In this document: positions 1 to 64,000 of the stretch, one piece after another
Numbering within the stretch: position 1 is the stretch's first letter
Layout of the letters: every line of letters begins with the position of its first letter
Source of the DNA: a virus
DNA length: 64,000 bases
Virus record (IMG/VR): IMGVR_UViG_3300045988_183322
Strand: one strand, 5' to 3'
Notes under the pieces: generated by a model
Databases searched by the model: none
What the model was told of the DNA's origin: nothing
What the model saw: only the letters and a program-made list of their open reading frames with translations
Made by a program: the position numbers and the translations under genes

Positions 1-243
1 GTCATTGATACATCATATACAGGGGAAATTTTGTGTAGATTCAGATATAATTATTCTCCGAAAGATTTTAAAATATTCAATGATAGATTCTATTTCATGA
101 TTGATGAAGATAAAATTTATCATGCGGGAGATAAAATTGCTCAACTTGTCTTCATAGAGAAAACAAATGTTGATTTTAAGCTAGTTGATGAATTATCTTT
201 GACTTCTCGAAATGATGGAGGATTTGGCTCTACTGGAAAATAA
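1..243 (+). CDS. dut: dUTPase, 5'-truncated at window edge (frame is open from base 1)
   Basis: Conserved dUTPase motifs: IDTSYTGEI (motif 3), KIAQL (motif 4), RNDGGFGSTGK (motif 5). Confidence 0.75.
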   Translation, partial: VIDTSYTGEILCRFRYNYSPKDFKIFNDRFYFMIDEDKIYHAGDKIAQLVFIEKTNVDFKLVDELSLTSRNDGGFGSTGK

Positions 244-277
244 TTTATGAAAGGTCTTAAATACCTAAGTTAAGTAT

Positions 278-862
278 ATGAAACCCAAAGGCATTTTACT
301 TATATCTGGAAACGCTACTTCTGGAAAAGATACATTTTTTCGCGGATTAAGATTGATTTTTGGTAAATCTGTAGAACGTTTTGCCTTCGCAGATTCTTTA
401 AAAAACGACACAGATATCCTAGCGGAGCGTATTTTTAATAAAAAGATAATTTTATTATCAAAAGAAGAAAAAGAGATATTTAGGCCAATTCTTGTCGATT
501 ATGGTAATATTATGAGGAAAGTTAATCCTCTGCATTGGGTTAAAGAAGTAAATAAGTCAATACAATTAAGTAATGATGATTTTGATTATGTTGTTATTAC
601 TGATTGCCGATATGAAAATGAATTAGTTTTTTTTCAGGAAAACTACTCTTGCCCCGTTAAATTGTTGTATCTTGAACGATATGATTGCTTGGGAAATACT
701 ATTCCACCAGCAAATGAAATAGAAAAAGAAAATAACATTAAATTAAAAACTATAGCCGACTTCTTTTTCTCTTGGATTACTATTGGGGAAAATAATGAAA
801 TTATGAAAACTTTAGTAAAAGATTATGTCAAGTTCAATATGCAAAACTTTTTTAAGCCATAA
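278..862 (+). CDS. P-loop kinase resembling phage deoxynucleoside monophosphate kinase (T4 gp1-like)
   Basis: N-terminal ILLISGNATSGKDTF P-loop plus FADSLKN and VVITDCRYENE blocks mirror T4 dNMP kinase LIFLSGVKRSGKDTT / LAGPIKDA / YIVPDTRQDHE. Confidence 0.5.
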   Translation: MKPKGILLISGNATSGKDTFFRGLRLIFGKSVERFAFADSLKNDTDILAERIFNKKIILLSKEEKEIFRPILVDYGNIMRKVNPLHWVKEVNKSIQLSNDDFDYVVITDCRYENELVFFQENYSCPVKLLYLERYDCLGNTIPPANEIEKENNIKLKTIADFFFSWITIGENNEIMKTLVKDYVKFNMQNFFKP

Positions 863-1475
863 AGAAATAAATTCGCTTGTTCTCAAACTCAAAAATGAGT
901 TTGATGAAAAAAAATTTAATATTATTGTAGAAAATACAAAAAGAATTTATTTTAAGAGAATAGAATCTTACTTTAGATGCAAAAATTTTCTTTCAGAATT
1001 AGAAAAAGATAACCTGAAAGATGAGTATAAATCATTCATATATAACGCAATATATACATATGATTCTTCAAAAATGACCAGTTTTACAACTTATCTTCAT
1101 AATCTAACAAATTATACGCTATATACATTATATACTGTTGAGTTCAAAGAGGAAAGAAAAAAAAACGCAGAATGGTCTATTGCCTATGAAGGAAAAATAA
1201 ATGATGGGGATAATTTGTTAAATCAACTCTATAAAAAAGAAGAGTATTTCTTTGTCAAAGAAATTTTGAAAAACTGTTTAGATAAGTTTCATGACAAAAG
1301 AATAAAAAAAATACTTGACATACGATTTAATACATACGAGCATAAAAACGCTCCTTGGAAGGAAGTGTCTGAGAAAATTGGTTGTTCTAAACAATACTGT
1401 CATTTCCTCTTAGAGCAATTTTTTAATCGGCTAAGAATTGAACTTAAAAAATATTCATATGTCAGCACTAAATAA
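825..1475 (+). CDS. sigma-70 family sigma-factor-like protein (possible phage transcription factor)
   Basis: MTSFTTYLHNLTNYTLY resembles sigma region 2 (FSTYA...). C-terminal KRIKKILDIRF...WKEVSEKIGCSKQYCHFLLEQFFNRLR resembles the region-4 HTH. Overlaps the upstream ORF by 38 nt. Confidence 0.4.
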   Translation: MSSSICKTFLSHKEINSLVLKLKNEFDEKKFNIIVENTKRIYFKRIESYFRCKNFLSELEKDNLKDEYKSFIYNAIYTYDSSKMTSFTTYLHNLTNYTLYTLYTVEFKEERKKNAEWSIAYEGKINDGDNLLNQLYKKEEYFFVKEILKNCLDKFHDKRIKKILDIRFNTYEHKNAPWKEVSEKIGCSKQYCHFLLEQFFNRLRIELKKYSYVSTK

Positions 1476-1956
1476 CGTATCTATTCAAGGTAGACTTTCC
1501 TGTGACCCTGAACTTCGCTATACGCAAAATGGAAAAGCGTATTGTTCTATCTCAATATTTCTTGAAAACTCATACCCAACAAAAGATAATACTGGCGGAT
1601 TCATCGATGTCATTTCTTTTGAACAAAAAGCAGAGTTTCTTGCAAAATATTTTTCTAAAGGAGATGCTATTTTAATTTGTGGTAGCCTTAAGCATGATTC
1701 TTGGATAGATAAAGAAAGTAATAAATCCAGAAGCAAGTGGAGTATTGTTGCAAATAGCATCCATTTTTGTGGAAAGCGAATGACAGAACAAGATAATAGG
1801 GAAGATTCTAACCCACAAGAACAATCTAATAGAAAGCAGAATAATTATCAACAGCCTCAATATAAACAACAATCTCAACAATATTCTTATAAGAGAAAAG
1901 AAGAAAACCCTCCAGCTTGGGATGATAATAGATTTGATGACGAAATTCCGTTTTAA
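1459..1956 (+). CDS. ssb: single-stranded DNA-binding protein
   Basis: OB-fold N-terminus MSALNNVSIQGRLSCDPELRYTQNG, Q/N/Y-rich linker and acidic C-terminal tail DDEIPF typical of SSB. ORF track starts at 1438; the MSALNN start at 1459 looks more SSB-like. Confidence 0.85.
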   Translation: MSALNNVSIQGRLSCDPELRYTQNGKAYCSISIFLENSYPTKDNTGGFIDVISFEQKAEFLAKYFSKGDAILICGSLKHDSWIDKESNKSRSKWSIVANSIHFCGKRMTEQDNREDSNPQEQSNRKQNNYQQPQYKQQSQQYSYKRKEENPPAWDDNRFDDEIPF

Positions 1957-1986
1957 AATGTAATAAATGGACGCAGAGAGAAATCT

Positions 1987-2331
1987 TTGCGTCTTTTTAA
2001 TTCTAGCAAAATGAAGCATTTAGATATAATTGAAAAAAAAGAAAATAAACTTCAGTTTTTTTCTACAGGAGAAATAAGATATATTGGTCAAATTTTAAGT
2101 CATAATTCCGACCATAATGGATATGAATATACAAAAATCTGGATGGGTGACTTAGAGAAAGAGAAAATAAATGTAAAAGTTTCAGAGAATGGATTGATAT
2201 TTATTAAGTTCAATGTAGAAGATTCTGATTTATTGAAGAATATAGAAGTAAAACATGAAAAATGTTCTTTAGATAAATCCGAAGCTGTTTTATATGCTGG
2301 CGTTTTGACTATATTAACTAAATTTAAGTGA
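1987..2331 (+). CDS. hypothetical protein
   Basis: ORF in co-oriented early/replication block; no recognisable motif. Confidence 0.35.
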   Translation: MRLFNSSKMKHLDIIEKKENKLQFFSTGEIRYIGQILSHNSDHNGYEYTKIWMGDLEKEKINVKVSENGLIFIKFNVEDSDLLKNIEVKHEKCSLDKSEAVLYAGVLTILTKFK

Positions 2332-2681
2332 TGCCAAATTATCTTTTTCGCAAAGAAGATGGGAGTATTATAGAACTTTTTTTTTCAATGAAAGAAGCTC
2401 CAAGAATAGGAGAAAGAATAATTCTTGATGATTTCACAAAGGCTATTAGATTAGCTTCTATACCTTCATTCAAACAAGGTCTCCCCAATGATATTTATGA
2501 TATTGATAAACTAGCTCAATTTTCTACCCCTCATGAGACAATAGGAGATACTATGGAAAGAAGCAGGGAACTTTCTCATAAAAGAGCAGAAGAAAATGGT
2601 GGTATCGACCCAATAAAAAGAAAGTTTTTTGATAATTATTCAAAAGAAAGAAAAGGGAAGAAACATCCTAAAGATGTTTAA
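2328..2681 (+). CDS. hypothetical protein
   Basis: ORF with ATGA start/stop overlap with the previous gene. Confidence 0.35.
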   Translation: MMPNYLFRKEDGSIIELFFSMKEAPRIGERIILDDFTKAIRLASIPSFKQGLPNDIYDIDKLAQFSTPHETIGDTMERSRELSHKRAEENGGIDPIKRKFFDNYSKERKGKKHPKDV

Positions 2682-2710
2682 TGATTTACTTCTTTCTAAG
2701 AAGTAATCGG

Positions 2711-2733
2711 AGTTAAGTATATAGGACCCATAA
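2711..2733. repeat. degenerate copy (20/23) of the 23-26-bp cassette repeat, direct orientation
   Basis: agttaagtatataggacccataa vs acttaagtatataggttccataa at 7548-7570; contains its own gtatat...atatac mini-palindrome. Confidence 0.5.
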
Positions 2734-2750
2734 TATACCTGTAAAGCACC

Positions 2751-2912
2751 ATGAATACAAATAACATAATGTTAAGTACAGATGAAGAAATTCGTCCCGA
2801 AGGGAAAGAAGCATTAAATCGTCTTTATAAAAATAATAAAAATCTTTCTCTGGATGATAAGATAAATATGGAACCTATATACTTAAGTAGCCTTGTCGGT
2901 AAAAGACAGTAG
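2751..2912 (+). CDS. small ORF (53 aa) flanked by inverted repeat copies; coding status uncertain
   Basis: ATG at 2751; MNTNNIMLSTDEEIRPEGKEALNRLYKNNKNLSLDDKINMEPIYLSSLVGKRQ; below the ORF-track cutoff. Confidence 0.2.
   Translation: MNTNNIMLSTDEEIRPEGKEALNRLYKNNKNLSLDDKINMEPIYLSSLVGKRQ
2867..2892. repeat. left copy of perfect 26-bp inverted repeat (tatggaacctatatacttaagtagcc)
   Basis: Exact reverse complement of 7546-7571 (ggctacttaagtatataggttccata). Confidence 0.75.
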
Positions 2913-2925
2913 AATAGAGCAATGA

Positions 2926-3861
2926 TTATTTTTTCGTTTCTTCTTCCGTAGAATTTTCTAACAGTCTAATTTGAGAATACTCAATTATCTCTGGAAGATA
3001 AGGCAATGCTTTTTTGTCTTTTTTATCAAAATAACTTATCATCTTTTCCGGAATCCAGACTGTATAAAAATGTTTTCTAAAGTCCGCTAAAAGTCTATTA
3101 GGATAAAGCTTGGCCCGTACAACTCTTCCGTCCTCATAGCGATGATTATAAGTAGGAAAATCATTAGGCTCTTCACCATTTTGACGTAGCCAACGACAAA
3201 ACATTTTGCCTTGAGAAATATCGGGTACAAGATTTTCAGGAAGCTCATAACCTTTGTCTTCTAAGGGAGCAATCAAATTGAATGTAAGTTCGTTCAGTAT
3301 AGAGAAATGCGTCGGAGGTATTTCAGAACGGTTAGCTAAATAACGCCTCAAATGGTAAGGTAATTCTGCTTTTCCTTTTATACTTCCTGTCATCCATTCA
3401 CGAACCCATCTTGAAACTGCAACGGCGAATTTCGGAGAACACCATTGAGCTAGATGAATTGCTACGTCAGGATGAACCCATGTACCTTGTTGCCACTTGT
3501 TTCCTGCCTGTTTTTGAATGATAAGGGTCGTTACGGGAATTCCCGTAACGATAACCAACTCGTTAAGAAACTCTTTTGTATATTTAAGCCTAGAATAGTC
3601 ATTAAACTTTTTCCCTACGGCCTGACACATTGCGGTAGCATTAACGTATCCATCTGCCATTCTTTGGGGAATCAAGTCACCGTCTACTTCATGGGGGATA
3701 ATACGTAAATCGAGTAGGCTTTGGCCGTTTTCTTCCTGTAGTATTTTTCTTGTACGACCAATTTGTTCTTTTTCAGAACTTACAGAATCAGTAATCTTTT
3801 TTGTTACGTCATCAAAACTCGCCTCAATAGGCTGAATCTCTTCCTTATTTTTACGTGCCAT
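2926..3861 (-). CDS. KilA-N domain protein (Bro/KilA-like)
   Basis: N-terminal block DGYVNATAMCQAVGKKFNDYSRLKYTKEFLNEL...GTWVHPDVAIHLAQWCSPKFAVAVSRWVREW is a typical KilA-N/APSES DNA-binding domain; about 40% GC. Confidence 0.7.
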   Translation of the reverse strand: MARKNKEEIQPIEASFDDVTKKITDSVSSEKEQIGRTRKILQEENGQSLLDLRIIPHEVDGDLIPQRMADGYVNATAMCQAVGKKFNDYSRLKYTKEFLNELVIVTGIPVTTLIIQKQAGNKWQQGTWVHPDVAIHLAQWCSPKFAVAVSRWVREWMTGSIKGKAELPYHLRRYLANRSEIPPTHFSILNELTFNLIAPLEDKGYELPENLVPDISQGKMFCRWLRQNGEEPNDFPTYNHRYEDGRVVRAKLYPNRLLADFRKHFYTVWIPEKMISYFDKKDKKALPYLPEIIEYSQIRLLENSTEEETKK

Positions 3862-4870
3862 AATTTATTAATCGGTCAATTCTTTATAGGAAATATGCTT
3901 TCCATACATCATTTCGAAGGTTCTGTCAATGAAATTCATTGTTTCCCAAGACGCTGTATTATGTCTGAAAGCGAATTCTTGAATGTAGCGTTCAAGATGC
4001 TTGGAACTCATAAAATGATAAATGCCGTAATATCCTCGCTTTAGTAAAGCCCAAAAGCTTTCTATGCCGTTAGTATAGGCTTTCTGGTTAACATATTCAC
4101 CTACGGAATGGTTTACGGATAAATGATTGTATTTGTTTAAGCCTCGATAGGATTTGAAATCATCAGTATAGACGGTGGCCCCTACTACAACGTTATCTTC
4201 AATGAAACCATGAAGAGTTTTGGCAGTTACGTCCGGGGCATGCTTAACAACAACTTCTCCATTTCGTTGTTTGATACCAATAACAACCGCTTTCCCAACA
4301 CTGCCCCTGCCTTGCCTAAGTTTCTTCTTAGAATGCTTGTTGCTTTCCTTACCGCCAATGAAAGTTTCATCTACTTCCACTTCTCCATCAAGCTTATCGG
4401 AATCAGAAGATTCCTCGGTTTGTTTATTTAGCCATGCCTCCCTGATTCTCTGTGCCAAAAACCATGCTGATTTTTGCGTGATGCCAAGTTCTTTTGCCAT
4501 TTGAGTAGAAGGAATACCTTTCCGAGAGGAAGTCATCATGTAAATAGCGAGAAGCCATTTCTTAAGAGGAAGCCGCGATTCTTCTAAAACTGTTCCAGTT
4601 CTAACAGAGAAATGTTTTCGGCATTCTTTGCATCTATAAGGCATCGGCTTATGATTTTTGCATTCGGAAACTTTATGGCTTCCACAATGAGGACAGACAA
4701 TTGAGCCATTCCATCTTTTCTTTTCCAAGTAAAGACGGGCGGCTTCTTCATCTGGAAACTTCTGAAAGAAATCGTAGATGCTGACTATCTTCATGATGTT
4801 TACCTCCTTGTTTATCCAAAGAATAGCATAATATCATGGGTAGTCAAGTATTTTTTGGCTAGTTAAGTTC
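3862..4870 (-). mobile_element. IS1595-family (ISXO2-like) insertion sequence; termini not resolved
   Basis: Single transposase ORF. A partial copy of the cassette repeat (ggctagttaagt, 4857-4868) lies in its upstream region. The KilA-N ATG is only 6 nt after the transposase stop, so the right end is ambiguous. Confidence 0.5.
3868..4794 (-). CDS. IS1595-family transposase (ISXO2-like, DDE with N-terminal zinc ribbon)
   Basis: CPHCGSHKV...YRCKECRKHFSVRTGTVLEESRLPLKKWLLAIYMMTSSRKGIPSTQMAKELGITQKSAWFLAQRIREA is the hallmark ISXO2/IS1595 N-terminus; the downstream DDE region is conserved. Confidence 0.85.
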   Translation of the reverse strand: MKIVSIYDFFQKFPDEEAARLYLEKKRWNGSIVCPHCGSHKVSECKNHKPMPYRCKECRKHFSVRTGTVLEESRLPLKKWLLAIYMMTSSRKGIPSTQMAKELGITQKSAWFLAQRIREAWLNKQTEESSDSDKLDGEVEVDETFIGGKESNKHSKKKLRQGRGSVGKAVVIGIKQRNGEVVVKHAPDVTAKTLHGFIEDNVVVGATVYTDDFKSYRGLNKYNHLSVNHSVGEYVNQKAYTNGIESFWALLKRGYYGIYHFMSSKHLERYIQEFAFRHNTASWETMNFIDRTFEMMYGKHISYKELTD

Positions 4871-4908
4871 TCAATGTATTTCTTCATCTAAAGTAAGATA
4901 AAGAAAGG

Positions 4909-5841
4909 TTATTTTCCTTGACGTAATTTTCTGACTTCATTGACCTTCTGTTTGCTGAGAGGCCGACTTTCCAAAGAGAGATTAGCCATGAAGCCTTCCC
5001 AATAGTGGGTAAACTCTCTTGTATATCGGAAATCCACCCTTTTTGCCTCGTTCTTAAGTGTCGCTTCCCCCTTGAAGCAGTTAATATTCTTTTTGTCATT
5101 CACGACTTTCAGAGGGGTATCAGGAAGCAACATTTTCGTAATTACCAAAGCTTCTTCCTTGCTAATGCAAAACTCTTTTACTCCCTTGCGAATCTCAAGT
5201 CTGAAGCAAATATTCGATTTCGGAGTGAACAGGGCTTCTACCTTAAAAAATTCCCAGTCATCATTGCCCCAATGAAGCTTTGTAAGTCCTTCCTCTGTCT
5301 TGGATTTTTTCCCTCCCGGAAATTGAGCTTCTATTTTTTCGAGAGTCTCGCCTAATAGAGGAGAAGCCGGGAGTTTGATATCTTTTTCCGTGATGGTTTT
5401 CCCTATTTGCTGGGTTTTCAATAGAAGGTCATTATCTTTGACGGTAACTTTTTTCTCTTTTACAGAATAGTAGGTCTCAATGAACTTCGATTGATTTCTA
5501 GAACGCCCCTTGAACCCGTCGTCTTTCAATGAATATTGGAATTTGAAATCACCAGCAATATGCTCCTTTAGTAGATTCAAAGCTCCCGCTCTATTAGAAC
5601 AGTTGAAGAACTCCATTTTGAAGCATTTGTTCTGGAAGGTGAAATAGGCCTTTAGTTCCACTCCTTCCTTTTTCCATGTGAGGGTTTTGAAATCATGAGT
5701 GCCTCCGGCTTTTCCTTCCTTCCCTTCTCCCCACTTCTCATTCATTTTCTCAGGGGAATCTCCCAAATCGGCCTTAGCAGAAGGAAAAGCTGATAACAAA
5801 AGAGTTATCAAAATTGCGATATGATATGTTATTTTTTTCAT
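4909..5841 (-). CDS. secreted protein of unknown function (signal peptide, no lipobox Cys)
   Basis: N-terminus MKKITYHIAILITLLLSAFPSAKA reads as a signal peptide; Lys-rich mature part; about 40% GC. Confidence 0.5.
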   Translation of the reverse strand: MKKITYHIAILITLLLSAFPSAKADLGDSPEKMNEKWGEGKEGKAGGTHDFKTLTWKKEGVELKAYFTFQNKCFKMEFFNCSNRAGALNLLKEHIAGDFKFQYSLKDDGFKGRSRNQSKFIETYYSVKEKKVTVKDNDLLLKTQQIGKTITEKDIKLPASPLLGETLEKIEAQFPGGKKSKTEEGLTKLHWGNDDWEFFKVEALFTPKSNICFRLEIRKGVKEFCISKEEALVITKMLLPDTPLKVVNDKKNINCFKGEATLKNEAKRVDFRYTREFTHYWEGFMANLSLESRPLSKQKVNEVRKLRQGK

Positions 5842-5926
5842 GCGTATAGCGGAGTTGTTTCTTTCGAATAAAAAACGCCCCTTCTTCCAAAATCAGAAAA
5901 AGGGACGTTCAGTCATGCTTTGAGAA

Positions 5927-6565
5927 TTAAAAATCCCAGCTAAATCCTGCCTCAATGGCATGCCATACAAGAGCATTTGAACCCGCAATCATACACTCGT
6001 ACCCTAGCACGAATTTTACATGTTCGCTGATTGCAAAATTGAATCCTGCATTAGCAGTAAACATTCCCACAATCTGGCTTACCTTCGCTCCTTTGGTCAA
6101 ATTAAAGCTTCCCCGGCTCTCTATACTCGTAAAGGCTATGCCTCCTTTCACGCCAAGATAGAAAGAAGCGGCGTCAGACATGGGAAGGTAGAGAGTATAT
6201 CCACCCAAAACAGGAATCAGTTTTCTCTTCTGATGAAGGGTTCCATAGTAGGTAGCTTCAAAATTATCACTCCCTGTCATATAACCTGACATTAATGAAA
6301 ATTGATGAATAACAGATTCAGTAGCTACGTTTTGATGAATGTCCAAGAGAGCACCCGCTAAGTTCGGTTGGTACAATTCAGAAGTCCAAGCATAAACCCC
6401 TTTTACTCCTATACCAAAACCGGATTGTTCGTAAGCTTGACTGTAAGACCTCGATTTCTTCTGAGAACTACCAGCCCAATAGTATTCCCAAGGATTATCA
6501 TAAGCGTGTGCGGTACATGAGAGGCCCAGAAGCCCCAAACTGGCTATGATGGTTTTCGTGTTCAT
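5927..6565 (-). CDS. small outer-membrane beta-barrel protein (Lom/Ail/OmpX-like moron)
   Basis: Signal peptide MNTKTIIASLGLLGLSCTAHA, alternating amphipathic strands, C-terminal GFSWDF with terminal Phe typical of OMP barrels; 212 aa; about 42% GC. Confidence 0.6.
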   Translation of the reverse strand: MNTKTIIASLGLLGLSCTAHAYDNPWEYYWAGSSQKKSRSYSQAYEQSGFGIGVKGVYAWTSELYQPNLAGALLDIHQNVATESVIHQFSLMSGYMTGSDNFEATYYGTLHQKRKLIPVLGGYTLYLPMSDAASFYLGVKGGIAFTSIESRGSFNLTKGAKVSQIVGMFTANAGFNFAISEHVKFVLGYECMIAGSNALVWHAIEAGFSWDF

Positions 6566-6720
6566 GATGTTTTTAGGTCAATATGTTCTCTGAATACGGC
6601 CTCACAATAGAAGAATCCATATCTTCATTGAAGGCTAATGTCATTCATTGTGGTTAAATTAGACATTCATTGAGCGATTGTCAATCATGCTATGCTCAAA
6701 ATCTTTGATTCATCATCACA

Positions 6721-7095
6721 ATGAGCAAAGTTCCTTACATGGAAGAACCTCTTGTGAATATTTTAGAGTTAGGACGTTGGATGACGGAAAATCAGATAAG
6801 CCGAGCAACATTGGCTTCGGCTATTGGCATGAACAGAAGTGCCATTGATAACTATTTTGTCCGTAAAAAGCTTCCTAGGCACGCTCAAATCCTCATTAAA
6901 AGATTCATGGACGGTCAGGAAGCCGTCTTTGCCTCAAATGAGATAACTTCCCTCATTACTATCCCTCTTAGCAACCGAGTAATTAATCTTGCCATGAAAG
7001 CCGCCGTTGAAAAAAACGTCACGATGGAAGAGTTTGTGGGGTGGGCTGTTGAAAGGACGGCAAAGAAAATTGTGGAGGGAAGCGGGTGTAATTAG
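6721..7095 (+). CDS. two-domain transcriptional regulator: N-terminal HTH plus C-terminal ribbon-helix-helix (Arc/CopG-like)
   Basis: HTH LASAIGMNRSAIDNYF. RHH fold ITIPLSNRVINLAMKAAVEKNVTMEEFVGWAVERTAKKI (beta strand plus two helices). Paralog of 51807-52271. Confidence 0.55.
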   Translation: MSKVPYMEEPLVNILELGRWMTENQISRATLASAIGMNRSAIDNYFVRKKLPRHAQILIKRFMDGQEAVFASNEITSLITIPLSNRVINLAMKAAVEKNVTMEEFVGWAVERTAKKIVEGSGCN

Positions 7096-7175
7096 AAAGA
7101 AAGGGGGGCTAATTTCTATGTCTGCAGTTAAGCTTTTTAGATTGAATCACTCTAAAAGCTAGTATAGAAGAACGC

Positions 7176-7451
7176 ATGACTATTACTGCGGCGTTTATGC
7201 AAAAACAAGGGATAAATTTCGTAGTTATCCCTGTTAAATATAGGGCGATGGATACTCCTGAAAAAGCAAAAAGAACTATTGAGGGATTTCGTTCAGCGAT
7301 AGCAAATTTTTCAGAGCTTCCTCTGATTTTAGCCACTCAGAATTCACATGGAGACTCTGTATATTGGGGAGAACCGCGCGTGGTAAGGATGCTTCGGAAC
7401 ATGTCTGTTTCTGAATTTTCTTGGAAGGAGTACAAACTCGAACGTAGATAA
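7176..7451 (+). CDS. hypothetical protein
   Basis: ORF only. Confidence 0.25.
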   Translation: MTITAAFMQKQGINFVVIPVKYRAMDTPEKAKRTIEGFRSAIANFSELPLILATQNSHGDSVYWGEPRVVRMLRNMSVSEFSWKEYKLERR

Positions 7452-7545
7452 AATCATCTTCTTTACATTCAACCATAGCAATTCCCAAATCTTTATCTCC
7501 ATCTATATTACACCAAAAGGTGCATAAGCATATCTCATGATGCGC

Positions 7546-7571
7546 GGCTACTTAAGTATATAGGTTCCATA
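7546..7571. repeat. right copy of perfect 26-bp inverted repeat; itself part of a 10-bp-stem hairpin (7551-7582)
   Basis: ggctacttaagtatataggttccata; cttaagtatat...atatacttaa flanks the aggttccataa loop. Confidence 0.75.
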
Positions 7572-7742
7572 AATATACTTAAAGAACGTCTTTATTCTGA
7601 CTTTACTTATTGTTTCTTTGATGGAGATGCGTCATTAACACCTGATAAAGCGAAAGAGAGAATTGTCGCAAATTTAGAATTTGATTATTTAGTTAAAGAA
7701 GGATTGGCAGCAGTTGTAGAATTATAATAAGATGCCTTTAGT

Positions 7743-8237
7743 ATGCAATCTATCATGTCCAATAATGCGTATAGAACTTATGTTGAAGTTATGAAGGACG
7801 CACCAAAGAATGCGTATTTTTATAATGATTCTACAGACGATGCAAAAATTGTTTTAGCTCAATTCATCAATGCGGCCACATTTTCTGTTCGTATTTTTGC
7901 TCGAAGCTTGAACCATGAAATTTATGCTGATAAGGGTGTATTTTTAGCTATTAAACGCGCTCTCAAAAAAGGCGTCCGTTTTACAGTAATGATTCAGGCT
8001 GAACAAGCAGATGCATTAAGTTCTAAGCTCATTAATTTATTTTGTAAGTTTAAGGACTCGGTTGATTATCAAACAAAAAAGGGAGTAGGTTTATCCGCTA
8101 ATGTTTGTACTGTCGATGACAGAATGTTTCGATATGAGTATGCTCCTGATAAACGCAAAGCTAAAGCTTCTTGGAATGATAGAGATACAGTAAAGAAACT
8201 CAATCTTGCCTTGGATAATATTAAGCAAGCTATTTAA
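7743..8237 (+). CDS. hypothetical protein
   Basis: 164-aa ORF, no recognised motif. Confidence 0.4.
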   Translation: MQSIMSNNAYRTYVEVMKDAPKNAYFYNDSTDDAKIVLAQFINAATFSVRIFARSLNHEIYADKGVFLAIKRALKKGVRFTVMIQAEQADALSSKLINLFCKFKDSVDYQTKKGVGLSANVCTVDDRMFRYEYAPDKRKAKASWNDRDTVKKLNLALDNIKQAI

Positions 8238-8294
8238 TATCATAAATAACCCGGATTCTTCCATTCATCATCCTGATAGGAGAAAATTGCCCGC

Positions 8295-8498
8295 ATGGAC
8301 GAGAAACGCCCGCTGGATATTCAGACTTTGGGAAGGTGGTTAGAAGAGAACAAAGTGTCTCGCACCGAACTCGCTTTACCATCGGAAGCAATCATTTTCA
8401 ACTGTACGATTTTTTCGTACAGTTGACTAAACCCTTCTTCATGATAAAGAATTTTCTTATTGATAAGAACTCTCTTGGCATTCTTCTCCACTAGGTGG
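8295..8498 (+). pseudogene. frameshifted remnant of an HTH-domain regulator gene (paralog of the 6721 N-terminus), GC-rich
   Basis: ATG 8295 gives MDEKRPLDIQTLGRWLEENKVSRTELAL, matching EPLVNILELGRWMTENQISRATLAS of 6721-7095. After a -1 shift near 8380 the frame continues IGSNHFQLYDFFVQLTKPFFMIKNFLID, matching AIGMNRSAIDNYFVRKKLPRHAQILIKRFMD. 8290-8400 is about 55% GC vs 30% for the genome. Confidence 0.45.
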
Positions 8499-10739
8499 TT
8501 CACTTCCCTTATAAACTAATTTCCATTCATCAATAGCTTCTTCATCAGAAGAAAACTTTTTATATCCTAATTGAGATGCATTTTTTGAATCACAAAAAAT
8601 TTCATCTGCTCTTAAAATTTGCCACCTTCTCCCATATTCGTCTTCGTATTCTCCCCCATCATATTCTTGTTTTTTGAACCAAGACGGTTTTTCTTCTTTT
8701 AAGATTGCCCTTTTTGCTCTCGAAGAATTTTTAAAAGGATTATATGGAGTCATCCATGTCATATTAACTTGCCACCCTCTTCCCGTGGCTTGTTGTATTG
8801 CTTCTAACACACTTTGATTCTCTTTATAAGTATTTTCCATGCCCAACGTAAGAATCCATTTAGCGCTTGTCCCTAAAGATGTATCTTTTTGTTGTAGACT
8901 TTTGAGAATGCTTACAGCGGAAGGTAAATCAACTCGGCAATTGATGAATGCATTAGTTCCATCTATTAAATTTGGCAAAGTGAGATATTCATAAATACCA
9001 CTTCCGTCAGTATTTTTAGCTTGCGGTCTTCCGCTCACATATATGCAATTCCCATCTTCATCTATTGGGTATCTAAATGTTCTTATAAAAGCATATCCAA
9101 AAGCATTACTTGCATATTTTACAAGAGGAAAAGGAGAATTAAACTCTTTCATTTTTTCTGAATGAAAAAGGAAATTATTTATATTTGATATCTTAGTTGT
9201 ATTATGCTTAAATTCAGTAAAACCACATCTCTCTCCCATATAGCTTAAAGAGGTGATATTACTGAAATCCATATCTATTTTTTGAAGTTTAGCGCATATA
9301 TAAGCTAACGTTGATGCAGAAGTGGAATTATGCCTCTTAATAATTAATTTTTTAAGAGATGTACAATTTCTAAATAAACTATTGATATTAGTACACTTCG
9401 GTAGGTCTACTATAGCTTCTTCAATCGAAGTACATGGATAAAACATTTCATTCGCTGTAGTACAATTTGGAAGATATAAACTAATTTTCTTTAAATTATT
9501 TGCGCCCCTAAACATTCTATTAGCATTCACTAATTTTGGGCATGAACTAACGAACTTTTCTAATGTATTTTCGCTTGGATATGTTAGATAATCAAATAAA
9601 GAAGTTCCATTTTCTAAATTATCAAGTTCCCAATCCCAAACTCCATTTTGTAAATCTGTTCTATAACTTTCATTAATATTTAGAATTTCACTTCTATTTT
9701 TAGCTGGAATATATTTTTCATATCTTTTTCTTGTGGTAATCCCCTTGCGAATATCACTAATTGTTTCTGTTGGTACTACAACATTAAAACTGTAAGATAT
9801 ATTCATAAGTCCATCAACATTTTCTTCAATACTAACACTATTTAATGTCGTATTATAAAAATTTATAGATGTTCGTATTGGAGCATTATTTTTAGATGGT
9901 TCATCATGTATTATTCGGAAGTCCTTCAATAAAGATTTTGCATTTCTTAAATATTCCGTAGTAAAATCTTTGCTTTTTAAATCACTTACGGTATTAATAG
10001 TTAAAGTACAATTCGATGAACTTTCTGCTTTATTAATTTTTGGGGCCAAAAAATTATTTGTACTATTTGGAATGTCTATTTTTCTTGAAAAAGTATATTT
10101 TATTTTTCTATCGATATTTAAGTCAATTGAAAAAGAAGATACTGGTTGATTAAATAATCCATCAGAGCTATATAAATTAAGTTTATAAGCTAATCCAATA
10201 TTTTTAGGCACTAAGCTTAAATTATTTTCAGCATCTTCTTTAATTTCTATTCTTTTCCCTTCAATATTACTTCCTGAAAATCCTAAATTATGATTTATTA
10301 AACCTCCAGCCTCAATAGAAAGAGAATAAGAATTAATGTAGCAATTATCAATTTTTAATCCGTATACATCATGTTTTTCTCCCATAGAAGCCATTTCGAC
10401 TGCTCTGATTAAATCATCATAATCATTTGTATCATTTAATAAAATAAAAATATTTATTGGAGAATTAATATCATTGAAAATTTGACGTTCTATCTCATTT
10501 GGAGAATTAAAAAAATATAATTCTTCATTTATTATATTATCTTTACCTAAAATTTCGATGGAAGTTTCGACCGTGGGGGCAGTCAGTACCTCTTGCCTTT
10601 TTTCGTAAGTACCAGATTGACTGATGGTTGATACATTCGTACTTACATTCACATCCAAAGATTGAACTAATGGAACATAATATTGTATTCCATCGTTCCC
10701 CCAAGCTACTAATATATCATCTCTTCTCGTAAATTTCAT
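8457..10739 (-). CDS. tail fibre / receptor-binding protein with BspA-type leucine-rich repeats
   Basis: Last gene of the tail operon. Repeated ...ANNLKKISLYLPNCTTANEMFYPCTSIEEAIVDLPKCTNINSLFRNCTSLKKLII... units are typical of the BspA-like LRR family. Confidence 0.55.
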   Translation of the reverse strand: MKFTRRDDILVAWGNDGIQYYVPLVQSLDVNVSTNVSTISQSGTYEKRQEVLTAPTVETSIEILGKDNIINEELYFFNSPNEIERQIFNDINSPINIFILLNDTNDYDDLIRAVEMASMGEKHDVYGLKIDNCYINSYSLSIEAGGLINHNLGFSGSNIEGKRIEIKEDAENNLSLVPKNIGLAYKLNLYSSDGLFNQPVSSFSIDLNIDRKIKYTFSRKIDIPNSTNNFLAPKINKAESSSNCTLTINTVSDLKSKDFTTEYLRNAKSLLKDFRIIHDEPSKNNAPIRTSINFYNTTLNSVSIEENVDGLMNISYSFNVVVPTETISDIRKGITTRKRYEKYIPAKNRSEILNINESYRTDLQNGVWDWELDNLENGTSLFDYLTYPSENTLEKFVSSCPKLVNANRMFRGANNLKKISLYLPNCTTANEMFYPCTSIEEAIVDLPKCTNINSLFRNCTSLKKLIIKRHNSTSASTLAYICAKLQKIDMDFSNITSLSYMGERCGFTEFKHNTTKISNINNFLFHSEKMKEFNSPFPLVKYASNAFGYAFIRTFRYPIDEDGNCIYVSGRPQAKNTDGSGIYEYLTLPNLIDGTNAFINCRVDLPSAVSILKSLQQKDTSLGTSAKWILTLGMENTYKENQSVLEAIQQATGRGWQVNMTWMTPYNPFKNSSRAKRAILKEEKPSWFKKQEYDGGEYEDEYGRRWQILRADEIFCDSKNASQLGYKKFSSDEEAIDEWKLVYKGSEPPSGEECQESSYQ

Positions 10740-11698
10740 TATTTATAATTTCTTGGAGCGTGGTTTTGATTAATTGATATATTTAAGGAATGATAATCAC
10801 CAACATTCCATACATGAGTCCATTTTTGAGTATTCCACCAATATGAATCATTTTCTATTTGTGGAATTCTAAAATTTTTATATCCGTATTGATGTTCCAA
10901 AAAATGAAGGCAACAAAGAAGCTGTTTCTTCTCTAAAGAAGGGATGTTTACAGATACATCTTGAAAATCGTATGTTTGTTCTCCTTTCCATGCTCGGACA
11001 GGATAGGATTCTTTGAAATCATTAATGTAATAATCAGGCGATAATTGTCTTTCAAATGGGGTGATGACTTCCAAAGGAAGAACATACTTTTTTCCTTCTG
11101 CTTTAGCCGCATCTACTATATCTCCATTATATTTTTCTATCAAATCTGTATCAATTACTTCATCAAGCATATAATAAAATACTTTATCTGAATAAACTAT
11201 ATCATATTTTTCAAGATTATTTTTTGTTCCATTATCATTTTCATCAAAAGTGCGCACATTTATAAAAAATGAATCTCTCCATTTTGTTATAGTTGAAGCA
11301 GTATCAGTGACTAAAGCTAATGATAAATTTATTCTCCCATTTTCTGCATTAGTTATTGTTAAATTATCTATGTATAAAAGCATTTCTTTCAGAATCCCAC
11401 TTGGGTCGATATAAGAAGATGGGGTCATCACCGTATTAACTTGATTCATTTTAAGATTGTGAATCATATTATCTGCCTCATCTTCTGATAAATCAAAAGT
11501 TAAATTAGCATTTATTCTAGTAGAGTTTACCCCTTGAGCTGAAATTTGATATGATTTATCAAAAATATTTGACGAGAATACCCCACAGAACCAATTAAAC
11601 TCTGCTTGGACAGGAACTAGTCTATAATTATAATCTTTTGATACTAAAAATCCTACTTTATTATCTTTATTATCGATTGGATTTAATGGGGTTGTCAT
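10739..11698 (-). CDS. tail tip / tail-associated protein (Tal-like position)
   Basis: Position between the distal tail protein and the RBP; ATGA overlaps at both ends. Confidence 0.35.
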   Translation of the reverse strand: MTTPLNPIDNKDNKVGFLVSKDYNYRLVPVQAEFNWFCGVFSSNIFDKSYQISAQGVNSTRINANLTFDLSEDEADNMIHNLKMNQVNTVMTPSSYIDPSGILKEMLLYIDNLTITNAENGRINLSLALVTDTASTITKWRDSFFINVRTFDENDNGTKNNLEKYDIVYSDKVFYYMLDEVIDTDLIEKYNGDIVDAAKAEGKKYVLPLEVITPFERQLSPDYYINDFKESYPVRAWKGEQTYDFQDVSVNIPSLEKKQLLCCLHFLEHQYGYKNFRIPQIENDSYWWNTQKWTHVWNVGDYHSLNISINQNHAPRNYK

Positions 11699-12564
11699 TA
11701 TACTATAGTTTTACTTCCTAAAAAATCTATTCCAAATAGTAAATAATCTGAATCAGAAATACTCGTGCTCAAACTATTTAATTTAGAATTCTTCAAAAAA
11801 TAGTCATTATTTTCATCAAATTTTTCTGATTGTATTCTCACTCCTAAAATTTCATTCCGCTGATTTAAATACTTTTCAATTAAATCTATATTTCCTCTAA
11901 ATGGGAAATCTGAAAGAGAAGAAGTATATCCAGATGCCGAAAATTGTTGATTTATTAGTGGAGATTCAAGAACAATCATTTTGTCTTTCCAATTTATCGG
12001 CCATCTTATAAGAACATTTTTCCTTTCAGAAAAATTCATAGTAAAAATTGCTTCATCATCAAATATATCTAAGTATGGGATTATCCTATCCATCTTAGGT
12101 ATTTCCTTCTCTTCTGTTTCCGAGTTTCTTTTAAGAATTGCCGTCCATTTCTCTGGGGCATAAACCTTTTTTCCCACGAATGATGCTGATAATAATGGAA
12201 TTTCTCCCGGGTTCAATGATAAAGAATACTCAGTCATTACTACATCAAAATTAGCCCCATTCACATTCATTAGTGTTTCGCCTTGGATTAAATCATCAAA
12301 AGATGCTTCTACTAATGCGGCGGTATGTTGACCTATGAAATAATCCAGCAATTTTTCATTGAATGTTAATGGTTTTTCTATAGAAAAGCTTATAGTTGGC
12401 GCCCCATTTGGAATAGTTTGTGATAATCCTCCTAATAAAGCACCTGTTGAATTAGAAAAGTCATTAGTCATCGATATGACATTAACATCTTTCCAAAAAT
12501 CGGAAATTTCCCCATTTTCTTCCCCAATGCAAAATATTATATTATTGATATTTAACGCATTCAT
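11698..12564 (-). CDS. distal tail protein (Dit-like position)
   Basis: Immediately downstream of the tape measure with start/stop overlap; size 288 aa. Confidence 0.4.
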   Translation of the reverse strand: MNALNINNIIFCIGEENGEISDFWKDVNVISMTNDFSNSTGALLGGLSQTIPNGAPTISFSIEKPLTFNEKLLDYFIGQHTAALVEASFDDLIQGETLMNVNGANFDVVMTEYSLSLNPGEIPLLSASFVGKKVYAPEKWTAILKRNSETEEKEIPKMDRIIPYLDIFDDEAIFTMNFSERKNVLIRWPINWKDKMIVLESPLINQQFSASGYTSSLSDFPFRGNIDLIEKYLNQRNEILGVRIQSEKFDENNDYFLKNSKLNSLSTSISDSDYLLFGIDFLGSKTIV

Positions 12565-15500
12565 TATGCCTTAGTCGTGTTCAACATGCCACCTACTCTT
12601 TTTTCCTCAAGTATAGTGCTTCGGACAACTTCCTTAATCCTTTGGGCAAGTCTTTGATTATCTTCTGATGTCTCGCCCTGTTGAGATTCTTGGGTTCCAC
12701 CTGTGCTATTGTCTGTTATATTGATTGTAATATTTCCAGTTGAAGTTTCGAAAGCTTCTTTGACAACTGTAATCATTTCATCAAATTTATCAATAAGCTT
12801 CGAAAAATCCATTCCAACAGGCCCAGAAGTTTGACTTCCTCCATCATTAGCAAATGATACACGGTTATTGTTCAAAGCATCTAAGAATGGCGTTCCAATG
12901 TTACGAGCGACATCTCTACTGATAACGTATTCGCCATTCATGGCATTTATAGGCGTAGTATCACGCCCAGCAGTTCCAGATGTAATAGGACCACCAGAAG
13001 CTCTCTGTTTTTCAAGCTTCTTCATGCCAAAAATTCCTCGAAGTATATTAACTTGGTCACTCCCTCTTGGCCCATTACCAAATGCCCCTTGAAACTCTTG
13101 AATTCCTTTCCCCCAAGATGAATTACCTCCACCAAAAAGTCCAGCTAATCCCCATGTGCTATTGCCTCCTATCCCGCCAGTAATATAATTAAGACCAATC
13201 ATAGCCCCCATGCCTATAATTGATTTCCACATGCTTTTCTTACGTTTTTTTCTTTCTTTCTCTAAAGCATCAGCTTGTTTCTGTTCTTGGTCTGCAAGAT
13301 TAAATGCTTCACGCTTATCAGCTTCCGTAGTTTGATTTTCTACTGTATCGGCATTTCTTCCATACGCAGAAATTCTCCAGCTCTCATTTTCTAATCCAAT
13401 CACTCCACCTGTGTCATTTTGCTTGATAACATCGTATTGACCAGACGTAAATGATTGAGTAGCAAATGATTTTAAATTATTTCTTCCTACAATCGAACCA
13501 TAACCATATTTTCCGGGAGAATAAAATCCATTATTTCCACCAGTATTGCTTTTACTTGTATCAGTAGGATAACCGCCATTATCTAAATACCATCTTTCCG
13601 AGTTTCTTCCTTTAACATAGCCACCAGTAGCAAACTTGCTGACTTTACCAGAATTGAGCATGTCTAAATAATCTTTACCAACTCTGGAAACTACGTCTTT
13701 CTTTAAAACATATTCGCCACCAGTCAATAAAGCTGGAACATCATCTCTTACGCCAGAACCTCCGACGACTTGGCCGCCCTCAGCAAAAAGATTAGTCAAC
13801 CAACTAAATATTCCTCCTCCCATACCACTTTGAGAAGAATAAATAGCGGGTGTCGATTGTTGACCCCCACTTCCTAATCCAGCCACCCCGCTAAACATAT
13901 TGGAAATTAAACTATTTAAACCATGCTTAATTATTTGGTTGGCTACATTCGTAACCATATCTGTCATAGCATCTTCGAAGCTTTTCGCGCCAGTAATAGC
14001 ATCTGTGAAAACATCAACAAAACCATCTTTAATTGTTCCAATCATTTTACCCATATTTTCTTCTAGCCGTTTGGCATCATCGGACATTTGGGCTAATGAT
14101 TCGCTCCAACCTTCGTTGAATGTTTTGAACTCCAATCTTTTATTAAATTGTTCTTGAATTTTTAATAAATCTTCTTTTCCTGCATCTCCTTTCTTCAACG
14201 CCTCTTCCATAGCCTGTTGATAGGTCATATTTTCATAACCTTTAATATTTTTAGGCCCTTCATTATTAATATTTACTTGTCGTTGATAAGAATATTTTTC
14301 TGCCGCTGTAGCCGCAGTGATAGCTTTATTTCCTATAATCGTAAATCTCTCTAAGAATTTTTGAGCTTCATTAACAGCCTTTTTGTAATTAATTTGTGCT
14401 TCTGTAGCTTTAGTGGTAGCATCATTATTTTTTAACAAATCAGCATTGGCCTTGCCAAGTGCATCAATTTGTTCCTCTGTTTTTTCTTTTTGTTTAGATA
14501 CTATTTCTGTGGCTTTAGTGGTAGCATCTGTTAAATCAGACATAGCTACCGCTGTTGTCTCTACATCTTCTATATAACCTTCAAATGGGTTCAAATCATC
14601 ATCAGAAGGAATGTCCGTTGGTCCTCCTGCATTAACAATTCCTATTCCATTATACGAAGTTTGAGAGTTTCTTTCTCGTGCAAGCGATTGAATAGAAGAA
14701 CCTCTTATATTTTCCAATTCTCTTGGATTTTTATCTACAATTTTATCTACGGCCTTATCAAATTCATTGATAGCCGTTTTAAATATCTCATTAAATTTCC
14801 CAAAATCATCAACTGAACTCTTAAAAATATCGGTTGATTTTAATCCCAATACTTCCTGTTCTGCTAAAGCTCTACCAATTATATTGGCTAATTCATCATT
14901 AGATTTTCTACTATCAAATTGTTGTACTATTTCAGCGCGTTTTCCGACATCTTCTATTCTATTAGTAGCCTCCAGAAGACTTCTCCGTTGTTCAAGATTG
15001 GCTTGAGCAACCTCCATTTGTCCAATAGCTAATTCTTTATTAGCTTTATTTAATAAATCAAAGCCTCGAACAACTTCTTTAACCTCATCCGGTAAAAGAA
15101 GTATATCTGATTCTAAATCAACATCTTCTTTTTCCATATTCAAACGCATTTTAGTGATAGCATCAGAAGTTTGTTTAATTTTTGCCGAGAAACTAGTAAG
15201 TTGAATATTGACTCTCTGATTTAATGCGTTTCCTAGTAAAGTAAATTGCTCTTGGAGCTTTTTAATAGATTCTTGAGCTTTTTGAGTACTTATATCATAA
15301 GTTTTCCCGTACATAGAAAAACTTTGTTGTCTTCTAGCATTCTCTTCGATAGAATTGGGCGTTACAATATTAAGAGTCTTATCAAAAGCTTTTTGTAATT
15401 CTGACAATAAACTTTGTGAGAATTTTGTAATATTATCTCCTTCAAAACTTCTCTTGCCACTAAGGGTATTTGTAACAGAAGGGAGATTTTTTAATAAACT

Positions 15501-18500
15501 TGGTAGTATATTTTGGACAGAAATCTTAGCTTGTCTATTGTTTAACTGTTCTTGAATGGCTTTTGACGTTTGCTCAGCGGCACTTAATTGAATATTAGCC
15601 GCTTTATATTGCATATCAGCACTTCTAAGTTCTTGTATAGCTAAAGCTAATCTTTGTCTATTCTCTTGTAGGGAAGCTTCTTCTTCCGCTTTTGCTATTT
15701 TCCCAATTAGAGCACTCACCTCTTGAATGTCTGAGAATCCCCCTTCGGAACGCCTAATTCCATTAACAATATTCATGAGTTCATCTCTATCTTGAGAAGA
15801 ACTGAGATTAGATATCCTTTGAACTACTTCTTTCTCAACTTCGGCAAAATATCTTTGCTGTTCCAACATTATTTTTCTCATATTAGATTCATAATCTAAT
15901 TGAGATTTTTGGGCTTCAATTCCAGTACTTAATGATGGGCTAATAGTTTTTCTTGCAGAAAGAATTGTTTGCTGTATTGTATTATTATAATCAATATTTT
16001 TAATTCTTGCTGTGAACTCATTAATTTGAGTTTCTAAATTATTTAATGCTTCTTTGAATCTTGTACTAGAAAAATATTTGTCGAATTCACCTAAAGCTGT
16101 TGAAGCCTTATTTATAGAATCTTTTAATTCTTTTGATGCAGTTTCTAAATCTTTATTTTCAATCGTCCTAAAAAAATCTTTGGCTTTTTGTGCCGCTTCA
16201 TGATTTAAGTTTTGAAATTGCTTACCCCATTTTCCTATCTCAATGAATATATTTTGTATTTCATTAGCTGATGTAGCTTGGTTTATTTTTCTAAGAGTTT
16301 CATCAAGGTTATCTTTCGAAAATCCAGAGCCTAAACTTGTTAAATTTTCTTTCAAAAATTTTGCGGCTAATTCCCTTATGGAGAGGATATTAGAAGTCCT
16401 TTCTCTTAATATATTTCTTTGCTCTATAGAGCCTTGAGCTTGAATCTTCTCTGCCGCAGAACCATAAATATTTTTTCTTATTAGAGATGAATCTAATTCT
16501 GTTGGAATATTATTTAATATTGATGTCTTTTTTAATATATCTCCTATGTCAGATATAAAATTCTTAATCTTAGTTACTATACTAATTTGTATCTCTCTTA
16601 TTTTTTTGGCATCTTTATCTGATATCCCTAGTTTTTTTAATTCATCCTCTCCCATTATTGGAGCCTTTTTTAAAAATTCTACTAGGCTCCTATAAGCCCT
16701 ATCAGATGATAATGCGGCCTCATCTCTATATTTTTTAGTTTCTGTAAATGCTTCTATTAATTTATCAACTTCTGCGGCATAAATTATATCTGCTTCATTT
16801 GATATTTTTTTTAAATATTCAGGAATCTCTGCTATTCTTCCAGAAGTTCTTAATTTTGTTATTTCTTCTTGTACCTCTTGAGATTGAAGTTTTTGCGCTT
16901 TTCTCTGTTGAATATATATATCTGCCGCTAATTTTGCTGAACCAGCGTTATCTCTAAGAGATTCATAACTGATATTTCCTCGCGTACTATAAGTTGCCCC
17001 AGCCCCAGCATAAGGCCCAAGTTCTGCCGTTATTGCCGTTCCTTTATACACGTTCTCCCAATCGCCTTGCTCAACAGCCTTCGAAATACGGTTTTTTATA
17101 CTTTTATTTATTTCATTTTGAAGTTCTGGAGTTATTCGAACTCTAGACCATTGATTAGTTATCCGAACATTTTTCAATACTTCATCTAAAATAGCATTTG
17201 TTAATGATTTAGGTGTCCCCACAGAAGATTTTAGAACTTCTTCTATTGATTTATTGATAAGTTCGTCCCCTGTTTTTACCTCTTCATATGCCTTTTTATC
17301 TTTAGTAATATTAGAAACTCTATAATTTTCTATAGCTTTCTCAATATTCTTTGCAATATCTTGACCTGAAATTCCTTCTGTAGCTTTAGCTGATTGAATC
17401 GCTAATTCTTCCAAAGATTTCGCCGCTCTATCTGCGGGCGTTTCTAACAGTCCAAATGATTTTTTGAATCTATTTATAATAGAATCTTGCCATCTGTCTG
17501 GCATTAGTTGCCAAGCAGTTGCAACCCAACCTATAATTGGTAAGAATTTAGTAAATGCTCCAATAACCCCTTTCAGAACAGGCCCAAGAGTTTTGAAACT
17601 ATTAAGAATGAGGGAAATAGTTTTTGTGTCGCCAGCTCGCCAAGACGCCATATTAGACTTTCCTATTTCCCTCGCTTTACTAAATCCTCCAAGAAAACTT
17701 TTTGCTGATTCCAATGGAGCATTTATCACATCTTTTCCAGACATTCCAAACCCAAAAGCGGAAGAAGCCATTTTCATTGTGATAAAAGTAGAAAGCGCTT
17801 TCCCTAGTTTAGAAAAAACAATTGCTGTAGTACTAGCTCCTTCTGATACATCTAATAATGCTCCATTTAAGAAAGAAGCGGCTATAGACCATTTTATAAG
17901 TCCTGTCAAACTTTTTTCTCTTTCCACAGAATCTTTAGATATAGCTTTTGATAAGTTCTCTGTTGAACCAGCGGCCTTATCTGCTACTCCGCTCAGAGCA
18001 TTTATTTTATTTATAACACCTTTCGTTATATCTCTTGTTATAAATGCTTCTCCAATTGGATTAAACTTGCTACTTTCTCTAATACTTCCCTTCGCGAAAT
18101 TTTTAGAGTTAGTAAGTTCTTTTATTTGATTCCTATTTAATATTTTGTATTTCCCATTTCCAGCGTCAACAATAAGTTCGTCAGTATTAGCGACAACAGT
18201 TTGTTTTATTCCATCTAATGGAAAATTATTCATAATGACGGGAGAAGCATTTTTTCTAGCACCACCTATCCCCATTTGAATAGCTTTTTGTTCTTTAACA
18301 AAAGCATTATCTCCGCTTGCTCTATTTTTGACAAATTTTCCCTTTTGATATGCCCCGATATTAGCTTGAGAAACATTCAATGTTGTCATTGAAGTCATTG
18401 TCGCCGCAATTTCAGCGTATATTTTTGCTAAAGTTTGACTTTTGGCAACTTCTGCATCAAGAAGAGAAATTACTTTTTGAGCTTGAGCCGTTCTACTAAT

Positions 18501-20249
18501 AGTTTTGTCAGTTATAACTGCTTGAATATCAGCATTATTCTGATATAAATTATTTAAAAGCTGTTCATACTGAACTTGCCTTTGAGAGGCTTTGTTTAAA
18601 TTCATGAAAGAAACCCATGAATCCTTAGTTTGCATTGCCATATAGGAAATACCTTTCCCTATTGTTGCAATAGCTAAAACCAATCCTGGTCCAGTCAAAA
18701 TAGAACCGATTCCTTGAACCACATTTTCAAGAAATGCCAAAGAACCTTCTCCTTTAATACCATCTGTTATTTTTTCAAGTAAATTATTAACTGTAGATAA
18801 TCCACTCGTCAAATCATCTAGAAAAGCCGTGTTGCCAAAAGCAGAACCTAATTCAATGCCCGTTGTTTTAAGTTTTTGGATTTGCGCATCCAATGTTTGA
18901 TTTAATATTGCATTTTTTTGGTAAGCTTCATCTACAGCTTGATTAGCATTTAATAAATTTCTATCATAACGAGATACCCCTTTTTCTACTTCTTTATAAA
19001 GTTGTTGCAATTTACTTTTTTGCGCCTCATCAGAAGTATTTTTAATTTGAATAGAAATTTCTTTAAGGACATCAACTCCTTGTTTTAATCCATCTGGCCC
19101 ATTTAAAGAAAGCCCGAATGAATTTAAAGAGTTTTCGATTTCCTTTATTTTTTCTTCAGGAAGACTTTCTAAACTTCTTCCTAAATCATTCATCAAGGAG
19201 GTCAGTTTATCAATTTGATAAAGCCCCGACATTTCTTTTAAAAATTTAACTAATTCTGACCTATCTCCGAATACTTGAACGCCTCCTAAACCATTGATAG
19301 TTTTAGCCATATTTTTCAATATGTCCATTGTTTCAAGCAATTCCCCATTATCAGATTCTACTTTAATTCCAAACCCTTTTAAAGTTTGCAATTTTGAAGG
19401 GTCAATAATTCTAGTGAATATTGATTTAGCAGAGTTGCCTAAGACACCACCTTGAAGACCTGTCGTTTCTTGTAATGTTGCAATAAATGCGGCTAATTCT
19501 CGGAACGAAACCCCTGCTGAACGCGCGGCAGAAGCAGAGCGCGCCATACCTTGAATGATACCATCAGTAGAAGCCGCCGCCGCTAAGTCGATAGCAGAAA
19601 GTGCATTCAGAATTTCACTAGAAGATAAATCTTCGTTGGAAAATGCGTTGATGGTGGCAGTTAAACCATTAATAGCTTCATCAAGACTGATACCCGTAAG
19701 GCGCATCATAATCATGGTATCATTAGTTCTCTCAATGATTTGATTCATGGCTAGGCCTTGTCTAGAAAACTCTAATGCCGCTTTTGCCGCATCTTTAAAT
19801 GAAGTTGCTGTATTTCTTGCTACGTCGAAAAGCCGATTTCCATATTCTACAATTTCAGAATTAGATGCTTCCGAAATGACTTGAAGTTCTTTTAATGCTT
19901 TTTGAACATCAATAGTAGAATCTAATAAGCTTGAAAAAGCTCTTTCTACCGCGCCCACAGAAGCGACGGAAGCCCCGAAAGCAAGGACTCTAGCATTAGA
20001 TGCGGCTAAACTCTTATCGAAGTCATTGACGAGTCCATTTATTTTTCCTAGTGGTGCTTCATAATCTCTGAATGCTCGAGATGGCATGTTAGCTCTGATA
20101 AGTTTAGTCACATCAACTTGGCTTGCTAAGCTAGCTATTTCTCTCTCTACAGTTTTTACTGCCCTCCTAGCCTGTTGTTGTAAAGACTTAGAGTTCAGGC
20201 TAACATTTAATTCAGCATCAATTTTTACTTTGTTATTATTTCCTGCCAT
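12564..20249 (-). CDS. tail tape measure protein (2561 aa)
   Basis: Very long coiled-coil-rich protein with hydrophobic central segments and Gly-rich C-terminal region with duplicated GEYV(L/I)..DV..(I/V)G..(Y/F)LD.LN motif; sits between tail genes. Confidence 0.7.
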   Translation of the reverse strand: MAGNNNKVKIDAELNVSLNSKSLQQQARRAVKTVEREIASLASQVDVTKLIRANMPSRAFRDYEAPLGKINGLVNDFDKSLAASNARVLAFGASVASVGAVERAFSSLLDSTIDVQKALKELQVISEASNSEIVEYGNRLFDVARNTATSFKDAAKAALEFSRQGLAMNQIIERTNDTMIMMRLTGISLDEAINGLTATINAFSNEDLSSSEILNALSAIDLAAAASTDGIIQGMARSASAARSAGVSFRELAAFIATLQETTGLQGGVLGNSAKSIFTRIIDPSKLQTLKGFGIKVESDNGELLETMDILKNMAKTINGLGGVQVFGDRSELVKFLKEMSGLYQIDKLTSLMNDLGRSLESLPEEKIKEIENSLNSFGLSLNGPDGLKQGVDVLKEISIQIKNTSDEAQKSKLQQLYKEVEKGVSRYDRNLLNANQAVDEAYQKNAILNQTLDAQIQKLKTTGIELGSAFGNTAFLDDLTSGLSTVNNLLEKITDGIKGEGSLAFLENVVQGIGSILTGPGLVLAIATIGKGISYMAMQTKDSWVSFMNLNKASQRQVQYEQLLNNLYQNNADIQAVITDKTISRTAQAQKVISLLDAEVAKSQTLAKIYAEIAATMTSMTTLNVSQANIGAYQKGKFVKNRASGDNAFVKEQKAIQMGIGGARKNASPVIMNNFPLDGIKQTVVANTDELIVDAGNGKYKILNRNQIKELTNSKNFAKGSIRESSKFNPIGEAFITRDITKGVINKINALSGVADKAAGSTENLSKAISKDSVEREKSLTGLIKWSIAASFLNGALLDVSEGASTTAIVFSKLGKALSTFITMKMASSAFGFGMSGKDVINAPLESAKSFLGGFSKAREIGKSNMASWRAGDTKTISLILNSFKTLGPVLKGVIGAFTKFLPIIGWVATAWQLMPDRWQDSIINRFKKSFGLLETPADRAAKSLEELAIQSAKATEGISGQDIAKNIEKAIENYRVSNITKDKKAYEEVKTGDELINKSIEEVLKSSVGTPKSLTNAILDEVLKNVRITNQWSRVRITPELQNEINKSIKNRISKAVEQGDWENVYKGTAITAELGPYAGAGATYSTRGNISYESLRDNAGSAKLAADIYIQQRKAQKLQSQEVQEEITKLRTSGRIAEIPEYLKKISNEADIIYAAEVDKLIEAFTETKKYRDEAALSSDRAYRSLVEFLKKAPIMGEDELKKLGISDKDAKKIREIQISIVTKIKNFISDIGDILKKTSILNNIPTELDSSLIRKNIYGSAAEKIQAQGSIEQRNILRERTSNILSIRELAAKFLKENLTSLGSGFSKDNLDETLRKINQATSANEIQNIFIEIGKWGKQFQNLNHEAAQKAKDFFRTIENKDLETASKELKDSINKASTALGEFDKYFSSTRFKEALNNLETQINEFTARIKNIDYNNTIQQTILSARKTISPSLSTGIEAQKSQLDYESNMRKIMLEQQRYFAEVEKEVVQRISNLSSSQDRDELMNIVNGIRRSEGGFSDIQEVSALIGKIAKAEEEASLQENRQRLALAIQELRSADMQYKAANIQLSAAEQTSKAIQEQLNNRQAKISVQNILPSLLKNLPSVTNTLSGKRSFEGDNITKFSQSLLSELQKAFDKTLNIVTPNSIEENARRQQSFSMYGKTYDISTQKAQESIKKLQEQFTLLGNALNQRVNIQLTSFSAKIKQTSDAITKMRLNMEKEDVDLESDILLLPDEVKEVVRGFDLLNKANKELAIGQMEVAQANLEQRRSLLEATNRIEDVGKRAEIVQQFDSRKSNDELANIIGRALAEQEVLGLKSTDIFKSSVDDFGKFNEIFKTAINEFDKAVDKIVDKNPRELENIRGSSIQSLARERNSQTSYNGIGIVNAGGPTDIPSDDDLNPFEGYIEDVETTAVAMSDLTDATTKATEIVSKQKEKTEEQIDALGKANADLLKNNDATTKATEAQINYKKAVNEAQKFLERFTIIGNKAITAATAAEKYSYQRQVNINNEGPKNIKGYENMTYQQAMEEALKKGDAGKEDLLKIQEQFNKRLEFKTFNEGWSESLAQMSDDAKRLEENMGKMIGTIKDGFVDVFTDAITGAKSFEDAMTDMVTNVANQIIKHGLNSLISNMFSGVAGLGSGGQQSTPAIYSSQSGMGGGIFSWLTNLFAEGGQVVGGSGVRDDVPALLTGGEYVLKKDVVSRVGKDYLDMLNSGKVSKFATGGYVKGRNSERWYLDNGGYPTDTSKSNTGGNNGFYSPGKYGYGSIVGRNNLKSFATQSFTSGQYDVIKQNDTGGVIGLENESWRISAYGRNADTVENQTTEADKREAFNLADQEQKQADALEKERKKRKKSMWKSIIGMGAMIGLNYITGGIGGNSTWGLAGLFGGGNSSWGKGIQEFQGAFGNGPRGSDQVNILRGIFGMKKLEKQRASGGPITSGTAGRDTTPINAMNGEYVISRDVARNIGTPFLDALNNNRVSFANDGGSQTSGPVGMDFSKLIDKFDEMITVVKEAFETSTGNITINITDNSTGGTQESQQGETSEDNQRLAQRIKEVVRSTILEEKRVGGMLNTTKA

Positions 20250-20279
20250 CTCTCTTTAATTTACACAGAGGTCTTAATA

Positions 20280-21236
20280 TTAAAGTGTGGACAAATCTTT
20301 AATATCTAACTTGCCACCTTTTTTCCTTAATAAATCAACTAGTTTTATTTTACTTGATTCAGGCTCTAAAGTATCTAAATCTTCTTTAGTGCTTCCGACA
20401 TAAGATTTCATCGTGTGAGAATCGTCTTTCTCTTTATTTTTACTATTTTCTTTTTTTACGAATGCAATAATTCTTTCATAATCATGAACTATTGACTCTG
20501 GTATTTGATAATTTTTGAATATGTTCGTATATGTTTTTGCTAAACTAACTAAACGAACTTGAAAAGATGTTAATTCAAATACATTTTTGCCGAAAAATGC
20601 TGTTGGGTCTTCGGCTATGATTAAATAGGAAGAAAAAAATTCGCTTACTACTAATTCATTTAATTTAGCTTCTGATATAGACTCTTTAATTCTTTTGAAT
20701 ATTTTAAATATTTCTTCTACTTCATCAGTTTCTAATAATTCAATATCTTCTTCTGAAAAAAGAGGTATCGAAAGCTTTTCGTCTTTATAAAGAAGAGAAA
20801 GGACAAATTTTTCATATCCTTTCGCATTTGCAAAATCTTCTGCTGTTCTCCCTAATAAATCTTTTCTTTTTCTCTCCATCCTGATAAGGTTAAAACGTTC
20901 CTTATCTATTGTTTTTTGTTGCTCTTTTTTTTGTGATGGAAGAATAGTTTTCTCTTGTGTTAAAATTAAAGATTCAACAAATCCTCTTTGTTTGATGACT
21001 TCATCTTCTTCTTTCTGACTCCATGCTCCATTTTTATAAGCTATTTCTAAAGCTGTTTTTTCAAGAGGCATACCTTGCCTAACACATTCGTTTATTATTC
21101 TTTGTGTTTCTTCTGGAATAATACTTCTCTCATAGTCAGAATAATGTTTGAGGTATGCAGTCGTCCCACATACCTCAACAATAGAATATCCTGACACGAT
21201 TTCCTTCAATAGAAAAGCCGCATCATGTTCTTTCAT
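20280..21236 (-). CDS. hypothetical Glu/Lys-rich protein upstream of tape measure
   Basis: ORF in the same frame as the upstream ORF, separated only by one TAA (21237-21239). Confidence 0.35.
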   Translation of the reverse strand: MKEHDAAFLLKEIVSGYSIVEVCGTTAYLKHYSDYERSIIPEETQRIINECVRQGMPLEKTALEIAYKNGAWSQKEEDEVIKQRGFVESLILTQEKTILPSQKKEQQKTIDKERFNLIRMERKRKDLLGRTAEDFANAKGYEKFVLSLLYKDEKLSIPLFSEEDIELLETDEVEEIFKIFKRIKESISEAKLNELVVSEFFSSYLIIAEDPTAFFGKNVFELTSFQVRLVSLAKTYTNIFKNYQIPESIVHDYERIIAFVKKENSKNKEKDDSHTMKSYVGSTKEDLDTLEPESSKIKLVDLLRKKGGKLDIKDLSTL

Positions 21237-22244
21237 TTAAGCTCCTTCAAGTTTATCTTCTTTTTTTCTTCTTCTCTTTGGCCTCTCTTGTTTTTTTTCT
21301 AAATTTGAAGAATTAGAAACGGCTTCCTCGTTAGATTTCTTTTCTTCTCCCTTAGCCTTTGCTTCTTCGATTTTTTGTTTCATCTCTAATTTTTGAGCTT
21401 TTTCTCTCAAATCCTTTTCTTTTTGCTCATTTTTTTCAAGAAGCTCCATTGCCTCTGTAAATTGTTCTTTAGTGAGAACATCAGCGCGATAGAAATACAA
21501 ACCATACACCTTTTGAACTTTTTCTAGAATTTGGAAATAAATAGGGTCATCTTCATCTTCCAAATCAAGATACTTTTCTACTTGGTCATTGAACTCAATC
21601 TTTTTTGTGACTGTATCAACAGGAACTTCATATAAATCTTTATAATCTTCTTCTCCCGGATTCTTTATTTGAGTTCCTTTAATAATAAAGTATCTTAATT
21701 TATGATTTTCCGCTAGTTTATCAGCAGTATGAGTAAATAAGGTGTCATATTCACTCTCAATTTCTAAAATTCGCTGATAATTTTTCCCATATTCAGGAAT
21801 TAGTTTCTGCAATTCCTGAATCTTATTTTTCTCTTCTTCTGTCAATTCGTCATCTTCTTTGTCGGATAATGTTGAACTTAGCAGAGTGAATAATTCTTTT
21901 ATTTCCACTTGACGCTCATATCTTTCAGTAAGTTCTTTGAAAATTTCATTTGTATAAAGACCGCCTGTATCTGTGTATTTTTTATACAGCATTTGCTTTG
22001 TCATGATACCCATATTGAGACATTCAGATAACTTCAAAGAATATTGAAATTCTGCTTCTTCAATATTTTTTCTTGTTGGTCTTAAACATCTTATGTTAAT
22101 TTCTTCAACTGTTTCAACCTTCTTTTTTCGAACAATTTCTTCTCCTGTCTCAGTATCTTTTTCGGAAATTTCGATTGTCTTTTCTACAGGTTTTTTTATA
22201 ATAAACTCATAAAGAACTCTGTCTTTTTTGGCTGTCTTGAGCAT
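21237..22244 (-). CDS. hypothetical Glu/Lys-rich protein (first gene of the minus-strand tail operon)
   Basis: ORF with basic C-terminal tail KKQERPKRRRKKEDKLEGA. Confidence 0.35.
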   Translation of the reverse strand: MLKTAKKDRVLYEFIIKKPVEKTIEISEKDTETGEEIVRKKKVETVEEINIRCLRPTRKNIEEAEFQYSLKLSECLNMGIMTKQMLYKKYTDTGGLYTNEIFKELTERYERQVEIKELFTLLSSTLSDKEDDELTEEEKNKIQELQKLIPEYGKNYQRILEIESEYDTLFTHTADKLAENHKLRYFIIKGTQIKNPGEEDYKDLYEVPVDTVTKKIEFNDQVEKYLDLEDEDDPIYFQILEKVQKVYGLYFYRADVLTKEQFTEAMELLEKNEQKEKDLREKAQKLEMKQKIEEAKAKGEEKKSNEEAVSNSSNLEKKQERPKRRRKKEDKLEGA

Positions 22245-22261
22245 ATGTGTAATAAATTAAG

Positions 22262-22708
22262 ATGTTATTGAATGATTCTCAGAAAGAAGCTATCAGAAGT
22301 AAATTGACTATTCTTCATAATGAATTATCGAGAGATATTACAATTTTTCAAGCAGAAAAAATACTTTTTATTTCAACAGACGATTCTTATTCTGGTGCAT
22401 ATAAACATAGTCTTTCTCAAAAAGAAGTTGTATATACAGAAAATAATGTAAAAGCCCGCATCTATTATAATAATACGGACTTCAATAGTTTGAATACATT
22501 AGATTCTAATATCCATGCAAATTTAGTTGATGGTAAATGTGTTGTGCGTGTTGATAAAGAAGGCTATGAATTATTGAAAAATGCAGAAAAAGTTATTATT
22601 GATGGTAAGGAAATGACTTTAACTTCAAGTTCGAAACCAGTTGGCAACGGAGTATTTAATGGATTATTTTGGGATTTCATCTTAAGCCCTGACACATCAG
22701 AAGTTTAA
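22262..22708 (+). CDS. hypothetical protein (tail/baseplate region)
   Basis: ORF; first of a 4-gene plus-strand block ending in a tail-collar-domain protein. Confidence 0.3.
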   Translation: MLLNDSQKEAIRSKLTILHNELSRDITIFQAEKILFISTDDSYSGAYKHSLSQKEVVYTENNVKARIYYNNTDFNSLNTLDSNIHANLVDGKCVVRVDKEGYELLKNAEKVIIDGKEMTLTSSSKPVGNGVFNGLFWDFILSPDTSEV

Positions 22709-23340
22709 TGAAGGTCAATACAAAATCTGTAAGAATAAATTATAAAGCCTCCATTATAGAAAGTGGCTCATTGACGACAATAGATAGGTCCATTACCCCA
22801 AAACTTAAAGATTATATAGCAATTGCAAAGGACGAACTCCTTCAACAATTTAATTCTCATCCTGTTACACAAGAGATAGATATGGGTCCAAATGGGAGTA
22901 ATATATCAGGAACATTAAGCGGGTATGGATGTCTTTTTTCTTTCATTGGGTTTGATAGTGGCGACAATCCTACTGATATCATACGGAGAAAAATAAAAAA
23001 TATTCAACTTCGTATTTATCAAAAAGGTTCAAAAGTAGATTATAAAATAATTGCCCCATCTATAGAGAATATCTATCGCGATACCCCTTTACCTTGGGCA
23101 AAGGGAAGAAGTTGGGTTAGAGGAATAGAGCATGGATTGCCTAATATTGCTCAATATAAGCATAGTAAAGAAATATCTTCTTATTCTCGTTCTGGAACAG
23201 GCCTTTTAATTAAAGAACCCAAAACATTCGCTCTAAAAAGTCATATAAGAAGATTTAAAAATACGCCGTATGTAACAATGATGCTTCGGGATTTTGATGA
23301 AAAAATGAAATCATATATTAATTTTATTCTAAAATCATGA
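22708..23340 (+). CDS. hypothetical protein
   Basis: ORF with start/stop overlap with neighbours. Confidence 0.3.
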   Translation: MKVNTKSVRINYKASIIESGSLTTIDRSITPKLKDYIAIAKDELLQQFNSHPVTQEIDMGPNGSNISGTLSGYGCLFSFIGFDSGDNPTDIIRRKIKNIQLRIYQKGSKVDYKIIAPSIENIYRDTPLPWAKGRSWVRGIEHGLPNIAQYKHSKEISSYSRSGTGLLIKEPKTFALKSHIRRFKNTPYVTMMLRDFDEKMKSYINFILKS

Positions 23341-24164
23341 AAAAACAATTCATTCATAAATTTTCTACTTCTTATCTGTTATGGTTTGAGAATTTCCTTA
23401 ATAAGAAAGGAGAAATATATTCCACTGAAGAAGTTGAATTTAAATATTCAGGAAAATCTTCTTTTTATATTGGATTAGATGAATGGCAATCACCATATGA
23501 ATCAATTATTTATGATTCTTCTCTAAAAAATGTTTCAGTAACCCCTAAGATATTATTAGATATTTTCAAAGCAAGAGTTCAGTTCGCTGGTGGTAATATA
23601 TTATGTCAACCAGTACATAAAGATAGCATAAAATTACTTTGCTCACCTCAAGAATGCTCTGTTTCTTTCTCTAATTTAACAGAAGGCGAGATTATTACGA
23701 ATGTAGTAGAAGAAGCTCAGGAAAAAAGAAAAAAGAAAAAAAATATATTTTTAACTCCTAAAATTATTTTATGTATAGATGATTTTACAAATGAGCCATT
23801 TGCCTTTGGTGGCATGATGAACAGCAAAATAGCCTGTAAAGCGGTCATTTTCTCTCAAGACCAATACTTTTTAGATGGTGTTCTATCAATCTTTAATGAT
23901 TCTAGAGATGAAATATTTGTTGAGATTGATGATGAAAATTATCCTTTGAATGAAATGGGAGTTTTTAAGGAAAAATTTATTGAGTTAGGCGAATTTAATT
24001 ATGACAATATTTCTAAAGAATCTGTGCAAAATAAAAATAATATTTTTTATATAGAAAATGTTTTTTGCTCTAAATCTAATGATAAGATAAGCAGAGAAGC
24101 TACCGCTAATTTATATATTGGGTTCATAGAATTTGACATAAATTGCGAAAGATATAGAGAATGA
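23337..24164 (+). CDS. hypothetical protein
   Basis: ORF with start/stop overlap with neighbours. Confidence 0.3.
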   Translation: MKKQFIHKFSTSYLLWFENFLNKKGEIYSTEEVEFKYSGKSSFYIGLDEWQSPYESIIYDSSLKNVSVTPKILLDIFKARVQFAGGNILCQPVHKDSIKLLCSPQECSVSFSNLTEGEIITNVVEEAQEKRKKKKNIFLTPKIILCIDDFTNEPFAFGGMMNSKIACKAVIFSQDQYFLDGVLSIFNDSRDEIFVEIDDENYPLNEMGVFKEKFIELGEFNYDNISKESVQNKNNIFYIENVFCSKSNDKISREATANLYIGFIEFDINCERYRE

Positions 24165-24838
24165 AAAAAAATCCTTACGAAAGAATTAAGCATGGATTCG
24201 ATAGGTTTCCCACATCTCCTCCAATCGCGACTACAGATAGAGTAGGTGGCTTCTTGTTAGAAGAAAATGGAGATTTTGTCCTTGATAAACTTGGTCATTT
24301 GAAATTAGCAAACTCAGGTGGTGGAGGCGGTGGAGGTAGCTCTAGCGATTCTGGCAGAGTAGGTGATATTGTTTTCACTTTTAATCCTTCCATTGAACTC
24401 GGTGGGTATTGGCTTGAAAGTGCTGGGCAAAGTATGAGCAAACGAGAATATCCAGAGCTTTTTGAAGTTATTGGCTATAAATATGGTGGTCAAGGAGATA
24501 ATTTCCTTCTTCCTAATTTTAAACAAAATCAATGGTTTGTTCGTTCTTATAGCTCCGATAATCCAATCGGCTCAACTCAAATTGATGCGATTAGGAATAT
24601 TACTGGTAAAGTTACATTGTTAGGTACTGGTGGGTCCTATCTATGGGGAGGTGCTAAATCTGGCGTTTTTGATTTTGAAAAATACGATAATTTCAGCAAA
24701 TATTCCGTTCCTTCTACGTCTTCTCAATATAAAGGACTCGTTCAAAATATCACTTTCGATGCTTCTAAAAGTGTCACAACTGCAAATGAAAATAGGCCTG
24801 TTAATATAGCAATGAGAGTATTGATTAAAGTGAAATGA
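24161..24838 (+). CDS. tail fibre protein with phage tail-collar domain
   Basis: KREYPELFEVIGYKYGGQGDNFLLPNFKQN matches the tail-collar motif (Y..LF..IG..YG.GDG.T.F.LPD). Gly/Ser linker GGGGGGGSSSDSG. Confidence 0.6.
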   Translation: MKKNPYERIKHGFDRFPTSPPIATTDRVGGFLLEENGDFVLDKLGHLKLANSGGGGGGGSSSDSGRVGDIVFTFNPSIELGGYWLESAGQSMSKREYPELFEVIGYKYGGQGDNFLLPNFKQNQWFVRSYSSDNPIGSTQIDAIRNITGKVTLLGTGGSYLWGGAKSGVFDFEKYDNFSKYSVPSTSSQYKGLVQNITFDASKSVTTANENRPVNIAMRVLIKVK

Positions 24839-25056
24839 TGAATTATTTTTCAAAAAAGAATCTAAGTTACAAAAAAGAGGGGTTAATTGTTAAACGGGAT
24901 GCTAAAACTGGTAAAGTTAGTGTTTCTGTAAAACTTCTTGATAGAGAAAAAACAGCTAGTGATTTTTTCGTAGAATATGAAGAAAAAAGTCATAAACGCG
25001 CAATGGCTACAATGAGAGAAATATTGAAATCTAGGAATAAAGATATTAAATCATAG
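24835..25056 (+). CDS. small hypothetical protein
   Basis: ORF only. Confidence 0.25.
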   Translation: MMNYFSKKNLSYKKEGLIVKRDAKTGKVSVSVKLLDREKTASDFFVEYEEKSHKRAMATMREILKSRNKDIKS

Positions 25057-25132
25057 TTCTTTAATTTTTAATAATTTTTTCGTTTGAATGTAAAGATATT
25101 AGAAACGCAGATTAATTTCATAAAATTTTGTT

Positions 25133-26335
25133 ATGGCTAAAAGAAAAAATAGACTCATTTATCAGTCTTTAGGTATTCAGGTTCTCCCAATTGGGGCTGA
25201 TGGAACGACTGCCGATAATTTAAAACAACTTTATCGCGTTCAAAGCTTTTCCACAACTTCTTCTATCTCATTCCAAGACATTAATGAGTTTGGTCAGTTA
25301 GCCGCTATTGATAGAATCAACTTAGAGGCTCCTACAATTAGTGGCACTATTGAATATTATATCACAGAAGGATTCAACGAGGAAGCTCTTGGTTTTACAG
25401 TAAATAGAGGGACAAAGACCGGTGGGGCATGGCCTACAAACAACTCCTTTATGGGAGATATGCTTGAAGATACGTCTGGTGGATTGGACTTTTTTGAAGG
25501 TATCGCTGATGAAGGTGTTGACCTCAACCAATTTTATGCAACTAACATTGAACCTTGGTCTTTAGCTGCTGGTTCTCAAGAGACGGTTGGTATTCTTGGA
25601 TTTGGTAATGTTTACGTTACTGATTACACAGTCAATTTTTCTGTTGGCGAATTACCTACTGCATCAATTTCCATTGAAGGTTCAAATGCTAATGGTGTTT
25701 TGGTGAGTGGTGGAGAAGAAGCTGTAAAAGTCGAGGCTACTTCCCCTGAGGTTAGCCTCGAAGACGGAACAGCAAGTACTGATAAAGTCCAACTGAATAC
25801 TTTCCAAAAATATAGGAAAACAGAAGCTCCTGCTATTTCGGCTTTGCGTCCCGGAGATATTAATGTGAAGATAGTTGAAGCTGGGACAGATACCGAACAA
25901 AAGAAAACTTTAATTGACTTTTCCCAAATTGGCTCTACTGGCTCTTATATTCAGAGCGTAAGTATTTCTGTTCCTCTTGCTCGTGAAGGCTTGCAAAGAT
26001 TGGGGACTAAGTATTTCTATGCGCGTGTTGTTACTTTCCCGTTGACAGCTACAGTTTCTATCTCTGCTCTTGTTAATGGAGTTAATAGTAATGTTTCCAT
26101 TGCTGATATCTTATCTACTAATCCAAAGGTTGACGTTATTGTTTCTATTAAGAATCCAAACGATGATTCTAAAATTGCTTTAGAATATCGAATCAAAAAT
26201 TGCACTATTGATGAACAACCTATTAACGCTTCTATTGGTAGTAATACTACAGCTGATTTGACCCTTTCTACTCAAATTGGCTCTAAGACTGACACTGATA
26301 ATGGCGTATTTGTTTATTCTGAATATACTCTCTAA
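25133..26335 (+). CDS. major tail protein (putative)
   Basis: 400-aa Thr/Ser/Gly-rich beta protein, isolated highly expressed-looking gene followed by a strong terminator; adjacent to the tail module. Confidence 0.4.
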   Translation: MAKRKNRLIYQSLGIQVLPIGADGTTADNLKQLYRVQSFSTTSSISFQDINEFGQLAAIDRINLEAPTISGTIEYYITEGFNEEALGFTVNRGTKTGGAWPTNNSFMGDMLEDTSGGLDFFEGIADEGVDLNQFYATNIEPWSLAAGSQETVGILGFGNVYVTDYTVNFSVGELPTASISIEGSNANGVLVSGGEEAVKVEATSPEVSLEDGTASTDKVQLNTFQKYRKTEAPAISALRPGDINVKIVEAGTDTEQKKTLIDFSQIGSTGSYIQSVSISVPLAREGLQRLGTKYFYARVVTFPLTATVSISALVNGVNSNVSIADILSTNPKVDVIVSIKNPNDDSKIALEYRIKNCTIDEQPINASIGSNTTADLTLSTQIGSKTDTDNGVFVYSEYTL

Positions 26336-26368
26336 TCAGTAATTTAGCTTCAAAACTATTATAAGACA

Positions 26369-26404
26369 TAAGACCTTACTTTTTAAAAGTAAGGTCTTAT
26401 TTTA
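26369..26404. terminator. intrinsic terminator (12-bp stem, T-tract) between convergent genes
   Basis: taagaccttact-ttttaaa-agtaaggtctta then ttttat. Confidence 0.6.
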
Positions 26405-26559
26405 TATGCTAGTACTCGCAGATAGCTCTAATCTTTCTTGAAATGATATGCTCTATTGATTTTAATGTACTAATCTAAACTAAATAAGACAGCCACATTT
26501 TCGCTCAAAATGAGCAAAAGATGTGGCTGAATAGAATGTCGCTTTTTAATCTAGCACGA

Positions 26560-27039
26560 CTAAGATTCGAAACTCAAATATGGTGGGATAGCTGGTATTT
26601 GGACTATTTGATAAGGCATAAGTTTATGCATTTTATAAGAATTTATTAGATTATCGAGATAGGTTTTGCTTGAATCATATAGACTCTTATAAGATTTCGA
26701 TACTTCGTTCTTATTTTGAAATGTCACAGAAGAAGTTCCATCTTTAATAGAAAGAATAGTTGATTCACCAGAAGATGTAATAACCCCATCTAAAGCCTTT
26801 CTCACTAATCCGTTGAAATATTTGCAAAAGTACATGGCCTTAAATACAGCTTGAGCTAACAAATCTTCGGCTAAATCTTCTTCTGTTAAATTTTCTAAAA
26901 TATTGAGATTTAATACTTGAAGATTATATTTTAACCATTCTGATACTTGAGCCTCATTTAAGGAATCATCCCCTAATTCGGCTATAATTTCTCTGGCTAA
27001 AACATCAAAAATTGTTTCATTCATCCCTACTTCGGACAT
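26560..27039 (-). CDS. hypothetical head-tail joining region protein
   Basis: Position downstream of the capsid gene; overlaps the upstream ORF by 23 nt. Confidence 0.3.
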   Translation of the reverse strand: MSEVGMNETIFDVLAREIIAELGDDSLNEAQVSEWLKYNLQVLNLNILENLTEEDLAEDLLAQAVFKAMYFCKYFNGLVRKALDGVITSSGESTILSIKDGTSSVTFQNKNEVSKSYKSLYDSSKTYLDNLINSYKMHKLMPYQIVQIPAIPPYLSFES

Positions 27040-27430
27040 ACATCAAGTCTCTAATTTCATCTCTATCATCCTCACTTAAATCATCAAAATTTTTTGTTCT
27101 TTTGATTTCATCAAGAGAATATTCCTTTTTCGAAGTCCCATATCTTTCAACAAACTCTCTTTTAAGAGTTGCAACAATTCGTTGAGAAGGTTGACGAACA
27201 TTAATACCCAATTTCCGAGCAAGTTCTATCATATCTTCATATTTCATTGTTTTAAGATTTTCTTCAAAAACTTCTAAATCTCTCGTCCCAAATATGTTTG
27301 TTATATTTTCTCCAAGAAGTTCTTCTGTTTCACGAACCTCTTGTCTTCTCGCTGAATCTAAATTTTTTCTCGCTCTCATTTTCTTATTATTTAAGATAAA
27401 AAAAGGAGGTCTCCTGAGAGACCTCCTCAT
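27017..27430 (-). CDS. hypothetical protein
   Basis: ORF only. Confidence 0.3.
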   Translation of the reverse strand: MRRSLRRPPFFILNNKKMRARKNLDSARRQEVRETEELLGENITNIFGTRDLEVFEENLKTMKYEDMIELARKLGINVRQPSQRIVATLKREFVERYGTSKKEYSLDEIKRTKNFDDLSEDDRDEIRDLMYVRSRDE

Positions 27431-27442
27431 AAATTGTCTCTT

Positions 27443-28552
27443 TTAGACAATTATAGCAGTTAATGCTCGGTCGTCAAGAATAATTCTTCCTTCGTCCTTG
27501 TAACCATACCAACCAATCTTGCCAGAACGCCTTGTATATTGGTCATCAGGTTCAAATGTCATCGTTCTACCATCACCATTGGTGGAAGCGAAACGATACA
27601 TAGAATCGACAGAATTATCAATACCTAAGATAATTTGAGAAGTAGCTTCCTCAAACTTCGAGCCACCGAATTCTGTTTCTCCAGCTAATTTAGCAAAAAG
27701 TTTATTATACTTTTGACCGATACCGAATTCATTATATTCATGGAATGTCACACCAAAGAATGTCGGGTCGCCAGCAGTAGAATATAATTGTCTTCGGATT
27801 TCATCAGGGGCGCCAATGCCATTTTTAATAGCGCCTTCCATAGGCGCGGCTTCGGTGTTGACCGGATTGTAAGCCATTTTGCGAATATCGCCCATAGCTT
27901 CTGGAGACAAGAACAAATCAGTAAATCCAGCTTTACTTGGTCCTTCTGGGGTGCCCCCAGCCCAAGATTTGTAAAGCCTCTTCGAGAATGTCTTCAAATT
28001 ATTGAAATCATCAAGAGTAATTCTTCCTGACACTACAGAGCGTACCACATGTTGTTTGCCATTAGTGACTGCTTTGGCAAGTGCGGTAAAAATCATGGTG
28101 GCAGATAAAGTTTCATCTTTTACAAGCATCTCTTGAGCCATACGTTCAAATGCTTTAGCTACCACATCAATTTGCCCTTGAGCGATATATTTTTTATGGA
28201 AGTTCTGCGCCGAATCAATTTTAGATAAGGTGATTTTCAGTTCTCCCGTGACAGGACGGATTTCATTGGATGGGAGGCCCCCATCAACAGCTTGAGTCCA
28301 AACAGAAAAATAATTTTCGTCTGTTATGTCTCTGTAAGCATCAAGAGGAATAGATGGATTAGCTCCTTCATCAAAAGTCTTTAGCTCGAATAAATTAGAA
28401 AGGACAGGGGCTTGATTTGCCTGAACTTCGAGAACTGGCCCTACTATTTCCGCAATAGCGATTTGAGCATCCCAAACTTCATTTGGATTCTTGCTTGCAA
28501 GAGCCTTAATCAGTTCAAGGGATTCATTGCTTCTTTCGATAGTGATTTTCAT
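27443..28552 (-). CDS. major capsid protein (putative)
   Basis: 369-aa protein in the canonical position after portal and protease/scaffold. Confidence 0.45.
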   Translation of the reverse strand: MKITIERSNESLELIKALASKNPNEVWDAQIAIAEIVGPVLEVQANQAPVLSNLFELKTFDEGANPSIPLDAYRDITDENYFSVWTQAVDGGLPSNEIRPVTGELKITLSKIDSAQNFHKKYIAQGQIDVVAKAFERMAQEMLVKDETLSATMIFTALAKAVTNGKQHVVRSVVSGRITLDDFNNLKTFSKRLYKSWAGGTPEGPSKAGFTDLFLSPEAMGDIRKMAYNPVNTEAAPMEGAIKNGIGAPDEIRRQLYSTAGDPTFFGVTFHEYNEFGIGQKYNKLFAKLAGETEFGGSKFEEATSQIILGIDNSVDSMYRFASTNGDGRTMTFEPDDQYTRRSGKIGWYGYKDEGRIILDDRALTAIIV

Positions 28553-28568
28553 ATCTTAACTTAAAATC

Positions 28569-29189
28569 TTACTTAATTCCAAATTGTACACGATAATAAG
28601 GCTGAGCTTCTTCATTCTGAGAAGTGCCCTTAGCCCGCACGATACCAATTACCTCATCTCCTTCCTCAGCAACGGCAAACTTACCAGCTGTATTTGTAGC
28701 AAGAGTAAGTTTCGTGTTAAGGTTAATACCCGGATTTGCTTCATCATCGACCTCAAAGCAATCAAGAGAAAAATCAAGCCATCCACGAGTAAGAACAGGA
28801 ACGGTTTGACCCGGAAGCACAGCATGATTTGCCCCTAAAAGGTCGCGTTTATTGATAAGCTTTTCTCCATTGTCATCGTATTTGCAAGTTTGCCATAAAG
28901 TTACCCCGAAGAAAACGTCTCCCTTTTTAGCGGGTTTAAATTGCAATGGATTGATTGGATAAAGATTAGTTGTACCTAAATGTTTCGCTTTCGTTTTGCC
29001 AAGATAGGCGTTATCTTCCCACATAATAGTAGGATTATCTAAATCTGCTTTGGAGATAGTAACGAGTACACCAATATCTCCACTTCCTGTAGAAATTTGG
29101 TCTTCATTAGCTAACTCAGGTTCAAGAGCATACATATTGATTAAATCATGCTCTTCATAGTTTTGGAATGGACGGATTCTTATTGCCAT
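28569..29189 (-). CDS. hypothetical head protein (decoration-like position)
   Basis: Position between scaffold/protease and capsid genes. Confidence 0.3.
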   Translation of the reverse strand: MAIRIRPFQNYEEHDLINMYALEPELANEDQISTGSGDIGVLVTISKADLDNPTIMWEDNAYLGKTKAKHLGTTNLYPINPLQFKPAKKGDVFFGVTLWQTCKYDDNGEKLINKRDLLGANHAVLPGQTVPVLTRGWLDFSLDCFEVDDEANPGINLNTKLTLATNTAGKFAVAEEGDEVIGIVRAKGTSQNEEAQPYYRVQFGIK

Positions 29190-29199
29190 AAAATTATAA

Positions 29200-30741
29200 T
29201 TAGTTAATTTTGATTGTCACTCCACCAGCAAGCTTTTTGAACTTTTCACGAAGTTCTTCTTCATCTCCGATAGAGTTAGGAACTTGTTTATCAATAGAAG
29301 CTTTAGCTTCTTCTAGCTTTTTCTTGTCATTCTTTTCTATTTCAGTTTTATTCTTCCATAAAACAGACATTTCTGATTCAAAAACATTAAAGTCTTCTTC
29401 GGAAGCTATGGTAGAAAGTCTTTTCGCAATGACTTCTCTTTCTGCATCATCCATAGCATATTTCCCCTCAAAGTGGCTCATTCTCTGATTAAAAATTTCT
29501 TGAACTTCGGCTTCCTTCTGTTTCTCTTGAAGTTCTGAAACCTGAGCTTCTAAATCCGCTATTTTTGCATTAGATTCCTCTTGAGCTTTTTGTGCTTTTG
29601 CTAAAGCTTCTTCTTTATCTTTAATATCTTGAAGATATTTTTCATTACCTTCTCTTAATACATTTGTACAAGCTTGAAAAAGAGAGGAAGCAGTAGCTTC
29701 TTCAATAGTCACATTTTTTTCTTTCAAAAGCTTAATAAAATCTTCTTGAGTCATATTATTTAAATTGAAGTCTTCTAAAGTGTTTACATTAAATGCAACT
29801 GTTTTGTTTATTTTTTTAATTTTATCTTTCGTTATTTCTATATTTTCTTCTTCTTTTCCTTCGCTCTTCTCTTTTTTTTTAATTAAATATTCTTCTCTCG
29901 CTTCATTATATAATTCCGATGCGGCGACTTCATCATAAATAACTTCTGTGAAGAATTGATAATTTTCATTTTCTTCTTTCGGTTTAAATTCTTGAATAGG
30001 TTCTACATCAGCCGCTGGATTTTCTGTAAATCCAATTCCTAAAAATACAGCTTCTTTAAGAATCCTTTTCACCATTCTCCCATCTCTCAATCTTCCAGAA
30101 CCTCCATTAGCTCTCAATCTCCAAGAATATTCTCTGTACAAATCATTATCGGACGATATTCTTTCGCAAGTATAAATATCATCCTCTTCTGAATTGCAGA
30201 TTGCAATATCATAATCAGAGAATCCAACTTCCCAACTTGCGGAAATTCCTAAATAATTATCGCTATCCGGGTCAGTAGAACGGATAATATTGTATACATC
30301 CCATGAATAAACTCTTTTGTAAATAACGGAAGCTAGAGATATATCAAAAATTTTAGCTTCTAAAGCTTCTTCCGGGGTAAATATTCTGTCTCCTTCATAT
30401 TGAGTGAACCCATAATTTACGATATGTCCAACTATATTGTTAGAATCATGTCCGTAATTACATGGTTTATGAATGAAGGAATCTGCAATACTTACAGCCT
30501 CTTGGGCATCAATACCATCATCGTTTGCGTTGAATATTCCGACCACAGCGGCATCAAAAACAACTCCAAATAAATCATTATTTGTCTGGAAGTCTACCCC
30601 TTCTGGCATAAGAGAGGAAAGCTCTTTACTCGCCTTAGCCAAAAATTCTTGATTTATTGGTCTACATTTAAAATTAAGTGGTATATGCGCTATTGAATAC
30701 ATAGTTATTGTTCTGAATGATATAGAATTAAAGCTCCCCAA
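29200..30741 (-). CDS. head maturation protease / scaffolding protein (putative fusion)
   Basis: Globular N-terminal half plus long Glu/Lys coiled coil (EEALAKAQKAQEESNAKIADLEAQVSELQEKQKEAE); located between portal and capsid. Confidence 0.35.
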   Translation of the reverse strand: MGSFNSISFRTITMYSIAHIPLNFKCRPINQEFLAKASKELSSLMPEGVDFQTNNDLFGVVFDAAVVGIFNANDDGIDAQEAVSIADSFIHKPCNYGHDSNNIVGHIVNYGFTQYEGDRIFTPEEALEAKIFDISLASVIYKRVYSWDVYNIIRSTDPDSDNYLGISASWEVGFSDYDIAICNSEEDDIYTCERISSDNDLYREYSWRLRANGGSGRLRDGRMVKRILKEAVFLGIGFTENPAADVEPIQEFKPKEENENYQFFTEVIYDEVAASELYNEAREEYLIKKKEKSEGKEEENIEITKDKIKKINKTVAFNVNTLEDFNLNNMTQEDFIKLLKEKNVTIEEATASSLFQACTNVLREGNEKYLQDIKDKEEALAKAQKAQEESNAKIADLEAQVSELQEKQKEAEVQEIFNQRMSHFEGKYAMDDAEREVIAKRLSTIASEEDFNVFESEMSVLWKNKTEIEKNDKKKLEEAKASIDKQVPNSIGDEEELREKFKKLAGGVTIKIN

Positions 30742-32732
30742 TCATTTAGGCCATCATGTTCATTTAATATTTCTTTAATTCCTTCTAAAGGCTCTAATAA
30801 GAATAGGTTTTCTGGATTTTTTACACATTCTAATGTTTTTTTCTTCCAATCTTCCATAGGGCAAGCCATTCCTACTGTTGTCAAAATGGAATAAACTTTA
30901 TCGCAAATAACTTTTTCATCCTTTGACCTAAAGAACTCCCTCCCTTCTTCGATACAAGATTCCGCTACTTTATTAAAATAATCACATATTGGTTTTATTT
31001 TTTTGATGCTATAAGATTTCTCTTGAGACGCATTTGATGAACCTTGTGGCCTTCCTGCTTGATTAGGAGTTTTATTTTCTTCTTCGGTGGGAATATTAGA
31101 TGATAAATTATTTTCTTTTATATTTAATTTCAATTGTTCTTTTGAAATTTTTATTCTCTCTTGCTCGCTCCTAGAGGCAATCATAGGAACCCCGCCAACG
31201 ATAGGATTATAGAATCCTTTCTTTCTGTCTTCTATAAATTCTTCTTGACTATCTTTTATTTCCTCCCCAAGAGGATAGATTCCATTATCGAATACTTCCA
31301 TGAGTTGTTGTGGGGTTATTGCCCCAAGTTCATACAATCGCAGAGCTACTCGTTGCAGAGCTTCTTTATTTTCGAAATCTATTTCTTTAAACTTAGGCTC
31401 TGGAATTTTTTTAAATCCAAGTCTTTCTCCAATTAACTCCATTTGAGGCTTTAAGAAATCAGTTAAGAACCTTCTTCTCCCCTCTTGAAGTGTCTTCATA
31501 AAAATTTTTAATTTTGTACTTAATCCACTATATGTTCCTTCTAAATTAAGTATATTTTGAAGTCCTTCTTTAATATCTTGATTCAAAACTTCGTACTTTT
31601 CCTTTCCAAGAACTTTATTTAAATCTGGAATAAGGAAATCTGCTTTCGTTGTCCAATCAGAGACTAAAACTCTTCCTACGCTCCCATTAGCCAAAAGTTC
31701 TTTCAGCTCTTTCATGTATCTATCATTTACTCCGCCCTTATCTGGTTCTGCCCCCATTGTTATGAGTAAAACTATCTGGTCAACCATCCTCATAGCGGCG
31801 GCATCAAGTTTCTTCATCTCTATTTTCATATTGACATCTCTCAAAACAGGCCATACCATAGGAATAGCAAACGGTTCGTAATCCTGTTTTTTATAAAATG
31901 ATAATATTAAATTAGATGGTTCTAATGGATAGAAGATTTGAGCCTCAAATCCGTTTGAAGAATCTATTCTTTTTAAGACATCTTTTGGCAGACTATTCCT
32001 TAGATTTTTATCTTTATCTGTGATAGGAGATTTCAATCTTCTTATTTCTTTGCTAGAAAGCACTTTCCCATAAGAAGTTATAGAGAAACTTAAATCTCCA
32101 TTGCAAGATATGTCATAAGGATTTAATAATGTATATTTTAAAGGAATTTTTACTCTTATATTTTTTAATTTTGACGGATATTTATCAAAAGAATCGAATT
32201 TTATTTCTCCATCAATCCGATAGAAGAAAACGTTGCCAGATTTGTAATATTCTCTAAAATATTGTTCTTTACATGAGTCTAAATCGATTGTTTCAAACCA
32301 AGCTGTAAAAAAGTCTCGCGCACGTTTAGTCCCACCATCTAAAAAAATACCGTCATTTGCTAATTCTGCTTGAACATCAATAGCATTTTTGATAATTCCA
32401 ACTGCTCCATAGGCTCTTTGCACAATATCAATAGCCTCTTTAATATCATAATAATTTCCTTTATTATTATAATGATAAGGGAGAACAGAATTTTTAATTT
32501 GATTAAATTGGCCCCATTCTATCCCAATTGCAGAAGTATTAACTTTAGATGATGAGTTTCTAGAGCCTCTTCTACTTTTTTCTTCTGCTATAGCCTCATT
32601 TGAGAAAGAAATATTAAAGAATTCTGGCATCCCATTTAATGGAAGTTCTTGCGCTATTACTCTTTCAGCGACAGAAGATATCTTCTTTCTATTTTCCCAA
32701 TAAGGACTCTTTTTATTATATTGGCGGGCCAT
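30705..32732 (-). CDS. portal protein (putative)
   Basis: 675-aa protein directly downstream of the large terminase. Confidence 0.45.
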   Translation of the reverse strand: MARQYNKKSPYWENRKKISSVAERVIAQELPLNGMPEFFNISFSNEAIAEEKSRRGSRNSSSKVNTSAIGIEWGQFNQIKNSVLPYHYNNKGNYYDIKEAIDIVQRAYGAVGIIKNAIDVQAELANDGIFLDGGTKRARDFFTAWFETIDLDSCKEQYFREYYKSGNVFFYRIDGEIKFDSFDKYPSKLKNIRVKIPLKYTLLNPYDISCNGDLSFSITSYGKVLSSKEIRRLKSPITDKDKNLRNSLPKDVLKRIDSSNGFEAQIFYPLEPSNLILSFYKKQDYEPFAIPMVWPVLRDVNMKIEMKKLDAAAMRMVDQIVLLITMGAEPDKGGVNDRYMKELKELLANGSVGRVLVSDWTTKADFLIPDLNKVLGKEKYEVLNQDIKEGLQNILNLEGTYSGLSTKLKIFMKTLQEGRRRFLTDFLKPQMELIGERLGFKKIPEPKFKEIDFENKEALQRVALRLYELGAITPQQLMEVFDNGIYPLGEEIKDSQEEFIEDRKKGFYNPIVGGVPMIASRSEQERIKISKEQLKLNIKENNLSSNIPTEEENKTPNQAGRPQGSSNASQEKSYSIKKIKPICDYFNKVAESCIEEGREFFRSKDEKVICDKVYSILTTVGMACPMEDWKKKTLECVKNPENLFLLEPLEGIKEILNEHDGLNDWGALILYHSEQ

Positions 32733-32777
32733 TACTAAAAATGTTTACACTAAAGTGACTTTAAGTGACTTTCAACT

Positions 32778-35700
32778 TTAAATTAAAAATGGACTAAAAG
32801 TAGATGAAGTCTTTTCTTTCTTTCGATTCATCATATCAAAATATAGATGTATTCCCCAATTCCCCAAAACCAAAGTAGAATAAGAATCTTTTCGCGCTTT
32901 ATTTGGAGAACGGCTTTTCCGTAAATTTTCTGGTAAATCAAAAGTTTGCGTTCCTGATGCACTTTGCCTAGGATTTATCATTGTGCACTCTGTTTTAGTC
33001 ATTTCAATGACTTCCTTTTGGCGTTCAATAAAATCAACAATTGATGGAGATTCAATATTTCTTGAAAATTTTAAGTTTTTGAGTTCGGGTATTCTCATTT
33101 TACTCATTGTCCTGAAATCTTCATCTATTGCGGCGGCGGCAAAATAAATACCTTTATGGTCGAAAGCACTCTGCAACATTTCATTAGCCTGTCTAATCCA
33201 TTGAGTGCTTTGCTTTCTAAGATGACAGATTTTCTTTTCTTCTAAATTATATTCATTTCTCAATTTATATAATTCATCATTATATTTTGTTTGGTCTTCT
33301 GCGTCAAACTCTAAAAGGCCAATATCTATTTTTGCGTCTTTAAACTCTTGGCTTTGATTACAAGCTTTAATAAATTGTAAACCACCATTGTAGTCGCCAA
33401 CAACCATAACAACATTAAAATGTTCTAAAACATATTTGAAATATAGTATATGTTTATGTAGAGGCGTTCCCGGAATAGCATATGCATGGACTAAAACTCC
33501 TTTCTTTTCTTCTTCTAATAATCTAAACACTTGTATAGAAAAGTTATCAGAAGATTCTGATTCTGACCAAGACGGGTCGATAGATACTAAATATTTTGCT
33601 TTGGGGTCTCCTACAATTTCTACGCAATATCCATCTCCTTCTTCAAAAGTACATTGAATCATTTTGGACATTTTAAAATATCCAGCAGAATCATCCGTAA
33701 ATACGGAACCAAACTCTCTAGCAAATTGAGCTTCTGACATGGTTTCTTGAGATTCTTTAATCAATTTCTCGTCATAAATACCAGTAGGAATTATTTTGTA
33801 TGAAGTATGGAATATCGCCCTAGTAGCATCATCTCCGTCTTCATATTTCTGTTTTTCGGCCATTATCAATTTTTCATATTCACAATAGACTTTATATATA
33901 TATTCAAACTTAAATCCTGCTGATGATAACAAAATAATTTTGTTAGAAGAGAACTTTGTCCTTTCTTCTTCTTTCATTTTTCCCGTAGCAACTAACTCGT
34001 CTTCTAATGCTTTGATAGACGCAATTTTTGTTGGGTCTGCATTCGCCGCCAAGAAAGGTTTAATGACTTCATTGTAAATTCTTTCAGGCATTAATAAGAA
34101 TTCGTCAATAATAACTACATTGAATCGGAAGCCTCTCAATTTTTGACCATCTCCCAATGGAATAGCCATAATAGAGCTTTTACCAATATCAATGCTCCAT
34201 TGGTCGGTTCCTTTGTTTACCCCTTTTGTATTTACCGCTTGATGGAATAAAGTAGCTTCTTTTGTGAGCATTATATCTTCAAGCTTTTTAATAATTGTTT
34301 TCGATTGTCTAAAGGATGCGGAAATGATACCTATTTTAACGCCTTGTTCGAAAATCGCATATAGTGCGGCAAAAATAGCCGTGGAGAAAGAATTATGATT
34401 GATGATACCATCGGAAACATAACAATGTTCATCAGCTACTTGAATATCCACTGTTATATCTTCACTCTCAAACGTTTCTTTCACTTCTTCGAAGAAAAAA
34501 TCTTCTCTTGCCAATTGGGAAATTTTTTCAAAATCTTCTGTATCAACAAAGCTCCATTTCTTAGACTGCTCTAACAAATTTCTCAAGCCTCTTTGTGGAT
34601 GGAATTTTCTAAATGTCAGTTTATAATGCTCTGAATGCCCAAATGCAAACTTACTGAAAGCTGATTTTTTATATTTCTTTTTAAGATAAGGCCCAACATA
34701 AGGGACGTAATCACAAAAATAATCTTTGCGCTCTCTAGTAACAAATTTATTTAATCGTTCTATTTTTCTTTGGGTAGCAAATCCAATTTGTTCATTAAAC
34801 TTTATCACATCGGAATAACCAGTGATAGAAATAGTTTTTGCTGGTAAACAATCATAAACTTTATCATTTCCAAACTTAGATTTTCCTCCTTTGAATGAAA
34901 TATAAGTTCGCGATTTAATCCCGAACATTAGCAATAAATTTTTGACAAGCTCTATCAGTTCTTCTGATGTAGAAGTAAAACCTATTGTTCCATTAAACCG
35001 CTTTTCTGTACCCCTATTCCTACTTCCTAAAGAGCAATATCCATCTGTATCATACAAGCCCCTTATAAAGGCCGTCAGACATTCTTTTGAGGCATTGGTC
35101 AAAGGGAGAGGAAGAGACTTCTCATTCGCTTTAACAATTCTAAAACCAATCTTTTCTAAAAATTGAACAAATATTTTACTTGTCGCTCTTATCTCATAAG
35201 TATTGTTTCCTTTATCAATTTTATTATAATGGAGACTTAATTTGTTGAAAAACTCTTCGAGAAAAACAATAATTTCTGGCTCTTGATTTGTTATCGAAAC
35301 CAAGTTTTCGCTCATGCACCCATCTCCAAGAAGTAATCCAAAGAAATAATACCAATCCTCTAAGGAAGCATTTTTAGGATAGAACTGTTTCGCATTAAAA
35401 TGAATGTCTTTTTCATTTTCGTCTCTAAAATCCCATCCAATAGAAGGAAACTCATATCCTCCTTTCTTCATCACCAAAACTTCCCCAACCTTAATGTCTT
35501 TGACAAATTTCCACTCTGCTTCAAGAGTTTCTGGATTCAGTATTTGAACTCGGTGATAATCTAATCCCTCGCATTCATATCCACCTTTAGTTCTAACGCC
35601 ATAAGTTTTTTCTTTTGGATTAACAACTTTATCCTCGACTAAATTATATCCATTTTTAGAAAGAATCTTATCGCCAACTTCAATATCAATAATTCGTTTT

Positions 35701-35990
35701 AATCCTTTATCTGATTGCACTAAACCATTATGTTTAAGACATTTAGAACTTGCTCGACTAAGAATTCCCATGAAATAATCAGTATTAAACATCCCCTTAA
35801 TCAACATATGTTGAAATGGAAAAAGTTTAACTCCTAAAAGAATATTTGAGGCAAAAGTAGGGTCATTTCTTAAAAACTCTGTTAAAGTTACTTTAGCTGT
35901 TTTATCATCTAAAAAACCTTCGAGTTTTTTTGCTTCTTCTAAAGTATTAACAATAGGTGTCCTTTTTTGATTTCCTTCAATCCAACTCAT
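32778..35990 (-). CDS. terL: terminase large subunit, interrupted by an intein
   Basis: Exteins carry the ATPase P-loop GILSRASSK|[intein]|SFS, Walker B VVIIDEF and the C-terminal nuclease region. Without the intein the protein is about 620 aa. Confidence 0.8.
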   Translation of the reverse strand: MSWIEGNQKRTPIVNTLEEAKKLEGFLDDKTAKVTLTEFLRNDPTFASNILLGVKLFPFQHMLIKGMFNTDYFMGILSRASSKCLKHNGLVQSDKGLKRIIDIEVGDKILSKNGYNLVEDKVVNPKEKTYGVRTKGGYECEGLDYHRVQILNPETLEAEWKFVKDIKVGEVLVMKKGGYEFPSIGWDFRDENEKDIHFNAKQFYPKNASLEDWYYFFGLLLGDGCMSENLVSITNQEPEIIVFLEEFFNKLSLHYNKIDKGNNTYEIRATSKIFVQFLEKIGFRIVKANEKSLPLPLTNASKECLTAFIRGLYDTDGYCSLGSRNRGTEKRFNGTIGFTSTSEELIELVKNLLLMFGIKSRTYISFKGGKSKFGNDKVYDCLPAKTISITGYSDVIKFNEQIGFATQRKIERLNKFVTRERKDYFCDYVPYVGPYLKKKYKKSAFSKFAFGHSEHYKLTFRKFHPQRGLRNLLEQSKKWSFVDTEDFEKISQLAREDFFFEEVKETFESEDITVDIQVADEHCYVSDGIINHNSFSTAIFAALYAIFEQGVKIGIISASFRQSKTIIKKLEDIMLTKEATLFHQAVNTKGVNKGTDQWSIDIGKSSIMAIPLGDGQKLRGFRFNVVIIDEFLLMPERIYNEVIKPFLAANADPTKIASIKALEDELVATGKMKEEERTKFSSNKIILLSSAGFKFEYIYKVYCEYEKLIMAEKQKYEDGDDATRAIFHTSYKIIPTGIYDEKLIKESQETMSEAQFAREFGSVFTDDSAGYFKMSKMIQCTFEEGDGYCVEIVGDPKAKYLVSIDPSWSESESSDNFSIQVFRLLEEEKKGVLVHAYAIPGTPLHKHILYFKYVLEHFNVVMVVGDYNGGLQFIKACNQSQEFKDAKIDIGLLEFDAEDQTKYNDELYKLRNEYNLEEKKICHLRKQSTQWIRQANEMLQSAFDHKGIYFAAAAIDEDFRTMSKMRIPELKNLKFSRNIESPSIVDFIERQKEVIEMTKTECTMINPRQSASGTQTFDLPENLRKSRSPNKARKDSYSTLVLGNWGIHLYFDMMNRKKEKTSSTFSPFLI
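34392..35741 (-). other. intein (450 aa) with LAGLIDADG homing-endonuclease domain inside the terL P-loop
   Basis: Starts with Cys (CLKHNG...) right after Walker-A Lys; LAGLIDADG blocks LLGDGC and LYDTDGY; ends VSDGIINHN followed by extein Ser+1. Confidence 0.75.
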
Positions 35991-36921
35991 GAATAAAATT
36001 ATTGTCTATAAAGTATTGTAAATCTACATTCCATAATTTATCCCCTAATTTCAATATTTTGGGAATTAGAGTTCTACTATTCTTTCTACCACCAGAGAAA
36101 ACGAATTGACAACAATCTGAAAACTCATGTTGTAGAGTTCTCATATTATGAAAAATATAATTTAAATTAGAGGTATGTTTTCCAAAATGGTTATTTTGCT
36201 CAAGAACATCAAACTTAGTTTCGACTAATATATATAGAAAACAACCTAATGTTCTACAACGCTCTAATTCTTTTCTAAATCTATTATATCCAGAAGATAA
36301 AGTTCCTTTAAAATCTGATTCAGATTTTCTATCTATGAATGTATTTGTAAAGTTTTCTCTCGGTAAAGTATAATCTCCGATATCTAACTTGCAAACCTCC
36401 TCATTTTTGAATGAGAGGGGTTTTTGTTCCCTAGTATCAATGAGTATTTTTTCGCTGGAATAATCATTGTTTATTTCTTCTGTCATTTTCTTTGACAATA
36501 GCATGGGAACATTTATCAGTTTGCAAACTTTCCCATACGAACCAAACATCTTAATGTAAGTTTCTAATTTTGGCAATTTTAACGATTTTATTTCTAACGA
36601 TGTTGGGGCAAAAGTTAGTTTTTTATTTTTTATTCTTCTCTTTAACATTTCTAAAGCTATATTTTTAGCTTCTTCTGAATCCCAATATTTCTCAAAATAT
36701 TGTTCCATATGGAAATCCGAATAAAAGAAGGAAGAGAAGTATTCTTCATAATTTTTATATGGAATATTCAATCCGCAAAAAGGGCATTTTCTAGGAAAAT
36801 ACTTTTCATAATAATCTTTTAAAAAAATTTTATGCCCTTTTATATGAGAATGAAGAGACTTTTGCGAAGTAAAAAAATCTCCGCATATTTCGCATTTTAT
36901 ATTCTCATTATTAAATGACAT
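35977..36921 (-). CDS. C2H2 zinc-finger plus ERCC4-type (XPF/Mus81/Hef-like) nuclease domain protein
   Basis: N-terminal CEICGDFFTSQKSLHSHIKGH. C-terminal IDTRE...DIGDYTL...IDRKSESDF matches the ERCC4 nuclease signature (V.D.RE...GDY...ERK...D). Immediately upstream of terL. Confidence 0.5.
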   Translation of the reverse strand: MSFNNENIKCEICGDFFTSQKSLHSHIKGHKIFLKDYYEKYFPRKCPFCGLNIPYKNYEEYFSSFFYSDFHMEQYFEKYWDSEEAKNIALEMLKRRIKNKKLTFAPTSLEIKSLKLPKLETYIKMFGSYGKVCKLINVPMLLSKKMTEEINNDYSSEKILIDTREQKPLSFKNEEVCKLDIGDYTLPRENFTNTFIDRKSESDFKGTLSSGYNRFRKELERCRTLGCFLYILVETKFDVLEQNNHFGKHTSNLNYIFHNMRTLQHEFSDCCQFVFSGGRKNSRTLIPKILKLGDKLWNVDLQYFIDNNFIHELD

Positions 36922-38008
36922 CTTCTCTTCTCAAGCCTAAAATTCGTGCAGTAAAATCGTCCATTGCAGTAAACTCGTCTACTTCTTTAGAAACAGTAAT
37001 AGCGCGACGTTCTGAGAGTTTAATCATCTCTTGCCTCGTCTTCTCGTCCTTCCAAGCCTCAACAATATTTAAGATACTAGCATTCTCTTTATTTCTTAGT
37101 TTGATTCTCTCTGCGCGATTACCCTGCAATTTAGTGGTTAAATCCTGTATGGATTTGTAACAATCTTTGTATGCAGAATCTAATGATTTAATTGATTCAG
37201 AAAGATTTTTGGAGAATTCAACATCTTCATCTAAACTCTCAATCAAGAGGTCAATTTTATTTTGCTGACTAGATATTGTTTCTAAGCGTGCTATATTTTT
37301 ACAAAGTAAAATATACAAATTCACTTCTTCTGGTGTTAGGTCATCTTTATCCCAAGTTTGTTTCACAAATTCTTGTTTAAAAAGTTCTTTATCTGACGCA
37401 TCTGAATAGCCATTAATGACGCGAATAAAGCGAACTGTGTTCATATTACGCATCATTTTTTCTATAGCTATAGTTTCTTTTCTCTTAATCTTTTCTTCTT
37501 CCAAAACTATGCCTGTAGCTTCTTCTATCAGCCTAATTGCTTGCAGAAATGTTTTTGGTGGTTTGTATTCATATAAAATACCTCCGTTTTTGACGCTTTT
37601 AGGGTCAACATTATTTTTCTTTAGAGCATACAATATATATCTACAGAACTTTCCAAGAGGTTTATAAAAACTTTCGTCTTGATTGGGCCAAATTAATTTA
37701 GCTATTTGAACTGTGCTTGCGCCATCCTCAGCTTCTTCTAAAATGAGCTGTTCTTCCTGTTCTGTAAAAGGATAAAAATAAGGGTCTTTTTCATCGTCGT
37801 TAGGGGGGTCTCCTTTTTTTCTTTTTTTTAAATCTCTTTTATCCTTTAAATATTTTTTTATAGCTCTAACTTCATCACTAGCGTTATCTAATTTTTGACC
37901 ATCAAAAACTTTTGATGTTAATTCTAGAATGTCTGTTATATTACTGATATTAGCATCAACTATTTTCTCTTGAGAAATAGTTAGTTTAAGGAATTCTTTT
38001 TTAGCCAT
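36911..38008 (-). CDS. hypothetical protein (candidate small terminase by position)
   Basis: Position upstream of the nuclease/terL; no motif support. Confidence 0.25.
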   Translation of the reverse strand: MAKKEFLKLTISQEKIVDANISNITDILELTSKVFDGQKLDNASDEVRAIKKYLKDKRDLKKRKKGDPPNDDEKDPYFYPFTEQEEQLILEEAEDGASTVQIAKLIWPNQDESFYKPLGKFCRYILYALKKNNVDPKSVKNGGILYEYKPPKTFLQAIRLIEEATGIVLEEEKIKRKETIAIEKMMRNMNTVRFIRVINGYSDASDKELFKQEFVKQTWDKDDLTPEEVNLYILLCKNIARLETISSQQNKIDLLIESLDEDVEFSKNLSESIKSLDSAYKDCYKSIQDLTTKLQGNRAERIKLRNKENASILNIVEAWKDEKTRQEMIKLSERRAITVSKEVDEFTAMDDFTARILGLRREDVI

Positions 38009-38014
38009 ATCTAT

Positions 38015-38725
38015 TTATTTGATATCATATATCTTTTTCAATAAAGCCGCGCCGTCCTTCTTCATTTCTCGTCTTCTGCTTTTGAGGGTACTTAAAGTTA
38101 TTTTTTTATTGAAACGTTTTTTTGCCTCTTGTATAATTTCTTCATCATTAGCAGATGATATAAAGAATTTTTTGAATAAGAAAAGCTCTAATGGTTCATA
38201 TTCCTTTTCAAGAAGAAGAAGAAATTCATTCAATATCAAATCTTCCATCCCTTCTCCTTCAACTTGTGGAGATATTTCTTCTTCATGGTCAGTCATAGAA
38301 TACGAGACTTTTAAGTCAATGGCATACCTCTTTCCTCTCATCCATTTTTTATACATTGGACATTCAGGTCCAATATTGCCAGAGCGTAAATTACCACACA
38401 ATTCATCTCCTTTATAAAACTCGCATTTTAAACATGGCCGTGCATAATTAGACCAATTGTTTCTAACAATGTTCTTTATTTGGTTAATTGTAATAGTATT
38501 AATCCAAGGTTCCAATGGCTTTGTAGCGTCCCACATATGCCATTTTTTATATATATGAATTCTTATAATTTGTTCAACATCTTCCCATCCCATCCATGTT
38601 ACCCCTTCTAATTGATACCTACGCTTATTTTTTTCTATTACGGCATTAATGCGTGGGTACATAGATTCGTAAGAAGGTTTTTCTTCTTCCATATCAAATT
38701 TTAAATGTGGGATTTTTTCCATCAT
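38015..38725 (-). CDS. hypothetical Cys-containing protein
   Basis: ORF; CLKCEFYKGDELCGNLRSGNIGPECPMY cluster. Confidence 0.3.
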   Translation of the reverse strand: MMEKIPHLKFDMEEEKPSYESMYPRINAVIEKNKRRYQLEGVTWMGWEDVEQIIRIHIYKKWHMWDATKPLEPWINTITINQIKNIVRNNWSNYARPCLKCEFYKGDELCGNLRSGNIGPECPMYKKWMRGKRYAIDLKVSYSMTDHEEEISPQVEGEGMEDLILNEFLLLLEKEYEPLELFLFKKFFISSANDEEIIQEAKKRFNKKITLSTLKSRRREMKKDGAALLKKIYDIK

Positions 38726-38933
38726 CTTTAGCGGATATTTTTATCCTTTTAGAAATATCTCTAATAGACCTTGGATTTCTTCTACGTGCAATATTCTCTT
38801 CTTTCGCTTCGCCTATGTTAATTTTAGGCAAAGAAGCGGCTGATAAATCCTTATTGCATTTATAACAAGCAATAGGTTTCTGAAGAGTATATTCTATTTT
38901 CGCGCCACAATTTCTACAATATAAAATACTCAT
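38694..38933 (-). CDS. small zinc-ribbon protein
   Basis: CRNCGAKI...CYKCNKDL motif pair. Confidence 0.3.
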   Translation of the reverse strand: MSILYCRNCGAKIEYTLQKPIACYKCNKDLSAASLPKINIGEAKEENIARRRNPRSIRDISKRIKISAKDDGKNPTFKI

Positions 38934-38961
38934 TTCTTAATTATATAGAAAATATATATTT

Positions 38962-39801
38962 TTAAACAAGAATTGAGTTTAAATTTAATGAACCTGTTAT
39001 AAATCCTCCTTCATCAACACTTAATTGTTGTGAGCTACAGACACATGGCAAATAACCAGCCTCAGATAAATCAGTAGTATCAATCAATAAACTATTTAAT
39101 GAAAAACATAATTGATTATTAGAAGTTCTGACAACTGTTTCTAAATAAATTTGTTTCCCTTTATAATCAATAAATTCTCCAACTCCACCTACAGCTATTT
39201 GAGCAGTAAGTTCGCTACTAGTTAAGTTGCAACGCATTGGAATTATTTGGCCCGGGGCATAATAAATTTCTCTATTACTATTGATAGTTATTCCTGCTTC
39301 CAAAATATCTAATGATTCACCAATACCATCTAAATGAACCTCAGATTTTGCCCCATTAGCAATATCAAAAACATTTTCGTTTATTGATGTACTTGGTATA
39401 AGGGAAATAGATTCAACATCGTAAGCTTTACAAGCTACAGACAATATTACAGGTTGAAATGGTGAAACTGTATAATTTACAGAATCAATGTAGCAATAAT
39501 TAATTATAGTTTCTCCTATCTTCAAAGAAAAACCATTATCTTGTTGCGCTAGTTTGCATAAAAGTATTATAGTGTCCAAAGATGGGTCTATATAAAGATT
39601 CATGGAAATAGATACCTCTTTATTAGCAGTCGGCGTATATTGAACATGATGAGTTTTCTTCCCCAAAATTCTATATTGATTAATAGATGCTGTATTCTCA
39701 AAAGAGAAATCTTTCGCTAAAGCGAAACTCCTTTTTGTGCTTCCATTAGGATTTGTTGTTATAATGTAGATTGGTACATTAGTATATTTTTCAAACGCCA
39801 T
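38962..39801 (-). CDS. hypothetical protein
   Basis: ORF only. Confidence 0.3.
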   Translation of the reverse strand: MAFEKYTNVPIYIITTNPNGSTKRSFALAKDFSFENTASINQYRILGKKTHHVQYTPTANKEVSISMNLYIDPSLDTIILLCKLAQQDNGFSLKIGETIINYCYIDSVNYTVSPFQPVILSVACKAYDVESISLIPSTSINENVFDIANGAKSEVHLDGIGESLDILEAGITINSNREIYYAPGQIIPMRCNLTSSELTAQIAVGGVGEFIDYKGKQIYLETVVRTSNNQLCFSLNSLLIDTTDLSEAGYLPCVCSSQQLSVDEGGFITGSLNLNSILV

Positions 39802-39802
39802 T

Positions 39803-40429
39803 TTATAATCCTATTTTTTCGTTTTCTGCAATCAGGGACAAAATATTAAATTCTCTTTCGTTATCAATTTGCAAATTATAAGGAAATTCATTTTCTACTA
39901 TAGACATTTTTTCTGTGAGAAGAAATCTTTCTTTCCTATAATCTTCTACATTTCTACAAATTATATTTCCATCATGAAAATAAAAATATTTTTCTGTTTC
40001 TTCACTTAAATCATTCCGATAAATTTTTCCTCCTAATAACCCAACGAGTTTTATTTTTTGAACAGTGAAATTTCCGTATTCTCCAATCTCATTCATCATT
40101 TTTTTTAAGAGTCCCTGTTTTCTAATTGGAGAACTTGGTTGGAGAAGACAAAATTTTTTAATTTTATTGTGCTCACTCAATACTTCATCAATAAGATATT
40201 CCATTCGAAAATCTTCATGTTTACTTTCTTTGAAACAGGGCAATCCTTCTCTGCGTGCAGTCCTCAATATATCTTCATTTTCAGAAACTACTAGTGGCAT
40301 AATTCCCTCTCGGATTGCATAATAAGCACTTTTTAAAAAAATAGGAATACCATTATGTTCTCTTATATTTTTATTATGGCATCTTCTAGAAAATCCTTTT
40401 GCAGGAATAATAGCTACTGTTTCCATCAT
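39803..40429 (-). CDS. CMP-sugar cytidylyltransferase (NeuA/KdsB/PseF family)
   Basis: N-terminal AIIPAKGFSRRCHNKNI matches the acylneuraminate/CMP-Kdo cytidylyltransferase signature IIPAR.GSK.I..KN. Confidence 0.6.
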   Translation of the reverse strand: MMETVAIIPAKGFSRRCHNKNIREHNGIPIFLKSAYYAIREGIMPLVVSENEDILRTARREGLPCFKESKHEDFRMEYLIDEVLSEHNKIKKFCLLQPSSPIRKQGLLKKMMNEIGEYGNFTVQKIKLVGLLGGKIYRNDLSEETEKYFYFHDGNIICRNVEDYRKERFLLTEKMSIVENEFPYNLQIDNEREFNILSLIAENEKIGL

Positions 40430-40512
40430 GGGATATTACACTAATATTAAAAGATGTCTAAACTCAGTTTATTTACATAAAAACTGCTATTTCTGTAATC
40501 AATAATAGTGTT

Positions 40513-41175
40513 ATGGCTTATAATATCTTTATCCAAAAACAAAAAAACAAATATTGTGTAGTTTTTCCTAAATGTGGATGGACTTTATTCCATACTCATT
40601 GCAGGGGGCAAGCAAATTTTATATATGTCAATAGCAATCAATTTCCTGCGCAAAAGGTGCACATAGACGCTTTTTTTATCAGACATCCAGTAGATAGAAT
40701 TATTTCAGGATTTAAAAATAAGTATTTAGATAATCCAGATAAAGATATATGGACAAGAGACTGGCTAATAAAAATAATGAATTTACAGACGAAAGAGCAA
40801 ATTAAGAATATATCATTCGACCAATTTTTAGATAGATTACAAGAATTAGTTTTTTTTGGTCAAAATGATTTCAAGACTGTTTTTTTTAGAAGTAATGCTC
40901 CTGATAATTATTGGGACACCCATTTCTGTCCATTATCTTACCAATTAAGATTCTTTCCACAAAAAGAAATGAACTTTTTTGATATTAGAAAAGATTTAGA
41001 TTATCTAGATTATTTAGGAATAAATTACTCTATTAAACATAATTCGTCTTCTCATATTGCTTTTGAAGCAACACCTGAACAAAAAAAAAGAATAGAAGAA
41101 ATTTACAAAGATGATATGATATTATATAAAAAATATGAAAAAGATAGAGCTAATCGGCAAATAATAAGCTCATAA
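40513..41175 (+). CDS. sulfotransferase (PAPS-dependent)
   Basis: 5'-PSB-like VVFPKCGWTLF (PKSGTTW) and 3'-PB-like RHPVDRIISGF (RNPKDVAVSYY) motifs. Confidence 0.6.
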   Translation: MAYNIFIQKQKNKYCVVFPKCGWTLFHTHCRGQANFIYVNSNQFPAQKVHIDAFFIRHPVDRIISGFKNKYLDNPDKDIWTRDWLIKIMNLQTKEQIKNISFDQFLDRLQELVFFGQNDFKTVFFRSNAPDNYWDTHFCPLSYQLRFFPQKEMNFFDIRKDLDYLDYLGINYSIKHNSSSHIAFEATPEQKKRIEEIYKDDMILYKKYEKDRANRQIISS

Positions 41176-41194
41176 AATTTAAGAATCCATAACA

Positions 41195-42007
41195 ATGAAA
41201 GATATAGAAAAAATAGCTTTTGATGTGATAACAGAAGCTTATAGAAAAGCTTCTAATTTAACCCTGCTATGTTCTTTTGGGAAAGATAGCCAAGTATTAC
41301 TTCATATGTTGGAAATGCATGATTTTCTTAAGAGAACGAAAATATTGTACATAGATTCAACCTTTGAATTCAAGGAGCTTTATGAACATAAAGATTTCTT
41401 ATTGAAAAAATATGATATTTCCTATAGGAATTTTATCGTAGCAAAAAATAAAGAATCTATTGCTGATGGATTAAATTATGATAATACTTCTATTTTTGAG
41501 CTGACAGAAAAATTAAAAACGATACCTCTCAATCAATCAATCAATCAACATAATATTGACTTTCTCATTACTGGAATAAGAAGAGATGAAGAAGGTTCTC
41601 GAGCTAAAGAAAGATATTTTAGCGTTCGTGACGAAAATGGAAGATATAATCCTATTGACAATAAGCCGGAGTTTTTCCCAATCTTAGGCAAAAACTTATA
41701 TCCTCTCAAAAATGGCGGTCATTATAGAGTTAATCCTCTTCTTGACTGGACGGAATATGATATATGGGAATATATTAACGAATATGGATTGAAGGTGTGC
41801 CCTTTGTATTTTTCGGAGAATGGTAAAAGGTATCGGTCTTTAGGAGATGCCCCTGTGACAACTCCTATAGAATCTAATGCTTGCACCCCAGAAGAAATTA
41901 TATTAGAATTGGCGGCAACAAAAACGCCAGAAAGAGCGAGTAGAGCACCCCAAGACAATGCTACTCCTTATTGTATGGAAAAATTAAGACAAAATGGATT
42001 TTGTTAA
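41195..42007 (+). CDS. cysD: sulfate adenylyltransferase subunit 2 (CysD/NodP-like, PAPS reductase fold)
   Basis: PP-loop LCSFGKDSQVLLHM and GIRRDEEGSRAKERYFSVRDENGRYNP...W matching the CysD core RRDEE.SRAKER.FSFRD. Confidence 0.8.
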   Translation: MKDIEKIAFDVITEAYRKASNLTLLCSFGKDSQVLLHMLEMHDFLKRTKILYIDSTFEFKELYEHKDFLLKKYDISYRNFIVAKNKESIADGLNYDNTSIFELTEKLKTIPLNQSINQHNIDFLITGIRRDEEGSRAKERYFSVRDENGRYNPIDNKPEFFPILGKNLYPLKNGGHYRVNPLLDWTEYDIWEYINEYGLKVCPLYFSENGKRYRSLGDAPVTTPIESNACTPEEIILELAATKTPERASRAPQDNATPYCMEKLRQNGFC

Positions 42008-42711
42008 TGAGAAAGAAAATTTATATAGTAGTTTGCGGATTAGTCGATAGCGGAAAATCTTCTTTCATTAGAAAGGCGACGGAGTTTATTGCTGGTAGAG
42101 AATTGAATCCTGATGCACTCTGTGTCGAACAAGAAACTGGAAAAACGATAGTTAATACAAAGGTATCTTGCCCTCTTAATAACAAAGAAGAAATAGTATT
42201 TATTGATTGCCCCGGGCATTTGGAATATTATCCAGAAATAATTTCCGCCTTTTGCATGGCTGATGCGGCTATTCTCATTAAAGATGGAAAGAGATTGGAA
42301 GAATCAGAAGATTATCTGGAAGAAATTAGGTTAGATTTATTGAAGCTTAATATCCCTATCATTGGAGAATATACTTCTCACTCTTTATTCCATGATAGAT
42401 ATTCTTATGAAATTGAAGAAGAAATTACCTTTTCAAAAGTTTGCAATGATTTTCTCAAAAAAATAGATATATTTACAAATGATTTTAATGTGGTATTTTT
42501 TGAAGATAATTGGGGAATAAATAAAAAGGTATGTTTGTACTCTGAGACTGGAATAATTATCTCCGATATAGCTTGGGGTGATTGGGAAGATATCAAATAT
42601 GCAGTTCAAGAGTTTGATATTTCATCTGAAAAAAATGTATCTCGAAGAATATTAGTTTGCGATGCAGAAGATAAATCTAAAATATTGGGACTTATAATTA
42701 TTCGACGATGA
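42007..42711 (+). CDS. CysN/EF-Tu-like GTPase, G-domain only (truncated sulfate adenylyltransferase subunit 1 homolog)
   Basis: G1 VVCGLVDSGKSS, G3 DCPGH; only about 235 aa (no domains II/III); TAATG overlap with cysD stop. The ORF-track start 41971 is upstream. Confidence 0.55.
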   Translation: MRKKIYIVVCGLVDSGKSSFIRKATEFIAGRELNPDALCVEQETGKTIVNTKVSCPLNNKEEIVFIDCPGHLEYYPEIISAFCMADAAILIKDGKRLEESEDYLEEIRLDLLKLNIPIIGEYTSHSLFHDRYSYEIEEEITFSKVCNDFLKKIDIFTNDFNVVFFEDNWGINKKVCLYSETGIIISDIAWGDWEDIKYAVQEFDISSEKNVSRRILVCDAEDKSKILGLIIIRR

Positions 42712-43172
42712 TTCTACTTTTAACTGGGAAAAGCGGTGCTGGTAAAACTACTATAGCGAAAGGGATGGCTTGTATTTATCAGAATGTTGTGCTTTTAGAT
42801 GGGGACGAACTAAGAGAGGGCTTAAATTCTGACCTTGGATTTTCTGATGAAGACATAATGGAAAATATGAGAAGAGTTTCTTCTTTAGCGAAACTTCTTT
42901 CAGAACAAAAATATTTTGTTGTTGTCTCTATGATTGCGCCCCTTTTAGAGGGAAGGAAAATGTTTAAGGGGGAAGACTCTTGGGAAATCCTTATTCAACA
43001 ATCAAAATGCGAAGAAAGGGACGTGAAAGGGCTTTATAAGAAAGGAACCCAATTTAGAGAATATGAAATGGGCGGTGCAGACTACGTTCTCAATGTGGAT
43101 GAAAAATTTGTTCGAGATTGTATTTGGGAAATAGAAGTAAATACTTTTGGTAGTGAAAAATCTGACTGGTAA
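42708..43172 (+). CDS. cysC: adenylylsulfate (APS) kinase
   Basis: LLLTGKSGAGKTTIA P-loop and LDGDELREGLNSDLGFSDEDIMENMRRV, characteristic of CysC. Confidence 0.8.
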   Translation: MILLLTGKSGAGKTTIAKGMACIYQNVVLLDGDELREGLNSDLGFSDEDIMENMRRVSSLAKLLSEQKYFVVVSMIAPLLEGRKMFKGEDSWEILIQQSKCEERDVKGLYKKGTQFREYEMGGADYVLNVDEKFVRDCIWEIEVNTFGSEKSDW

Positions 43173-43422
43173 CGAAAGACGATATTATAGAATAAAAAAC
43201 TCTCTTAGTTGGTTAAATGAACCACCCGGTGCGATGTTGGAGCAACTAAGAAGAAATCACAAAGAATTCAAAATTCTTGGAAAGATTCCAGAAAATAATT
43301 TCGGCAAAAAAGTTCCTCCTGAATTTAAACGTTTAATGCAAGAGTTGAGAGATGATATGGAAAAAGCACAAAAGTTTGTTAAGGAAATGGAAGAGAAAGG
43401 GTATGGGGTGGATAAAAGATAG
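43147..43422 (+). CDS. hypothetical protein
   Basis: ORF only. Confidence 0.25.
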   Translation: MVVKNLTGNERRYYRIKNSLSWLNEPPGAMLEQLRRNHKEFKILGKIPENNFGKKVPPEFKRLMQELRDDMEKAQKFVKEMEEKGYGVDKR

Positions 43423-43590
43423 AATAGATGATTTATTGTTCCCTTTTAAAAGAAAGAAAAATAATTCAACAAATGATAGATGGATTAAAAAGGAAATACG
43501 CAATAAACCTTACAAAAAGAACGATGAAGATTCTTAGAGTCTTGGTATGCTATTGAATTTTTCTATAAAATTTTAGCACTACGTATTCTA

Positions 43591-43941
43591 TCATGGACGC
43601 TGAATTACTTCTACAATATGCTCTTGAGCATTAATAGTAATAATAAGATTTGCTTTTCTATAGTCTTTAGTGGCATTAGCTTGATAGTCTATGTTTAACG
43701 CATAATAATGAAGATTATCCATATCTGACCCACCTAGTAGCTCTATTTTAAGCCAACTTTCCGAAGATACAGCAGTAATATCTGTACAGTCAGATGTCAA
43801 AGTTTGGGAGATTGACCCGGAGTAACGAGATAACTCAGGAATCGTGGGTGTTTCAACAAATCCATCAATGATGACTATATCTAAATTCCCTTTGTCAGGA
43901 TGTTGAATAATTCCTTCTTTTTTCAAATTTTCGTATCTCAT
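43591..43941 (-). CDS. hypothetical protein
   Basis: ORF only. Confidence 0.3.
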   Translation of the reverse strand: MRYENLKKEGIIQHPDKGNLDIVIIDGFVETPTIPELSRYSGSISQTLTSDCTDITAVSSESWLKIELLGGSDMDNLHYYALNIDYQANATKDYRKANLIITINAQEHIVEVIQRP

Positions 43942-43999
43942 GATTTAAAATATATAAACTAAATCTTTCTTTTCTTTGATATTCGTGTTGTTGGGAGAA

Positions 44000-44194
44000 T
44001 TATCGCGGCTGTTCCGTTTGGGCGGAGCAGGAACAGGGGCGGCCCGGTTCCACGAAGTGGACGCGGTCATGAAACTCGCCCTGTTTGCCGGCGTTGAAAG
44101 TTTCCACAGGGCGGTGATAGCCCATGACGCGCGTGTAAACGGTGCAGCGGGTCCGGTCCTGTGCGTATTTGCTTAATATTTCCTGTTTGGTCAT
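44000..44194 (-). CDS. small protein resembling the C-terminal glycyl-radical domain of anaerobic ribonucleotide reductase NrdD (GC-rich island)
   Basis: TRVMGYHRPVETFNAGKQGEFHDRVHF fits the NrdD C-terminal consensus RV.GY......N.GK..EF..R..H (glycyl radical site). About 60% GC over 43985-44175 in a 30% GC genome. Confidence 0.35.
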   Translation of the reverse strand: MTKQEILSKYAQDRTRCTVYTRVMGYHRPVETFNAGKQGEFHDRVHFVEPGRPCSCSAQTEQPR

Positions 44195-44445
44195 TGTCGT
44201 ATTAATGGTTGGGTTTGAAGTCGGGCATCTATTAAAAAAAGGATTTTTTTGTCAAACTTTTTTAGATGCACTAAGTATTTTTCTAGTTTCTTCAGATTGA
44301 CTTTTTCTCGTAGTTTCAGTTTTAATTCTTTTATGGAAACTTCTTCTAATGGCTCTTCTGATTTATTTAGAGAATCGTAGCATATAGCTTCTACAACAAC
44401 ATATTCGCCTTCCTCATACTCTACGTCATTTATTTCAACTTTCAT
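44191..44445 (-). CDS. hypothetical protein
   Basis: ORF only. Confidence 0.25.
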   Translation of the reverse strand: MKVEINDVEYEEGEYVVVEAICYDSLNKSEEPLEEVSIKELKLKLREKVNLKKLEKYLVHLKKFDKKILFLIDARLQTQPLIRQ

Positions 44446-44455
44446 ACTAATATGA

Positions 44456-44854
44456 TTACATTATCCATGAAGGTTTTTTCACCTCTGTAACAACAATAGT
44501 TTGTAGCCATTCAGGCGGCTCTATTTGATTCCAATGATGCTTTATCCAAACAGGTTCAATATTGGTATATTTTTTCAAATTAATACATAACTCAAAGTCA
44601 TCATCAAAATGTTTTGTTACAGGAGTATTTAAATGAGTGAGCCAAAAAACTTTAGATTCTCTTCCAGTAGCGAATATTCTTATGTCAGGGAAAAATTCTC
44701 TGACTATACTTAATTCATATTCGTATCTATACGTCGTAATACAAAGTTCCGCTCCAGTTTTCTTCATATTAGAGAAAAGCTTATAAGTATTTCCTATAAG
44801 ATTCTCCTTGTGTGGATTGTATAAAGTATAATCAAAATCCCAAGAAATCATCAC
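44456..44854 (-). CDS. HAD-superfamily hydrolase-like protein (possible 5'(3')-deoxyribonucleotidase)
   Basis: N-terminal ISWDFDYTL matches HAD motif I (DxDxT); small size typical of phage NT5C-like enzymes. Confidence 0.4.
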   Translation of the reverse strand: MMISWDFDYTLYNPHKENLIGNTYKLFSNMKKTGAELCITTYRYEYELSIVREFFPDIRIFATGRESKVFWLTHLNTPVTKHFDDDFELCINLKKYTNIEPVWIKHHWNQIEPPEWLQTIVVTEVKKPSWIM

Positions 44855-44891
44855 TTAAATCTTTTAGTTTTAAAGTTGTTCCTCATATGAA

Positions 44892-45470
44892 CTATTCATT
44901 TCTAATTAAAAAATCTTCTATCATCGAAGTTGTGGCAACAAAAATATCTGTTCCATTTTTCTTTAAAATACTGGATATATCTTCTCGATAGTGTTCTATT
45001 TTTATTAAAGGAAATAATACTTCATTAATAGATTTTTCAATATTTTTAAAAGCTAATTTGCATTTCTTTAAATATCCTTCGTCGCGTTTATAGTAATCCT
45101 TAACCGTTTTTTTTGAAATAGAAAAAGGACAATTTATTGTAAAAGAATATTCTTTAATATTATCATTTTCGAAATTTAAAGAAAAACCTTTTAAAGAATC
45201 AGACTCGTCATCTCTATAATGAATTCCTGCCCGACCGAATCCATTATATTTATCTAAGATTTCAAGAGCAATAGACTCAATTAAAATTACTTCTTCTTTA
45301 TTATTAAAAGTTTTAACTTTTTCGCTCGAATTGAATTCTTGAAGAAATTTTTCCCAAAAATTCGTTCTCACTTCATAGATTTTTATGAGTTTTTCAATTC
45401 TTTCTTCTGAATCGGCAATATATCTTTTTGCCCATTCGTCTTTTTCAATTTTCATTTTTCCAGTATTCAT
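44892..45470 (-). CDS. hypothetical protein
   Basis: ORF only. Confidence 0.3.
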   Translation of the reverse strand: MNTGKMKIEKDEWAKRYIADSEERIEKLIKIYEVRTNFWEKFLQEFNSSEKVKTFNNKEEVILIESIALEILDKYNGFGRAGIHYRDDESDSLKGFSLNFENDNIKEYSFTINCPFSISKKTVKDYYKRDEGYLKKCKLAFKNIEKSINEVLFPLIKIEHYREDISSILKKNGTDIFVATTSMIEDFLIRNE

Positions 45471-45681
45471 TTATACGATTGATAACTTCTTCATTATTAT
45501 TTTTCGACATTTCAAAACACAATTCTTCATCAGATAAAGATTTAAAGATTAGATTGCATCCATCTTTTTCGACTAAATAAAATTGCTCTTTATTAAAATT
45601 TGCCTCAATTTTTTTATTTCTTATATTGACCCAAAAATAGGTTCCATCTTTTAAGTATATTTTTAATTTATTATTTTTCAT
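45445..45681 (-). CDS. hypothetical protein
   Basis: ORF only. Confidence 0.25.
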   Translation of the reverse strand: MKNNKLKIYLKDGTYFWVNIRNKKIEANFNKEQFYLVEKDGCNLIFKSLSDEELCFEMSKNNNEEVINRINEYWKNEN

Positions 45682-45913
45682 GATTTGCTGGGCACATTGA
45701 ATTCTTTTGGATTGGTTTGTTTATATTAAAGAAACAACCTCTACATTTATCGGTTAAATGTTTACACAAAGTGCATCGTATTGCGCTAAAAATAGAAAGA
45801 ATAAACATAACAAATGAAATAAGTAAGATAACCCCTATTTCTAATGCTAATATAACTACCGATATGAAGGAAAATATCTCCACTATATCTCCTATTATAT
45901 CTAGAAATACCAT
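45671..45913 (-). CDS. small membrane protein with C-terminal CxxC...CxxC
   Basis: Hydrophobic stretch; CTLCKHLTDKCRGC. Confidence 0.3.
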   Translation of the reverse strand: MVFLDIIGDIVEIFSFISVVILALEIGVILLISFVMFILSIFSAIRCTLCKHLTDKCRGCFFNINKPIQKNSMCPANHEK

Positions 45914-46248
45914 TATCTCATTATATTAAATCTCTTAATCAAAGAATCGTTTGAAATATAATCTTCTTCTCTCTCTAAAAAGAAGAGAAGTTCCTGTAAA
46001 GCCTCAGCAATATCTTTTCCTAAACTACAATGCGAATCTTTGTTCTTATTAAAAATTTGTTTGAGTTCTTCAATATTAGGTTTGAAAGATTCTACGCTTT
46101 TTGAATTTAAATAAACTTCATTTCTTTCTGTCTTATAAAGAAACAAAAGATACAAGCAGTCTAAAATATACTGAGGATAAGAAGGGTTAGGCTCTTCTAC
46201 AATCCATTCATAACTAACGATTAAGTCTTTAATTTTTTTAATTTCCAT
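45913..46248 (-). CDS. hypothetical protein
   Basis: ORF only. Confidence 0.3.
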   Translation of the reverse strand: MEIKKIKDLIVSYEWIVEEPNPSYPQYILDCLYLLFLYKTERNEVYLNSKSVESFKPNIEELKQIFNKNKDSHCSLGKDIAEALQELLFFLEREEDYISNDSLIKRFNIMR

Positions 46249-46264
46249 GCTATTGATAATTATA

Positions 46265-47383
46265 TTATTTCTTTTCCAATAAAAACAAGTATTCAGCTAT
46301 CTTGGCGGCTCTATTTCGAAGATTGCGGCAAGCACGGAATGTATTATATACTGTTTCGAATGAGGTAACTTTACCTATTTTGGAGAGGAAGTTGATAAAG
46401 TCGTTGTATTTCACAAATCCCTCTGAATTATAAGATATTAGGATGAACTTTGCGGGGCAGGCTTGGACGGTTGAAAACAATTCATTCTGAGCTGATTGGC
46501 GTTTATTATAGAGAGAACGGTTCCAGTCGTCAGGGATTCCAGAAACTCGGGAAAATGACAGTGGTTTTTTATTATTTGCTATTAAATTGAGCATGAAATA
46601 ATTTGAGCCATAGGGGTGTTGGTTATAAGGAGGGTCCATGTAAGCCAAATCTATTTCTTGAATACTTTTCACAGCTCTTGCCGCATCCATTTGTGTTACT
46701 TTGTATTCGCATTCAAAATTAGAAAATACGGGTAATTCGAGGCAAATATCCTTCATTATTCTAGTTAGTGCATTTTTCCCATGTCCCCCAAACTGCCCAA
46801 TCCCTTCGTGATTTTTATAGAACCCCTTGAAAACACCTGATGTATTGTTGTGCACAGAGGCTTCATACAACAGTGGAGCTAAAAAATATTTTTTAAGTTT
46901 TTGTGGTAATGTTTCAATAATACTTCTGGCCGTGTCAATATACATTGCATTTCTTCTTGTATAAAAAACACGGTCGTATTTATTTATATCATTTTCATCT
47001 TTAGGTGCGTATAAATCAGTAATAAATCCCTCCTTCCACTCTTTTTTAATTCTCTGTTTCACATCGATAAGAGTGCTTTCTAATAAATTCCAGTCAATAG
47101 TACTACGATTAGACAAGTAACATTTGTTAATTAAATATGAATAGTCCTCTAAATCATTTGCATAAATTGTCTGCGAATGCTGTTTCAGAAAACGCGCTAC
47201 AATTCCCGAACCGGAGAAAACATCAAAAAACGTCAATTTACTTTTGCCTAACCTTTTCTTTACTTCGTCTACAGCGTTTCCAATAAATGGCAATAGAGAC
47301 CTCTTATTCCCTATATAAGTAATAATTTGTTTCGTTAAATATTCCTCGTTTTCCATAGAATTTAGGTGCGGACAAGTTGCCAT
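46265..47383 (-). CDS. DNA N6-adenine methyltransferase (Dam-like, D12 class)
   Basis: YIGNKRSLLPFI, FDVFSGSGIV (AdoMet motif I) and AYMDPPY (DPPY catalytic motif). Confidence 0.75.
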   Translation of the reverse strand: MATCPHLNSMENEEYLTKQIITYIGNKRSLLPFIGNAVDEVKKRLGKSKLTFFDVFSGSGIVARFLKQHSQTIYANDLEDYSYLINKCYLSNRSTIDWNLLESTLIDVKQRIKKEWKEGFITDLYAPKDENDINKYDRVFYTRRNAMYIDTARSIIETLPQKLKKYFLAPLLYEASVHNNTSGVFKGFYKNHEGIGQFGGHGKNALTRIMKDICLELPVFSNFECEYKVTQMDAARAVKSIQEIDLAYMDPPYNQHPYGSNYFMLNLIANNKKPLSFSRVSGIPDDWNRSLYNKRQSAQNELFSTVQACPAKFILISYNSEGFVKYNDFINFLSKIGKVTSFETVYNTFRACRNLRNRAAKIAEYLFLLEKK

Positions 47384-47494
47384 GTTTATACAAATTCGGT
47401 TCTCTTCTTCTGCTTCCTACCAATTATAAAATTTTTCTTGGGAAAGAGACTTATCATGAATGAAGCATATACCATCTTTTCTGAAAGTCAACAA

Positions 47495-48319
<825 letters not shown>

Positions 48320-48321
48320 AC

Positions 48322-48639
48322 CTACTTCATGAAATCAACTATTGTCTTTAAAGCGTTCTTTTTCGAAAAAAGGACTTGCGCTCCTATCTTTTCTTGTTTT
48401 CTTTCTAGAATTCTCAGAAAATATTCATATGCGGATTTAGTATATGTTCCAAGTTGGAAAATCTTTTCCTCTTCCTTCGTCCCTGTAATAATCAAATGAC
48501 ATATAGTCAAATTATGTTCAATTTCTAATTGAAATGGATATTTATCATTCTTTACTATAATCTTATGAAGGCCAAAGGCATATCTGTCTTCGTCTGGAAA
48601 AATGATTGCGCTTTCTCCATCTTGAATCATTTTTCTCAC
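48322..48639 (-). CDS. hypothetical protein
   Basis: ORF only. Confidence 0.3.
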   Translation of the reverse strand: MRKMIQDGESAIIFPDEDRYAFGLHKIIVKNDKYPFQLEIEHNLTICHLIITGTKEEEKIFQLGTYTKSAYEYFLRILERKQEKIGAQVLFSKKNALKTIVDFMK

Positions 48640-48685
48640 ATAATAGAAATGGGTCTTATATACTTAACTTAGAAACAACTTGAAA

Positions 48686-49417
48686 TTAGTTAAGCCAATC
48701 ATTATCGAATGATATTTTTGATAACAGCTCTTTTCCCTGAAATGTAATCATCATTAAACCCATAGGTAATTGGGATTTCTCATCCTGATATTGAGATACA
48801 TATATGCTCTCTCCATTTTCGGTAAGTACCCTTTCTGTGTAAACGCGCCTATATAGCAATCCTAAAGACTCCAAATGTTCAATATAAAAATGAACATCTA
48901 AATTTTTATCATTAGTTTTACAGGAAAATAGAGTAGAATTTTTATTTTCGAATTCTCTACGCTTATCAGGATTAGATTCTAGAAAATATCTAAGCACAAT
49001 AATTTCAGCATCATTTACCTGCCGCAATAAATTGAGAAAATAATTCTCATTCTGAATCTCCAATTGCGATTTCGAGATTCCTTGAGCAACAAGAGAAGCT
49101 AGATAGGCTCGACGTTCAAAAGAAGATGAATTTGCCGCTTGCTGAATAGATTCTTCCATTAAACGGCTTTTAGCTTCATCTTCTAGCATGATTTTATCTA
49201 TAGTAGTCTCTAACCTTATCAGTTTTTTATTTAGCTGTTTAAGAAATTCTGCAATCCTATCTATCCTTTGCCTAGGAATAATATCTGTAACAAATTCAGC
49301 GATGATTGGTCCGAGGCAAGGAATAACTGAAACACCGCATTTCACAGAACGAGCAACGTAATCTCTTACTGTGTTTCCAAACTCGTTTTCATCAATAGAA
49401 TTTTCTTTTTCAAGCAT
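48686..49417 (-). CDS. hypothetical protein
   Basis: ORF only. Confidence 0.3.
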   Translation of the reverse strand: MLEKENSIDENEFGNTVRDYVARSVKCGVSVIPCLGPIIAEFVTDIIPRQRIDRIAEFLKQLNKKLIRLETTIDKIMLEDEAKSRLMEESIQQAANSSSFERRAYLASLVAQGISKSQLEIQNENYFLNLLRQVNDAEIIVLRYFLESNPDKRREFENKNSTLFSCKTNDKNLDVHFYIEHLESLGLLYRRVYTERVLTENGESIYVSQYQDEKSQLPMGLMMITFQGKELLSKISFDNDWLN

Positions 49418-49705
49418 TTATTAATTTTATGATTTTATATAGTTGAGTTCGAGTGATTCCGTAAAATCTAATATACTATCTTAAAAACAGCTGCATTTAA
49501 TCCTTTATTTCATTTAAATCAGTATCTTCAATAGAGGAAAAATAGTCATAATGGTCTTTTGCATATATAACCCAAAAATCAAATTTTGATGTTACTTTTT
49601 TTAATATATTTTTGATTTTAGAATTTTTTTTATTTAAAAAAAATCGGAACTATATACTTTAGTCTTGTCTCCCTACTTGGTAGGGGAACAAAAAAGCTCC
49701 TTCCA

Positions 49706-49734
49706 AAGAAGGAACTTTTTTATTCAGAAAAGTC
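49706..49734. terminator. bidirectional intrinsic terminator (A-tract, hairpin, T-tract)
   Basis: aaaaaagc-tccttc-caaa-gaagga-ac-ttttttatt; preceded by a second hairpin ccctac-ttg-gtaggg. Confidence 0.55.
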
Positions 49735-49745
49735 TATACTCTTAT

Positions 49746-50729
49746 TCAGGAATTAGTCTCTTTAATGCTATTACAAGAGATTGTACACACTATTTGATAA
49801 CCCTCTTTTGGACAAGGAGCAGTTATAGTCAAAGGTTGTGTAATTGAACTATCAGATATATTATCAAAATTATTTTGATTAACTTCCTTTTTATCAGAAA
49901 TCAAAGAATGGGTATTCGAGTGGCACATGTTACAATTACCTTTATTACATGTATCAGTTTGATTACAAAGAGGACAAGCAGGGTTATGCGCACACAAGGA
50001 TTTAAGCCATTTTTTCAATCTTAAAAGAAAATTAAATTTAAAATCAAATTTAAATATAAATTTTCCTATAGATATAAACACGCTAAACAATAAGCACGGC
50101 AGAATAATAATTAATTCCACAATAATTAGAGGAATCAATGATATAAACAATTTTGCATATAGGATAACTCCTAAAAAATAATTGCCTTTACTGTTTTCTT
50201 TATAAGAAGAAGGAAGAGTGTTGATTTTTTCTTTATGTAAATTTAATAGTGCTTCCGTCTCAAATTTAGATATCCAATTTAAATATATAATTCCTATAGC
50301 TAAGCCCCAAGAAACTATCAGCAATACAAACCATATAGCAAAAGGAATCCAAGCTAAATATGTCCACTCAATTTCTAAGGAAGATAATTTTTTTTCGTAA
50401 ATTTGGCAATAACAATGGATAATAAAAGAGACAACTAACCCTAATGAAATAAATTTCATTAGAAATTTAAATCCCAACAAAATATTATCCCTAAATAAAT
50501 TATGGAAATAATAGATAATTGGTTTTCTAAAAAATTGACATATTCTATTTTGTTTTAAAGTATATAGATTTTGAGTATAAATTTTTCCCGAATCTTTATC
50601 TTGAAGGTCCGAACAAGTAATGGTTGCTTTTTTTATAAAAGAGAAAAAACCATCATGCCATGTCGTTAAAACGCTAATAGCTAATGCAGTTTGAGCAATA
50701 ATCAAACTATAATCCCACTCTTGAGACAT
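49746..50729 (-). CDS. polytopic membrane protein with Cys-rich C-terminal tail
   Basis: Multiple hydrophobic segments; C-terminal CAHNPACPLCNQTDTCNKGNCNMCHSNTHS. Confidence 0.4.
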   Translation of the reverse strand: MSQEWDYSLIIAQTALAISVLTTWHDGFFSFIKKATITCSDLQDKDSGKIYTQNLYTLKQNRICQFFRKPIIYYFHNLFRDNILLGFKFLMKFISLGLVVSFIIHCYCQIYEKKLSSLEIEWTYLAWIPFAIWFVLLIVSWGLAIGIIYLNWISKFETEALLNLHKEKINTLPSSYKENSKGNYFLGVILYAKLFISLIPLIIVELIIILPCLLFSVFISIGKFIFKFDFKFNFLLRLKKWLKSLCAHNPACPLCNQTDTCNKGNCNMCHSNTHSLISDKKEVNQNNFDNISDSSITQPLTITAPCPKEGYQIVCTISCNSIKETNS

Positions 50730-50744
50730 TGTGAAGAAAAAAAG

Positions 50745-51272
50745 TTATTGACAACACACTTTATTAAATTCTTCTTCCCAAGCAGAAGCTACATCAGGGC
50801 AATGAATACCAGCAAATGCCTTTCTATTAGGCTTCCCATCAAGAATAGGAGTAGGCTCTATGCGATAATGTCTTTTATCTACAATGAGAATATTTGCAGA
50901 AATATTACTTACATTTTCAAAATTATTGTATGAAGCTTTTCCATTTTTTAGATATTCCTCAATTTTACTAAAAAATTTATTCTCTCCGGATGAAGTATCT
51001 ACAAAATTCCTTGTTATAACATCAACCCGAGCTCCATTTTTAATGGCAGCATCAAGAGCATTCAAAACTCCTTGTGTACACCATACATCTTGACCTAAAT
51101 GATTACATAAAATGCACACTCTAGATTTTGCTCTTTTAATAAATTCTTCATCAATAATAATAGTATGGTCCGGACCTGGGTTTTTGAACCCATCAACTCT
51201 TATATTATTATCAAGAGCTACAATTATACCAACTCTATACTTATCCTGTTCGTTTTTAGGTTCTTTGAACAT
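50745..51272 (-). CDS. hypothetical protein
   Basis: 175-aa ORF, no confident motif. Confidence 0.35.
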   Translation of the reverse strand: MFKEPKNEQDKYRVGIIVALDNNIRVDGFKNPGPDHTIIIDEEFIKRAKSRVCILCNHLGQDVWCTQGVLNALDAAIKNGARVDVITRNFVDTSSGENKFFSKIEEYLKNGKASYNNFENVSNISANILIVDKRHYRIEPTPILDGKPNRKAFAGIHCPDVASAWEEEFNKVCCQ

Positions 51273-51563
51273 GATTAGAATTTTGGATTAATGTATGAAA
51301 TCATATAGAATGAAAATGTGACCGCAAAATTATGTATAGCATTCAAATCTGGTCAAGCTTTTCCTGTTATTTTTATGACGTTTAGAATGTTTGCTCTCTA
51401 AAAAATTACACTCTTTATCAATTTCATTTGATAGCATTTTGTTCCTGTTATTCCTGTTGGATTTGACTCTTATTGAATGCTATCCGTTCATCTGATGCCA
51501 GAGATATGTTCTTATGTTTCAAATGGCTTTCTAACAAATAATAAAAATCGTTTCTAAGACCGC

Positions 51564-51731
51564 TTATTGTAGGGACTTTCTCCCTCCTAATCTCTCTTCC
51601 ACCGCCCTCAAAATCCATTCCTCCACGGACAATCTTTCTTTGACAGCCCTCTTGACTACCTCGTTCAGGGTAGAATTTTTCATTCGAACGGCAATTTGAA
51701 ATTCCAATTCCGAAGGATAATCAGCACTCAT
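51564..51731 (-). CDS. standalone ribbon-helix-helix (Arc/CopG-like) protein, 55 aa, sub-threshold ORF in a locally GC-rich stretch
   Basis: MSADYPSELEFQIAVRMKNSTLNEVVKRAVKERLSVEEWILRAVEERLGGRKSLQ. About 13/27 identical to the RHH domain of 51807-52271 (NKILNLAVRAAVQKDMSVEEFVVWATE). Not in ORF track (<60 aa). Confidence 0.4.
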   Translation of the reverse strand: MSADYPSELEFQIAVRMKNSTLNEVVKRAVKERLSVEEWILRAVEERLGGRKSLQ

Positions 51732-51806
51732 TAGATGACGCAAGGTGTCCTACACATTGAGAACCCCTAGATACCTAGATAGCTACTCATTTTCAAGCCT
51801 TTCTTT

Positions 51807-52271
51807 CTAATTACACTTATTCCCTTCCACAATTCTTTTCGCCGCCCCTTCTGTGGCCCAAACCACAAACTCTTCAACGCTCATATCCTTCTGAACCGCC
51901 GCTCGAACGGCCAAATTGAGAATTTTGTTAGGGATAGGAACGCTCAGTTGAGAAACAAAGTCATTGTTGGAAGCAGGTTCCCGTCCTTTCATATAGCGGG
52001 AAATCAGTATCTGGACGTGCTTCGGAATACTGCCCTTGGAGAAATAGTTATCAATGGTGCTTCTGGCTAGACCTAGGGAGGAAGCAAGTTCAAGACGATT
52101 TATGCTATTGTATATTTCTAAAAGGAATGGAGAAGCTTCGTCGAATATTTTGTTTTTTTTAATGCCAACGCATTTACTCTTTAATAAATGTTCAGCATAA
52201 TTAAGTATTTTTGCTCCCATAATATCCGGTTTTTCTAGATATTGAGCATATTTTTCAATAATATTTTCCAT
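51807..52271 (-). CDS. two-domain HTH plus RHH transcriptional regulator (paralog of 6721-7095)
   Basis: LASSLGLARSTIDNYF HTH and LSVPIPNKILNLAVRAAVQKDMSVEEFVVWATEGAAKRI RHH. About 50% identity to 6721-7095 over the C-terminal 110 aa. Confidence 0.55.
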   Translation of the reverse strand: MENIIEKYAQYLEKPDIMGAKILNYAEHLLKSKCVGIKKNKIFDEASPFLLEIYNSINRLELASSLGLARSTIDNYFSKGSIPKHVQILISRYMKGREPASNNDFVSQLSVPIPNKILNLAVRAAVQKDMSVEEFVVWATEGAAKRIVEGNKCN

Positions 52272-52272
52272 C

Positions 52273-52710
52273 TTAAAGTCTACTAATTAGTTCAAAAAAA
52301 TACTTTTTCCTTCCTTCCAATTCTTTCTTTTGAGCCTTTTTTATAAGTTCATTTAAATAAATATCTCCATCCTCGGTCAAAAAAGCTTGCGCGACAAAAC
52401 TCGAAGAGAAGCTCGGTTCTTTTGAGACTACATGCAAAGTAGGGATTGGTTGCGGCTCATTTGAAGTGAGTTTCACCGTATCAAAATGCACAGAAAAAGG
52501 CAGGGAGTCATGAGAGATAGAATAAACTACTTGCCGCATGTTATAGCTCTTTCTACTAATTTTTACTCCCGTGATTCTTTTCAGCAATGTTTCCGCATAA
52601 TAAAAAGCACCAATACTTTCAGTATCATCGGCAACGTCTAAAATAAATTTTCTGTATTTATCGAATAGCTCTTGTTTCTTAAAAGATATTTCGTCTTCTG
52701 GTTCTGGCAT
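52273..52710 (-). CDS. hypothetical protein (operon with regulator)
   Basis: ORF; its stop abuts the regulator start. Confidence 0.3.
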   Translation of the reverse strand: MPEPEDEISFKKQELFDKYRKFILDVADDTESIGAFYYAETLLKRITGVKISRKSYNMRQVVYSISHDSLPFSVHFDTVKLTSNEPQPIPTLHVVSKEPSFSSSFVAQAFLTEDGDIYLNELIKKAQKKELEGRKKYFFELISRL

Positions 52711-52737
52711 AAAATTTCGAGTATCGAAAGAAGATTC

Positions 52738-53103
52738 CTAACGTGATTTCATTATTTCTATCTCAGCAAGAAAACTTTCCGTCATTTCTCGCTCTTCTTT
52801 TTTAGCCAGCAATCTCATTTTATCATTAATATGAAGTAGTTCGTGGCTGTTCAATTCTAAAAAATATAAGTCTTTAAAAAGAAATGCTCGCGCGTTATTG
52901 TTATCTTCTAAAATAATGGAAAATTCTCCATCCCACGAATTAGATGCGAGAGCAGAGAATCGAAAATCCTTGTTCCTTATTACGTCAAAATTATTTCCTT
53001 CTTCGTCTCTAATCAGACTTGATAGAATTTCTGTGCCATTAGCATCTAACAATTCATTAAGATAGTAAAGAGCGTCTTCTCTTTTGATTTCATGTTTTTC
53101 CAT
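52738..53103 (-). CDS. hypothetical protein (first gene of regulator operon)
   Basis: ORF whose ATG lies 9 nt downstream of a consensus -10. Confidence 0.3.
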   Translation of the reverse strand: MEKHEIKREDALYYLNELLDANGTEILSSLIRDEEGNNFDVIRNKDFRFSALASNSWDGEFSIILEDNNNARAFLFKDLYFLELNSHELLHINDKMRLLAKKEEREMTESFLAEIEIMKSR

Positions 53104-53112
53104 ATGAGCTAT

Positions 53113-53141
53113 ATGATAAGTGATTCAAAATCGTTTGTCAA
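53113..53141 (-). promoter_or_regulatory. sigma70-type promoter (TTGACA-17-TATCAT) giving a near-leaderless transcript for 53103<-52738
   Basis: Minus-strand reading ttgacaaacgattttgaatcacttatcat then atagctcatATG. Confidence 0.4.
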
Positions 53142-53444
53142 GCTCAAATGATGGAAGTTTATACTGTCCGCCACTGTATTTTGATTAAATATCAATGGAT
53201 TATGTATTTTTCGTCCCAATCAGTCCGCCACCCGGAATTTTTTATTCCTAAATCTGTTTTTTGAAAACAAGATTGATAATTATATTCAAAAATCAGGGGG
53301 TATAGAAATAAATAAGTAGTTCCATTTTCTTATGTGAAGTAATACCGCTAGCGACAAATCGGTTGTACAGTATTTAACTCACAGCTAAAAAAGTTTCTGT
53401 TGTAATTACTTTTTTGGGTTTAACACATCTAAACCCCATGCATC

Positions 53445-54062
53445 TCAGCCATCGACTTTTCTTCTAGCGAAAAGCTCTATTCTCCGTTGTTTTGGAAACA
53501 TTTTGGTAATGTCATCCATTACTTGTTGAGGTTTTACACTATGGGCTTGTCTGGGAGCGCGGACTAACTGTTGTATGTTTCTAGCTCCTCTTGGCTTAGG
53601 AATTTTCCCCCTTTTGAAAACCAAACAAAGTTCACAATTAGATAGTGTATATTGTCCGGGATTGTGAGACATCTTATCCCAAACAAAGGCAACTGTTTTA
53701 TAATCAAATCCCCATGCTACGCCAAGTTCTATTGCTTGTTGTAGATGGGGGCTGGAAGTCCACATAAATAATAAACAATCTTCGTTAGCAATACTTGCTA
53801 CATTCAGTTTTTTAAGTTCCGATGTTTTTAATGTAGGATATATAAAAGATGCAGAGCTGATGAATATTTTTTTATTTAAGTCTATCTTATCTTTACTTAC
53901 GCTAGACTTGTCATACTGCATTTTCCCACCATAATCCCACGGCGGGTCTGCATAAATTACATCATATTTTTCAGATGGAAGATTGGGATAAAGCTCTTCT
54001 AATGGATTTTGTCGAGTGCGTTTTTTTGCCTCTTTATTATATATGGAATAACCAGTTGTCAT
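53445..54062 (-). CDS. MT-A70 family DNA N6-adenine methyltransferase
   Basis: YDVIYADPPWDY (DPPW catalytic motif) and overall MT-A70 layout. Confidence 0.75.
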   Translation of the reverse strand: MTTGYSIYNKEAKKRTRQNPLEELYPNLPSEKYDVIYADPPWDYGGKMQYDKSSVSKDKIDLNKKIFISSASFIYPTLKTSELKKLNVASIANEDCLLFMWTSSPHLQQAIELGVAWGFDYKTVAFVWDKMSHNPGQYTLSNCELCLVFKRGKIPKPRGARNIQQLVRAPRQAHSVKPQQVMDDITKMFPKQRRIELFARRKVDG

Positions 54063-54320
54063 AAATCAAAATATTTTCAAATTAGTCTCTTGGATTAATT
54101 TTCGGGCATCTATTTCTTGGATTAGTATCGTAAAAGGGACCGGGGGTCTGATTCTGAAAAATCGATTCAAATATTATATTCAAAAATGGGGGGGTTATCA
54201 ACACTAAAATCGGACATAATGAAAAATCGGCTTTGTTTTGAAGAGCACACCGAACAAAAAAATAAGACGATGCAATCTTGCAATAAGGGCGGGAAAAAGA
54301 ATCTTTTTCTAAAAAATTAT

Positions 54321-54348
54321 TTGACATTATAACACAATTTGTTAATAT
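54321..54348 (+). promoter_or_regulatory. consensus sigma70 promoter P1 (TTGACA-N16-TGtTAATAT) with upstream A-tract
   Basis: aaaaaattatTTGACAttataacacaatttgtTAATATaaaagcaccgaaagga; leader shared with P5. Confidence 0.6.
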
Positions 54349-54373
54349 AAAAGCACCGAAAGGAACACAAGAC

Positions 54374-54634
54374 ATGAAAGAAAAAACGTACTACATTAGA
54401 GAATGTTTTAGAGACAATGAAATAGAAGTAACTTTCGCCGGTGGAGAAAGTTATGAATGGATACATGAAGACGGAGTTTTTATGTTTTCCTGCCTTGTTG
54501 AAAATGTTGAAACGGGGGAAATAGGTAAATGTTACGGGGAAATTACAAAGCGCGACTATAACAACGGCGTGGACGTGGATGACATTTTAGACAACCCGGA
54601 AGAATATCACGCATGCGTTGAATTTGACTGCTAA
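54374..54634 (+). CDS. small highly acidic early protein
   Basis: 86 aa, Asp/Glu-rich (EYHACVEFDC, DVDDILDNPEE); first gene after P1 with aagga RBS. Confidence 0.45.
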   Translation: MKEKTYYIRECFRDNEIEVTFAGGESYEWIHEDGVFMFSCLVENVETGEIGKCYGEITKRDYNNGVDVDDILDNPEEYHACVEFDC

Positions 54635-54638
54635 GGCA

Positions 54639-54657
54639 CGGGGGGATTTATCCCCCC
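54639..54657 (+). terminator. GC hairpin (gggggg-atttat-cccccc) after early gene; weak U-tract
   Basis: Hairpin seen in sequence; stands out in AT-rich context. Confidence 0.35.
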
Positions 54658-54792
54658 TCAATTAAAAATCTCAATAAAATATTAAGTCATGATTATGTTT
54701 GCTTTTAAATTCGCCGTTTCTAGCCTTATCATATTTCTTTATTCAATAATTTTTCTTGGCGCTATGGGAGTAGATTTTTTCTAAAAAATTAT

Positions 54793-54820
54793 TTGACATC
54801 ATAGCAGGATTTGATAATAT
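54793..54820 (+). promoter_or_regulatory. consensus sigma70 promoter P2
   Basis: aaaaaattatTTGACAtcatagcaggatttgaTAATAT. Confidence 0.6.
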
Positions 54821-54855
54821 ATTTCTATCTTAAAAAAATAAGGATAAACTCAATT

Positions 54856-55221
54856 ATGGATATCATTAGAACGACGTACATTGAACAAGCAATTGTTTTT
54901 TCCCTTTATGAGAATAAAGGCGGGGAACTCACACTATTTATTTTTAGGGAAGACGGAATTTATAGTGAAGCTTTATGCTGTGTTGAAAATATCGCACCTG
55001 AAAACGTGGAGTCTTGCCTTTTAAATCTTAAAGACTGGCCTTCATGGGGCGGTAAAATCACGGGGAAAAAAGAAATTAAACTTATTGAGCAACGCATAAA
55101 AAACACCGTTGAATGCGCTACGTTTGCCGCTGGCACGGCTATCGAAAACGGCAAAATAATCGGAATTATTGCCAGCAATGCAGGGGAATCTTCAAAAAAG
55201 GCTCTTGCTAATTTTTCATGA
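54856..55221 (+). CDS. hypothetical early protein
   Basis: ATG 54856 (MDIIRTTYIEQ) preceded by aaggataaa. The ORF-track start 54811 lies inside the promoter. Confidence 0.4.
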   Translation: MDIIRTTYIEQAIVFSLYENKGGELTLFIFREDGIYSEALCCVENIAPENVESCLLNLKDWPSWGGKITGKKEIKLIEQRIKNTVECATFAAGTAIENGKIIGIIASNAGESSKKALANFS

Positions 55222-55239
55222 AATTATTTTTAAAAATAG

Positions 55240-55267
55240 TTGACAACTGAAAAAGTTTTGCTAATAT
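55240..55267 (+). promoter_or_regulatory. consensus sigma70 promoter P3
   Basis: aaaaatagTTGACAactgaaaaagttttgcTAATATaaatgcatcttaaggg followed by GC hairpin leader. Confidence 0.6.
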
Positions 55268-55335
55268 AAATGCATCTTAAGGGCAAACGGGCCGCCAGAA
55301 GGCCCGCAATTTAACAAATAAACGAGCGAACAAAA

Positions 55336-55851
55336 ATGAATACAAAAATTGAAAAAGTCCAATATGCGCAATTACTCAATAACGGATTAACCACTTTACA
55401 TTTTGCGGAAGGTCTGGAAAAGTACCCTATTGCGGGGGAAATTGCTGGCGCGCGATTAGGCACAATTCATACTATCGCCTATAAAAGTTTTAGCAAAGAC
55501 GTTCCGGGACTTGTCACATATAAAAAAATTAGGATGCGTTTGACTAAGTACGCCGCACAAAAAGCGGTGAAGGAAGCTTGGAGCAGTGGCACGTTAAAAA
55601 AAACGGATAGAGTAGATAATAGGGTGCATTTTAAAAATAATCTTGCCTACAATATCAAAACCGGAAAATTTACTTTTTCTTTTGTGCCTTATGAAAAATT
55701 ACAAGAAAAATTTGTGTTCAACGGGTTTGAAATTTCTCCTGAAAAAGCGCATGAAATGATTGAAAAGGCTAGGCAGGGCAAGCCTAAAAGGCCCGCGCCC
55801 CTGATTCCGTGGAGAACGGTTGAACTTTCAAACATTATTGCCTTTAATTAA
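55336..55851 (+). CDS. hypothetical early protein
   Basis: ORF downstream of P3. Confidence 0.35.
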   Translation: MNTKIEKVQYAQLLNNGLTTLHFAEGLEKYPIAGEIAGARLGTIHTIAYKSFSKDVPGLVTYKKIRMRLTKYAAQKAVKEAWSSGTLKKTDRVDNRVHFKNNLAYNIKTGKFTFSFVPYEKLQEKFVFNGFEISPEKAHEMIEKARQGKPKRPAPLIPWRTVELSNIIAFN

Positions 55852-55907
55852 TTCCGAAAAAATCTTAAACAAAAAAAGGGGGGCATTTGCCCCCCTACAA
55901 TAAAACC

Positions 55908-56630
55908 ATGAAATTCTTTTCTGAAAGGTCTGCTCATAACTATAAATCAGAAAAAACAAGGCTAAAGTTTAAAAATATCAATCACTATATTCTTTATCTA
56001 TACCCAACTTTCACAAAAGAAATAAATACTTGCCCCTTTGCTTCATCTGCTTGCAAAAAAGCTTGCTTAGTTAATTGTGGAAGGGGCGCATTGAAAAATG
56101 TAATTGAAGCGCGGAAAAATAGAACACAAAAAATCGCTACAGATTTTGAACAATCCTGCAAACAAATAATTGCGGAAATTGCATCATTAACGATTTATAA
56201 TAAAATGTCAGGGGGGGGGCAATCAGTTTTCAGGATTAATGGCACTTCTGATTTGGATTTTTCTTGTATTTGGAACAATCCAGAACTTGAAAATCTCGGT
56301 GCTATTTTTTGCGAGTACACGAAAAACCCGTTTAGGATGAATGATTTTTTGAATAGCGCATTTTCTCCTAATGTCCACTTTACCTTTTCTTATTCTGGTA
56401 AAAACTGGAATTTCTGTAAACTTGTTTTGGATAGGGGCGGAAATGTTGCCGTTCCTTTTACGTGCGAAAAATTGCCGAAAGTTTACAAAGGATATGAAGT
56501 GATAAATGGAGACGAGCATGATTTACGCTATATGGACGGCAAGAAAGGCGTCATTGTAGGTTTAATAGCTAAAGGGAATAAAGAAAAAATAAAAAATGGA
56601 GTAAAGCAAGGTTTTTTTGTAGCATGTTAA
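55908..56630 (+). CDS. hypothetical Cys-rich early protein
   Basis: ATG 55908 (MKFFSERS). The track ORF starts at TTG 55887. A gggggg-catttg-cccccc hairpin sits immediately upstream. Confidence 0.35.
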   Translation: MKFFSERSAHNYKSEKTRLKFKNINHYILYLYPTFTKEINTCPFASSACKKACLVNCGRGALKNVIEARKNRTQKIATDFEQSCKQIIAEIASLTIYNKMSGGGQSVFRINGTSDLDFSCIWNNPELENLGAIFCEYTKNPFRMNDFLNSAFSPNVHFTFSYSGKNWNFCKLVLDRGGNVAVPFTCEKLPKVYKGYEVINGDEHDLRYMDGKKGVIVGLIAKGNKEKIKNGVKQGFFVAC

Positions 56631-56676
56631 GTTTTTTTGCGCACTAGGAATCGTTGGTTTAATAATCAAAAAATAG

Positions 56677-56704
56677 TTGACATTTTGAGCTAAAATGATA
56701 ATAT
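56677..56704 (+). promoter_or_regulatory. consensus sigma70 promoter P4
   Basis: aaaaaatagTTGACAttttgagctaaaatgaTAATATaaagacatgttaagggg. Confidence 0.6.
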
Positions 56705-56759
56705 AAAGACATGTTAAGGGGCCGCGCCCCTTACAACAAAAAAAAAGAAAGGAAATAAA

Positions 56760-57101
56760 ATGCTACTTATAAAAGAAAAATACCGGGTAAAGGGCCGCGA
56801 TTTTAGGCGGGTAATTAGTCAAGCGCGTAAAATATTTGATGAAAATTTTAAGAATAAAAATGAGCTTTTCGCTAAAAAATTTTCTTTAAGTTATATTTTA
56901 CATGATTATCGCTTGGAAGATAAAGCCTCAAATCCGCTTTTTATGAAAAGTGATTCTGAAATTTATTGTGAATTTTATTCTGAATGCGAGCTAGGAATGA
57001 AAATGATTCATGCGCTGGAAATTGCAATAATTAAATGCGGCATGGCATTTGATTTTAGGAGAACTGGGGAATCAATTAAAATTATTCTACGTTATAGGTA
57101 A
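56760..57101 (+). CDS. hypothetical early protein
   Basis: ORF with aaagaaaggaaat RBS after P4. Confidence 0.4.
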   Translation: MLLIKEKYRVKGRDFRRVISQARKIFDENFKNKNELFAKKFSLSYILHDYRLEDKASNPLFMKSDSEIYCEFYSECELGMKMIHALEIAIIKCGMAFDFRRTGESIKIILRYR

Positions 57102-57133
57102 ATGTTCCACGTGGAACAAATTTGAGATAAAAA

Positions 57134-57601
57134 ATGAATGTTGAACAGTATAAAATGGCGGCGATTGGAAAACTTGCGGAAATGGTTAAAAGAAAAAATT
57201 ATGAGCCGGAAAAATTAGATTTTGATAATTATAATGATTTTGTTGATACAAGGGAGGCAATTTTAAATTCTATCATTAACATTTCAAAAAGGGGAAATAT
57301 TCTACCTATAGAAATATTCAGCATTCTTTTTGAATCTTACTTCATAGATAAAATTAAAGAAAGGTTCCCGGCGTGGATTGTTAAAGTGCCATGCCACACA
57401 ATCAATCTTGCGTATACTTTTCAAACAATTGAATTTGACGACTTCGGGACAAGAATTTTTAGAAAATTAAATATTGATGAAATAAATACTTCATTTTTTG
57501 ATGAATTCGCGGAGTTCATAAATTTTAATGAAACTACTTTCAGCCTTGAACTTTTGGCAACGTCAGAAGGCAAATTTATTGCAAAGATTAAAATGAAATA
57601 A
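57134..57601 (+). CDS. hypothetical early protein
   Basis: ORF only. Confidence 0.35.
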   Translation: MNVEQYKMAAIGKLAEMVKRKNYEPEKLDFDNYNDFVDTREAILNSIINISKRGNILPIEIFSILFESYFIDKIKERFPAWIVKVPCHTINLAYTFQTIEFDDFGTRIFRKLNIDEINTSFFDEFAEFINFNETTFSLELLATSEGKFIAKIKMK

Positions 57602-57603
57602 TT

Positions 57604-58179
57604 ATGGAAAATACAACAAAAAAACGCACACGCAATTTTTACGGGTTGGAAACATACTTGGATTTTCCGCGCATGAATTGGATAGGCAACCCTGATTTGC
57701 AAACTTTTGCAAAAAAGAATGAATTGGTTGACTTTTTGAATGCAACCTCCGGCGAAAAAATTAAAAGAATCAAAGTAAACGGAAGCCGGGCATTAACTTA
57801 CGGGAAGCGCACCAATTGGAGACCGAAAAACGTTTTTGGGGAAATGGTAAGATTAGATGCAAATATCCAATACCAAATTCAAGAACTTCGAAAAGCGGGA
57901 AGGGTGAAAATTGGTGTAAAACCCTTTCTTTCTTGGAAATGTGGCAAAATTCATCTTCCCCCGCTTTCTTATCCGCTTAATATCAAAGACATTATGAAAA
58001 TAATCGCGATTTATTCCCGAACTTTATTTGACGAAAAACCGAAAGTGCTTCCGCCGATAAAATTTGAATGCCGGATAATTGGCGCGTTTAATTTAAGAGA
58101 TTTTACAAACGGCAATGACTGTCAAACCGTTTTTTACTCTACCGATTTTTCACCTTCTCTTTTTTTAATGGATAAATAA
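57604..58179 (+). CDS. hypothetical early protein
   Basis: ORF only. Confidence 0.35.
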   Translation: MENTTKKRTRNFYGLETYLDFPRMNWIGNPDLQTFAKKNELVDFLNATSGEKIKRIKVNGSRALTYGKRTNWRPKNVFGEMVRLDANIQYQIQELRKAGRVKIGVKPFLSWKCGKIHLPPLSYPLNIKDIMKIIAIYSRTLFDEKPKVLPPIKFECRIIGAFNLRDFTNGNDCQTVFYSTDFSPSLFLMDK

Positions 58180-58196
58180 TTTTTTTGAAAAATTAT

Positions 58197-58224
58197 TTGA
58201 CAATACAATTAAATTTGTTAATAT
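58197..58224 (+). promoter_or_regulatory. consensus sigma70 promoter P5
   Basis: gaaaaattatTTGACAatacaattaaatttgtTAATATaaaagcaccgaaagga; leader identical to P1. Confidence 0.6.
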
Positions 58225-58256
58225 AAAAGCACCGAAAGGAAAACCACACAAAAAAA

Positions 58257-58934
58257 ATGAATACAAAATTGACAGAACGGGAAAAATTGGACGAAGTTTT
58301 AGACCTTATCCGCGCCGCATATGGGAAAAATTATGAAGAGTACAAAGTAATAGGAAGAAAATTGATTGTTCCTGATAATAGCAAAACTTATTCAAGAGTT
58401 TTCGATATTCCTTCCGTTTTGGCGGGCATGACTAGGAGCCGGAAGGGCCGTTCAACGTTTGGCTTTTTTATTCCGCGCGGCCGCATTTCATACCTACCAT
58501 ATAATGAGCTTTGCCTTTCTCTTTTGGAAGAATATAACACGGAAAAAATTAGAAAAAATTATGCCGCCGAAAAGAAAAAGGAAGATTTGAAAAATAAGGA
58601 ATTTGGCGTTTACAAACCCGGGGGAATTTATTATACTTCATACGGTTATGACGAAACACACTACTGTTTTTATATTTGCAATAAAATTGTAGGGCAAACT
58701 ATTTATTTGCAAAAGTTGGGGAAAATCGTTCAAGATTTACCGGGTTGTAGGGGGCAATATCAGAATTCAAGGCCTGATATTAATTCTAAAATTGGAGAAG
58801 AGTTTACAAGAAGAATTGTTTTTGTTAACAATTATTATAAACAAAATTGGCAGGTTATGGTAGACCGCGATATACTTTCCCCGGTCAACCCCGAAGAATG
58901 GCATTGTGAGACTGGCCCCTATGGGGGGCGTTAA
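58257..58934 (+). CDS. hypothetical early protein
   Basis: ORF downstream of P5. Confidence 0.35.
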   Translation: MNTKLTEREKLDEVLDLIRAAYGKNYEEYKVIGRKLIVPDNSKTYSRVFDIPSVLAGMTRSRKGRSTFGFFIPRGRISYLPYNELCLSLLEEYNTEKIRKNYAAEKKKEDLKNKEFGVYKPGGIYYTSYGYDETHYCFYICNKIVGQTIYLQKLGKIVQDLPGCRGQYQNSRPDINSKIGEEFTRRIVFVNNYYKQNWQVMVDRDILSPVNPEEWHCETGPYGGR

Positions 58935-58957
58935 AATCTAACAAAAAAATAGAAATA

Positions 58958-59167
58958 ATGGACGTCCCAAAAATGGAAAATTTGCGAGAAATTAAAGAAA
59001 ACATGGAGGGCGATTGGATTGTTTGCAATTGGTGCGAGTGGAAAGGCCTTGTGCCTTATTATGCGGAACGTTGCCCCAATTGCGGAAAGTTAGGCTCGCT
59101 TATGTTTATTGATGACGACGAAAAAACCAAAGCCGGAACTGTTTACATTCCAAAAAGAAATTGTTAG
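58958..59167 (+). CDS. small zinc-ribbon early protein
   Basis: CNWCEWKG...CPNCGKLG. Confidence 0.35.
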   Translation: MDVPKMENLREIKENMEGDWIVCNWCEWKGLVPYYAERCPNCGKLGSLMFIDDDEKTKAGTVYIPKRNC

Positions 59168-59469
59168 CCATGACTCACTTATTCAAAAAAATAGAACCGC
59201 TAACGTTCTACGGCTATGATTCAAACGGAAAGAAAACCGTGGTTTTCAAACCGCTGGAAAATGGGGCGTTGCAAATAGGCGATACTATTAAAAGTATAGA
59301 GCAGTGGGACGACTATTTCAAGAAAAATTTAAGTCATGAAGATTTAAATTGTAGAACGTTGGTTTTAGAAAATGTTTGTTTATATGAGGCGATACGCGCT
59401 TATATGACCGCAAGCGGAATTTTAAAAAATGGAGGCGCAAGGGAATTTTTACGTATATCTAACTTTTAG
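59161..59469 (+). CDS. hypothetical early protein
   Basis: ORF only. Confidence 0.3.
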   Translation: MLAMTHLFKKIEPLTFYGYDSNGKKTVVFKPLENGALQIGDTIKSIEQWDDYFKKNLSHEDLNCRTLVLENVCLYEAIRAYMTASGILKNGGAREFLRISNF

Positions 59470-59683
59470 AAAAAAAAATAAACCCGGCTTTACGGCAATC
59501 GTTAAATTTAAATCGAAAGAAAAAGCGGAAGAAATAAGAAAAAAATGGGACGGCTATATACTTTCAGGAAGTATGGTGAAGTTAAATATTTCTAACTTTT
59601 CATGCATTTATGAAGACGATTGCCGCGCATGGTTAGAATCAATTTTTGGCGAAGACTCTAAAACATACGTAAAAATTGAATAA
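59429..59683 (+). CDS. hypothetical early protein
   Basis: ORF overlapping previous by 41 nt. Confidence 0.25.
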   Translation: MEAQGNFYVYLTFRKKNKPGFTAIVKFKSKEKAEEIRKKWDGYILSGSMVKLNISNFSCIYEDDCRAWLESIFGEDSKTYVKIE

Positions 59684-59720
59684 TATTGTCCGATTTCCGA
59701 TTATTTTTTTAAAAAAATAG

Positions 59721-59748
59721 TTGACAATTTGAGCCGAAATGATAATAT
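59721..59748 (+). promoter_or_regulatory. consensus sigma70 promoter P6
   Basis: aaaaaaatagTTGACAatttgagccgaaatgaTAATATgaacacatcttaagggg. Confidence 0.6.
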
Positions 59749-59800
59749 GAACACATCTTAAGGGGAAAACCCTAAGCAAAAAACGAAAAGAAAGGAAAAT

Positions 59801-60058
59801 ATGAAAGCTAAGTATTTATGGTCTATATCCACCTTTTGCAATGACTGCGTAAAAGGGGAAGCGGATTCAGTTGACAACGCAATCAAAGAGATAGCGAAAA
59901 CCCCGCTTTTTCCCGGGGATTGGATTCAAACGGTCATCATCTCAAAAAACGGAGACAGCGAGCATCCAATTATGGCTTGTCGCGGAAATTACAACGAAAA
60001 ATTTTGCCAACATGGGGCCTATAACGTCCCTGAATTAAATATTTTAATGAATCGATAA
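59801..60058 (+). CDS. hypothetical early protein
   Basis: ORF with aaagaaaggaaaat RBS after P6. Confidence 0.4.
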   Translation: MKAKYLWSISTFCNDCVKGEADSVDNAIKEIAKTPLFPGDWIQTVIISKNGDSEHPIMACRGNYNEKFCQHGAYNVPELNILMNR

Positions 60059-60059
60059 T

Positions 60060-60332
60060 ATGAAAATAGTTGAAGCTTTAGAAGTTTTGAATAAAGACAA
60101 GGAAGAGCGTAAATTAATTTATGGAATGAAAATTGAAAAAGTATTTAATGAAGTACGCTTAGATATTTTAATAGATAAAGCAGCGGCCGCGAGCTACAGA
60201 GCATATCTTATCATGATGCTTGGCGTTAGACCTTGTAAATCTGAAAAAATCGGGTGGAATTTGCCGCTTGAATTTGTAGAAGAAAAATATTCTGATGCGG
60301 TAGAATTAACCTTTAAATTTAAAGAAAGCTAA
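60060..60332 (+). CDS. hypothetical early protein
   Basis: ORF only. Confidence 0.3.
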   Translation: MKIVEALEVLNKDKEERKLIYGMKIEKVFNEVRLDILIDKAAAASYRAYLIMMLGVRPCKSEKIGWNLPLEFVEEKYSDAVELTFKFKES

Positions 60333-60339
60333 CAAAAAA

Positions 60340-60630
60340 ATGCAAGTAGAAAATAATCAAAAATGGGCCTTTTTTTGCCATATAAAGTGCATGACAGAAA
60401 AACGGCTTGCCTATAAAATGTGCAAACGGGTTTTGTTTATTTTGACAGGAAAACAAATAAATAAATTACCGGAAAACCATATTGTGCGCCGCATGTTGGA
60501 AGATTTGCAATATAGCGCGGATTCACTTTTACGTTGCTCTAATCCCGAAGCCGCTATTAAACTTTACCAAAAAGTAATCAATTCATCTTGCGAAAATGTC
60601 AAAGAGAAAATTAATGAATTAATTATTTGA
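60340..60630 (+). CDS. hypothetical early protein
   Basis: ORF only. Confidence 0.3.
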   Translation: MQVENNQKWAFFCHIKCMTEKRLAYKMCKRVLFILTGKQINKLPENHIVRRMLEDLQYSADSLLRCSNPEAAIKLYQKVINSSCENVKEKINELII

Positions 60631-60638
60631 TATTTTTG

Positions 60639-60666
60639 TTGACAATATAACGCGATTTGTTAATAT
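60639..60666 (+). promoter_or_regulatory. consensus sigma70 promoter P7
   Basis: tatttttgTTGACAatataacgcgatttgtTAATATatgttcacgcc. Confidence 0.6.
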
Positions 60667-60706
60667 ATGTTCACGCCTGAAAGCAAGGCAAAACAGAAAA
60701 AAGAAT

Positions 60707-60937
60707 ATGAATAGCACAAATAAACATGAATTAGCCGTTGAACTTATTGGAACCACGTTTCAGGATATCATAGGCGCGCCGCTTAGCGATTTTCCTGATA
60801 CGCCGCTAACGCTGGAAATTTTTGATAAAATGGAGGAATACATTGATAAGTTTAAAAATGATACGGAAAAATTAAAAATTGTCGCGGGCGTTTTGGTACG
60901 CCATTACATGGAAGATATTTTAGCGGGCAATTGGTAA
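60707..60937 (+). CDS. hypothetical early protein
   Basis: ORF downstream of P7. Confidence 0.3.
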   Translation: MNSTNKHELAVELIGTTFQDIIGAPLSDFPDTPLTLEIFDKMEEYIDKFKNDTEKLKIVAGVLVRHYMEDILAGNW

Positions 60938-60970
60938 AATAAAAAAAATAAACAAATAGAAAAAAATAAA

Positions 60971-61420
60971 ATGAGCACAAGAAGTAATATTATCGCAAAA
61001 ACAAAGGAAGGCTACAAGGTTATTTATTGTCATAGTGACGGCTACCCGGAATGGGTAGGAGCCACTCTAAAAAAACATTATACAAAACCGGAAGCGGTGG
61101 AATGGCTTTTTGAAAAAGGGGACGCTTCATCATTGGGCCTTCCCTTTCGGGAAAGAAAATGGGAAGATGATTATGACGAAGAAAGATGCCTTTTTTATCG
61201 TTCCCGCGGAGAAACGGGAATTGATTCTCAATTAGTTACAAAAGAATACTTTGAAAGTTTGGGGGAATCATGGATAGAATACCTTTATTTTTTTGACGGC
61301 TTTGACTGGTACGGAGTCACCAATATTCCACGGAAATATGCGGGCAAAAAGGGAGAATATGAAGATGCTGGATTGAAAACCATTGAAGTTGATAAACTTG
61401 CAAGCGTCATCCTAGGATGA
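60971..61420 (+). CDS. hypothetical acidic early protein
   Basis: ORF; acidic patches WEDDYDEERC, EYEDAG. Confidence 0.35.
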   Translation: MSTRSNIIAKTKEGYKVIYCHSDGYPEWVGATLKKHYTKPEAVEWLFEKGDASSLGLPFRERKWEDDYDEERCLFYRSRGETGIDSQLVTKEYFESLGESWIEYLYFFDGFDWYGVTNIPRKYAGKKGEYEDAGLKTIEVDKLASVILG

Positions 61421-61436
61421 TTTGCGCCTCAATTAT

Positions 61437-61461
61437 GGCCGCCCTTAGGGGCGGCCTTTTG
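61437..61461 (+). terminator. intrinsic terminator (ggccgccc-ttag-gggcggcc-tttt)
   Basis: 8-bp GC stem plus T-tract directly after the 60971-61420 stop. Confidence 0.65.
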
Positions 61462-61496
61462 CTTGCATTTGTAAAAATAAATGATAAAATAAATAT

Positions 61497-61805
61497 ATGG
61501 ACGAAAACAAACATAAAAGCCTCTGCTGGTTCATTGTTTTGCTGGAAAAATGGCCCGCAAATAAAGATTATCATTCCGTGAAATATAGGCTTCGCAAATT
61601 TTTTGAAAGGTATAATTTTTTGAAAATGGCAAGCAATATATACGCAACTCAAATTTTTGAAGAAAAGTTTGAAGAATGGCGTTCTAAAATTCAGTACCGC
61701 CTTCCTAAGGACGGAACCGCAAACGGCATTTTCGTTACTTGCGAACAGTGGGAAAATATGAAAGTTTACCCGGCGTTAGATAAATTCAAGAAAAAATCTC
61801 AATAA
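61497..61805 (+). CDS. hypothetical early protein
   Basis: ORF only. Confidence 0.3.
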   Translation: MDENKHKSLCWFIVLLEKWPANKDYHSVKYRLRKFFERYNFLKMASNIYATQIFEEKFEEWRSKIQYRLPKDGTANGIFVTCEQWENMKVYPALDKFKKKSQ

Positions 61806-61856
61806 ACCCGTTCAAATATTCTCAATTAGAAGAGACCTGCCATTTAATCATTCAAC

Positions 61857-61881
61857 GCCCCTTAATTGGGGCATTTTTTTT
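61857..61881 (+). terminator. intrinsic terminator (gcccc-ttaatt-ggggc-attttttttg)
   Basis: Hairpin plus 8-T run after the 61497-61805 stop. Confidence 0.65.
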
Positions 61882-61938
61882 GCACCTATGAAGAAAAACG
61901 GTTGATTATTCAATGAAAAATGCTAATATAATCTCGCT

Positions 61939-62187
61939 ATGAAAGAATACACCCAATATGAACACATTATAGAAAACGTAGAAAAATTTATCCATGATTA
62001 TGGAATGATTTTAAACGGAAATCCTAGGGTTGAAATGCAAGAGAAATACATGGCGCGCGGCTCTTACGAAGCCTTCTATTTTCGCATCCTTTCCGAAAAA
62101 TCAAAACCCTACAGGCGCGGCATATTTTTTGAAGTGGCAAGACACGAAAACGGGCTTTATTCTCTTCATATTTCATTTGATTGGTAG
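61939..62187 (+). CDS. hypothetical early protein
   Basis: ORF followed by hairpin aggggcgg-cttc-cgcccct (62195-62213). Confidence 0.3.
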   Translation: MKEYTQYEHIIENVEKFIHDYGMILNGNPRVEMQEKYMARGSYEAFYFRILSEKSKPYRRGIFFEVARHENGLYSLHISFDW

Positions 62188-62358
62188 TTTTCAAAGGGGC
62201 GGCTTCCGCCCCTAACTCTCGACCTATTGTTAGTCCAAACTAACTTAGCCGCGACTAATTAGTCTTCTCTAAGTTAGGCCATTCTAACTTATTTGCCCGC
62301 CCGCTGTGCATGCGGAGGCATCGGAATGGAATCAAAAGCGCATATTACGCATTTCTCA

Positions 62359-62472
62359 AAAAATACGGGGGACTTTTCAACATCTTGCATATTAAGGGTT
62401 TTGCGAAAATTACGGGGGATTTCCCCGGAAACACTATATTAAGCGATATTGAAAATTTCCGGGGGGATTTCA
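62359..62472. repeat. three direct repeats gaaaat(t)acggggga(t/c)tt at about 46-bp spacing plus nearby CTAACTTAG-type short repeats and a 9-bp inverted repeat cccctagcc/ggctagggg
   Basis: 62359 aaaaatacgggggactttt; 62405 gaaaattacgggggatttcc; 62451 gaaaatttccggggggatttc; 62484-62517 IR. Confidence 0.55.
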
Positions 62473-62914
62473 GGCAAAGAAAACCCCTAGCCCTTAAAAT
62501 TATCTAAAGGCTAGGGGCGAACGTGAATATGAATACAATAATTGAACTAATTAACAAACGGATGCTTCACAGCATTCTACCTTTCTTCCCATCAGAACAC
62601 AGGAGGAAAATTGGAGTCGCTAAGTTTTTTATTCTTTTTCCCCACGAAATCGAACAAGCGCACTTAGCTTTTGCTAGCCTAAACCAACTCAATTCTCAAA
62701 AAACAATTCTTAAAGAATAATCTTTTTTCGAATAGCGCCATTAATCTTCCTTAATGAAGGCTCTGATAGCTATATCCCATAGGATTCACCCAAACTTCTA
62801 CTATTTTTTATTGGTTTTATATTATTTATGATTGATTCCCTTACTCACTTAAGTAATTTCCTCAATCGCTGGGCTTAATATACTATAATAATAGATTTTT
62901 GTCAAGAGAAAACT

Positions 62915-63262
62915 TTAATTAAGAGAATCATTTTCGATTTTCCATTCGGAAAGTTTTTGGGCAAAAATATCGCCCAATACAAACCCTTCGCAACTGGCAA
63001 ATTCATCAATCGCAATATCGCCCGTTTTGAACTCTCTCTTTAATCCATTTGCGCAAATTTCGCCATCAGAAGCCGCAGAAATAAACTTTCCACGCATTTC
63101 TGTATGTAGGGCTGGAAACTCAGTGACGTTAGGATTATTGACAGAGACAGAAGCTATCTTTTCGCCACAAGAATAATAAGTCATTTTATCTGAATCTATA
63201 AGAACGCCATTATTGATTTTCAAATCTTTTCCTAATGTTCCTATAAATCTAATACAACTCAT
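62915..63262 (-). CDS. hypothetical protein
   Basis: ORF only. Confidence 0.3.
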   Translation of the reverse strand: MSCIRFIGTLGKDLKINNGVLIDSDKMTYYSCGEKIASVSVNNPNVTEFPALHTEMRGKFISAASDGEICANGLKREFKTGDIAIDEFASCEGFVLGDIFAQKLSEWKIENDSLN

Positions 63263-63264
63263 AA

Positions 63265-63504
63265 TTAAAATCCAAAAATAGTTTTGAGACCAGAAGTGAA
63301 AACGATTTGAAGAGCAACAATAAAATTAGCAAACATTAAAAGGAAAGGGATAAACAAAATGAATTGCAAAGAAGGAGAATCTTTCCACTTGAAAATATTT
63401 TTCAAAAAAAGAATAGCGATAAAAACACATCCAATCCAAACCGCCTGAGAAAATAGATAACCGTAAATTATTTGAAGTTCTCCCGCTGTAATATTAAAAA
63501 TCAT
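63265..63504 (-). CDS. small membrane protein (2-3 TM; holin-like size)
   Basis: 79 aa with hydrophobic segments; no other support. Confidence 0.3.
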   Translation of the reverse strand: MIFNITAGELQIIYGYLFSQAVWIGCVFIAILFLKNIFKWKDSPSLQFILFIPFLLMFANFIVALQIVFTSGLKTIFGF

Positions 63505-63533
63505 TATGTATATTATATATTATATATTATATA
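63505..63533. repeat. 7-bp tandem repeat (TATATTA) about 3.5 copies
   Basis: tatattatatattatatattatatatg. Confidence 0.6.
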
Positions 63534-63637
63534 TGTCAAGCTCAGAATTAGACAATTGGATTTTTTGGTGGTCAATTTAATCAAAAACTTCATTTGCTCA
63601 AAAATTGAAAAAACAAAATGATTAATTCGTTCGGGTC

Positions 63638-63772
63638 CATTTTCAAAAATGGGGAGGTCTTATTCATTTATACTGATTTTGAAAAATGGGTGGGTCTATT
63701 TTCGTTTTGTTCAAATTAGAAAATGGGGGAGTACATTTAGGATTATTTGATTTTTCAAAAATGAGGGGATTG
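63638..63772. repeat. four iteron-like direct repeats (consensus aTTTTcAAAAATGGGGaGGTc) at about 37-bp periodicity
   Basis: 63638 ccattttcaaaaatggggaggtc; 63675 gattttgaaaaatgggtgggtc; 63714 aattagaaaatgggggagtac; 63748 gatttttcaaaaatgaggggattgg. Related copies at 53281-53305 and 54175-54198. Confidence 0.6.
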
Positions 63773-64000
63773 GTTCAAACCATACAATATATTGTGGTTT
63801 TTATATATTTGGGCAATAAGAAACCCCCTGTTTCCCAACAGGAGGCTCTTATTTATTCTTATGAATAAAATAAATTAATATAATAGTTTATTATTCCCTG
63901 CACTCACAAGGAACGCCATTATTATATTTAATTCATACCATTTGTCAAGAAATATTATTCTGAAAAGTTTTTTGCCAGAAAATAAATACGTTCATCATAA

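What the first reader, a model, noticed from the sequence alone, without database searches (positions are those of the whole stretch)
43976..44200. 60% GC island encoding a free-standing NrdD glycyl-radical-domain-like peptide
In a 30% GC genome this about 200-bp segment is sharply GC-rich. On the minus strand it encodes MTKQEILSKYAQDRTRCTVYTRVMGYHRPVETFNAGKQGEFHDRVHF, matching the extreme C-terminus of class III ribonucleotide reductase (RV.GY glycyl radical site followed by N.GK..EF..R..H) without the catalytic body. It could be a horizontally acquired gene fragment, the 3' exon of a split nrdD, or a GrcA-style spare-part radical domain for oxygen-damaged NrdD.
Basis: partly seen in the sequence, partly recalled or inferred. 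Interest (0 to 1): 0.55.

Follow-up and report, generated by a model that had tools for sequence, protein, structure and literature searches.

The report
Phage-captured radical subunit of host ribonucleotide reductase
A large AT-rich gut phage that most likely infects Akkermansia has recently copied from that host one tiny complete gene, the 64-residue piece of the anaerobic DNA-precursor enzyme that carries its oxygen-sensitive radical, probably to keep that enzyme working during infection.

Summary
The GC island is real and unique in the window. It is 265 bp of Akkermansia muciniphila DNA (96% identical), sitting in a 303-bp insertion that a 96-98% identical sister phage lacks. More than 20 independent assemblies carry the same junction, so it is not an assembly chimera.

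The minus-strand ORF is a whole gene, not a fragment. Its 64-aa product is identical to a protein encoded between nrdD and nrdG in Akkermansia. There the 698-aa NrdD stops just before the glycyl-radical loop, and the small protein supplies that loop.

This three-gene layout recurs in 72 of 80 bacterial loci sampled from many phyla. Orphan copies of the small gene alone occur in 243 IMG/VR viral loci (PHROG 4132, "unknown function").

A 4.7-kb IS1595 element is 99.95% identical between this phage and Akkermansia chromosomes, which points to Akkermansia as host.

Best reading (inferred, about 55%): an auxiliary metabolic gene that supplies fresh radical subunits to the host NrdD body, activated by host NrdG. 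This would be a class III RNR counterpart of GrcA / T4 Y06I. No spare part has been described for any glycyl radical enzyme other than pyruvate formate-lyase.

Not a split-gene exon: no nrdD body or nrdG in about 84 kb of the roughly 160-kb genome.

The parts
43951..44253 (.). 303-bp insertion, present in this phage lineage and absent from a 96-98% identical sister phage (empty site).
   Evidence: In IMG/VR contig 3300045988_183135 (L017/L019), window 44254 and window 43950 abut.
43986..44250 (-). Segment derived from Akkermansia muciniphila. In gene orientation it holds the last bases and stop of the nrdD body, the 51-nt spacer, the small ORF, and 14 nt after its stop.
   Evidence: 96.2% identity over 265 bp to L001:5945-6209 and seven other Akkermansia loci, and 93-94% to other Akkermansia lineages. 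GC is 58-64%.
44000..44194 (-). 64-aa ORF: the small, glycyl-radical-bearing subunit of a two-piece class III ribonucleotide reductase.
   Evidence: Pfam NRDD above the gathering score, covering the last 31 profile positions. The exact protein is encoded between the nrdD body and nrdG in Akkermansia genomes. It is intact in all 10 other phage contigs examined, with a single V45I variant.
44054..44155 (-). Conserved core, residues 14-47: R..C....RVMGYHRPV..FN.GK..E...R..F.
   Evidence: These columns are invariant in alignments of bacterial and viral members.
44120..44122 (-). Codon GGC for Gly25, the predicted radical glycine in RVMGY.
   Evidence: Read directly from the sequence. It aligns with the glycine of RVTGY in a full-length NrdD.
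44191..44445 (-). Upstream 84-aa phage ORF. It lost its original stop codon, and after the last residues alignable to the sister phage's ORF it runs about 24 further codons, the final ~19 lying in captured DNA. It ends in an ATGA overlap with the start of the small ORF, which suggests translational coupling.
   Evidence: The exact junction-spanning protein is listed in 166 index blocks and was read on 23 contigs from independent samples.
43951..43985 (.). AT-rich linker of about 35 nt between the captured DNA and the next phage gene. Its origin is unknown.
   Evidence: It is absent from both Akkermansia and the sister phage, and there is no other copy in the window.
43591..43941 (-). Downstream 116-aa phage ORF on the same strand, with a weak BACON-like match.
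   Evidence: E 3.5e-4, below the gathering score.
2862..7572 (.). 4.7-kb IS1595-family element carrying OMP_b-brl, a 310-aa ORF, the transposase and a KilA-N/BstA_C gene. It is shared with Akkermansia chromosomes and serves here as host evidence.
   Evidence: 99.94-99.96% identical to L204 and L205, whose flanks encode Akkermansia HypB and glutamate decarboxylase. Other copies sit next to Akkermansia RecJ and HisD. The element is absent from phage relative L330.

Best explanation
SHOWN
- The island is a recent horizontal capture by a tailed phage of about 160 kb and 33% GC. The captured DNA is one complete Akkermansia muciniphila gene plus its 5' spacer.
- In the donor, class III ribonucleotide reductase is made of two polypeptides. 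A 698-aa NrdD body (ATP-cone plus barrel) stops 12 residues after the CPFC zinc-ribbon motif. A separate 64-aa protein carries the RVMGY glycyl-radical loop. The activase gene nrdG follows.
- The phage copy encodes exactly the host protein. It is fixed in its lineage and is read in the same direction as its neighbours. Its start codon overlaps the stop codon of the preceding phage ORF.

INFERRED
- The phage infects Akkermansia.
- During infection the phage makes extra small subunit. This subunit docks into the host NrdD body and is activated by host NrdG.
- Oxygen cleaves a glycyl radical enzyme at the radical glycine. In a two-piece enzyme that damage destroys only the 7-kDa piece, so this piece is the consumable part.
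- A phage that supplies it keeps cobamide-independent anaerobic dNTP synthesis going for its own replication at the micro-oxic mucus surface. This would work like GrcA and T4 Y06I for pyruvate formate-lyase, and follows the same logic as cyanophage psbA.
For: Identity and origin
- NRDD C-terminal match above the Pfam threshold.
- 100% protein identity and 96.2% DNA identity to Akkermansia.
- The captured segment begins at the stop codon of the nrdD body and ends 14 nt after the small ORF, so it frames the gene tightly.

The two-piece enzyme is real
- The Akkermansia body covers NRDD profile positions 2-536 of 562 and ends ...CPFCDEELLHIHRHE*.
- The small ORF covers positions 532-562.
- The order body, small ORF, nrdG holds in 72 of 80 bacterial loci from Akkermansia, Campylobacter, Arcobacter, Sulfurospirillum, Flavobacterium, Vogesella, Omnitrophota and others. 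In many of them the two ORFs overlap in different frames.
- The family has 3,875 representatives at 50% identity, and the best 150 are all 49-112 aa long.

Not an artefact
- A sister phage has the empty site.
- The junction ORF is in 166 index blocks, similar to 145-164 blocks for other genes of this phage.

Host
- A 4.7-kb IS element is 99.95% identical in the phage and at several different Akkermansia chromosomal sites, and it is polymorphic in the phage.

Phages keep this gene
- 243 IMG/VR loci encode orphan homologues with native GC (29-51%) and an invariant core. No NrdD body or NrdG homologue was detectable within 8 kb of them. Of the 80 loci fetched, 22 lie at least 7.5 kb from both contig ends.
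- Examples sit next to a tail fibre gene (L032) or among nucleotide-metabolism genes of a 183-kb phage (L094).
- PHROG 4132 covers the family.

Context
- A. muciniphila has NrdJ and NrdDG, and NrdDG is the cobamide-independent enzyme (PMC7733943).
- Oxygen cleavage at the glycyl radical, and rescue by the small proteins YfiD and T4 Y06I, are established for PFL (PMC8683613).
Against: - There is no expression or biochemical evidence, either for the phage copy or for the bacterial two-piece enzyme.
- The capture is so recent that selection in the phage cannot be measured. Within the ORF it differs from the nearest sampled host allele at 3 sites, all synonymous, and these could simply be donor variation. 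The phage copies are almost invariant.
- None of 1,567 Akkermansia type I-C CRISPR spacers matches the 64-kb window any better than shuffled controls do.
- A gap of about 23 GC points between phage and host is unusually large.
- Only about 84 of about 160 kb of the phage genome was inspected for nrdD or nrdG.
- The AlphaFold model of the isolated peptide has low confidence, mean pLDDT 58.
- Some of the IMG/VR homologues lie at provirus ends and may be host genes.
Confidence: 0.55

Rival explanations
1. Neutral passenger. The 303-bp insert is a recent scar of illegitimate recombination with host DNA. It happens to contain a small gene, gives the phage no benefit, and will decay.
For: - Its GC has not shifted towards the phage's, and it is 96% identical to the host.
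- It is absent from a 96-98% identical sister phage.
- Most gene callers did not call the ORF in phage contigs.
- No promoter-like or terminator-like signal exceeds chance.
- An unexplained linker of about 35 nt suggests a messy joining event.
Against: - The captured DNA frames one 195-nt gene to within 56 nt upstream and 14 nt downstream, out of a genome of about 2.8 Mb.
- The ORF is intact in 11 of 11 phage contigs.
- It appears to be fixed in its lineage, judged by block counts.
- Its start overlaps the upstream stop as ATGA.
- Many unrelated phages independently keep homologues with an invariant core at their own GC.
Confidence: 0.27
2. Part of a phage-encoded class III RNR. The phage has its own nrdD body, and perhaps nrdG, elsewhere in its genome, and the island supplies the missing C-terminal piece.
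For: - Some large phages do carry such genes. Viral contig L112 (208 kb) has a split-type body, small ORF and nrdG together. L110 and L111 have a body 77% identical to Akkermansia's.
- About 76 kb of this phage genome was not seen.
Against: - No NrdD-body or NrdG similarity in the 64-kb window.
- No NRDD or Radical_SAM family in the genes 10 kb beyond either end.
- Neither sister IMG/VR contig appeared among the viral loci related to the Akkermansia body.
- The sister phage lacks the island, so the lineage does not need it for an RNR of its own.
- No intron or Rfam match.
Confidence: 0.06
3. Homology patch. The 265 bp of host sequence acts as a site for homologous recombination with the host nrdD locus, for integration or for marker exchange, and not as a coding gene.
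For: - 265 bp at 96% identity is long enough for RecA-dependent exchange.
- Several IMG/VR homologues lie exactly at provirus ends, about 2 kb from an integrase (L082 type).
Against: - All 16 Akkermansia nrdD loci examined have an uninterrupted body, small ORF, nrdG context with no phage DNA.
- No integrase lies next to the island.
- The contigs read are either phage only or host only.
Confidence: 0.05
4. Assembly chimera: Akkermansia reads wrongly joined into a phage contig.
For: Akkermansia and the phage occur together in the same samples.
Against: - The same junction-spanning ORF is in 166 index blocks from different projects and assemblers.
- Both flanks are phage DNA.
- The insert differs from every sampled Akkermansia allele at 10 of 265 positions.
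Confidence: 0.01

Closest known systems
GrcA (YfiD) of E. coli and Y06I of phage T4: autonomous glycyl radical cofactors, 'spare parts' for pyruvate formate-lyase
   Same: - A small free-standing protein that copies the C-terminal glycyl-radical domain of a large glycyl radical enzyme.
- One of the two validated examples is phage-encoded.
- The proposed logic is the same: replace the piece that oxygen destroys, re-activated by the host activase (PMC8683613).
   Different: - Different sequence family. This peptide matches NRDD PF13597 and not the PFL-type Gly_radical family.
- It is 64 aa instead of about 127 aa.
- The partner enzyme is class III RNR.
- In the donor bacterium it is not an extra copy beside a complete enzyme. 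It is the only radical domain of a constitutively two-piece enzyme.
- Reviews state that spare parts are known only for formate lyases (PMC13450708).
One-piece NrdD/NrdG class III ribonucleotide reductase (E. coli, T4, T. maritima, P. copri)
   Same: - The same C-terminal motif, R-V-x-G-Y ... F-N-x-G-K ... E ... R, at the very end of the Pfam and TIGRFAM profiles.
- The same operon partner, nrdG, in the donor.
   Different: - The radical loop is on its own polypeptide.
- The residue before the glycine is Met (RVMGYHRPV) where the one-piece comparator read here (L114) has RVTGY; canonical E. coli-type NrdD has RVCGY (from memory, not checked here).
- phmmer finds no NrdD chain in the PDB.
- The phage carries only this piece.
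Split class II RNR, NrdJa/NrdJb (Pseudomonas aeruginosa, Thermus phage phiYS40), and intron- or intein-split phage nrd genes
   Same: An RNR catalytic chain encoded by two consecutive ORFs (PMC9669993; PMC3653736).
   Different: - Those splits cut the class II chain or are caused by mobile introns, inteins or homing endonucleases.
- Here a class III enzyme is split exactly in front of its radical domain with no mobile element.
- The phage holds only the small piece.
Cyanophage psbA (D1 protein) as an auxiliary metabolic gene (from general knowledge)
   Same: A phage copy of the fastest-damaged, most often replaced subunit of a host complex, used to keep host metabolism running during infection.
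   Different: A different pathway. psbA has been shown to be expressed during infection, whereas this gene is untested.
PHROG 4132 (unknown function)
   Same: The window protein and five viral homologues match it, with E values from 7e-6 to 8.5e-19.
   Different: The family has no annotation. The link to a two-piece NrdD is made here.

Membership tests
NrdD glycyl-radical domain (Pfam NRDD PF13597, C-terminal end) | Significant match to the family profile. | tested here: met
   33.6 bits against a gathering score of 26.2, profile positions 532-562 of 562. TIGR02487 positions 549-580 of 581, E 2.9e-7, far below the full-length cut-off as expected for a 64-aa piece.
NrdD glycyl-radical domain (Pfam NRDD PF13597, C-terminal end) | Conserved radical glycine in an R-V-x-G-Y loop, followed by F-N-x-G-K. 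| tested here: met
   RVMGY with Gly25 and FNAGK are invariant in alignments A3 and A4. They align with RVTGY...FNAGK of a 756-aa NrdD.
NrdD glycyl-radical domain (Pfam NRDD PF13597, C-terminal end) | Genetic association with the NrdG activase and an NrdD barrel. | tested here: met
   Met in the donor and in bacteria generally: 72 of 80 loci have the body directly upstream, and all but two have nrdG downstream, nearly always directly. Not met in the phage, where the gene is an orphan.
NrdD glycyl-radical domain (Pfam NRDD PF13597, C-terminal end) | Carries a stable glycyl radical after activation, with cleavage at the glycine on exposure to O2. | not testable with these tools
   Needs EPR and mass spectrometry on purified proteins.
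Complete class III RNR catalytic subunit (NrdD) | Ten-stranded barrel with a finger-loop cysteine, and allosteric sites. | tested here: not met
   The ORF has 64 residues and covers only the last 31 profile positions. No body was found in the window or its flanks.
GrcA/YfiD autonomous glycyl radical cofactor (PFL-type Gly_radical family) | Sequence homology to the PFL C-terminal glycyl radical domain. | tested here: not met
   A Pfam scan at E up to 1 returns only NRDD and no Gly_radical. NCBIfam returns only NrdD models.
GrcA/YfiD autonomous glycyl radical cofactor (PFL-type Gly_radical family) | Restores activity to an oxygen-cleaved partner enzyme. | not testable with these tools
   Functional analogy only, inferred.
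Phage auxiliary metabolic gene of host origin | Located inside a bona fide phage genome, not in a host flank or a chimera. | tested here: met
   Tape measure protein, terminase with an intein, and a DNA methyltransferase in the window. Phage DNA on both sides, an empty site in the sister phage, and 166 index blocks with the junction.
Phage auxiliary metabolic gene of host origin | The donor lineage is the host. | tested here: inconclusive
   For: a 99.95% identical IS element shared with Akkermansia chromosomes, and the island itself. Against: no CRISPR spacer match among 1,567 spacers, and a gap of about 23 GC points.
Phage auxiliary metabolic gene of host origin | Expressed during infection. 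| not tested
   No transcript data are available through these tools.

The most novel reading that the evidence does not exclude
Class III ribonucleotide reductase exists in many bacterial phyla as a two-piece enzyme, in which the oxygen-sensitive glycyl radical sits on a dissociable protein of about 6-7 kDa. That amounts to a built-in spare-part design. Phages of such hosts (Akkermansia, Campylobacter, Flavobacteria and others) have repeatedly captured only this consumable subunit, so that they can re-arm the host enzyme during infection. This would be the first spare-part system for a glycyl radical enzyme other than pyruvate formate-lyase, and a new class of very small auxiliary metabolic gene. 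The window would catch a capture event almost as it happened.
Probability: 0.4. Interest if true: 0.8.

Novelty: new variant of a known kind. Interest (0 to 1): 0.68.

Why it matters
- Workers on glycyl radical enzymes have asked explicitly whether spare-part proteins exist for enzymes other than pyruvate formate-lyase. Andorfer et al. 2021 (PMC8683613) raise the question. A 2026 review (PMC13450708) states that formate lyases are still the only class with such proteins.
- This locus points to a concrete, cloneable candidate for class III RNR: three Akkermansia genes plus a phage allele.
- It points to a widespread two-piece enzyme architecture that databases label simply 'anaerobic ribonucleoside-triphosphate reductase', and that I found described in no paper.
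- It assigns a probable host, Akkermansia muciniphila (a bacterium of medical interest with few known virulent phages), to an abundant uncultured phage of about 160 kb and 33% GC.
- It gives a likely function to PHROG 4132.
- If the function is confirmed, 60-aa genes that gene callers often skip would count as real phage metabolic genes.

Tried and rejected
- **Structured RNA or tRNA as the cause of the GC island.** No Rfam match at E up to 1 in 43000-45500 and no tRNA in the window. Rejected.
- **Plus-strand ORF 43976-44176.** No family match. Rejected as the antisense of a conserved gene.
- **Deposited phage genomes (INPHARED).**
  - No megablast match to the region.
  - No tblastn match for the small protein or for a typical viral homologue.
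  - A 675-aa window ORF of unassigned function has only a 23%-identity match to a Microcystis phage. No named relative was found.
- **PDB by sequence.** Only a chance match to a GH16.
- **CRISPR host test.** I took the Akkermansia type I-C repeat from L201, collected 115 arrays and 1,567 unique spacers from metagenomes, and matched them to the window. The best full-length matches have 7-10 mismatches, the same as shuffled spacers. The short clustered hits are a shared RBS-like AAGGAAA motif. No support for the host call, but only one CRISPR type and 40% of the phage genome were tested.
- **Selection test inside the phage lineage.** The 11 contigs are nearly identical across 1.2 kb around the island. 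Uninformative.
- **AlphaFold2 of the peptide with a 33-sequence alignment.** Mean pLDDT 58, pTM 0.23. It predicts a hairpin with Gly25 at the tip, but confidence is too low for a fold search, so none was run.
- **Promoter and terminator scan.** At chance level.
- **Search for a second copy of the 35-38-nt AT-rich linker.** None found.
- **Literature.** No paper on a two-piece NrdD, an NrdD spare part, or this phage was found. The library holds open-access papers only.

Full report
**1. The observation**

The window averages 33.4% GC. Segment 44000-44199 is 58% GC against flanks of 29-33%. In 150-bp windows the island peaks at 0.64, while the SD of such windows is 0.057 and the next highest peak in all 64 kb is 0.527. 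The island is therefore real and unique in the window.

ORF 44000..44194 on the minus strand encodes 64 residues. It matches the last 31 positions of Pfam NRDD at 33.6 bits, above the gathering score of 26.2, and the last positions of TIGR02487. It aligns with residues 723-748 (RVTGY...FNAGK...DRV) of a one-piece 756-aa NrdD.

The overlapping plus-strand ORF matches nothing. No RNA family or tRNA explains the GC.

**2. What the window is**

It is a tailed phage. It has a 2,561-aa tape measure protein, a large terminase interrupted by a LAGLIDADG intein, a D12 methyltransferase, and a CysD/CysN/CysC-like set with a sulfotransferase. It has no close relative among deposited phages.

IMG/VR holds a sister contig of 173 kb whose ends repeat each other at an offset of 159.6 kb. 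The genome is therefore about 160 kb.

**3. Where the island came from**

The 64-aa protein is found, residue for residue, in Akkermansia genomes. A 98% identical variant is named 'MULTISPECIES ... [Akkermansia]', and a 100% match lies in an 'uncultured Akkermansia sp.' MAG.

At the DNA level, window 43986..44250 is 96.2% identical over 265 bp to eight Akkermansia loci, and 93-94% identical to other Akkermansia lineages. The match starts at the stop codon of the upstream host gene and ends 14 nt after the small ORF. Inside the ORF, the three differences from the nearest allele are all synonymous.

The sister phage is 96-98% identical on both sides but lacks window 43951..44253. There, the upstream ORF ends 15 nt before the next gene.

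The insert is 265 bp of host DNA plus an AT-rich linker of about 35 nt with no counterpart anywhere I looked.

The insertion removed the stop of the upstream phage ORF. That ORF now runs about 24 codons past its last alignable residues, the final ~19 of them in captured DNA, and stops in an ATGA overlap with the small ORF's start.

That exact 84-aa junction protein is listed in 166 index blocks and was read on 23 contigs from unrelated samples and assemblers. Other genes of this phage are in 145-164 blocks. The island is therefore not a chimera, and it is essentially fixed in its lineage.

**4. What the gene is in its donor**

In all 16 Akkermansia loci read, the small ORF is followed directly by a radical-SAM activase; in 15 of them a called 698-aa protein lies directly upstream (in L016 no gene was called there). 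The 698-aa protein has an ATP-cone and matches NRDD profile positions 2-536 of 562. It ends ...CPFCDEELLHIHRHE*, just after the zinc-ribbon cysteines and before any glycyl loop. The small ORF supplies positions 532-562. Akkermansia NrdD is thus a two-piece enzyme, and the small protein is its only radical domain.

This layout is general:
- A scan of one genome per species found at least 589 loci.
- Of the 80 fetched, 72 have an NrdD body directly upstream, and all but two have nrdG downstream, nearly always directly.
- Only three look fused.
- In many loci the two ORFs overlap in different frames, which rules out simple read-through.
- The taxa include Akkermansia, Campylobacter concisus, Arcobacter, Sulfurospirillum, Helicobacteraceae, Flavobacterium, Chitinophagaceae, Vogesella, Aquabacterium, Omnitrophota and Lentisphaeria.
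- A profile search of 1.84 billion representatives gives 3,875 family members, and the best 150 are all 49-112 aa long.
- The core R..C....RVMGYHRPV..FN.GK..E...R..F is invariant.

I found no paper that describes this architecture. Split class II NrdJa/b and intron- or intein-split phage nrd genes are the nearest published cases.

**5. Phages and this gene**

IMG/VR holds 243 loci that encode homologues (54-74% identical), and 80 were fetched.
- All are short stand-alone ORFs at the GC of their own contigs, 29-51%.
- None has a detectable NrdD body or NrdG within 8 kb.
- 22 of the 80 lie at least 7.5 kb from both contig ends. 11 lie within 200 bp of an end and may be host flanks or att-proximal genes.
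- Examples: L032 sits between a tail-fibre gene and a DUF5675 gene. L094 lies in a 183-kb, 29% GC contig among PRTase, HD-kinase and HAD genes. L082 is at a provirus end near an integrase.
- They match PHROG 4132, 'unknown function'.
- Their nearest bacterial relatives are Campylobacter-, Flavobacteria- and Lentisphaeria-type small subunits. These include orphan copies in Campylobacter MAGs that lack an adjacent body.
- One 208-kb viral contig (L112) carries the whole split operon.

So phages of several host groups keep this minigene under purifying selection. The window shows a fresh, independent capture.

**6. Host**

Window 2862..7572 is a 4.7-kb IS1595-family element. It is 99.94-99.96% identical to copies in long contigs whose flanks encode Akkermansia HypB and glutamate decarboxylase. 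Other copies lie next to Akkermansia RecJ, HisD and a CRISPR locus. A phage relative lacks the element.

An element that moves between this phage and Akkermansia chromosomes, together with the island, argues that the phage replicates in Akkermansia.

Two things argue against this. None of 1,567 Akkermansia type I-C spacers matches the window beyond chance. The GC gap of about 23 points is also large. About 10% of those spacers are 35% GC or lower, so Akkermansia does meet AT-rich elements.

**7. Mechanism (inferred)**

These points are established knowledge (PMC8683613, PMC12288474, PMC13450708):
- NrdG makes a radical on the C-terminal glycine of NrdD.
- Oxygen cleaves the chain at that glycine.
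- For pyruvate formate-lyase, the small proteins YfiD and T4 Y06I replace the lost domain.

In a two-piece NrdD, oxygen damage would destroy only the 7-kDa subunit. A. muciniphila has NrdJ, which depends on cobamide, and NrdDG (PMC7733943).

A phage copy identical to the host protein cannot be an inhibitor variant. It can only raise the supply of the subunit. I therefore propose that it re-arms the host NrdD body during infection.

The isolated peptide folds poorly in silico, with pLDDT 58, as expected for a loop that folds only inside its partner.

**8. Rivals**

- A neutral recombination scar remains possible (about 0.27), because the capture is too recent for a selection test.
- A phage-encoded body elsewhere is unlikely. 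None was found in about 84 of 160 kb, and the sister phage does without the island.
- An att-like homology patch has no support at this locus.
- A chimera is excluded.

**9. Verdict**

It is not a member of the GrcA family, though it would work like one. That makes it a new variant of a known kind.

Interest is fairly high. It gives a testable candidate for the first spare part outside the formate lyases, exposes an undescribed two-piece class III RNR, and links an abundant uncultured phage to Akkermansia.

Noticed in passing
window 2862-7572: A 4.7-kb IS1595-family element with passenger genes (OMP beta-barrel, a 310-aa ORF, KilA-N/BstA_C). It is 99.95% identical to copies at several Akkermansia chromosomal sites and is absent from a phage relative (L330). 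BstA is a known abortive-infection protein, so the element may carry a defence gene between phage and host.
   Followed up: partly
window 40513-43172: A plus-strand cluster of a sulfotransferase-like gene, a PAPS_reduct/CysD-like gene, a GTP_EFTU/CysN-like gene and an APS kinase. This is a PAPS-synthesis and sulfation module in a phage of a mucin-degrading host. It lies right beside the island, so 40.5-45.5 kb looks like an auxiliary-gene region.
   Followed up: no
window 32778-35990: A large terminase of 1,070 aa interrupted by an intein with a LAGLIDADG endonuclease domain.
   Followed up: no
L001:5947-6003 (Akkermansia): In Akkermansia the small ORF is in the same reading frame as the nrdD body, separated by one TAA stop and 17 sense codons. 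In many other taxa the two ORFs overlap in different frames, so read-through is not general, but it was not excluded for Akkermansia.
   Followed up: partly
L110, L111 (IMG/VR contigs of 160-196 kb, 43% GC) and L112 (208 kb, 33% GC): L110 and L111 are large viral contigs with an NrdD body 77% identical to Akkermansia's. The body is interrupted by an insertion of about 700 bp, and no small ORF or nrdG lies within 5 kb. L112 carries a complete split-type operon (body with insertion, small ORF, nrdG).
   Followed up: partly
L082, L086, L099, L107 and similar (IMG/VR, 47-51% GC): In one group of proviruses the small ORF ends exactly at the contig end, about 2 kb from a tyrosine integrase. The host small nrdD gene may be an integration site, or these may be host flanks.
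   Followed up: no
L155-L158, L172, L174, L179 (Campylobacter MAGs): Small ORFs with no detectable NrdD body upstream. L174 also lacks nrdG. They are the closest relatives (81-93% identity) of several viral copies, and are probably prophage-borne orphans.
   Followed up: partly
L201:5929-7903 and L209-L328: Akkermansia CRISPR arrays with the repeat GTTTCAATCCACGCACTCCTTGCGGAGTGCGAC. About 10% of the 1,567 unique spacers are 35% GC or lower. Several share an AGAAAGGAAATAAAACAATG motif that looks like the ribosome-binding region of AT-rich phages, but none matches this window over its full length.
   Followed up: yes
window 43951-43985: An AT-rich linker of about 35 nt between the captured host DNA and the next phage gene. 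It matches neither the donor nor the sister phage, so its origin is unexplained.
   Followed up: partly
small-subunit family (alignments A3, A4): Cys17, eight residues before the radical glycine, is invariant in the two-piece family. Many members end in CxC or CC motifs. The role is unknown; it may be metal binding with the body's C..H...CxxC.
   Followed up: no
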